Assembly (NCBI GenBank): GCA_001938485.1
Contig: MQRK01238736.1
Span: 47,305 to 100,584, forward strand
DNA length: 53,280 nt
Source: Girardia tigrina
Lineage: Eukaryota
Direction of reading: 5' to 3'
Shown: piece by piece, positions 1 through 53,280 of the stretch
How the letters are laid out: each line of letters starts with the position of its first letter
Numbering within the stretch: the stretch's first letter is position 1
Made by a program: the position numbers and the translations under genes
The notes under the pieces: generated by a model
Told to the model about the DNA's origin: nothing
Seen by the model: only the letters and a program-made list of their open reading frames with translations
The model's database searches: none

Positions 1-10400: not shown

Positions 10401-12838
10401 ACCAAATCTAAATTATTATTATTCTCTTTAGTTAATTAGAAAATTAAGAATATGTACAGTTTTATTTATTGTTATTACACTTAAAAATATTTAACAAGAT
10501 TATTTTTGAAAAATATATTTTTAATTTTCAGCCTTCATAATAACATATACGAGATTTTTACAAGAGCTATTAAATCTTAATCTTTTTTTGCTAAAATTGT
10601 TTGATGGGAATCAACTTTTAGTGCATACAAGATACGCTGATGATATATTTTAATAAGAAATTTAAAAAATAATGATAAGTTTTTATTAAAATCAAAAACA
10701 GAACTATTGCAGAAAAATGGCTATTCGAAATCATTTTTTAGAAAAACTAAATAATGAGACGATAGATAAATTAATGAATAAAGAACATGAAGGTAAAGAC
10801 AAATTAAAACCCGATAAATTATCTAATGGAAATTCTAATATTGGATATACGCTAATCGTTCTTTATTCAGGTTACAAAAATTTAAATCGTCTATTTTAAA
10901 ATAAATCGATAATAAAAATTTGAATTTAAAAATCATTTCTAAATCTTACAAAATTCAAAGTATGTTCAGCAATAAATCTCGTACTCCTTTGAGTTTATGT
11001 TCCAATCTGGTTTATCAATTTTCGTGTAGTGGTTGTAACACCACATACATTTGAGATAAGTCTCATCATCTCTGTAAACGGATTCGGGAGCATGGACGAT
11101 TGGGTAATGGAAGTAATATTGCTGGACATATGAAGGGTTGTAAATTGGAGGTGAAAACAACTAATTTTAAAATATTGTGCACTAATATTAAAAATTATTG
11201 AGAAAGAGTTACTTGTGAAGCATTATTGATTAAATCACTTAATCCGTCCATTAAAGTCCAAACAAGTCTCTCTTCCACTTTTTTGAAAATATTTAATTAG
11301 TTATTACGCAAGATGTTTGCATAATCATCAATTTGCAATATATAAGCCAGTAAAATTGTTGTTCATTCAGTCTGAAGATGGTAGAAAATCCACCGAAATA
11401 TATTGCAATATATTTTTATTTTTAAAAATCAGGCCAATATATTTTCATTTTGAAAATTTATGAATTTGTTGCACATAAATGTTGCTTTTACAGTTGAAAT
11501 GAAACGAAAATAGACTTATCTTTTCTGGATTTTTTGGTTGCAAGAAAATTCCTTAGTTACGAGACTGGAATTTATTGGAAGGAAAGTAAAACAAGCTCAT
11601 ATGCTTCAAAAGTCAGTTTTTGTGAACCGAAACATTAAAGAAACATGATTAGAGGCTTAATTTATCGCTCTTGGTCGTTATTTTCAACTTTTCTTTTAAT
11701 CTGTAGAAAGTGTTAATAAACTAAGTTCTTTGTTAAATCAGAATGGTTATTCTAAATCTTTTCTAGAAAAATTAATAAAGGAAACAGTAGATAAAATACT
11801 TTTGAAAGATATTTCGGGAAATCAGAGTTTAACTTCTTTTGATAGATCTAAGAAAGAAATCGAAGGATCATTAGATATTAATAATATGCCTAAATATTGT
11901 TTAATTGTACCTTATTCTGAAGGATTTAAAAACTTTAACAGTGTATGAATTAAATTTGTAAATTGTGTCACGATCTCATAAAATTCAAAATATGTTCAGT
12001 AATAAATCTATTACACCTTTAACACTTTGTTCTCATATTGTTTATGAATATAAATGCAATGGGTGCGATGCCACATACATTGGAGAGACTGCCCGTCATC
12101 ATTGTAAACGAATTCAAGAACATAGTCGAAAAGAAAGTAAGAGTAATATTGCAGAACACAGGAACAAAGGTAAATGTGATGTTAATTTTGATAATTTCAA
12201 AATTCTTTTTAAGCATAATAAATTTTAATCCGTTTATTATTTATTTTAAAATTCTTATTTCAAAACTTTTAGCAAAATATATCAATTGTTATGAATGTAA
12301 ACATTTTTTGTTTCTATATAAGTATTTAATTTTTGTTGATTTTTCTTTTAAGATCATTTTTCATTTTAAAACTTTTTGCACTTATTTAATTTTTTTAAAC
12401 TTTCAAATTTAAAAAAAATTAATAAATTAATTTGGCGAAGTGCAAATTTAAACTAACTCCTCATAGTAACAAGTTTATTTTGATTTATAAAATCAACAAA
12501 GATTTACTCTGAATTTCTTCGGTAATTTCATCTGGATAATTACTTAACTTGTTCCTCAATGCCTCGAATTTGATGGACTCCGTCTCCCAGATTTCATGGG
12601 CTTTCAATCGTTCATTTTCCTGAGTTTATCAGTCACTTTATTCGATATAGGTAAATAATTTATCAAATTCTACAAGTTCTTGTAAACATTGAATAATTTC
12701 ATTTAAATCTTCGACATTATCAGGTGAAAAAATGGATTTATCTTCATTGAAAAAATTTAAAATGCAATTTATGTTATCATTGATTTTTTTAACGAAGATT
12801 TTATTATCAATTAATTGTAAATTACTGTTTTCTAACAT
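7473..12838 (-). CDS. CCDC175: Coiled-coil protein, CCDC175-like (spliced; 242 aa as modelled, possibly truncated or pseudogenised at the 3' end)
   Basis: Seven phase-compatible GT-AG exons: 12674-12838, 12508-12619, 10091-10226, 9908-10040, 7666-7764, 7564-7619, 7473-7500. The spliced product ENERLKAHEIWETESIKFEALRNKLSNYPDEITEEIQRAIRAAR...LLPEFEQMKVKHEEIVVLLNQHLSKKADKQIDLNEIR...IIEMEEDVFQMKESMIRDRATAREEKKRL matches my recollection of invertebrate CCDC175 N-terminal sequence. The symbol needs BLAST confirmation. Confidence 0.7.
8135..9475 (-). pseudogene. Decayed coding remnant of unknown protein inside intron 4 of the CCDC175-like gene
   Basis: A largely single-frame read-through (..RVSDFEGLRILNRKP..LFLEVCNNRLKRK..LLSDTIKYLVEKPE..DLDSYLATPNCKTKTIIEWK..) is broken by scattered TAA stops and a few frameshifts. 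It includes track ORFs 8547-8855 and 8985-9170. Confidence 0.45.
10530..11440 (+). mobile_element. Penelope-like element remnant (RT YADD, thumb, GIY-YIG) ending in a pLTR
   Basis: Fragments YTRYADDIF (~10625), NGYSKSFLEKL, and MFSNKSRTPLSLCSNLVYQFSCSGCNTTYI*DKSHHLCKRIREH (GIY-YIG). A hammerhead-like motif follows. Confidence 0.8.
11368..11410 (+). ncRNA. Degenerate hammerhead ribozyme motif in Penelope pLTR
   Basis: CUGAAGA-U-GGU(agaaaatcc)ACC-GAAA-UAUA-UU. Stem I pairs poorly. It sits at the 3' end of the PLE fragment, as expected. Confidence 0.5.
11460..12228 (+). mobile_element. Second tandem Penelope-like remnant (RT thumb and GIY-YIG endonuclease)
   Basis: HINVAFTVEM..SFLDFLV, LNQNGYSKSFLEKLIK, and SNKSITPLTLCSHIVYEYKCNGCDATYIGETARHHCKRIQEH (ORF 11965-12228). 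Confidence 0.85.
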
Positions 12839-15799
12839 TACAAATTTGTGCGCTACTTATTGCTTGGATGCAATATTTAAACAAAAATAATAATAATAAT
12901 TTCAAAAAATATTTTTTTATAAAAACAATCTTAAAGGAATATTAAAATTTATTATATCAATATTAATATACATTTTTACTAATAAAACACTATTTTTTAT
13001 GAAAATTAAAATTTCCCAAATAATTTTACAAGATATAAGCTTTTTATTACGAAATATAAGATATTTAATTATTAATTATTTTAATACGCATTGTTGACAC
13101 AAAATTTACTTTGAAACAAATATTTAATCAATTAAGTTGACCGATTATTTCGTTGATTATTTGAAATATCCTTTGATTACAGGTTCCGGTTCGACGACAA
13201 GTTTTATGTTTATTTTTATTTATTTTATTTTCTTGTTTTTTTGGCACATATTGTCCGAGCTATATGATGTAACATTTAGCTTAGTATCCTTATGTCGTGT
13301 TCCTTCCTCTAGACAACATTTTTGCTAGCTCTGAGCCCTCAGCCGTTTTTAGAGTTCAACGGCAACTCTTGTGTACTACTAATTTTTCTCAATAATTATT
13401 CGCTGTTCGAGGGAACAAACGCGTCTCCTCCGCGCACATCAACGAGTTGTGTGTGCTTTGGAGCGCCTTTGGGTTCAAACCAGTAACGAGTATTGCCCGA
13501 CTGGTGGTCTCAGCTTCTGAGGGGACAATATGGTTTTTCGTGATTGTTTAAAAGTTTTAATCTTGACCACGGCGAACGAAGAGAGCCTCGAGGAAATAAG
13601 CGACGGTCGACCTACGTGCCCTATGCATACTATGTTCGACCTGCACCATCTCCAACAGGTTCTTCGTCTCGGTTAATAATCCTGGTTCATATAATATTAA
13701 TTTTTCAACATATGTGATCTTTAATTTGTTTGGTTTTCATAATGTCATTAACGATTTTAAATACGATTTAAAATATGATTCTAAATATTGATTGACATTC
13801 TATACATTGATTTTGACTATGAGTTTGTTACAGTACTTGTCGACACTAAAACCTTTTGTATGTAAAGCCAATCTTTATGTAAAGCCATTTTTATTAAACC
13901 TGGATTAAAGTGTTACATCATATAAACAGCTACCAATCGACAATTCAAGGGTAACCAACTTCTACTAACTCAATAACGAACTTCAAGAGTCATCCATGAT
14001 AGCTCCATTTGTTTGTCTCGTCGACCGATTAAAAGTCCAGAATCCCGAAGGAATGTTCTAAGTCTCGAAATTTCGACCAATCGAATCAAACCTCCACATC
14101 ATCTTTATCTACTAGTTCCTCTCCTTCATACAACTAGTAAGGGTTCGAATTGTTGAATGATTATTGTCAAAAACCAGAATAGGGTAGTATGGGTAAATAT
14201 ATTGCTAACATAAACTATCTGGCCAGGATGATTTATTAGAACAATGGTATACTTTGATCTTTTTCTTTTTTTAATATGACGTAATTGCTCATAACATCTT
14301 ATGCTCAAAGTTTGCTTACCGTTTATCGTAATCACGATGTGGTCTTTATCTGCAGTATTTACTGACGTTAAAACCCTTCACAGAAAAGAAAAGAGGGTTT
14401 GACCGAACGATAAGACGAACGATAAGACGCTTTGCTCGTTGGTGTCAGACATATTTCGATACATTTTAATTCTTCAAATATCATGTGAAAGAAAACAACA
14501 AAACAAAAATTATGACTCGACCACTAATAACATTCAATACCCGTAAACTAATAATTTTATATTTTCGATTCTTATTTATGATTATTCCAGAATACTTTGC
14601 ACACTACAAATATAATGCATCTAAATTGAAGAGTATCAAATGAAAAGTGAATTTTCAAATAAAAAATATAAAATGACTCGAATGAATATTGTTCTTTTTA
14701 AACAATTATTATCTTTAGAAAACTGTAAATTCCCATAGTAACTCCGTGAATCAGAAAAAAGTAAGTTAACATAAAACACATGTTAATATGCATTCTTCTC
14801 TCTAGGATTTTTTCTTTTATAAGAGGCGAAAGAATCAAAATTTGTTAAATTGAAATCGTGACAATCAAAAAAAAACATTAATTATTAAATTATAAAATAT
14901 TATCATAAAATACAAGGCATTTGCTAGAATCCAGAATACTCGAAATCTCGAGAGCTTGATACGTGTAATTTTTTTCATTAATGTATTTTTTAATGAATAT
15001 TAGTAATAACAGGGAATAGCGTAATATCGATAAATATTTTAGTAATATTTCATACAAGTTATCTGCTTATGATGATTCACTAAAAGATTTTATAGTTTAA
15101 TCAATTACATTTTGGTTTATGGTGTCGTTGTAAAGAACTTTAGGAGATCATTCTCATAAGAATTTTCGTTCGTTTTATTCAGGATATACGGTAATAACTG
15201 ATAGCTCTATTTTGAGTATTTACAAGGTACCCCACTCTCTCATGCTTGAAGATCATCAACCGATTAACATAATTACAGTAAATAAGTAGATATATCTCGA
15301 CTCACTCGTAGAATTATATACACTTTATTTACACTGGACGCTACTCCTCCAGTTAAAATCTACTTCACGTAGCGGCCTGTACTCAGCTCCTGTCACCGAC
15401 TTATGTACACTATTTACATTAATCCTTCCTTTACTCCTCTGGAACTCTCCCTTCTTCACCGCCCCCACTACTGTAACTCCCTGTTGATTCTATTTTACTA
15501 ACTTGACTCATTATCAACCAGAGCTGAAGTTCGTAGCGATCTCCATCATTAGCAAGGGCGTTCATTAATTATTAGGAAATCATAATAATCATCATAATCA
15601 AAATATAATTCGCAACAAGGTTTATATTAAATAACTAAGACTTTGATTAATATATTATATTAAATAAATAAACGTAAGTATAAAATTACTCGTATGCAAT
15701 TACAACTTTGTCCGATTAATTTCAGGTAAATAACAACGTCAAAAGCGAAATAAGAAGTGGAAATATTCTTTCAATTTTTATAAAAGTAAAATTGGATTG

Positions 15800-17150
15800 T
15801 GTACAATTTCTGCGAAAAATCGTTTAGTAATCATGTCAAGAATAATTTTGTGCGCGTGTGTGGTGTGTTTTTTGTGCAAATGTGCAAGGTATCTATACCC
15901 TGCTATTCCACTACACTACCCGACACACTCGGGTATCCTATTTACTTGTCTAATCGGTTTATTCAAGACATGATGAGGGGGTTTATGAAATGATTATATT
16001 CATTCTGTTTAAATTACGGTCGCGTGCCTGCAATGTTTCTGTTTATCAGAATATGCACTGCAGCATCCTGTTTAGTGTCAGGAAGGAAAGGGGAAATGGT
16101 TACGCTCAGTCGCAATGCACATACCGTCGTTGTAATCGCTATATCTTTATTTCGCCTGTCGGGACTCCGTTGTCGCTTATGCACAGAATATCATTAGGGT
16201 GAGGTATTGCGAGATCTCATAGTTGATTTAATTATTTTGGATATAATTCCATTTCGACTGTCAGGCGTAGTCGCAATCTTTAACAAGATGTCCCTTCTCC
16301 CCTTAATGGTTTTTTCGAAAATTTGCATGTTGCTACCATCCGGCTTATTGGATGGCATATTGTACCTGCGATTTTGGAGAGTCATCTGTTTACACAGGTA
16401 TTTACTGGGGGGGTTTGTTTTCGTCTGATTAGTTTCATTCTATTCTAGATAAACCATATGGTCTATGAATCACGGAATCTTGAAATCTACGTGGACTTCT
16501 AAGTAATTAATTTTGTTAATTAATTATAATTCTACCATTTCATTATAAGTTAATTCAAGGGTCATACAGCTTCTAGTGGTGATAACCTTGGACGGGGTGG
16601 AGTCTGATTACGACGTACTCTACTACTATGCCTGGTCCGACGTCTCAGAATTTCGGTCGAGCTCAAGCGACCTTCCAGAGCTCTGGTTCACTAATTTTTC
16701 ATTTCGCAGTTCACAACCATCCGCGGAGAGTCTCTTATAGGAACTCGTGGTTGTCGGCTCCTTCCCGTTGTCCGCCGTTCTACATGCTCATGGAATTCAT
16801 TTAAACCTAATGGTAATAGCCGAGCTAGACTATTACCCACTTCACTACAATGGTTCCTTGGATGTGAGATGGTGTCGATATCGGAAAGGTTATGTCATTT
16901 GCATCGTAACACTTAATAAAAATTTATTAATAATTGCTTTTATTTGTTATATATTTAATCCTTATGAATTAATTTTAATTCTTGCTTTTATTTTATAAAT
17001 TTTTCCAACTAGCGTTTTAAATTTTATACCGATTGATGAACAGGTTACAAAGGATATTCCGAGTATCAATCAAGTGTCGGATTCATAGTTCGTCTCTAAG
17101 TCCAGGCACTCGTTTCTCGGACTCCGACATGTAACCGGAGTCTTGACCTT
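15800..17150 (-). pseudogene. Possible decayed spliced gene (S/R/P-rich), unassigned
   Basis: GC-richer blocks are bounded by short AT-rich GT..AG segments. Fragments include EGQDSGYMSESEKRVPGLRDEL*, RRNQTPPRPRLSPLEA and SPRRFQDS. There are many stops. Confidence 0.25.
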
Positions 17151-19099
17151 CTGTAAATAAGATGCAATCGTAGTATAGTCTCATAGTATAGTATTTGCAA
17201 ATATGCCTTCATATTATCATGATTATAACATTTCTTCTATATCTGAAATTGTTTTAATAGGTTTTAGGTTGTCGTAATCTTTCATTGATCGTAAATTATC
17301 GTTGATTTACAACTTTACATTCGTGTGCAGTAATATTTTATTATTTCTTTATCGTGTCCTGTACAGTTTTTATTTTACAAATACATCTTTTTCTACAATT
17401 CGACTACATTGATCGACTTTATTACCATCAAATCGCGCACTATACATGTAAATGGTAGCAATGAGATCCGATCGTATTTTTGTACGATTCGGCTTGGGCT
17501 ACAAATAGTTCAAAGTATCTTAATCGGTACTTTTCCATATTTCCCAAAGTCGTGGAGTGAGGTAAAGATCATAATTTTGTACAATGGAAAAGGATCTTAG
17601 AAAGACCTCAACAACCATAGAGGTATCTTACTACAAGACGTTGGTGGAAAAATACTAGCCAGGATCATTGCGAACAGAATCATTATCGTACTTGAAAACA
17701 GTCTGAGTGATTGGCAGTTCGGTTTCCGACAAGGCAGAGGCACCAGTAATGCAATAGGAATACTCAGGAAATTGCAAGAATCGGCACGATATGCGGACAA
17801 TGACATATTCGTCATTTTCATAGACCTGGAAAAGGCGTTCGACAGTGTACCTTGAGGAATTTTGTTAGCAGTACTGGAAAAGTTGGTAATCAATGGGAGG
17901 ATTATGAAACTTATCAAACTATTCCACATTGATTTTGAAGGTTCTATTGGTGAAAATACGTTTACGACGAAGAAAAGAATACGGCAAGGGTGTGTTTTGT
18001 GTCCTATTTTATTCAATATCATATATGATAGGGCACTCAAAATATCAGCAAACCATGGAATGAAGGGTGGAGCACGACTCCAATACCAAGGCAAAACAAC
18101 TGAGCTCAATCACTTGGCTTACCCTGACGATCTCTCTCTCATCGAACCTGACTACAACAATCTGGTCAGTAATCTTTATATCTTAAATAGTGTTTTCACT
18201 AAGATAGTTCTGAAAATCAATGTCTCAGAAACTAAGATTATGAATCTGAATGGACAAAGGATATATATGCTGCCGTAAATGTGAATGACATGCAAATAGA
18301 ATGGGTAACTGAATTCAACTATTTGGGTTCCCAGTTTACCACAAAAGGTACTTGTGAACACGTCATCAAGGAAAGGATAAAGAAAGGGAGAACCAGGCTA
18401 AGGGAACTCGGTTCGGTAATTAAAAGTAATATGCTTACCATAAGAAGCAAAAAGGCACTGATTGAAAGCTGTATATTTCCTATCGTATACTATGGCTCGG
18501 AGAACTGGCATACAAACAAGAGCCTCGTCAGAAAACTTGAAGCCTTAAATAACGCGTCCACAAGAACAGCACGTAATGTCGATAAGAAAGATCATATCAG
18601 AATGGACTCGATCAATATCGGATAAGATTATCCAGTGAACATCGTTGCCAAGAGACGGCTTCTGTTCTATGTCCCTTTGGCAACAGGAGAAGGTCAGCTA
18701 TGTGTGCAAAGAATTCTGAAAAGCATAATCGAATGAAATAGAAAGATCGCGAGAAGAAGCAAACAGAAACTCGAAGAATGCCTACGGATCGATGTGGAAT
18801 GGCTGCTCTGAGAGACCGCCTCTGTTCACTCTGTTATCAGCATGTTAGCAGATGGTGTTCAACTCCGAATGCGAGACAGGCTCGACCATTTAATCCACAG
18901 CAGGAGTATCATAGGGAGGAAGACCAAAGATCTAGCGAAACTGATCAAACCGAGAATGAAAATGGTCATATCTCACTACGAGCTTTGCAAGAAAGCCTTT
19001 GCAGAATAAATGGAACTCAATAGACATATCAAAATGGATCATGAAACGGCACCAGACAAGCAGAAACCTTATCCATGTCAGTACTGCTCCAAGAACTAT

Positions 19100-19805
19100 T
19101 GTTAGGGTTTCGAGGAGTGCAGGTGAACACTTTTGATAAAATTTTATGTAGAAAAAATTTAAAATAATTCTTTTGGTAAAATTATTAATTTCAAACAAAA
19201 TATTATTTAGTTTAACAAAATTTGGAATCTAAAATTAAAAATATTTTAGTCTTTGTTTTACTTCATCAATTTTCAAGGCTGATGAAAATTAATATATAAA
19301 CAGCAGAAAATCTAGTTTTAGTTTGCCCAAAAAATTCTCGCATCAAAAAACAAAAGGAAGCAAGTAAACTCAGAATTATTTTTGTTATTTATTAATCTTT
19401 TAAAATATTATTCTTTTTAAACCATAATTATCCCGTATGGGAGAAGAAGGTTTAATTTAATTTTAAACATTCGTTCGTTTTGGAGATTCACAGTTTTTGC
19501 TGTAATCTGTTAAATCGTACGAAATATTGTTTTGTGTTTGGTGTTCTGTCATCAAGAATTGAATTATTATTATTATTTTTGACTTGTTAATTTTTGTTAT
19601 TTGAAATAAAGTTTCATAAAAGAATTTGTGTTCATTGTCTATATATTTATGTTGGAAGTCCTTTCTGATTAATTGGAGTCAGATTTAAGATTTCAGATTA
19701 AAGATTACAGATTAAAGATTAAAGAATAAAGATTTACGATTAAAAATTTAAGATTTGTGTTTTAAAAAGTAAATAATTATATTAAAGATAATTTAATACC
19801 TAACA
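19100..19805. mobile_element. Solo LTR (706 bp) inserted into the LINE zinc finger
   Basis: Termini TGTTAGG...CCTAACA with 4-bp TSD CTAT (19096-19099 / 19806-19809). Removing it restores the in-frame C2H2 finger YPCQYCSKNYTSMGWLTKHYKTDH. Confidence 0.85.
19682..19756 (+). repeat. Tandem 7-bp repeat (GATTWAA-like) inside solo LTR
   Basis: gatttaa gatttca gattaaa gattaca gattaaa gattaaa gaataaa gatttac gattaaa... Confidence 0.85.
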
Positions 19806-21202
19806 CTATACATCAATGGGGTGGCTGACCAAACACTACAAGACAGATCACAAGGAAAAGCAAATCAATCAAATCAAATCCAACAGAAGCATCAAAGAAG
19901 AAAAGCCGGTGACTATTGTGATGGCGATTTGTGAAGTAGGGTAAAAATGGTCGGTGATGCCAGGAAGAAGGAAGACAATCCAACAATTACAAGCAGTATT
20001 CAGGTGCGGGCCGTCAATACGAATATTCTAACGAATCTCAAGGAAATGATCTCTTTAGACGTGTTAAATTTCTGTTTAACGGATTTATCTAAAAATAGAA
20101 ATTTCAACTGTCCCTTCCTGACTGTTTACAGTCCACGGGAACGGAATGCTAAATCCTGGAACATTCGAACATGGTTGGTTGTTTTTTACTGGGGGTCCGA
20201 ACAGACATCGTAGGCGGAAAGCTGACAACCTCCTAGGAGGCCTATCGGGGGGCTACTAGTGCTTTTTAGTTCGGGTGGACCCTCTAAAGAGCCTACGGCT
20301 CAATATCATTGAAAGATATGGGAGGCCCACTTTTCCATGTGTCATATAATTATATTTTCCATATAATTATATAATTCTCAAAATGTCATTTTTTCAAAAT
20401 GATTTCTAATTACTAATTTTAAATTATCTGAATTTGATTAAGATAATATTTAAAAATCCACCTCTCAGAAATTTCACTAAAATAATCTTTTGATTATTTT
20501 TTAAACAAATTTATTTATTTATAAGGCTAAAACAGGTGACTTTAAACATCTCGAATTTTACATTGGGTTGTGAATTTGAAATAAATGTAAACTGAAACTT
20601 AAAATTAAATTCAATTAATTTCGGATAAAAAGATGTGAGTGGAGAACTAGGAATTTAATTAAGCGTTGAGGAATTAAATAAACTAATTTTATTCCATAAG
20701 TCCGTGTATGTTGATTAATTTTATCAATAACTTACATCTATAACCCTATGAAATCTTACACTGTTGATTATGGATAAAAAGTAAACTAAATCGTGTTTAC
20801 TAAAAATGCTATGATATTGTATCGGCTGGTACGATCTGGAAAATTTGATATTGCAAAAAAAAGTATCCATCACTAAAATTTTGTTTTCCCAGAGTACTAT
20901 GGTACTATTCATGGGCGTATCATGTAGTTGTTCTAGTTTGTTAGCCCTGTAAAATTTACTATTTCGACAATTACGAAATAGTAAATCTTACTTGCAAATA
21001 AATAAAAATAAATAAACAAAATAACGCTAAACCGTTAATAAAAGTTTAATGTCAAAAAACCAAGCAAAGAAAAAAACAAAAGAAAGTCACCTTGAATAAT
21101 AATAAATTTATTCCAAATAACAAAAGTCCAAGAATATTAGTTAATGTAATTATTATTATTTCTGATCTAGATCAATTTATATATTGATTTTTTATTTTAG
21201 CA

Positions 21203-22200
21203 TTAACTTTTCTGTATTACTTGTTGTAAAAACAGGAGAGGGCTTTGATGAAACGCATTGCGTTGTTCCTCTGTAATTGTGATCTTATTTTTACACGAAT
21301 CAGCGAAAATTTCATTTCTTAAGTCCACTTCATTATCGACAATTATAAAACTGGCAAAGTTTAATTTTTCTTTAGGAATAATCTGTAGTAATTGTTCAGC
21401 TATGCCGTTTAATCTTTCAAGTTTTTTTATCCTTTGATAAAACTCCGATTCGAGCATTAAAACTCGCATCAAATAAACTGCCTAGTTGAGTTGCATTTGT
21501 AGCCGAAACGATTTCTTTATTTATTGATATTGACGGTCGAAACAGATCACTGAGTCGAGGTAGTGCAGAATTATATGAATTTTTGTCATGCTTTTTGATC
21601 TACATTCACCATAACTTTATTTAACACAAAGCTTAATATATACATTTACTATAAATGTATTTATATCTACAATTACTTACATAACATCAATAATGAAATA
21701 AATCCTTAAAAACCATTGCATACACAACATACACCACGCTCAAGACATGCCTATGTACAGCGAACACTCAAACCAAACAAGGTCAAATACAGAGGCAAAA
21801 AGAAGAAAGACCACATCATTCCTCGATCAATACACGCAGAGTTAGAATAACACAAGCCCCAATCGATAAACTGAATTTTACTTATTGCTCTGATTAAAGA
21901 TCTATTTAATTGAATTCTGTTATAGTTTCTTTAACTTCAAACTGATATCTTATGGGTTCTAAAATCAATACAACATTATTTAATTGAACATAGCTTATGT
22001 TTAGGTTAACTTCATCTGATTCAATCTTATTCGAGATTCAATATATTATCGACCAGTTGAGTAAAATCAGAAATAGTAGTCTGTTGATAACGGTTAATAT
22101 ATAATATTGTCATTCCTTTTACCTCGTTTGTAAATCCGTTAGCCACATTGTCTAAGAACATAACAAGAGAACTCAGATTGAGTTATATAGATAGGTGTTC
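21203..22200 (-). pseudogene. Decayed spliced host-gene remnant, unassigned
   Basis: Short GT-AG introns separate fragments LVMFLDNVANGFTNE|TTISDFTQLVDNILNL..|NP*DISLKLKKL*QNSIK*IF and ..LGSLFDASFNARIG/LERLNGIAEQLLQIIPKEKL..FLQQVIQKS. Stops and frameshifts are present. Confidence 0.35.
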
Positions 22201-22492
22201 GATTTAGTTAAATAATTTTCCATTTTTTTAAATAATTGTCTTTTTTTATAAAAGTAAAAAAGCAAATTAAAAAATAAAAAACTATGATTTATTCAATTTA
22301 CTTTTTTATCCGTTTCGTTATTTTCTTAACCATCAACGGGTCAGGGATTTTAATATTGCTTTAAAGGGCCCGTGTTAACAAAATGTTAACAAAGATAAAT
22401 ATCCTTTATTTAAGAAATATGAATTCATGATATTATAATTAACACAGTAAACGAAATAAAAACTATATATATTCAACGAAAGTTCATTATAG

Positions 22493-23243
22493 TTAATTCA
22501 ATTTTACTTCTTTATGATTCCAAAATTCATTCAAATCTGTTCTATTATCTCGATCTTTACCAGCTCGTAATAAAAAACCAATTCCAGCTATCAGTTCATC
22601 AAATGTAAAATTAGCCATGTGTAGAAGAGAACAAATGTTAAAATGAGTAGAAAATTGGTGACGTCGAATATCTGCTTTTCTATTAGTGTGCATGATGGAT
22701 TTCTTCAGGTAAAAACAATAGAAATAAATCTAAAAAAGAGCTCGTACTTACTAAAAATCTTGGACGTTGAGTGAGAATGTTTCTATTTCTTCTTCGATCT
22801 GGAATTTGTTCTCTACTGTAAATAACAACCTTTTTTGAATGAATATCACTATGATGCGAAGAGGGATTATGATCATCACTGCTGATGTCACTGTCTGATG
22901 ATGAACATTCACTAAACAAATTTATCTCACCTTCATCACTGTCGACCTCTATTTCGCCTTGCGGTAATACATGAGCCATTTGGTATTCAATAGCCTCAAC
23001 AGTATCATCACAATTGTTATCATTTTGCTCTTCAACTTCCTCTATAACTCCCAGAGAAATGCAAACATCTCTAAATGCCTTGCGAACTGGACGTTGTGTG
23101 TTGTGAGCAATTGATTTTTGAGATGGTTGTTGAGTTGGATGTTGGCCAGGAGCATGTGATGGCTTTTTCTGTCTAAGTAAACCTCTACGAACAGGTTGAC
23201 CAGTAATGGGACTGCTTTTTCCAATTTTAAGTCTTTCTGTCAA
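22493..23243 (-). pseudogene. piggyBac transposase N-terminal fragment (frameshifted, lacks DDD core)
   Basis: Acidic S/D-rich region, then RRNRNILTQRPR..FLLFLPEEI / HTNRKA..FTFDELIAGIGFLLRAG..NRTDLNEFW. Confidence 0.8.
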
Positions 23244-23606
23244 TGGTGGAGCATTGGGATCTCCTCATTATCTGATTCATTGTCAATTGATAATTGAAGT
23301 CTCTTTTGCATTATGATGATTTACAAAACAGGAAGGAGACAGTGGATAATTATGCGTAGCTTATAGGCCTAGCAAGTATTTAAATCTACTAAATCAAATG
23401 ACATATAATAATTTCTAAAAATAAAAATGTACATGAAAATAATGAAAATTTTTCTTTGCAATGCAATATCATTTAGCAAATTTCTGACAACATTATCTAT
23501 TATTATTGATAAAATATACTTCATGTCAATAAAAAGCCTTTCTGTCTCATAAATCATCAAATGAGCTCAATGGAGTAGATTCATCATAAAAGAAAGAAAA
23601 TATTAA

Positions 23607-23781
23607 CCCTTTCCTGTTTTTTGGGAAGTATACTGAACAAATTGAAAACCTCACGTACGTGGTTGAAAAACGTTCTTTGGCTTTTAGATAAATTTAAGGG
23701 TTTGATAAAATGACTATACACCATATTTCGATTTTTAAATCACAAAAAATAGATGTTGATTTTTCATGCAGCAGGAAAGGG
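23607..23781. mobile_element. piggyBac-type MITE nested in the piggyBac
   Basis: TTAA|CCCTTTCCTG ... CAGGAAAGGG|ATAA. Confidence 0.7.
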
Positions 23782-23849
23782 ATAAAGAAAAAAATAACAA
23801 TTACAATTTTAAGATGAATATAAAGCCATTTATGATGATGATTTTTTAA

Positions 23850-23952
23850 TGGGGCAAAAATGATTTTTCACAGGGGCAGCCGTCTATTTCTGCCCCCAGC
23901 AGGATTATAGGAGGAGTAGTTGCGCCTGTAGCCCCCAGCTCCGCCGCCACTG
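23850..23952. mobile_element. Terminal fragment of a hAT-like element
   Basis: GGGGC/GCCCC subterminal motifs ending TCCGCCGCCACTG, the reverse complement of a CAGTGGCGG hAT TIR. The partner end was not found. Confidence 0.45.
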
Positions 23953-25412
23953 ATAGTATCATAAAATACGTTATATTTATTGAGAAAGACATTGTTTTAT
24001 TTCATGAACACTACATTTTCTTTCATATTTTAGTCATTTCGAATTGTTAACAAAATGTTAACACATGCCCCTTTATGTATATATGTATGTTTTACTCAAT
24101 ATAGGGATTCGTGGAGGCTTCATTAAACAAACATACGTTCTCTTGCTAAAAAGTAGCATAGTCCTAAAACGGCTTTCGATTCAATGTTTTCAAAGTAGAG
24201 TTACAGCACTCTAAATGTCAGTTGTTAACAAAATGTTAACACCTGACCGTTGAGGGTTAACAGCGTTCGCTTAATACTTTGATTAATGGGAACCATGAAA
24301 TTGATCTTGTAATATAATTAAATGTAGATAATTGTCCTTGTTTATTTTGTTTAAAATAATTGCTGTTTTTTGCATTATAATTTACCTCATTTCGATTTAC
24401 AGAATTATTTGGAATATATATTCGTTACGATACAATGGTTTTATTGATCCATTCAAACTTTAAATTTTCCTATGAATTTTTTCATTGACTTTGCGAGAAT
24501 TTGCATGGGAAAATATTTATTTTCTTTTCATCATTTGAATATTATGTTCTATAAAATTTTCTATAATAAAATATACATTTTGCAAAAAAAATAAATATTT
24601 TAATCCAAACATCTTTAAATGATAAAAATTAATTTATTGTTATTTTAATTTTTCTGGATGTCCAAAAAAGATTTAACATTATTTCAATCTAAAACATTTG
24701 AATTTTTAAAAAAAAAATAATCACACAATTTTTTTGTATTTCAAATCAGAACAAGAAAAAAAATATTATCACCGACTTTGACATTCAATAGTGAATTCTT
24801 TAGAACTTATCGAATATTATCAGAAATAATTGAAATAATTCAATTACTTTCGATAACGTTAAGAGTTAGAATTTTATTATCTTCATGTGTGCGATTTGTT
24901 AGTAATTTAAACGATGTAAAGTATTGCTTTGTCCTTCAAAAAGTTATCGAAAGTAATAGTTTTTTATCTGTTCTAGAACCGAAATTTATAAAATATTGAT
25001 AAAATTTTGTTCCATTTTTTTAAACATGTAAAAGTCATTTGAAAAAATAATTGAAAAACAATTTCAGTTAATATTGTTTTAATATTCAAAGTAAGCATGG
25101 AAATTTGTAACGTATTCATTTTTAATTTTTCCATTTGTCGGTTTTTTATAATTGTTTTTCTTTATTTTTTTTTAAACAAATGCTTAATTAATAATTATTA
25201 TTTACTACAATATTATTCGATAAAATATATTACATAACAATCAAATTTGATGTGCATTCGCATGCTAAAATACACGCTTCTCTTATACGTGACTCATTAT
25301 CAAATCTAGCATTTTCTATGTGCTTTCAATTAATTATTTATTTGTTTAAGTATTTCTTCTAATGTTTTTTTTCTTTATTTTATGAGATTCAAATTAACTT
25401 GTAGATCAAATC

Positions 25413-27563
25413 ATGTGGCAGAATATTTTTATTGATTTATCAATTAAATTACAATCAAACGCCGACGGTGGAGTGTTTCGCTATCTCTCGAATTATACAG
25501 AAATGTTCAAAATAATGCTCTCCAGTTGGTTAATCAATGTCTATTTGATAGTAATCCCAATTTTTATAATTGTCGCAATCTTTTTATGTTTTCAAAAACT
25601 GAAAAATTGGAATTATTTACATTTCCCTCAGTTGAAGAAAATCCTCCCAATACTATTAACATTTTCTATCGTTTCGGGTTCCGTTGTATTTATCCAATTG
25701 TCAGAAATCAACTCAGATATAAATAAAATTCAAAAATCGATCGATTATTACACGAATCAAATCGTTTTTCAGATCTCTTTATCCATTAACAACACGAAAT
25801 TATCGTTACTTGACACGTTGAAAACGAAAAAATACGATTTATTTCCATTATTTGATAAAATTGTGACAGATATTGTCAAAGTTGCCAATAAAACTGATGG
25901 CAATAAAGGCAAATCGGGTGATTTTTCTCTGCTTTTTTTCGGCAAAAGCAATTCGATGGCCGATATTTTTCAACGCGCCGATCTATACATCAATTCGTCG
26001 ATTTCAATGCGTCATTCACTGCTGAGACTGATGAAAGTTTGTAAAAATAACGGGTTTCACAGGCGCAGATTGTGTGACGAATCGAAACTCGAATGCGAAC
26101 AGTTCTTTTCAAATGTACAAGACATGATCGATTTTTTCATCAAACGTGACGAAACAAATGAAGAATTTATTTATGCTATCGGACAAATTATTCCGGTGGT
26201 GAAAAATGCAGCGAACTCATTTAATTTCACGAAATTCTTAATGGCACCCGATCAATATTACGATTTCGGTGTGAAGAGGATCGATTCTGTATTGACAAAT
26301 CTGATTAATGAAAAAATTCGCGAATCTCTCGATGAAGTGTCCACAAAATACCGTCCGGTTATCGATCAGTATCTACAAATCTTTCAAAAATATGCCAAAT
26401 TCATACTCTATTCAATCGTTACATTGAATCTAATCTATTTAATCTTTATATCGGTGTCTGTCGCTCTCAGTTTCCTCGTTTCTGACCACATAAAACGTCA
26501 ATATTCTTTCTTCTGGTGTGTTTGGAATTGTGTTTTCTTTTTGATTTTCTTTGTCAGTTTAATTTTTCTATTGATTTATGTGACATTGACATCGGCTCTT
26601 TTGAATTCACAAACTGAAGTCTGTCGGTATCTTCGTGATATTAACGAGTCGTCAGCGATCGCAGATCGATTTATTGATTCCTATCTCGATCAAGAGAAAG
26701 AGTATTTACTTTCTAAAGCCATTCCGCCAAATATTCTTTCCATTCCTCGATTGGGTATAAAAAACCCGCGAGGAATTCTAACGACGGTTATTCGTCAATG
26801 CCCGGCACAACGGATTCTCTTACCGAGTTTGAAGTTATATCGGCCGATTAATACAACTGCAATTATCTTTTCCGATTTTTTCGATCATAAAATCGTTAAA
26901 CCGGGTATAATTAAGGCCAATGAAAGTATCTATGAATATTACGAACAAATTATGGATATTTGTAAAGAGATTTTTGAATCCAAATCGAGATTGATGGAGT
27001 ATCAACTTTTAAACTATTTTCCAAAAGACAAAGAAAAATCTTTTTTTGCCTTTCCTCAAATAAAAGCCTCAGTAGATCAATTAAAGGAAAAGCAAGCCGT
27101 CAGTATCAAAGGCCCTGATTTTTATATATTTAAAATCGAGTATCCGATTTTTGAAAAATGCTTTACATTTCTTGATGACTTGACGACTTTCAGAGAAAAC
27201 GAAAGTTTTCTCTATGATTTAATAGACGATATGAAATATTTCGAAGATCTGGTTCGGAACCTGTTCATATTCATTGAGAATCTTAAGATCAATATCGAAA
27301 AAAATGGTGAAATGTTTTTTACCAAATTTATTCAATCGATTGTCCAACCAGTCAAATATCACGTCAACGAGTTATTACAGATTCTCGAAGGGGATATTTT
27401 GTCAAGAATCATTCCATGTGAAGAATTGTCTGGATTTTACATGGAAACTATGGGAATGATTTGTACAAATCAGTTCGGAAATTTTCTAGTCTTTGTGATT
27501 TTCGGGACTCTGACTTTCACTTTTGGCAACTTGGTTTTACTCGTGATCATGATTGCTTACTGA
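25413..27563 (+). CDS. Divergent prominin-like pentaspan membrane glycoprotein (716 aa, single exon)
   Basis: Hydrophobic segments at about aa 40-60, 77-95, 330-356, 366-395 and 692-715, with two large N-glycosylation-bearing loops. There is a Cys after TM4 (QTEVCRYL) and a C..L...Y......IC....GNF motif before TM5, as in prominins. Confidence 0.75.
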   Translation: MWQNIFIDLSIKLQSNADGGVFRYLSNYTEMFKIMLSSWLINVYLIVIPIFIIVAIFLCFQKLKNWNYLHFPQLKKILPILLTFSIVSGSVVFIQLSEINSDINKIQKSIDYYTNQIVFQISLSINNTKLSLLDTLKTKKYDLFPLFDKIVTDIVKVANKTDGNKGKSGDFSLLFFGKSNSMADIFQRADLYINSSISMRHSLLRLMKVCKNNGFHRRRLCDESKLECEQFFSNVQDMIDFFIKRDETNEEFIYAIGQIIPVVKNAANSFNFTKFLMAPDQYYDFGVKRIDSVLTNLINEKIRESLDEVSTKYRPVIDQYLQIFQKYAKFILYSIVTLNLIYLIFISVSVALSFLVSDHIKRQYSFFWCVWNCVFFLIFFVSLIFLLIYVTLTSALLNSQTEVCRYLRDINESSAIADRFIDSYLDQEKEYLLSKAIPPNILSIPRLGIKNPRGILTTVIRQCPAQRILLPSLKLYRPINTTAIIFSDFFDHKIVKPGIIKANESIYEYYEQIMDICKEIFESKSRLMEYQLLNYFPKDKEKSFFAFPQIKASVDQLKEKQAVSIKGPDFYIFKIEYPIFEKCFTFLDDLTTFRENESFLYDLIDDMKYFEDLVRNLFIFIENLKINIEKNGEMFFTKFIQSIVQPVKYHVNELLQILEGDILSRIIPCEELSGFYMETMGMICTNQFGNFLVFVIFGTLTFTFGNLVLLVIMIAY

Positions 27564-29086
27564 GCTCTTTCTTATTTTTTTTTATTTTACAGAATTATCC
27601 ATATCATTTTACGAGACTCTTTTGTAAATAAAATTATTTTTTTGTTGAGTCGTTTTTCAATGGAAGAATAAAAAGAATGGAACGATTAAGAAAAACACGA
27701 TTTAAAAATTTTCAATATGTTTGAAAAAATATTTACTACCAACTTGATGTATTTTAGCTCAAAATAGTTGGAAGTTCTTGGAATTCCTAGATATGAAAAT
27801 GCCGTGGAATGTATTGCAATGAGATCCGATAAATTTGACGCGACACGATATCAAATAGCACTGATATTTTGAAATAAACATTGATTCGATGTTTTCTTAA
27901 ATTGTTGATTTATTTCTTTTAATAAAAGACGAATAAATGATTTTTCTTTAAGGTTGTCTCTAGTATTGGGATTTAAATAGATCACTAAATTTTGCCCAAG
28001 TCGGTTGTCATTTATTGCTTGATTTCATGAATTAAAATTGAAAGAAAATTAACAAATTGAAATGTTTCAATATCAAGTTTTATAATGTATCATAAATATC
28101 TTTTAGTAACGCATATAGCTTTGCGTTACAAATTTTTATTAACAATAATTTTTTTCGTAATTCCATAACCTAATAAAAAAAGATAAAATGTTTACTAAAA
28201 TAAATTTACGTAACTTCAAAAACTGAAAATTCTTTTTCTGGATTTTTTGAACTTACAATAATGTGGTTCTAGTAGAAAATTCAATATTTCTGAGATTATC
28301 ATAATTTTAATATATAAATGAATTTTTAATTTTTTCAATTTTTAAATGTAAGTAATCCTGAACTTTATGTCAAAATAAGATTTAAAAAAATATAAGAATA
28401 AATTTACTTATACTATTAAAATAATATAGTTTTAGCTAAATTTATTTTTTAATTATTTTAATTTATATTTTGAAATTTTTAATAATCACTTACTTTACTA
28501 AAAAATAATATTTAAAAATTTTAATTATCCAAATTTTTAATTTATTAACAAAGAAAAATATTAAAAATAAATATACAAATAAAATTATTGGAAATAAAAA
28601 TTATCAAAATAAATTATATTAAATTATTGAAATAATTTTTTTTAATTTCTTAAAATATATGATAAAATATTTCTATAATAGCAAAATTATTTTAATATAA
28701 GATGCTGCAATTATTAATTGAATCATTAATTTGAGATTTTTGATAAAATTGAAATATAAATAAGAGTTGCTCAAATCATTTGAAGTGCAAATTTCATTAA
28801 TTTTAAAAGAAACTTGTCAAGTTTTCCTAACAAAATAACTAATTTTTGCAAGTTTATCTATTATTTAAAGTAAATTTTGAAATAAGTACAACATATTAGA
28901 CTAGATTGAGTAATGTTTTTCAAAAAATCGTTACATTTTTAAGAAATTGATGTTTTGGATACAAAAATCTACGCTTATCTCTACTATATAAAAATGAATA
29001 TTTTCTATTTACAACTAATATTGTTTTTTGGTATATTCTTCAATTTTGTATGTCTTATACCATCATGTAAGAACGGATAAACTTTC

Positions 29087-29190
29087 TGTGAACGAGAAGG
29101 TCGAAAATAAGAATTTATTTCAATGATAAGATTTACAAACTGTTCGCCAAATTCTGATTATTTAAACAAGTTTTCGACATTTCCATTACA
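29087..29190 (-). repeat. 3' LTR of Gypsy element A
   Basis: Near-identical direct repeat of 38245-38348. On the minus strand it is preceded by the polypurine tract GCAAGAGAGAG. Confidence 0.9.
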
Positions 29191-29499
29191 CTCTCTCTTG
29201 CATTCAAGGCACAAACGCATACGCCTTCTGTGCACTGGAGAGTCTCACTCGGATTTCTCCCACTTTACTGGTGACGGATCGATTGATGTGCACTGAAGAC
29301 ATCTTTTCACCACCCCCTGTACCTGCTTCTCAGTTATTCGCTCTGGACCCCACAATTTCCTCGTCAAGAACATCATCCGCTTCACCCCGAAATATTGAAT
29401 AGGATGGAGTGCCTGCAGACAATCTATCGGCTACCCCTCTCCTTCCATCGTTACTGCCGCCACATTCGGTCGATCATTTAAAGCTATCAGGTAGTCACT

Positions 29500-30721
29500 A
29501 GACACACGAGTGAAACGATCTGCTCGGTTCTCTGCTGAACTGACTAATTTATACTCCATCTGAAGCTACTCCTCTTCTATAGTCTGCTTGATTGTGCAGA
29601 TGCGTCGCTTTACGAGCAGCTCGCTCATTCCACTAGATCTGACCGGTCCATCGCCCCTCGTAGCATATTGTCAACCACCAGAACACAGTGGCGGAGTCGG
29701 TCATAATCTCAATGTTTTTTAATCCCCACTCCTGACTAATGCCTTTATTGCCTCATTAGCCGCTTCAAGTTCTGCCAACTTGATGTGAGGGGCATCATCC
29801 TCGACCACAGCTCCTCCTATCTCTACAGAGATACCTGTCGTGATTGCATTTGCATCATACCACACTCGACCGTATTTTCGGTCGGGTACTTCCCACTTGC
29901 CGTTCATCGGGTCTTCGCTCACGAGCCGTTCCGCCAATTTCTGCGCAATGTCCACTACACACAGTTCTACTGTATTGTCCCAACCGCCTCGATAGGCCAG
30001 CCTTTTTTAAAAAACTGCATGCCGGCCTCAGCCAACCACCGACCGGGAAAAGGCCTACGAGTTGACCGACCCATGAAAATAACTTCCGTCGCGTTAGTCG
30101 CTCCGGTAAAGCCGGTATATTGCCACCGTAGTTCACCGTCAGTCTTCCGCACCGCGAGTCAAAGCCCTCCATTCATCTTTAGCGACGTTTTTGTTTCGAG
30201 TCAGAAGCTATCGAGTACCTCCACCACGCGCTCCACTGAAACTTTGCTGCTGTCCATCATGATATCCTCATAGTACGCATCTGCGGCTTCCGCAATTTGT
30301 GGATCTGACCCGAGCACGTGATCCATGATGCGTCTCATAATTTTGGGGGCCGCGTTCAATCCAAAGCCCAGTCGCGTCAGGCACCACATCTTCCTCTCGT
30401 GGTGGATCACTTGATAGGGCCACAGGCTCAAGTCCACCTTAATTTGGAGAAATGCCTTTCTCAAATCGACTATCTCGAGCGATGACTCCATCTTCCGCAA
30501 TTTGCGCAGCTTTTCAGCGCACACCAGGCTTTCTGCGGTGTGGCTGGACACGAACTCGTTTACGGCTCTGTAGTCTAGCACCGGTCGCACCTTCTCCTTT
30601 GCCGCCTGAACAACCGTCATCAGAGGTAAACTTGCCTTTGCTTTGCCATTAAACTGAATGAACCACCCGTTTTTCTTCCATTCGGACAACTCCTTGCTCA
30701 CCGTTCCTTTGTACTGCTTGA
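29500..30721 (-). pseudogene. Gypsy A pol: RT and RNase H (frameshifted)
   Basis: KVRPVLDYRAVN..VDLRKAFLQI..TRLGFGLNAAPKIM..AYYEDI; TRRKLFSWVGQLVG..PVGGWLRPACSFLK; VWYDANA..G...VVED..HIKLAELEA. Confidence 0.85.
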
Positions 30722-30899
30722 CCAACGCACAGTGCCGGATTTACAGTTTCAAGGGGCCTATGCCAGAAAAAAAGGGGACCTATTTTGAAAAATAAAAAGC
30801 ATGTCTATTTTTGTTTGCAAAAATATAATAGTCGTTTAATTTATCTCAAAATTTTATTTCAATCCAATTTACAAAAATTTTTTCTGTATTTTTCATTGA

Positions 30900-33306
30900 C
30901 AAAATCGTTAATTAATGAATTAAAATCAATTGACCTCATTTTGTCAGCATTACTTGATAATACTGCAACATTATTTAACATTTTTTGGGAAAGAGTTGAT
31001 CGCAAACAATTTTTGTTAATTTTAATTTGGAAAATGACCTCTCTCCGGAACAATTAGATATCATGAAACGCATGAAAATTCTAAGTATTATTTCGGTATT
31101 AGGAAATGTAATATCCATTTGTTTTTCCTTAATAAGTTTATATAAATCCAAATGAGAGAAATGAGGAGCTTCGGTATTGAAATGATCAATCAAATATTTA
31201 TATAGGTGTTCGATTTCTGAACATAAATTTTCGTCAATGTCTTCTGCGTAGTCTTCCACAAGACGATCAACGCAAATCTTTAGTTTATCTTTATTGCTTC
31301 TCGTGTCTATTAAAAATCCAAATTTGTCATTCAATTCATGGCAGCATTGAGCTCTTTCTTTCAAATCTGTAGTGAGATTACTGTCGATTTTTAGGAAAAC
31401 ATTTTTCTTAAATTCTTCACGTGGACTAAACTTAAGTTCCTCTGAACAATTTTCAGCTGGAAGAACATTCATTTTACGGCGTCTCTTTTCAAAATAATCA
31501 GGGTTTGGTAATAACAATGTAGCATGTTGTTCTATTGAATCGAATTTTTCAGTTAATCCAAGAAAATAATCACCAAGAGATGAATAAAGTTCAGAACATG
31601 TATCGAGAGTAATACTAGCATTTTGCAATGATTTAGAAACTGCATTCATTCGTTGTAAAATTTTATCCCAAATTATTGTTTGTATGGAAAATTCAAAAGT
31701 TTCCATTTTTGATAGTAAATTTCCAGCCTCTGCTCTTGCTTTCGTTTCAAAACTTGAACTCTCATTGATTGTAAGTAATGCTTCCATCAATTTGTTGTAG
31801 TTCTGGTAAATACATTTGACTGAGTCAGCATGGACACTCCATCGAGTATTCGATAGCGATTTCAGTGAACTACTTCCTAATTATTCCAAAATATTCCATC
31901 GCTTTGTGGAAGCAGAAAAAAATGTACAGTTCTTGAACAATATCGAAAAAGTTAATTGCTTCGATATTACAATTCATACCAGCCTCTCCTACTAAGTTAA
32001 GAGAATGACCTGAACATGACAAGAATTTTGCAAACTTATTAAGTTCCAAAATTTTAGTTTTCATGCCTTTATATTTTCCAGTCATATTACTCGCGTTATC
32101 ATAAGACTTGCTTCTGCAGTTGCTGATTTCTATGTTCAATATTTCGTTTAATAAGTTTACTGTTACATTTGCTAAATTTTCACCTGTGTGATCATCCATA
32201 TGGATGTAGTTGACAAATCTTTCAATTGGCTCATTGGCTTGATCTATGTACCTCAAAATCACACATAATTGATCTTTGTGAGTCACGTCAGGGGTCGAGT
32301 CTACTGATAAGCCATAATAATTTTAGAACATCATCGCTGATTGATTGTAAAACTTTTCTTGACATCAATACGATCAATTCCTCATATGTAGTCTTTGAGA
32401 GGTAGTTTGTTTTTCCAGAACCAATGTCACCATTTTTATGTGCTCGTTCAAAAAAGGATCAAACTGTGCAATCAAATCTAGCAGGCCGATAAAATTTACG
32501 TTGTTATCTGTCTCAAATTTTTCATTCGAACCTCTAAAAGCTAAGTTTCTTTCAATCAATGTGCAAATTACAGCTGTAACTCTTCTTAGAACCTCTCTCC
32601 AGTAGTTTCGCTCTTTACAAATTTGCTGTAGAGGTCGATCTTTTAAAATGTTGTTGTTTTTTCTATGAAAGTATTCTAAAGAAGCTGTTTTGTGCTCAGT
32701 TGAGTTTTCATGGCTTTTAATCGATGCCACGGAATTTTTCCAATCTTTAAATCCGATTGAAGCTAGAGCAAATTTTTAGGCTTCAAAAAGTTTGCATATA
32801 AAACAGAATACACAACCCAATGTTGGTGAATATATGAGCCATTCTCTATTGAATGTTTCTCCGTTTACTTTTCCCCCCAGAAATAAGTTTTTTGAACAAT
32901 ATCGATCGCGATCTTTATATGTCATTTTAGAAGATTTAAAGTCATTCTCTAAATTTTGACATGCTGACGGACCGCTGTCTATCCAAAATTTTATATCCTC
33001 AGCTGAAAGATTTTCCAAAAGTCCTGGATAACTTTTTCTATTTAGTGGCAAATCTTTTTCGATACCCATCTCCCTATCGAGTTCTGCTTGTTCGATTAAG
33101 GTTTGAGCTACCTCGATTGAACTTTTTAACTTTAAAACATCCGATAAATTAGCTTCTTCACTGATGCCAAAGCATGTAAGATTTGCTGAAGATGATGATT
33201 CTGTTTTTAACAGAAAACTATCGAGCTTTGGATGTTTCTTTATCTTTTCTTCTGTTTCTGCTTTTTTCTTTCTCTTTGAAGCTGTACTATCATAAGTTTT
33301 TTCCAT
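30900..33306 (-). pseudogene. hAT transposase (TTF-type zinc finger, DUF4371 region, hAT dimerisation domain), frameshifted
   Basis: REWLIYSPTLGCVFCFICKLF, HENSTEH, ERNLAFRG, DSTPDVTHKDQLCVILRY, SYDNASNMTG, LSNTRWSVHADS, SNCSGERSFSKLKL. Confidence 0.9.
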
Positions 33307-33460
33307 TTTCTATTTTGTTTCAAATTTATTAATACATATTTTTCAAAAGTTAGTATGTACAGTGGTACACAAAAATGAGTAAATAAAAATATATCGAAAG
33401 CAATATATCGATATATCGATATATTTTTGCAATCCCTACCCAAGTAGTTTGAATGAGATT

Positions 33461-34996
33461 TGTTGGGGTTCCCTAACCTAATAATTAATTTTTATAATAT
33501 AAAAAAATAATAGAAACAATTTTTAAAAATATAAAAAAAATAATAAAATATATGTAAATAAAAGTTAAGAGGTCTGAGTTGCTTCTCGGTCGTCCATGGT
33601 TTGAGCATTGGGTTCAGGGACGGTGGACGATCGTCTAGCAACTTTGTAATAACATAATATCACTATTATAATTATTTAAAATTATTAGAATCCAAATTAT
33701 TATTAATATCAATAATATTGCTATAATTAATATCTTTATTGATAGTATTATTTTTATAATCATTTATTTAATTATTATTATTAAATAGTGTAATTACTAT
33801 TATAATTATAGTTAATAATTATTAATTTTATCACTTTCATAATTATTTTTATTATATTAATATTAGTATTCTGGGAATTAATATTATTATATTCCTTTTC
33901 GGCGAGTTTTTCCTTCCTCCTCATGGACCCATTCATTATGAGGGTACTCCTACTTTGGACGGAGAAGTTCGCCAAAGGTTTATCTTTATTTAAAAAAATA
34001 TATATTTATTATTATTATTATATTATTATTATTATTGTTATTATTAAAAGTATTATTATTATTATTAAAATAACTTACCTTGTAAAAAAAATAATTCAAA
34101 TGAAATATTTACAAAATTGAAAAACTTTCACTGGGATGACGTTTGCTGATTGGCTTTGTCAATCGGCGTGTCATGTCATACCCAGATGAAAGTCGGGCAT
34201 CATTGATGTGAAAAACAGTTAGGCAATAATTATTTTGTTTGACAAGGAACTAATAATTGCAAATGCAAATGAAAATTGCAAAGGAAAATTAAATGAAACA
34301 ATTTTTCTCCAAATTACTTTTGTACAACCAATTGGAGACATGAAAATTCCATAAGGAATTTTTAAAATAGTCGAGTGTTGCGGCAGATCAGTCTGCACTT
34401 GACGTTTGTTACCATGTGGCGACAAAAAAGAATCTGAAAAGAATTCAAAGAGAACATTAAAAATTAATGAATTGGAAATTAAATTTTCGATTTGACGAGA
34501 TCCGCAGTTGGCGGGTAATTGATAATTAATCGTGATTTTCACGACAACTAAAGAATGTTAAAATTTACAAATATTTAATAATTTAAAAAATTAAAATTAT
34601 TTTTAATTAAATAATATTTTATATATTTATTATTTATATAAGTAAAAAACGGGTATGAATACCTTTAAAAAATATATAAGAAGCAAGCAAAAAACTCAAA
34701 CACAAATCAAATACAAAAAAATCAAATATAAAACTTCAAAGAAGTTTCAAGCAAATTATTATTCAACCTCAGTATTATAATAAGAATCCTGTACAAATTT
34801 TGTGATTATCAAATATAAAATTGTATAATATTTGTTATTGATCTCAATTGCAATACATTCAACAGTATCAAATATTGAGCTGCGTTCGAGCTACGAACAA
34901 GCAACGCAGCCTTCGATTAAAGTTGATTTAACTCAGAATTATATATTTGCTTGAACAGAATTATTCAAACGACAATTCAGTTAATTATACCCAACA
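33461..34996. mobile_element. Candidate LTR-like insert containing multiple RNA hairpins
   Basis: Termini TGTTGGG...CCCAACA, but no matching TSD (GATT vs TTAA). The interior alternates AT-only spacers with GC-rich hairpins. Confidence 0.4.
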
Positions 34997-35254
34997 TTAA
35001 ACGTACTAAACCACCAACAGATTTGACAATTTAATAAAGCATAGTATGTATCATAGCCTGTAAGCTATATTTTAGTTATTGCATCAAACAGCATTCATCA
35101 AAGTGACTTTATCTGTTCAGAGTCAAGAAATTCGATTGATATTCCTTTTTTCTTGTATACAGTATACTACTCAACATTTTGGGGCCCCTTATTTCGTGGG
35201 GCCCCTAGGACATGGCCTAGTAGGCCTACTTGTAAATCCGGCTCTGCCGACGCG

Positions 35255-35914
35255 TATGCGGCCCATCCCCCAAAGGACTCTGGTGGCTCCTCACAGCTCT
35301 TCCACTTCCATAATGCTGTACCTGAGCGGCCGTCAAACTCGGCTATAAAATCAGAATCGTCAATCCGCGTGTGTGCCGTTTGCTTTGCTCTGCCAACCGC
35401 TGCCTGATATCCAATCCGTCCAAACTTTGGGATGCCGCCTCTCCCAGGCACCCACACGCCCCCAAGTTGGTTGATCGCGTCCATGCCGAGAAGAACCCCC
35501 ATCCTCGACCCGAAAACGTCTGATAACACTAGAACACGGCATTCGATCAGCTTTCCGCTGCACTCAATCGAAAGGGTCGCTCTGAATTGCACGCCCGCCG
35601 CCGACTCGTCGATCATCCGAACAACCTCTTTAACTCGAACCAGCTTTGCCGATGGGACCAACATCCTCTCTACGACTGATTTCGAACATCCTGTGTCGAT
35701 CATTGCCCTTATAGTCCTTCCACACACGTTAACCGGAATGTATACAAGTCGCGCGTCACCGCAACCAGACTCCCACCCGCGCAATAGTGGAAACTCTCTA
35801 TTCCTTTCCCACTTGGTCGATTTTGCGGCGCGGACACCTTGCAATGTGGCCCACTCGACCGCAGCTGATGTATCTGCTCTCCCGTCCATTATCTCGGTTC
35901 GCTGATCGATCGGT
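35255..35914 (-). pseudogene. Gypsy A second zinc knuckle, aspartic protease and RT linker
   Basis: Eroded knuckle YISCGRVGHIARC; VNVCGRTIRAMIDTGCSKSVV...VLLGMDAINQLGGV; IDDSDFIAEFDG..W.WK. Confidence 0.85.
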
Positions 35915-36377
35915 TGTATTATGGGTGTGAGGGATAATTTGAGTTTGTTGTTTGTATGCTGTTTAGATTTGTGACTTTCCTACTCAGATGGGATTGATAT
36001 GTTTATTGATTGATTATTTGAATCTAATGAAATTAATTTAATGATATTAATTTTAAGTACNNNNNNNNNNNNNNNNNNNNNNNNNNNNNNNNNNNNNNNN
36101 NNNNNNNNNNTCAGTAAATAATTTTAACTTATTAAATGTAATATATTTTAAAAATTAATGTTTATTTAAAAAATTATGTAATGACTTTTATCCAATAAAA
36201 ATTATGAGAAATTAAAATTTATTATTAAACTTACCCTTTCATTGTTTTTTTAGATTTGAATATATGAACAAAAAAACTATGTCAATCAAAGAAATATGAC
36301 CAATGAAAATTGTTGTGAAGAAACTGTTTGTGTTGTCAATAAATGTTTGCATTTAAATTGTGATGCTATTAATAATT

Positions 36378-36977
36378 GGCGCTCCGCTTCCCGGTCGCAC
36401 ATTCACGCGCCAAATGACCACTCCCGCCGCAACAATAACATCTCGCTTCTCCTGTATCGGGTGATGGGAACGGTGGTGGTCGATCCAACGGCCGTACAGC
36501 TGCCGCTGTCTCATCAGTGGGTTCACGTCTTGCCTTGATATGCACTCCAGCCAACCGAACCAGGGTTTCCAGATCCAACGTTTTGTTCAGCGCCTCGGCC
36601 TTCAAACATCCTCGATCCAAATGGAAAAATTTATGAACGCCTGAGCCACAAAAGCCTCCCAGTTGCCTCCGTTGCCACAGATGACAACCGCTGACCGCTT
36701 CAAATCAGCCATGAAAACATCAACGCCCTCGCCGGGTGCAAGCCGTCGGGAGGCAAAACTCACCCATGATAGCCTCGGGCTTGGGGTGAACGCTTCTGTA
36801 AGTACGGCTGTGTTCTTCTTAAAATCCTGCCACGTCGCATCACTGAATCCACGGAATACGACTGACGTCTCGCCCGTCAGTGCAAGTGGCAGCATCACCA
36901 GTTTGTTCTCCTTGAGCGTATCCACGCACTCACGGTATCACTCGATCCAAATGGAAAAATTCGAGAGCCTATCATAT
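36378..36977 (-). pseudogene. Gypsy A gag (continues from ATG 38226 across the 36978-38196 insert)
   Basis: MKTLKMVQTY|DRLSNFSIWIE*..LPLALTGE..LTEAF..RRLAPGEGVDVFMADL..RCYCCGGSGHLAREC (CCHC knuckle). Confidence 0.85.
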
Positions 36978-38196
36978 TGTTGGGGATGTGCCTTCGTTTT
37001 GTTTTATTAACCTTTTGTTGCCTTCGCTTTGTTTTATTAACCTTTTGTTGTTTTGTTTATTTAACATGTTTATTTTGTAAATAAAGACAATNNNNNNNNN
37101 NNNNNNNNNNNNNNNNNNNNNNNNNNNNNNNNNNNNNNNNNNNNNNNNNNNNNNNNNNNNNNNNNNNNNNNNNNNNNNNNNNNNNNNNNNNNNNNNNNNN
37201 NNNNNNNNNNNNNNNNNNNNNNNNNNNNNNNNNNNNNNNNNNNNNNNNNNNNNNNNNNNNNNNNNNNNNNNNNNNNNNNNNNNNNNNNNNNNNNNNNNNN
37301 NNNNNNNNNNNNNNNNNNNNNNNNNNNNNNNNNNNNNNNNNNNNNNNNNNNNNNNNNNNNNNNNNNNNNNNNNNNNNNNNNNNNNNNNNNNNNNNNNNNN
37401 NNNNNNNNNNNNNNNNNNNNNNNNNNNNNNNNNNNNNNNNNNNNNNNNNNNNNNNNNNNNNNNNNNNNNNNNNNNNNNNNNNNNNNNNNNNNNNNNNNNN
37501 NNNNNNNNNNNNNNNNNNNNNNNNNNNNNNNNNNNNNNNNNNNNNNNNNNNNNNNNNNNNNNNNNNNNNNNNNNNNNNNNNNNNNNNNNNNNNNNNNNNN
37601 NNNNNNNNNNNNNNNNNNNNNNNNNNNNNNNNNNNNNNNNNNNNNNNNNNNNNNNNNNNNNNNNNNNNNNNNNNNNNNNNNNNNNNNNNNNNNNNNNNNN
37701 NNNNNNNNNNNNNNNNNNNNNNNNNNNNNNNNNNNNNNNNNNNNNNNNNNNNNNNNNNNNNNNNNNNNNNNNNNNNNNNNNNNNNNNNNNNNNNNNNNNN
37801 NNNNNNNNNNNNNNNNNNNNNNNNNNNNNNNNNNNNNNNNNNNNNNNNNNNNNNNNNNNNNNNNNNNNNNNNNNNNNNNNNNNNNNNNNNNTAAAATCAT
37901 CCTTAGTGGTCTGCAGTCGATGTACTGTGACCACTCCTAAAATCAGACATTACACATTAGGAAAACACAATTAAATTTGCTATCTGTATTATTGTAAATA
38001 TAAATAAAAATCTATTAAAGAAATTGTCTCGTGTTGTCATTTAATAGTAATCGAATTTAATTTGACGTCTTAAACTCATAGTCTCTTAATAAATTCATTA
38101 CCTTAGGAAGGTTCGCAATTAACAGAATTGTAAATCTTCCTTTTCTGTTGAAACCTACGGAGATCGAAATTCACGTCGACCCCCACGTTTCCAACA
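36978..38196. mobile_element. LTR element or solo LTR inserted in Gypsy A gag (interior mostly an N gap)
   Basis: Termini TGTTGG...CCAACA with 4-bp TSD ATAT (36974-36977 / 38197-38200). Removal restores the gag frame. Confidence 0.8.
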
Positions 38197-38232
38197 ATAT
38201 GTCTGCACCATTTTCAAAGTCTTCATCACAAA

Positions 38233-38244
38233 GTCGCGATAGCC
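38233..38244 (-). promoter_or_regulatory. Non-canonical primer-binding site of Gypsy A (GGCTATCGCGAC, complementary to a tRNA-like 5' end GTCGCGATAGCC)
   Basis: Directly abuts the 5' LTR and has no TGG. The complement fits a 7-nt acceptor strand plus T8-A9-G10-C11-C12. Confidence 0.55.
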
Positions 38245-38348
38245 TGTGAACGAGAAGGTCGAAAATAAGAATTTATTTCAATGACAAGATTTACAAACCG
38301 TTCACCGAATTCTGATTATTTAAACAAGTTTTCGACATTTCCACTACA
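38245..38348 (-). repeat. 5' LTR of Gypsy element A
   Basis: 104-bp TG..CA repeat, flanked by TSD CTTTC at 38349-38353. Confidence 0.9.
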
Positions 38349-40139
38349 CTTTCTATGAGGAAAATTCATGAATTTAGTTTTTGTTGTTGTATGCCTATTT
38401 AGAGTGACGGTTGATTATTGTTTTTAAATTCTTGATATTTGAAAGCAAGTTCATTTTAAAACTTTATATGCTATATAATATAGTTTAATGAAAATAATTT
38501 TTTAATTTAAATCGGTTTACTCGATTGTGATTAATGAGTTCCGGGTATATACTAGTCATTATAAATATGAATATGACTGTTTAACTCAATTTGGATAACT
38601 ATTACTTATATAGGTCCCTTTCAAATCCAGTTAACTAGGTTTCACTGTGCTATATTTTAATTTCTGAGAATTTAATATATAATATTCATTTAATATTTGA
38701 AATGTATTTTTATTTACCATGTATTAAATGAATTAAAATTATTATTATTAAATATATTTTATTTACTGTGGTGTTCAAAAAAAATCATTATAAATAAAAA
38801 TTCAACAAATTAAATGAATATACAAAAATTATTGTTTTTGTTTTACTAAACAAAGTGGGAAACAAATTCAAAAAAATAAGAAATATGGAATCCACCACGA
38901 CCAAAAGCAAAAGCACATCCAGTAACTTCAGCAAACACTCAGTCGTCAAATCAAAATCCCCAAACAGTACACGAGTTTTCAATTCAATGATCATTCCGAT
39001 ATATGCCCCTATTTTGCAGATTCGGTTCGTATTCTCATGTCATGTATCAATATATTTTACGCTCGTTCTATTTGTTTTTTTCTTCCCGTTCCAACGACGG
39101 AAGTTGGTGGTGCAAACTGCATACGCCAAATTTACCAAAAAGTTTTTATTTATTTTTTTTTATTTAAAAATTTATTTCTAAAAATGTATGTTCTTTTGAG
39201 ATGGTTTGGATTCTTCTGAACGATAAAACATTTTCTTCACACCATAAAGAAACTAACATAGAAATATTTCTGTAGTTTCAAAATCACTCTTTCTTAAGGT
39301 TGCAATGAATACATTCACTTTTTTCGTATTAGATTTCCTATATACACTCAGTATACAAACTAAAAAAAAGCAATTATAAAAACAACTTTAATTCAAATAA
39401 ATAAATTATAAAATCAAATTCAATTTTTATTGCACAAATCAGTCATGAAAATTAATATAAAAAAATATTTTTTTTCTAAAAACGACGTTTTCTTGAGTCC
39501 CTTATTATAAAAAAATTAAAGAAATGTGAAAAAACAAATTAAAACTAATCGAAAATCTCAGTTCCAGTTAATATCAATCCGTACATTGAAACACTGAATA
39601 ATTGAAACACCTTGAACTTCTGAGGCTCGTCTGCTATATTGTTTGGAATTCTTTAGATATTCTTTCTTTTATTTAGGAACATTTTAAAAATCAAATCTTT
39701 AGAAACTATTCTAGAGTCGTTTTAATAAAATTTTGTCCTAACAAATATCGTGTTTTCCCATTGTTCAGTCTAAGATTGACGCCTTTAGACTCGTCCATCA
39801 ATCAAGTTCCATAAAAAAATTTCTAAAGAATTATAGGCTTTGCTTTTCTTTTCCTATTTTGTATCGCAAACAAAAACTTATATTTATTTGTGTTTGATTG
39901 TTTATCGTTTCATTTCTTCAAAAAAGAACCTTGTATGTTATTATTACAAAAGTCGACATTCCTCTTTTTATAATAACGATGCATCAGTTATATTAAGATA
40001 AGAATAATTTCACAAAGGGGTGACAGAGTCAAATTCTTTTTCTTTTTAAATCATACAATAATTAATAAACAGATTTAGAAAATTAAATTAAAGAAGATCA
40101 TAAGCCTACAAAGCCACATTAATTTATCTTATATGTATA

Positions 40140-42609
40140 TTATGACTATAAGTTTAAATTTGAAAAAACTAAAGTCAAAGTTTATTGGTAATTTAGAAAT
40201 ATTTTGTTTCATTTATAAAGTATGCACCCATATTATCGATACACTTTTGCCACTTGAGCGGCAGCTTATTGAGGCTATTTGAATAAACAATTAATGGGCA
40301 AGAAGCTATAACATTTTGAAATTGAAATTTTTTTCTATATAAAAAATTGTTTAAATTGAGGAAAAATTAAGTCAGTTGGGGCTAGGTTTTGTGAGTATGA
40401 AGGATGATGTAGAAGTTCTAAATCAAATTCATGTAGTTTTTTCATGGTTTCAAGTGTAATATGTGATTTTGCTTTGTCTTTGAGCAAGATTAGAGTCGAT
40501 TTGTTTATCAAATAATACTATTTTTTGAGTTTCCGCATAATATCTTCCAATAGTTGCAGTAAACATCTGCTGTGATCGACGAACCAAGTTTCATAAAGGC
40601 ATAATAGAATACACCTGCGGCATACCACCAAACACTCACCACCAGTTTCTTTTGATGAATATTGCGCTCTGGACTGTGTTTCGTGCCATCCAGCTTGCTT
40701 AACGTTTGCAATTTTCATATTGGATCCTCTTTTCATCACAAGTGACAATTCAATTCAAAAAGTGATCACATTTATAACGAGAAAGCATCATCAAGCAAGC
40801 ATACAAACGCTTTTGGCCCTGCTTTTCATTAGTGATAGAGGAAGCTGACTCCACGGGCACCTTCAGTTCTTTAATGTCTACCTGCGGTTCTGGGCGACCT
40901 GAGACTCATTATTGAGGTAAAAATTAGCTTTCACAAATTTCCTGAACCAATTTAAGATTATCTGCTAAAAAGTAGCATCTTATCTGAATACACTATTTAT
41001 GTTTTGCATGGCTTCAGATTCTGAGGTTCCACGTAGGAATTTGTACTTCATAGTAATTCAAATTTCTGCCTTTTCCCTTTATTAAAATACTTATTATTAA
41101 AACAAGTTATCAATAATTTTAATTATATTTTATCAATGTATTCAATAGCCAAGATATGTTGTAATCCAGCAAAAAAACTGAGCACCAAAATGTCATTATG
41201 AAATTATAGGGTTGCCTCATAAGTTTTGTCGCACACATATATCTATGTTAACTGCAGATATCCTTGCATCACATAAATAATTCTTATATATTTGCAATCC
41301 CTAATAAAATGTGAATTAGATAAAATAGCATTTGTGATCTACTTATACCCAAAAATTTTTATTTTCTGTTCTAAATGAATTTTTGTTTTAATAAAATAAT
41401 ATCAATTTCGTAAATTTCGCACATTTTCATCATCCTAATGGATTTTAATCGCTCTGATATTCGTAAATTAATTTACTATTGCTGGAAAAGGGATTTAATA
41501 CCTTCACAGATGACTCACGAAATTAACACGGCCTTTGGAGTTGGAACAGTCTCAAAGAGAAAATGTGAAAGGTGGATTTCCAATTTTCGTGAAAACAACT
41601 TTAACACAGACGATCAAGTCCGCGAAGGGCGGCCCTCTCTTGACATAGACGAGAAGATAATCGAGTTTCTGACTGAAGACAAGCTTGTAAAAACGAGAAA
41701 AATTGCAGAGGGAACTGATCAGGATAAAACCACGGTGTCCCGGCACTTGAATGCAATGGGATACCGATACCTAAAAAATTGCTGGGTGCCACACGCTCTG
41801 ATGCAACAGAACAAGGATAATCGCAAAAGAATTTGTCAACAGCTATTGGATAGTTATCACCGGAATGATTTCCTGTCCAAAATCATCACCTGTGATGTGA
41901 TATGGGTGTACTAAGACAACGAAGGCGCTTTCAGCAATAGATCATGGAGAAAATTGGATGAAAACCCACTTGCAACACCAGTACGAAGACTGACAAACCG
42001 AAAGCATCTCGCCTCCGTCTTATGGGACAGTAAAGGACTGCTCTTGTTAGATGTCTTACATCCAAATGCTACAATCAATGCGGATGTCTACTGTACTCAG
42101 CTGGATCGTCTAATTATCACTGTTCAGCAGAGGCGCATTGTTCCATGGAGGACACCACAATTTTCATTATCTCCACGATAATGTTCGTCCGCATACGGAT
42201 GCTAAGACCAAGGACAAGCTGAATACACTTGGATTTACTACCACATCCACCATACTCCCCCGATCTCTCACCATCTGCCTACTATCTATTGTCTCCAATG
42301 AAATCTGCACTTAGAGGAAAGAATTATACAGGTGTCAACGATATCAACGAAGATCTTCTACATTGGTTTGGCAAGAAACCGCGTGATGTTTTCCAAAATG
42401 GGATGCGCAGCCTCCCTGGAAGTTGACTGAGATGTATTGAGCACAATGGCGACTACTTTTTGTATTTGCATGACATGGACGAATGGTAAAATATTTTATA
42501 TTTTATTGTATTTTGGTGTGTTTTTGCGACAAAATTAATGAGGCAACCCTATATAACTATTTGAATTTATGGTAATCATGTCTATAAATTTCATACTTGA
42601 TAACCTAAT
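40140..42609 (-). mobile_element. Old mariner element interrupted by a younger mariner
   Basis: IVTCDEK-like, HQKKLVVSVWWYAAGV..SITADVYC, and HPSYSQNLAPTD motifs. Degenerate TIR-like ends near 40140 and 42585-42609. Confidence 0.65.
41207..42551 (+). mobile_element. Mariner (D,D34D-type) element, full length with disrupted transposase (41438 to ~42490)
   Basis: TIRs TAGGGTTGCCTCAT..TTTTGTCGCA and the reverse complement, with TA TSD. Motifs WVPHAL, IITCD, HDNVRPH and HPPYSPDLSPS. Confidence 0.9.
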
Positions 42610-43249
42610 AACTAAGAGAAAAAAAGCAGATTTATGTGTATGTGATATTCAAACATATAAAATTGTGACAAGATGTTTTATAATTTTTATTTTGATTTAA
42701 AAAAATATTCAGAAGTTTGGTCCAACGGTGGTACTGATTTTAAATCATGTTTTGTTCCTTCTTTAGTTCTTACACAACAAAATTTTGAATTTTTAGCAAA
42801 TATGAATAAAATATATGAATATATTTTTTTTAATAACAAATAGTTATGATAATGAAATAATTTAAAGGATAACCAATAATTAATTTGAACCATTAAATTA
42901 CTTCTTCATGACTTATTTGATACATTATGTTGCAACACAATTCTTGGCTTGCATGAAAATATTTTTTTTTCAAAGATTTTTCGATATTAGACAGTGTTAT
43001 ATGATTTGACATTTTTAAATTATACACAATAATTTAGAACCACGAGCCTTTTGAAAAATATAGAATTCGATGTTTATTTCTGAAAATGTTCAAGAATTGA
43101 AAAAAATACAATCACTTTCATTTAACATTAATTCTTCGTCATTTTAGAGAAAAACAAAAGAAAAATTAGCGCTTTTTAAAACTATAGGCCAATGAAATAG
43201 GCGATGAAAATGATATAACATACTTTAACTGTAAAAAATTCATTTTACA

Positions 43250-44000
43250 GTAGAAAATTATGCATAGAGACAATGTGTAACCATGATCATACTTGATACA
43301 CACTCCGAGTTCAATCAATTGAAGGTGTCTTGTAGAAATGCTATGTAAACCTGTGACGTCACCGTGGTATTGTTAAGCATTACGCGGAAAAAATGAAGAC
43401 CGTTGAAATTGGTAGTCCAAAGAACCATAAATTTCTTCGTCATGGGCATTCACCTGGCCATTTGAGGAACATCACGTCCGGGAGAATGCTTTCCTGGAAA
43501 CTGCGTTCCCAATTTCACGCGCATAAAATTGCTTCTTATCAGTAAAGACGAGGTTTTTCTGCATTTTTCATTTGTCCATCACCTCCAAAATTTTCTAGAA
43601 GGAATTCAATCTGCGTTCTTTCTGCGCACCACTCAGGTTGTGGGATCCCCTTGTAGTGAACACTGCGAAATTAAAGGTCGTTGTGGATGATGTACATAAT
43701 CATCTGTCTTGACGCATCAAATTTCGTAGATAAATCTCTAATAGACATTCGAGAGTCAGCCAATAATTCAGCCTTCACTTCCTCAACTAATTGCAATCTT
43801 TTCTCAGTTTTTGGACGACCACTTCCTTCAATCCGACGACCACATCTTCAAACTCTCATTATTCTTTGAACTAGTCGAAGTCCGATTATATTTTACACCC
43901 ATGCCGTTGCAAGTTCATATGTTTTGCTTCCCTGCATTCTATTTCTGCGACATGTTTCAATTACAGCGTTTAGCTGCTCAGTAGACGGTTGCAGAAAACT
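43250..44000 (-). mobile_element. Decayed Tc1/mariner transposase fragment
   Basis: GSGRPKT..VEEVKAELLADSRMSIRDLSTKFDASRQMIMYIIHNDL..IP.NLS..QK..LVFTDKK (HTH plus the start of the catalytic domain). Confidence 0.65.
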
Positions 44001-45373
44001 ATACTGTAAATACGCGAAAGATGATAAAATGTCCATAATAACATCAAAACAAAAATAAATGTATTAAAATTAATTAAATTTAATAAATTTATACAATACT
44101 TATAGAAATAAAGTAAATAATACAGAATTATATTTTATTTTTAAAAACGACATTTTATAAAGGAAACTTTTTTAAAGGAATGCACCAGAAAACAATAAAA
44201 AAAGAATCACGTAGATAAAAAAAATGAAATGAAAATATGTTTTCCCAAATGTACGCAAAGGTATTCTATTATAAAGACTTAATAATTCGTGGTTTTGCAT
44301 AAAAATTGATTGATCAAGTTGATAAATTACAAAATAATAAGGATTACCTTAAGAATAGTATTGTAAAATTACTCTTAAATGCTGGTTAACTATTCTTAAC
44401 TGAAACAGCACAATATTTTTTTAGTTAATAGATAGCTATGCTTTAGAGTTTGTAATGTGAGTTTCTCACACTTCTGAATTTTATTTTACCTACATCTGTC
44501 CTTCATCTAATCTGTACCTTTTCTGTTTTATTTTTTCGTGAGATACAAGCTTGTTTGTGTTGTGTGTAACTGCATAAGTGTCGTATATTTTTTTGTTGTA
44601 AATTTTCCTATTTTTTGTATTTTTTGTTTACAAGATAAGAAGACAGTTCGCCTAATCAAAGTAAATTTTAAAGCTGTCCAGAAAGAAAGAAAAAAGAAAA
44701 TTTTGTAAAGTTAAAGTAAATGAATGAGAAATATTAAAAAAAGAAACAGTAGATTATTCCCCCCCTTTATGTTTTCCTCTAAATGAATAATAATAATGTG
44801 ATCGACTTGAATTTCAATTTTTAAACATTAGTTAAAAAATCGATACACAAAAATTATTTCCACTGCCAAGAGAACGAATTATTAATCAGTGCTTATCAAA
44901 TTATTCAGAACTGAAGTTCGTACGATTTTTTTAGACTGACAATTCAATTTCGAGAAATAAGTTTGTGATTATTTTTACATTTGCGTTATAACTTGTTATT
45001 TATTTCATCGAGTAAATTAAATTTGTTGATCAATTTTTTTCTGAAACCAATTCAGTATAATATATTCTATTTTGGCTGATTTTTACGTCATTATTTTTAT
45101 TTAAATAAAAGTAAAATTAGGTTCATAGAACGGAACTTTAGGTTACTTTTACTGAGATAAATATTAAAGGTTTGCAAATCTATAATATTCTCTGTTTTTC
45201 TTATCTTTAACATGGTACAAACGTACTCGAGTTGAAAGTATCTTAAAGAAGCTTTAAAACATTTTACGAAAGCCTATTTCCTAACCATAACCTTATACTT
45301 AATCACGAAGGTAACAATTATTACTGAGTTTATTGTAAACATATTTCTTTCATATAAACCTCATCTGTATATA

Positions 45374-46766
45374 TTAGGTTGGAAACAAAGTTCTCGCACA
45401 AATTTTATTACAACTTTTATATACAACGAAACAATGCAGCAAAAGGCACATATCAATCATCAATGTAATCACCGCTATTTTCGAATACCAGCTTCCAACG
45501 ATGGGGTAGATCATGGATACCTTTGTTGTAAAATTCAACTTGTTTGCTTTTAAGGAAGTTTCCAACTGCGGCTTTCAATTCATCATCAGTTGCGAACGTT
45601 TTGCCACTCAAGAAGTTCTGCAGTGCCTGGAATAAGTGGTAGTCTGTTGGTGCCAGGTCGGGCGAGTACGGTGGCTGAGGGAGAACTTCCCACTCCAGCT
45701 CCAGAAGTTTATCACGGGTGTGATTTGCAACGTGTGGTCGGGCGTTGTCATGAAGAAACATGACATCAGTCAATTCTGGTCGTGTTTGTGCAATCGCGTC
45801 TGCCACTCGTTGCAGTTGTTGATGGACATTGATGGACTGATTGCGTTCCAACATTTTCCAGTGAATCACACCCTTTACTTCCCACCAGACACAAACCATG
45901 AGCTTCTTTTGATGAAGATCGACCTTTGCCTGAGGTTGTGCAGTTGTACCCTTGTCTGTCCAGCTTCTTCTGCGTGTCATGTTCGAGTACAGACAACATT
46001 TCTCATCTACATTAACCAATTTGTTCAGCCAATCTAAACGACGCTTCTTGGACAGTAGTGTCGTACAGGTGCTTATGGGACGTTGAAGATCGAAGTCGGT
46101 TAGTTGGTGTTGGACCCATACGTCCAGTTTGCTGACTTTGCCCATTTCCTCCAAGTGATGCAAAATGGCAGTATGGCTGACGCTAAACTTCTCAGCCAGT
46201 TCACGTGATGTCAGATGTGGATCACTTTCGACACAGGCGCACAAACGGTCATTGTCAATAAGTGAGGATCAACCCCTCCTTGGCTCATCTTTGAGATCGA
46301 TTTGGTCACGCTGAAACTTCTTAAACTAATCGTAAGCTGTGCGTTGGCCAATTGTGCCTTCTCCAAACGCTTGGTTGATACGATTTTCCGAGTGACCAGT
46401 GTTTAGCCCGGACTTGTAATCATACAATAACATGGTACGTTGCTGTTCACGAGAGATAGTCATTTTATCGGCCATATTTGAAAATTTAGATATCTGAAAT
46501 TATGAAAATATACAATTAAAAAATATTACATTTACTTATATATAAATCAATAAAACAATAAATGTATATTGTTGCATTGTTTCGTTGTATATCATTGCGT
46601 TCCAATATTTCCCAGTGAATCACACTCTTTACATCCAACCAGACACAAACCATGAGCTTCTTTTGATGCAGATCGGCCTTTGCCTGAGGTTGTGCAGTTG
46701 TATCCTTGTCTGTCCATCTTAATAAAAGTTAATAAAAGTTGTGCGAGAACTTTGTTTCCAACCTAA
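45374..46766 (-). mobile_element. Mariner element with near-intact transposase
   Basis: TIRs TTAGGTTGGAAACAAAGTTCTCGCACAA and the reverse complement, with TA TSD. Confidence 0.95.
45453..46475 (-). pseudogene. Mariner D,D34D transposase (340 codons, two premature stops near the N-terminus)
   Basis: Single frame from ATG 46475. Motifs WVQHQL, NVDEK, HDNARPH and PYSPDLAPTDYHLF. Confidence 0.9.
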
Positions 46767-48535
46767 TATATTTGTAATATTATTGAATGGTGCCTAACTC
46801 TTCAAGTAGAACACTCTTTTGTGCATATAAGTTGCTTATTATGGAAATATTTGTTATAAATTGCATTTCCAGAAGGTTTTAATTAAAAAGTTTGTTTTCT
46901 AATTTTATACACAATTTAAGGAGTAACATGTTCCTTCACATCATTTGTATTAAAATCTTTCAAATTATATTTTTTCAAAAATATGGAGAATATTTGGAAA
47001 ATTTTTGAATTTTGAAATATTATTATAAATTTATCAAAATTTTGATCATTAAAGTAATAACTCATACAAACAGTAAATGTCAACAATTAAAATATACTAC
47101 TTGACAAATGTATAAATTTGGAAGCTTCCATTTCATTTGTGACATAATCATAAATTATTACACAAAATATTACGTCAATAATGTCAACTTTAAATTATTA
47201 TATTACGACAATTGAAGTGTAATGATGCAGAATTTACGTTCCGGAAGAAACATAATATTATATTAATTACATCGCTTGACATTGAAGTCAAAACCAACAA
47301 GCCAACGGTATTTAAACTTACATTTATGACCGAGTCCTACCTGATCCGACCCTCACACCATCTGGCCAAATACAATAAAAAACTTGTTTACGTTTCATAT
47401 ATTTTAATATTATTCTTAGCTTAAAAGTCGATGTTTAAAATTTATATTATGATTTAATATATATATTTTTATTCAACTCCTTTTTCACTATTTTTCTTTT
47501 ATCTTCATGTTATTGTTGCTAATTACTTCATTAAATATTCATTGTTTTTATTATATAATATTTTATTCTTAAATGCTTCACATTAAAATTAATAATACTA
47601 AAACAAGAAAAAACTATTAAAATATTTTTATGGTAAAATAAAAACATTCAGATATTTATTTTAGATTAAGAGATCTTTCGGGAAGATCTTTATTTATTTG
47701 TGTTGTAAGAACTTAAAGTTCCCATGTTTTGGAACATCTACAAGTCAGATTTAAAATAAATGGAAATATAATATTAATAGTTTCTACTTCCTCATTCTGT
47801 ACATTTGTCCATATATTTATGATGATCAAAAAATTAGAAATTTAATTCTTAATTTTAAAATAAGATATTCCATAAAATGTTCCTAAAAGTCATTCAAAAA
47901 TCAGATTTTTCCGGAAATCGAATTTCCATTCGAAGACATGCGCTACAAACAGGAAGCAGGGGATCCTGTTTTGACATACTTCTCAAGGAATTCGATGAAG
48001 TTGTCAAATAAGACACTTGTAATCCCTATGACATAATACTTAAATAAGGAAAATAATAGCGAATCTAAATGACATTGAACACAATAATGAAATACTATAA
48101 TGAAAATAATATTAATGAAACATCTCGTATATATATAATTTCAGTTAAAATGGTGTTTATTTTAAAATATTTTCTAGAAACAAGAAAGAAAATATGAGGT
48201 TGGTGTAACTGGTTCTGAGTGAAGGGGTGAGAACTTTAATTAAAGTTCTTGGGTTTTATTTTAATTCTTCTGACTTGAGTCGTAAATGAATTACTTAGTT
48301 TAGATAAATTAAATACGAATTCTTAATATTTTAATTATTTTTTTATTTGATAATAATAAAATTACTAATTAATTAAAAATATTTAACGTTAAGACTGCAT
48401 TTCTAATGTGAATCTATGAATAGTTATTGTATTTGTAAACAATTATTCTTAATAGAGTTGTAGAATGAGAAATTAATTTTTGTTTTCCTGAGTTATTGAA
48501 ATAATGAATATATATTTTCCGTCGTTCGAAGTACA

Positions 48536-48547
48536 AGCTATCCGGGC
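48536..48547 (+). promoter_or_regulatory. Non-canonical primer-binding site AGCTATCCGGGC, complementary to nt 1-12 of tRNA-Lys(UUU)
   Basis: The reverse complement GCCCGGATAGCT is the conserved 5' end of animal tRNA-Lys(UUU). It abuts the LTR with zero spacer. Confidence 0.7.
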
Positions 48548-48552
48548 TAAAT

Positions 48553-51500
48553 ATGAACATCAAAATGTTGTTGGCGGTTATTCCCCGATTCGACGGAAAG
48601 TCGATTCCAATCAGAGAATGGATTACGAAGTTAGAAATCATCGCTGGATGTCAGGGAATCTCCGATCCCAAAGAGTGGGCTAAAATCTTGCCATTATTTC
48701 TGGAGGGAGCTGTCTTCAGGATTTATGAAAATATCGACGAGAAGCAGAGAAGCTACGAGCAAGTAATGTCAATTTTAACTAAAGCATTTGATGTAGACGA
48801 CTTCGGCGCATTTGAGCAGTTGCTGGGTCACAAATTGAAAGACGATGAAACCGTTAACGAGTATTGTGCTTCGATTAACGAAATTTCGCGACGTGTGGAA
48901 AATTTATCTTTATGTACCTTTTATAAGGGTCTGCCGACTGATGTCAAAAGGAGATTAGACGAAGCCAGGTTACGTCGCTCCCGGAGATGTTGACGCTGGC
49001 CAGGTAGCTTCTGAAGGTCGAAAAGAGTGTCCAAAGGGACATATCGATGGTCGCGTCTCGAACTAATATCTCGAGGGGGCGTGTTGGGTTCAATCATGGC
49101 AAGGCTAAAGCTCACGGGAGGTCACATGAGTCAGATGACTATGAAGTTAGATTGATGGAAGGAAACCGTCCGAAAGGCTCCTCATCGCCTTCAAAGTCTA
49201 ACATTAGGTGCTTCAGCTGTCTCCAGAAAAGCAGGAATGGTATAAAATGCAAAGCCTGTAATGGTTACGGCCATTCTGCGGGAAACGGGAGCGGGAGTAC
49301 CTCACAGTAGAGGCCGGATGTACTCCTGGAACGAAATTAATTACCAGGTCTCTTTTAATAAACGGCCGTGAGGTGGATGCGTTGATTGATTCATTGTTGT
49401 TGGTAAACCGAGAAAATTGTACTTTTGGATCACAATGATGGATGGCAGCAAAGTCCGAGTATGGAGAGTGAATTTGAGGTAGTAATTAGTGAAGCTAAAT
49501 GCATCACCGGGGTTTGATCGTTGATAGATTGTTCCCGGGATTTAACGCCATCGTTGGTCTCTACGTGATCCAACAGCTGGGAGGTGTAATAATAGATAAA
49601 GAGGCAGTTTTTTGTTGTGAGAAAATGGATTGCATCGCGATTGATGCTTGTGATAGAGAAAGGGTCTACCGATCAAAAATTACTGAGAAGAATTTTGAGG
49701 TATCATACGACCGATGTTGGAGGCTGACATGAAAATGGTCAATAGGCGAGGAACCCAAATTTGATTATCAGTGTGGAAATTACAAGTTAGTAAATCCGTT
49801 AAAGATAAGTTCGAGGAGGTCTTGGAACAGTGGATTGAGAAAGGATTCTTAACATTGTATGATGAACAGAGATTTGGACCTCCTAAGTGCACTATTCCAA
49901 TTTTTCCGGTCATTCAGGTAAATACAGACAAGATCAGACGCGTCTTTGATTTTCGACATATCAATAAGTATGTGGACGTGTACAGTGGTAACTGTGCAGT
50001 TTACTGTGAGAAACTCCTGAAGTGGAGAAAAAAGTCTGGTAAGTGCGCAATGTTGGATTTAAATGACGCGTACGTGCAGGTGTTCGTCGAGGATGAAATG
50101 CTACCGTACCAAACGATGCTATATAAAAATAAGAGATACGCACTAATCAGAATGGGTTTCGGGTTGAATGTGGGCCCAACCGTTATGACTAAAATTGTGG
50201 AGAAGGTCCTGTCGATGAATACCACGATTCATGAAGCTGCCGACGTGTATAGACAATATTTTCGTGAACGAAAGTATATTACCAGTAGATAGGTTCAAAG
50301 AGCATTTGTTAAAGTATGGATTAGTCTCAAAAGATCCAGAGAGATTTCAACAAGAAACATCTGTGAGAGTGTTGTGATTGGAAGTGCTTCGAGACAATCA
50401 TGGTGCGCTTCTCTGGAGACGTTGAAACAGATTGCTTTTAGACCTTAACGAGGTCAAAACTAGGCGTGATCTTTATTCCTTCAGTGGCCAAATAACCGGA
50501 ATAAACCCAGTCTGTGGATGGTTACGCGTTGCGACGTCGTTTCTTAAACTCCAATCTACCGGAAATTGGGACAGACCGATCCATGAAGAGTTGAAGAAAG
50601 CGATGGGAGACATGGTAGAAAGAATAAAGGAAAATGATTGCTCCAGTGGGACTTGGTCTGTGAAAGATGATATCAAAGCTATTCTTTGATGTGATGCCAG
50701 TACGTTGGCAATGGGCGTTTGTTTAGATGTTGATGGACAGAGAATTGAGGATGCTTCTTGGCTTCGTAAAGTCAATGACTGTCGACACATCTATCTAGTT
50801 GAGTTAGAAGCGGTTGTGAAGGGGTTAAACTTAGTGATTTCATGGGGTTTTTCGGACATTGAGTTGAGACTCGACAGTCAGGTTGTTTGTGGATGGATAT
50901 CGAATGTGATCAATAACGTGCAAAGAAACAAAATTAAGGCGGTTCCTGAGCTATTGATTTGTAGAAGACTTAATCTGCTCAAAGATATTGTTTTAGAATA
51001 TAATTTGAAGCTGTGTGTGGTCTACTTTAGGTCTGAGATGAATGATACCGACATCTTAACGAGAATCACTTCACAATGGTCTTTTTTAAGTCGCTCCACG
51101 GAAGGTTGTAACGTTCTTTCGGCTTCATTAGAATCGGATATCGAAAGATTTAATCAAATTCATGACAGAACGCATATGGGACTCCAGAGATCGATTTTCC
51201 TAGCGAAGGAGTTCAAAGTTAAAATCAGTGATGAAACATATCGGCAAATCATACTTCATTGTAACCGATGCCAATCTATCGATCCCGCACCGGTTCGATG
51301 GGAAAAATGGAGTTTGGATGTTGCCGAAACTTGGAAAAGAATTGCAATTGATGTCACGAAGTTCGAGGAGTCAAGGTTTCTCACCATCATTGACTGTGGA
51401 CCATCGCGATTTGCTATCTGGAGACTCATTAGAGATGAAGGAGCGCAGGAAGTCATTAAGAATTTGAGAAATGTATTCTTCGAACGTGGAGCCCCTGTTG

Positions 51501-52090
51501 AATTGTTAGCGGATAATTATGCGTCTTTTCATTCCGAATCTTTTACTGCTGAGATGAAGGCCCGGAATATTAATGTAGTGTATCGAGCCATGAACAGACC
51601 AATTTGGAATGGAATTATTGAAAGGAGCCACTGGACCGTCAAGGAGTTAACCGCGAGAGCTGAAAATGGGATCCTGGAAGCGGTTTACTTGATGAATAAC
51701 ACTCCCGGAATAAACGATAAGCCACCAGTCAAATTTTTTTAGGGGTATAAGTCTCGGTTGAAGTTGATCGGTATCTCAACCGATCAAGCAAGTAATGGAA
51801 CCTTTTGTTCAATTAAGTTCAGGGTTGGAGAAAACGTTTGGGTGAAATCAAACCAGATCCAGCGCTGTAATGAAAGATGGACAGAAGGAGTCATTAAAGA
51901 AGGAATTAGTCCTCTTAAATTTCTTGCTCTCCATCAGAAATGTTGATTCGTTGCGTAATCTCATTGACCTAAGACCGCGATCCGAGTTGATTGTCTCGAA
52001 GCTGAGCGATTCTCCTCATCGTGCTGACGACTCACCGAGCGATCATCCAATCATGGTTCCAGTTGACACGGAATCATTTGTCCGAGAGTG
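48553..52090 (+). pseudogene. Gypsy B gag-pol (frameshifted, premature stops)
   Basis: IPRFDG..EWITKLE..LPLFLEGAVF (gag), CKACNGYGH knuckle, DALIDS protease, KIRRVFDFR..LDLNDAYVQV..RMGFGLNVGP (RT), CDASTLAMG..EDASWLR..ELEAVVKG (RNase H), H..HMG..C..C and IAIDVT..LADN..NGIIER (integrase). Confidence 0.9.
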
Positions 52091-52319
52091 ACCACCGCCA
52101 ACGAGATTTCAGGACTGTCTCATGGAACGATTTAGATTTTTATGAATCTAGGGGAGATGTGGAATGAGACATATTAATTTTTGTTTTTTTAAGTTATTGA
52201 AATAATAAATATATATTTTCGTCGTTCGAAGTACAAGAGTCTTTTCAATTTATAAGGTTTAATCTTTGCATGATATGCGAGGATACCAAACATAATTTGA
52301 TCCAATATATCTACTTTTA

Positions 52320-52579
52320 TACCTACTAATTTAATATTTTAAGAAGACGAATTGTTCCTGCAAGTAATTGCTTGTTCATTCTCCACCGAAGTAATATAAT
52401 TTTGATTCGTTTTGCCCACATTGACTGAATATTTTTTGTGACATCCGTTTCTTCTGTTTTGATTATCTGGTTATAATTAAGTCTATATGTATTAGTTAAA
52501 TTAATTATTTTTATACTTTTATTCAATAAAAGGAAGTTCAGAAATTATGACCAATACAATTTATATGCTTCATTATATA

Positions 52580-52621
<42 letters not shown>

Positions 52622-53250
52622 GATCATTTAAAATGGTTGGTTTTTAACTATTTTCAACTTTATTTTCTTAAAACAACACGAACGATACTCAGATCCTTTA
52701 ACCCTGACACGCGGTAGGACAAAGATAAGACAAATCTTTCAGTTGTACGTCATATCAGCCGAGATTTCATTATTTTATTTTGTTTTCTGAATACTATAGC
52801 TTCCTCAGATGACCGAGGTTCCTTAAAATAATCACAATAATTTTGATGGTAGATGTTTTGTTCCACATCAAACCATTTGTCACCCGTAAATAGGATTTAC
52901 TTATATTAGTCGGCTGAAAATCTTCTGATTTGATTCTTGTATCAGGTCAATAGCTTCAATTTATATTCTTTCGTTATCCAGTGAGCCTCAACAAGCTTTC
53001 TCACATTCATTCCAGTTTTCCGGAGAACCTGTACACTGAAAATTGTTTGGCTAATTTCATTGTTAAGTTCTTTTATTTGCAGAACGTGAAATCGAATAAT
53101 TAAACGAATAAATATTAAATTTCCTTTTGCTGAAAATTCCATCAGCTTTATTAGTAAAAGTTTTACAGTTTTTGTCTCCGATTAGCGAAGAATTTATTGG
53201 GGAAAAGCTACCGATACTCCCAATCAAATCATCAGAATCGTCTACATCAA
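52320..53250 (-). pseudogene. Possible exon fragments of an unassigned host gene
   Basis: Coding-like blocks bounded by AG/GT: DVDDSDDLIGSIGSFSPIN.., IKELNNEISQTIFSVQVLRKTG.., EPRSSEEAIVFRKQ... They contain stops, and no consistent model could be built. Confidence 0.25.
52575..52621. repeat. (TA)n microsatellite
   Basis: TA run with one interruption; another run lies at 53255-53280. Confidence 0.95.
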
Positions 53251-53280
53251 CATTATATATATATATATATATATATATAT

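Follow-up and report, generated by a model that had tools for sequence, protein, structure and literature searches.

LTR retrotransposons of Girardia tigrina carry, immediately behind the 5′ LTR, a 12-nt site complementary to the 5′ end of a host tRNA, i.e., to its nucleotides 1–12. The sequence of the site, its register, the identity of the tRNA, and the spread of the site across the clade to which these elements belong, a widespread and poorly classified group in animals, are direct observations. Sequence comparison makes it probable that the 12 bases are the primer-binding site and that tRNA nt 1–12 prime minus-strand DNA synthesis. The priming modes described for LTR elements use the 3′ end of a tRNA, a tRNA cut at the anticodon, or the element's own RNA (passages in PMC10886601, PMC5371799, PMC4600332, PMC7472051, PMC12471100, PMC11673190, and PMC12440569; further passages on the same topics in PMC13524379, PMC7038984, PMC4408406, and PMC5348765). 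The geometry reported here is real, clade-wide, and apparently undescribed: within the literature searched, whose scope left out Repbase Reports, GyDB, and subscription journals, no paper was found that describes a site for tRNA nt 1–12, no mention of DUF7047 was found, and the 12-mers turned up only in listings unrelated to retrotransposons. There is a smaller but real chance that the geometry has been noted before somewhere in print.

The window, by which we mean the whole 53,280-nt stretch of DNA analyzed here, contains two such elements, A on the minus and B on the plus strand (Table 1). Exactly as the earlier note had read it, the LTR of element A (38348–38245) runs directly into GGCTATCGCGAC (38244–38233), followed by the six nucleotides TTTGTG and the gag ATG at 38226. 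The LTRs of A and B are indeed unlike, sharing only a 19-nt AT-rich local match. An insert of about 1.2 kb, partly N, splits gag of element A within its N-terminus, and gag resumes near 36960; a 5-bp duplication around this insert was an early reading and is wrong. Element A also harbors other inserts (30730–33450, minus strand, and 35170–35240), among them a decayed hAT-like transposon. Outside the two elements, the window holds an ORF of 721 aa, uninterrupted and without a Pfam match, that contains several hydrophobic stretches (25398–27563, plus strand), Mariner-type transposase remnants (41414–41914, plus strand, and 45453–46720), and a 305-aa ORF (2805–3722, minus strand) with a weak match, below cut-off, to the RnlA DBD Pfam model.

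Table 1. Coordinates of elements A and B within the window.
Feature	Position	Strand	Remark
Element A 5′ LTR, 104 nt, TG...CA ends	38245–38348	−	95% identity to 3′ LTR
Element A putative primer-binding site, no spacer after LTR	38233–38244	−	GGCTATCGCGAC, decayed copy, by sequence comparison, of the complement of tRNA-Phe(GAA) nt 1–12
Element A gag ATG (38226) plus the codons next to it	38197–38226	−	family's gag N-terminus
Element A remainder of gag, broken, with CCHC zinc knuckle	36369–36960	−	
Element A ORF, aspartyl protease domain	35167–35979	−	
Element A reverse transcriptase remnant, RLGFG motif	30201–30740	−	298 relatives found
Element A broken thumb (DUF7047), RNase H, start of integrase region	29202–30200	−	read by eye against intact relatives
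Element A short purine-rich tract preceding 3′ LTR	29191–29201	−	from sequence
Element A 3′ LTR	29087–29190	−	95% identical to 5′ LTR
Element A 5-bp target duplication GAAAG	29082–29086 and 38349–38353		flanks both element ends
Element B, whole	48459–52235	+	layout as element A
Element B 5′ LTR, 77 nt, TG...CA	48459–48535	+	
Element B putative primer-binding site AGCTATCCGGGC	48536–48547	+	exact complement of host tRNA-Lys(UUU) nt 1–12
Element B gag ATG	48553	+	
Element B RT remnant (49765–50292) and RNase H-integrase ORF (50690–51742)	49765–51742	+	
Element B 3′ LTR	52158–52235	+	5-bp target duplication AGAGT

Intact tRNA-Lys(ttt) genes of the host begin with the complement of the element B site. 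The site is the Watson–Crick complement of the tRNA 5′ strand, and the acceptor 3′ strand of the gene differs from it at a G-U pair; thus, the Lys site complements the 5′ strand and is no copy of the acceptor 3′ strand.

For element A, the window's own 12-mer is misleading. A host tRNA starting GTCGCGATAGCC, as the earlier note had predicted, does not emerge from the 1.43-Gb genome: the exact 12-mer has 21 matches against 14 for its reversed control, which is chance level, and none of the 21 falls in a tRNA gene. The family, however, points to a tRNA within two mismatches of the predicted start. We searched with LTR plus site, scored 40 of 252 candidates, and fetched 30 loci, which yielded 28 other 5′ ends of family A. 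Their commonest site, AGCTATCGCGGC, is exact in 8 of the 28 copies and is the exact complement of nt 1–12 of host tRNA-Phe(GAA); position by position, 21–28 of the 28 copies agree with this complement. The window copy departs from the commonest form at site positions 1 and 11, where the other copies have A (27/28) and G (24/28), respectively. The difference at position 1 also appears in the contigs of run X2 (6385/6616 depth units), where position 11 (38234) has no row. Judged against its family, GGCTATCGCGAC in the window is a decayed copy of the family site. Consequently, of the tRNA-like reading first given to its complement, the 5′-end register stands, whereas two of the letters taken for tRNA features are decay in this one copy. 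The expectation that A uses a tRNA other than that of B in the same 5′-end geometry was right: the tRNAs are tRNA-Phe and tRNA-Lys, each facing the site with nt 1–12.

Pattern searches of the assembly found only interrupted copies of the tRNA-Phe gene, and its sequence was read from two overlapping pieces. It begins with GCCGCGATAGCT; extended by CAGT, this string occurs four times in the genome, each time as the first 27–31 nt of a tRNA-Phe, and a pattern for the anticodon arm found three places, each with only the 3′ part. Contig C181207 has the two pieces on either side of a 1770-nt insert, with an overlap of 16 nt; when they are joined, the result is a tRNA-Phe(gaa) fold whose acceptor stem is perfect. 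Either the assembly is incomplete at the intact gene or the search patterns missed it. The Rfam tRNA search scored 63 of 57,303 candidates and is thus no tRNA census. The split loci look like the work of a repeat whose specific target is the tRNA-Phe gene: in C181207:89–1947 (L111, L143), the 1770-nt insert has an AT-rich tail and duplicates 16 nt (tRNA nt 16–31), and L109, L110, L112, L144, and L145 contain only a 5′ or a 3′ piece, broken at the same places.

Both site types are strongly enriched in the genome. The tRNA-Phe-type 12-mer occurs 1122 times against 8 for the control, and CA plus the tRNA-Lys-type 12-mer 2183 times against 0. Reading the first 30 loci of each type, we found that all 30 Phe-type loci are element-type, with the site in no tRNA gene, CA in front of it in 28, and a gag-like ATG mostly within 12 nt. 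These Phe-type sites sit behind 14 unrelated upstream sequences and one contig-end stub, while the 30 Lys-type loci form seven groups. In neither sample (30 + 30 loci) do the flanking bases extend the pairing with the tRNA beyond the 12-mer on either side. A broader pattern that also allows the 5′ ends of host tRNA-Thr and tRNA-Met gave 3862 matches, the first 100 of which, counted by hand, comprise 57 Lys-type and 20 Phe-type sites, 20 within one or two changes of these types, and 3 others; none is of tRNA-Thr or tRNA-Met type.

Sites of the same kind occur in metagenome relatives. With the RT of element A as query, we obtained 298 relatives, nearly all carrying PF23088/DUF7047; the named ones, from Macrosteles, Trichuris, Amphibalanus, and Chionoecetes, are Pol sequences alone. 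An alignment of 34 relatives retrieved 79 metagenome loci from the best 80 of 107 confirmed; 59 of these have a gag start, and 55 have enough upstream DNA. A strict site lies within 140 nt of gag in 46 of the 55 (44 distinct) and at 209–271 nt in three more, giving 49/55, and the remaining six have a near-match, compared with 2 of 746 control windows. Together with the genome counts, this bears out the view that the geometry is a clade-wide trait and not chance. CA precedes the strict site in 43 of the 46, and the first ATG follows at a distance of 0–43 nt. For A, B, L159, L165, and L210, a pair of LTRs shows that the LTR ends at the site; at most loci, CA and gag, rather than an LTR pair, are what indicates the LTR end. 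The site spans exactly tRNA nt 1–12 and adjoins the LTR end. In many of the L146–L224 contigs, gag comes after pol through circular permutation, which may reflect collapse of the LTRs in assembly or one-LTR circles, and L152:1830–1950 has a tRNA-like sequence with a T run between primer site and gag that received no ARAGORN call.

Variation of the site is limited to what tRNA 5′ ends allow. Its complement in the relatives begins GCCGCGA (12 loci), GCCTAGA (11), GCCGAAA (8), GCCGTGA (8), or GCCCGGA (2), next to variants found once, one of which ends TAGCG like host tRNA-Met. One variant, GCCGAAATAGCT, equals the 5′ end of Drosophila tRNA-Phe as given in a probe passage of PMC7038984. For GCCTAGA, GCCGTGA, and the rarer variants, isotypes are suggested by resemblance. 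Phage tRNAs of several isotypes share the starting letters of the foreign variants, tRNAs on viral contigs settled no isotype for them, and no related loci were found in viral contigs. All 46 strict sites in the relatives face A at tRNA position 9, though G was allowed; a block of the pairing by m1G9 is, we presume, a possible reason.

On the RT tree (63 rows, restricted to those with a G-starting site), the site type changes between Phe-like and Lys-like at least four times, and the three Phe variants change nine times. The gag tree, weak with 8 starred of 54 branches, places host families on at least two to three separate branches, and the two commonest foreign variants occur only twice each in the host genome, among 11 matches. 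Since the types change on the RT tree, and since foreign variants are rare in the host genome despite families on several branches, the site appears to track the tRNA of its host rather than the descent of the element.

We propose the following sequence of events. The element RNA would invade the acceptor and D stems and pair with tRNA nt 1–12, probably aided by the zinc knuckle of Gag, and a cut between tRNA nt 12 and 13 would free a 3′-OH. RT would extend from this 3′-OH of nt 12, which would fix the LTR end without a spacer, and plus-strand synthesis would copy the entire 12-nt primer. Copying of the primer would explain both why the site stops at tRNA nt 1 and why it follows the host tRNA variant. 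The 3′ end of the minus-strand primer sets the U5 end of the LTR. Since the site keeps its place relative to the LTR end but not relative to the ATG, the primer 3′ end should face tRNA nt 12, and we infer that a cut or trimming is needed. Predicted RNA dimers form at least 11 of the 12 pairs with the cognate tRNA in 26/27 and 22/23 loci (0 with the other tRNA) in a folding model that takes in neither tRNA tertiary structure nor modifications, and the window's copy of element A forms 0 of 12 pairs in this model. Reported 5′ tRNA fragments are usually longer than 12 nt, which counts against a primer of this length. Ty1 and Ty3 inherit their primer site without copying the tRNA (passage in PMC7472051); thus, the plus-strand copying step may not hold, and it may be selection that keeps the site matched to the host tRNA.

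By analogy with Tf1, whose RNase H cuts an RNA duplex (Levin 1996, by its title in the reference list of PMC4600332), the element's own RNase H is the likeliest agent of the cut in the RNA:RNA duplex, at about even odds; otherwise, a host nuclease, or trimming of a 5′ tRNA fragment, may provide the end. The catalytic residues D, E, D, and D of the RNase H are retained in 44–45 of 45 relatives.

Pairing to nt 1–12 would also free the 3′ acceptor strand, and bipartite sites occur in Ty1 and Ty3 (passage in PMC5371799). The site could then capture and unfold the tRNA by its 5′ end, with the freed CCA end priming at a second site, in a reverse Ty3-like arrangement. However, a search of 250 nt upstream and 300 nt downstream in 30 + 24 host and 31 + 16 metagenome elements revealed no conserved complement of tRNA nt 13–76, the largest excesses being 5/30, at two positions. 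Complements of the tRNA 3′ end are only scattered (9 and 6 of 79 contigs), and the LTR end coincides exactly with the pairing of nt 12, so that we consider this route highly unlikely. Quite improbable, too, is a role of the site in regulating gag translation or RNA packaging via the tRNA or a 5′ tRNA fragment, with minus-strand priming by another route. The ATG does follow 0–13 nt after the site in most elements, but it is the LTR end, not the ATG, to which the site is tied: the distance to the ATG varies from 0 to 43 nt, and in three loci the gag match lies more than 200 nt away; moreover, no other primer site is present.

If the primer were instead the 3′ end of another small RNA, such as a tRNA-derived SINE or an unannotated RNA ending in the 12 bases, its natural 3′ end would need no cut, and truncated tRNA-Phe heads are present in the assembly. 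These heads run to nt 27–31 and not to 12, and parallel Phe-, Lys-, and Met-like RNAs ending at nt 12 would be required in many unrelated hosts, which makes this source very improbable. Priming of the Tf1 type, in which the element's own RNA supplies the primer from its 5′ end and the tRNA likeness is incidental, would be similar in the position of the primer and in its length, which is 11 nt in Tf1. Self-priming is described from fungi to vertebrates (passage in PMC4600332), but for the present elements it is largely refuted and barely credible: the best self-primer candidate in the 400 nt upstream never has fewer than three mismatches in the host loci examined (22, 29, and 30), candidates in the metagenome contigs have three to four except in L182 (one) and L207 (two), both far from the LTR, and one site is common to unrelated LTRs.

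Priming by tRNA nt 1–12 therefore has to be set against the known modes that it most resembles. Like canonical tRNA 3′-end priming in retroviruses, most Gypsy elements, Ty1, and Ty3, it would use a host tRNA and a 12-nt site that follows the 5′ LTR; in contrast, there is no TGG and no pairing with CCA, and the opposite end of the tRNA is engaged. Neither in host nor in metagenome loci did we find the LTR followed by a complement of the tRNA CCA end that begins with TGG. In half-tRNA priming (Drosophila copia, yeast Ty5, fungal Copia, Helenus), a 3′-truncated host tRNA likewise pairs with a site after the LTR, and the families likewise switch tRNA type (passages in PMC10886601 and PMC5371799). 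Those sites, however, are found in Copia and engage the anticodon arm, whereas the present ones face nt 1–12 (acceptor 5′ strand to D stem) in elements of PR-RT-RH-IN order. The present site does not face the anticodon arm, and the 250 nt upstream and 300 nt downstream show no enrichment for complements of tRNA nt 13–76. With Tf1 and Tj1 of Schizosaccharomyces (Tf1/sushi group), they would share a short primer from an RNA 5′ end, annealed beside the LTR and freed by a cut (passage in PMC4600332); here, the donor would be a host tRNA acting in trans, and the element contains no self-complementary copy.

The earlier note had placed the elements under the Gypsy label, as independent families. A and B are different families but one lineage: their RTs fall in one clade with DUF7047 on a single long branch (SH-aLRT 92). 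This clade is separate from the Gypsy RTs (10) and the BEL RTs (5) taken from the same genome and is about equally distant from the two groups, at about 23% and 27% identity; they are a small reference set without DIRS, Copia, or Troyka rows in which the long branch calls for caution. The PR-RT-RH-IN order after gag, the TG...CA LTRs, and the 5-bp duplications fit Ty3/Gypsy (Metaviridae; 4–6 bp) or BEL and are not diagnostic. RNase H profiles of Gypsy and BEL type mostly find no match in the clade: the Gypsy-type profiles PF17917 and PF17919 match weakly in 5/45 and 1/45, compared with 45/45 for RVT_3, PF05380 (BEL/Pao, Belpaoviridae) is absent from the profile matches, and the RT branch is separate from BEL. 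On these sequence grounds, the Gypsy assignment is not supported. Troyka (Kuafuorterviruses) is, similarly, an animal LTR lineage first filed under Gypsy and later separated (passages in PMC12440569 and PMC11673190). Membership in it was rejected on the LTR ends (CG...CG in Troyka, TG...CA in the clade), the duplication length (3 bp against 5 bp), and the motif (I/V/LADD against Y/FxDD, the latter in 34/34). The clade's invariant GFG-L stretch is absent from the text of the 418-RT panel of PMC11673190, in which gaps or an incomplete file could hide it. Saci2/lennie, which has 4-bp duplications and no clade motifs in its supplement, was considered, but no link to the clade emerged.

The RNase H of the clade appears nearest to archaeal-type RNase HI in profile and modeled fold. 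The RnaseHI_Halo profile matches 36/45, all far below the curated cut-off, and the top Foldseek matches are Halobacterium, Rv2228c, and Sulfolobus RNase HI (TM 0.6–0.7), with human RNase H close behind. Some archaeal-type RNase HI enzymes presumably cut double-stranded RNA. The archaeal-type (aRNH) group is defined by an arginine at the fourth active-site position (passage in PMC5348765); aligned by eye, the clade has Ser (41/45) or Thr (4/45) there, and no Arg. Whole-Pol fold searches returned generic retroviral and caulimoviral matches at 10–18% identity, and the first ESM Atlas matches, euglenozoan and mollusc RT clusters, are a lead only. By eye, motifs of the clade resemble DIRS rows, and the clade carries a DDE integrase. 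Four tyrosine-recombinase matches occur in the genome, Crypton-like in the two with ORFs listed; L375–L378 are stand-alone, Crypton-like tyrosine-recombinase ORFs.

Only tentatively, and as somewhat short of likely, do we suggest that the DUF7047 elements form an unrecognized, superfamily-level lineage of animal LTR elements whose RNase H generates the primer by cutting a host tRNA (Phe, Lys, or Met) behind nt 12 in an RNA:RNA duplex. Their priming would then be a fourth mode, equivalent to Tf1 self-priming carried out in trans, which might connect tRNA priming with self-priming.

If priming by tRNA nt 1–12 is true, it would be a fourth way to prime LTR reverse transcription, conserved across a lineage that has members in insects, crustaceans, and nematodes (the named members being known from Pol alone) and thousands of copies in the host genome. 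Pipelines that seek only tRNA 3′ ends, such as that in a passage of PMC13524379, would score such elements as lacking a primer site. Such priming would further predict that a discrete tRNA product of 12 nt exists and that some activity cuts the tRNA; tRNA fragments from the 5′ end, rather than the 3′ end, might then control these elements.

Follow-up and report, generated by a model that had tools for sequence, protein, structure and literature searches.

What primes minus-strand synthesis in an LTR retrotransposon whose primer-binding site (PBS) carries no TGG and resembles the 5' end of a tRNA? This question is raised by the element at 48459-52235 of a 53,280-nucleotide stretch of Girardia tigrina DNA (GCA_001938485.1 MQRK01238736.1:47305-100584, hereafter called the window). 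The element, all features of which lie on the plus strand, is a decayed copy from a compact lineage (about 3.8 kb) and is flanked on both sides by the target site duplication (TSD) AGAGT (48454-48458 and 52236-52240). Its 5' LTR (48459-48535, 77 nt, TG...CA) is matched by the 3' LTR and by 29 other loci; the 3' LTR (52158-52235, 78 nt) differs from it by 6 mismatches and 2 small gaps and is directly preceded by a polypurine tract (52148-52157). The primer-binding site, AGCTATCCGGGC (48536-48547), follows the 5' LTR without a spacer, and 5 nt separate it from the gag ATG at 48553-48555. The original prediction had described the AGAGT duplication, the flush 12-mer, the 5-nt gap and the missing TGG, and all four were confirmed from the sequence. 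The hallmarks of an LTR retrotransposon (paired TG...CA LTRs, TSD, PBS position and purine tract) are also present in other families. The coding region consists of an interrupted gag-like frame that starts at the ATG (48553-48993; no Pfam match, but aligning with the gag starts of relatives), a second, decayed gag-like piece with a Cys/His-rich end (49008-49310), where intact relatives have a zf-CCHC motif, a reverse transcriptase (RT) piece of a broken gene (49765-50292; RVT_1, E=0.0013), and a 350-aa open stretch with RNase H and the integrase core (50690-51742; RVT_3, E=1.5e-5; rve, E=2.5e-4). With gag and pol each broken in several places, the window copy is dead.

The site was compared with a partial set of host tRNAs, comprising 50 distinct gene sequences obtained from 62 Rfam matches and later finds. 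When every position of these genes was scanned, the sole 12/12 match was at position 1 of tRNA-Lys(TTT), as the predicted complementarity to nt 1-12 of animal tRNA-Lys(UUU) would have it; host tRNA-Lys(TTT) genes, confirmed by ARAGORN, begin with the exact complement of the site. By chance, one of 50 genes would match at 12/12 from position 1 with a probability of about 3e-6, and a match anywhere in them has a probability of about 2e-4. Where the 5' strand of the tRNA and a copy of its 3' strand differ, in the Lys genes, the site matches the 5' strand. The best pairing with any 3' end of the 50 host tRNAs, CCA added, comprised 6 Watson-Crick and 4 G:U pairs. This poor pairing, and the absence of TGG from the three sets of junctions described below (0/30, 0/12 and 0/46), led us to reject canonical 3'-end priming. 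A copia-type half-tRNA site was also rejected, since the best match was always to tRNA nt 1-12 and not to the anticodon stem. The length of the site was taken as 12 nt because the 13th base varies between families: it is T in the window copy vs G in most other copies of the window family, and across 34 metagenome families it is A in 20, C in 11, T in 2 and G in 1. The base preceding G1 in host tRNA-Lys(TTT) genes is A, and a 13-nt site was ruled out. A comparison of tRNA nt 13 onward with the LTR end revealed no pairing.

Conservation of the site was assessed in the host genome. Among the 30 best copies of the window family, a sample that includes some duplicate loci, 14 carry the exact 12-mer, the remainder are recognisably decayed, and none has TGG. 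Other copies with TGG, or with the 12 positions unconserved, had been named in advance as results that would speak against the prediction, and these were not found. The pattern formed by an LTR end and AGCTATNNNGGC occurs 2656 times in the genome, compared with 18 times for a reversed control; the first 100 matches listed comprised 68 of the Lys type, 10 of the Phe type and otherwise near variants. With the protein query P0121, both LTRs were present in 10 of the 20 loci fetched, and these represented three families with different LTRs and one common 12-mer. The distant protein query P0138 gave 12 readable loci of 20 (the other 8 were cut off or N), all of which carry a site complementary to a tRNA head and none TGG; 2 are of the Lys type, 6 of the Phe type (two decayed) and 4 of the Tyr type (two decayed). 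In total, at least seven Lys(UUU)-type families exist in the genome, with unrelated LTRs and gag starts and an identical 12-mer.

Four site types were found in the host genome, each complementary at 12/12 positions to nt 1-12 of a different host tRNA, namely Lys(UUU), Lys(CUU), Phe(GAA) and Tyr. The Tyr-type site differs from the Lys type at 4 of 7 acceptor positions. It pairs at 12/12 positions with a minority Tyr isodecoder, the genes of which carry introns and are mislabelled Asn by ARAGORN, and with the majority isodecoder through 11 pairs and 1 G:U. No intact host tRNA-Phe gene was recovered, head and tail lying in two pieces; the Phe-type head was assigned through the 3' part on the same contig, which has a GAA anticodon and a matching acceptor strand. 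Co-variation of the site with tRNA nt 1-12, proposed earlier as a check, was therefore positive, several tRNAs being matched by different families. Thr, Ile(AAT) or similar heads were not seen as family-level primers: the pattern that catches them gave 80 matches vs 137 for the control, and the matches listed were mostly variants of the known site types. One insertion, represented by four duplicated loci, has an exact Ile(TAT) complement.

Relatives were sought beyond the host genome. Of the relatives retrieved with the RNase H-integrase stretch, 133 were similar to it in length and 325 were longer, with at most 45% identity over the full length; their records were named as nematode, bryozoan, barnacle, sea spider, shrimp and Hydra. 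The genera are Trichuris, Watersipora, Amphibalanus, Pycnogonum, Nymphon, Palaemon and Hydra, in which the lineage is known from proteins alone. A metagenome scan gave 78 loci, 46 of them with the gag start present. The 12-mer was detected by script at 42 of the 46 junctions (34 families) and at 3 more on re-inspection; the last one was cut off, and TGG was found at none. By family, the sites included 9 of the host-Phe type, 8 of a Drosophila-Phe type and 1 of the Tyr type. The Drosophila-Phe type, AGCTATTTCGGC, coincides with the terminal part of a 5' probe published for Drosophila tRNA-Phe (PMC7038984, excerpted text). Five GCC-type variants (…CTAGGC, …CACGGC, …CCCGGC, …CCTCGGC and …CACGCG) could not be assigned to a real tRNA of their host, and one further type, which starts with C and has an unfixed LTR edge, resembles the elongator Met head. 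Four more loci, with Phe-like sites, came from prokaryote bins and are probably animal contamination. No relatives were found in the viral contigs searched. Related families were also present in assembled contigs of four sequencing runs. In a quick tree of lineage members only (65 rows, the omitted loci being 16 that offered no usable stretch and 58 that did not include the site), site types follow clades, the Phe types are the most widely scattered and the Tyr type appears in two separate lineages; the deep branches are weak. The mode extends beyond tRNA-Lys; the lineage as a whole most often has heads of the Phe type.

The original prediction had also called the element a Gypsy retrotransposon. 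The gag-PR-RT-RNase H-IN order is that of Ty3/gypsy, and to that extent the label fits, but the order PR-RT-RH-IN is common also to BEL/Pao and retroviruses. The catalytic residues of protease, RT, RNase H and the DDE integrase are invariant in 60/60 relatives, the protease Asp in the 52/52 that cover it. In a Pfam search, DUF7047 was found in 40/40 relatives, RVT_3 in 37/40 and RNase_H in 13/40, whereas the Gypsy-type RNase H families RT_RNaseH and RT_RNaseH_2 were found in 0/40 (E<=0.001), which leaves the label unproven; a chromodomain match was likewise absent from the relatives. Profile and fold searches returned distant retroviral and Ty3 matches only. The closest solved RTs, those of foamy virus, HIV and cauliflower mosaic virus, share only 13-16% identity. 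A structure model (pLDDT 84.5) with a fold search confirmed PR-RT-RH-IN and did not place the lineage. Language-model neighbours fell into unnamed, mixed clusters, some with RT_RNaseH in 12-23% of members. Because the Gypsy-type RNase H is found in 0/40 and DUF7047 and RVT_3 in 40/40 and 37/40, we assign the elements to an unplaced LTR lineage, the priming of which would combine the half-tRNA mode of copia with the self-priming of Tf1.

If the tRNA head primes and is copied into the element, scattered sites of the Lys(CUU) type are expected in Lys(UUU) families, and such sites were observed. The first 12 nt of host tRNA-Lys(CTT) and tRNA-Lys(TTT) differ at nt 7 only, and the corresponding change, T>G at site position 6, was found at 15 places, which by their flanks are 13 independent insertions in four Lys(UUU) families. 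The 24 independent variants at position 6 comprise 13 T>G, 8 T>C and 3 T>A, whereas the 22 variants at control position 4 comprise 2 G, 11 C and 9 A (T>G 13/24 vs 2/22, Fisher p=0.0015, the control being a single site and thin). The background share of T>G is 19% (15/72 in the ATC context), and position 6 differs from the 19% background at p=1e-4. Each Lys(CUU) copy tested in families A and B is closest to a copy with the ordinary base (3/3 and 4/4). Some Lys(CUU) copies of family C pair with each other, and hence not all 13 are separate conversion events. The rate is low, about 13 in about 1,800, as extrapolated from the pattern listing. The Tyr families count against routine rewriting: position 4 of the Tyr heads among the matches listed is G in 76/100 and A in 22/100, so that routine copying of the G4 form would give C variants, but U stands opposite tRNA position 4 in 71/71 copies (a 72nd match is an unrelated element). 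For ETn and MusD, copies primed by a near-cognate tRNA have been argued to carry the sequence of that tRNA (PMC7472051, excerpted text); counting against rewriting, the same excerpt states that Ty1 and Ty3 were reported not to copy the primer into the PBS.

Collectively, these data suggest that the tRNA head, nt 1-12, very probably serves as the minus-strand primer. The three results named beforehand as contradicting such priming were all absent, co-variation was positive, and the predicted mode is supported. One of the three was a site complementary to the 5' end of the element's own transcript, as in self-priming of the Tf1 type, with the likeness to a tRNA a coincidence. Self-priming shares the flush geometry, and self-primers are of similar length. 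However, the longest run complementary to the site in the window LTR is 5 nt, and when the 300 nt preceding the site were scanned in 14 other families, the longest runs measured 5-9 nt with G:U included, and no more than 8 of the 12 positions formed Watson-Crick pairs; nor would coincidence explain four exact tRNA matches at position 1. With no complement of at least 10 nt to the PBS in the element's own LTR in any of the 15 families, self-priming is essentially refuted, and we consider it extremely improbable. A second alternative is that the tRNA head binds without priming, for packaging, for translation control at the gag ATG or as the target of a host 5' tRNA fragment (tRF), and that synthesis starts by another route. 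In many families the gag ATG follows the site at a distance of 0-7 nt, and initiation could thus be influenced by a tRNA bound there. Yet the site sits exactly at the primer position, no other PBS is present, the pairing ends at the LTR edge, and the site has been rewritten toward other tRNA heads, which makes a role other than priming very unlikely.

How the head would acquire its 3' end is less certain. The reading that we favour, with a likelihood approaching an even chance, is that the head, tRNA nt 1-12, primes once the tRNA has been cleaved between nt 12 and 13, most probably by the RNase H that the element itself encodes. That the site adjoins the LTR and is the exact complement of the head is seen directly. 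A whole tRNA or a 5' half would be annealed to it in the particle, with the acceptor and D stems displaced. By analogy with Tf1, the RNase H domain would then cut where the 12-bp RNA duplex ends, leaving a 3'-OH on nt 12. The Lys(CUU) variants suggest that the plus strand may copy the 12-nt primer to its 5' end, whereby the site would sometimes be rewritten from the priming tRNA. Since the site and the purine tract are both flush with the LTRs, the cDNA is predicted to end in TG...CA with no extra bases. Tf1 reportedly requires its RNase H to cleave an RNA duplex. The primer end is nt 12, inside the D stem, for every tRNA used, and because this end point is constant, a cut measured on the annealed duplex is favoured. 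The four acidic residues of RNase H are invariant in 60/60 Pol sequences, an invariance that any LTR element should show and that is not specific evidence for the cut. For invasion of the folded tRNA, the prediction is a loss of 16.7 and a gain of 23.5 kcal/mol, a net gain of about 7 (secondary structure only, with tertiary structure and modifications ignored). Additional pairing similar to the Tf1 'pretzel', between the remainder of the tRNA and U5 or the leader, gave no consistent signal in 16 families: U5-tRNA pairing exceeded 95% of shuffles in two Tyr families only, about the chance level for 32 tests. Every tRNA head used has A at position 9. A methylated G9 would block pairing, and the shared A9 predicts that G9 methylation bars other tRNAs.

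Host nucleases could instead supply the primer by shortening a tRF-5 or 5' half to 12 nt, either ahead of annealing or once it is annealed, so that the element would only capture it. We regard this as doubtful, but as a serious competitor. The folded tRNA offers no single-stranded end from which invasion could start, only nt 8-9, whereas in a 5' half nt 1-7 are no longer held in the acceptor stem, and such a half is predicted to pair readily (-30.0 vs -7.1 kcal/mol for the half alone). Set against host trimming are the end at nt 12 alike in Lys, Phe and Tyr, within a stem, and the usual cutting site of short 5' tRNA fragments, which for most of them is the D loop (14-16 nt). Priming by half molecules is an established type (PMC6317226, excerpted text), and a host-made primer would resemble that of copia. 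Alternatively, the tRNA might stay whole and its nt 12 offer a 2'-OH as the starting point of synthesis, with a branched RNA-DNA as the product. No cut would be needed and the geometry would be identical; 2'-OH priming has been proposed for some half-tRNA primers. The Lys(CUU) conversions, however, imply that RT copies back into the primer and would have to cross a 2'-5' link, and we judge such priming unlikely. A cut at nt 12, most likely by the element's RNase H, remains our preferred account.

Copia and Ty5 are half-tRNA primed. Ty1/copia half-tRNA priming, like the mode proposed here, takes its primer from the 5' part of a host tRNA, and the PBS matches an internal 3' end, not CCA. However, the copia cut falls in the anticodon stem at about nt 39-40 of tRNA-Met or -Ile and has been described only for copia-type elements, whereas in the DUF7047 lineage pairing extends from nt 12, within the D stem, to nt 1, the tRNAs involved are those for Lys, Phe and Tyr (perhaps also Met), and the domains follow another order than in copia. 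The Tf1 self-primer is 11 nt long. Tf1/sushi elements resemble the lineage in their short 5'-terminal RNA piece and LTR-flush PBS, the piece being released in Tf1 by the RNase H of the RT (bioRxiv 10.1101/2022.12.06.519325, excerpted text); in the DUF7047 lineage, however, the primer would come from a host tRNA in trans and not from the element's own transcript, with no three-duplex 'pretzel' and no chromodomain match. Canonical retrovirus and Ty3/gypsy priming shares the PBS after the 5' LTR, but uses the opposite tRNA end, with TGG and up to 18 nt instead of 12. The scattered rewritten copies resemble PBS conversion in ETn/MusD, HIV and MLV, which includes a Lys(UUU)/Lys(CUU) switch (PMC7472051, excerpted text). 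With the Ty3/gypsy group the lineage has in common the gag-PR-RT-RNase H-IN order, TG...CA LTRs, a 5-bp TSD and the purine tract; it differs in its very divergent Pol, the DUF7047 thumb region and an RNase H of the RVT_3/RNase_H type without an RT_RNaseH match.

A large survey distinguishes three primer types of LTR elements, whole tRNA, half tRNA and self-primer, and counts Osser, Bryco, Gymco-II and Bianca among the half-tRNA-primed Ty1/copia elements (PMC6317226, excerpted text). Priming by a tRNA head fits none of the three. It had been predicted to be a new mode, and the literature searched, site sequences included and with Repbase, GyDB, subscription journals and supplements outside its scope, gave no description of it. 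The excerpted texts of PMC8556966, PMC3587641, PMC6934838, PMC13524379, PMC3286476 and PMC3601003 contain no mention of such a site. We put the chance that an earlier description exists somewhere at about one in four. Elements of this kind will be recorded as having no PBS by annotation pipelines restricted to tRNA 3' ends (as in the methods of PMC13524379 and PMC6317226, excerpted text).

On this evidence, which is that of sequence comparison, the priming mode appears to be real and lineage-wide, a new form of cleaved-tRNA priming. It is not rare, with more than 2,600 sites in the host genome and 34 families in one metagenome scan. We tentatively propose, at somewhat less than an even chance, the fuller statement that this is a fourth LTR priming mode, common to an entire ancient lineage that has no name and spans animal phyla, in which the element's RNase H would behead a host tRNA after nt 12 and the head would be copied back. 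If true, the chemistry would be that of Tf1, applied in trans to a tRNA, and would link tRNA priming with self-priming, and the combination of a 12-nt RNA, a tRNA and an RT would offer a simple system for the cutting of RNA duplexes by the RNase H of RTs and for the relation between the two kinds of priming. It would also mean that 5' tRNA fragments take part directly in the replication of retroelements, with a concrete predicted role and, in addition, as a predicted target of defence.

The host tRNA-Phe gene at L351 (G000:C181207:89-1950, in host-genome coordinates) was found to be interrupted by a 1.8-kb insert, with approximately 16 nt of gene sequence duplicated at both flanks. Loci L157, L158, L161, and L232-L234 are listed together with this split gene, and other tRNA-Phe halves in the host stop at the same repeat. 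The insert is possibly a tRNA-targeting transposon. According to a published account, Dada elements also target tRNA genes, but with duplications of 6-7 bp rather than the approximately 16 nt found at the host tRNA-Phe gene (PMC8869645). Many host tRNA-Tyr genes are also truncated close to the anticodon stem.

Within the window, translations judged by eye revealed decayed mariner-like transposase frames at 41414-41914 (plus strand) and 45453-46268 (minus strand). The window also carries a MITE-like pair of 69-nt inverted repeats, 131 nt apart (6340-6608), and a 111-nt direct repeat whose copies (29086-29196 and 38244-38354) lie 9.2 kb apart.

Among the relatives, many metagenome contigs, including L102, L107, L071, L073, L097, and L118, were circularly permuted with a single LTR; either high-copy repeats were assembled in this form, or the contigs represent circles that carry one LTR. 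Lineage elements L352-L354 lie within a tandem repeat together with tRNA-Ser(TGA) genes; their contig was assigned to a bacterial bin and is probably animal DNA. In one relative, a tRNA-like sequence that has a T-run terminator and is bordered by a 6-nt repeat was observed between the primer site and gag (L060:1845-1950), for which ARAGORN made no tRNA call.

Two single insertions in Lys(UUU) families, one represented by L023 and L030 and the other by L264 and L286-L288, had primer sites two changes off. One of these sites is identical to the complement of the Ile(TAT) head, and the other is a single CpG-type change away from the Phe type; both may be further conversions. The primer site at L128:2740-2752, a metagenome relative, starts with C and resembles the elongator tRNA-Met head (11/12 against the G000 gene), at this one locus only and with an LTR edge that is not fixed. 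If this site is of Met type, co-variation would extend to the junction base itself.
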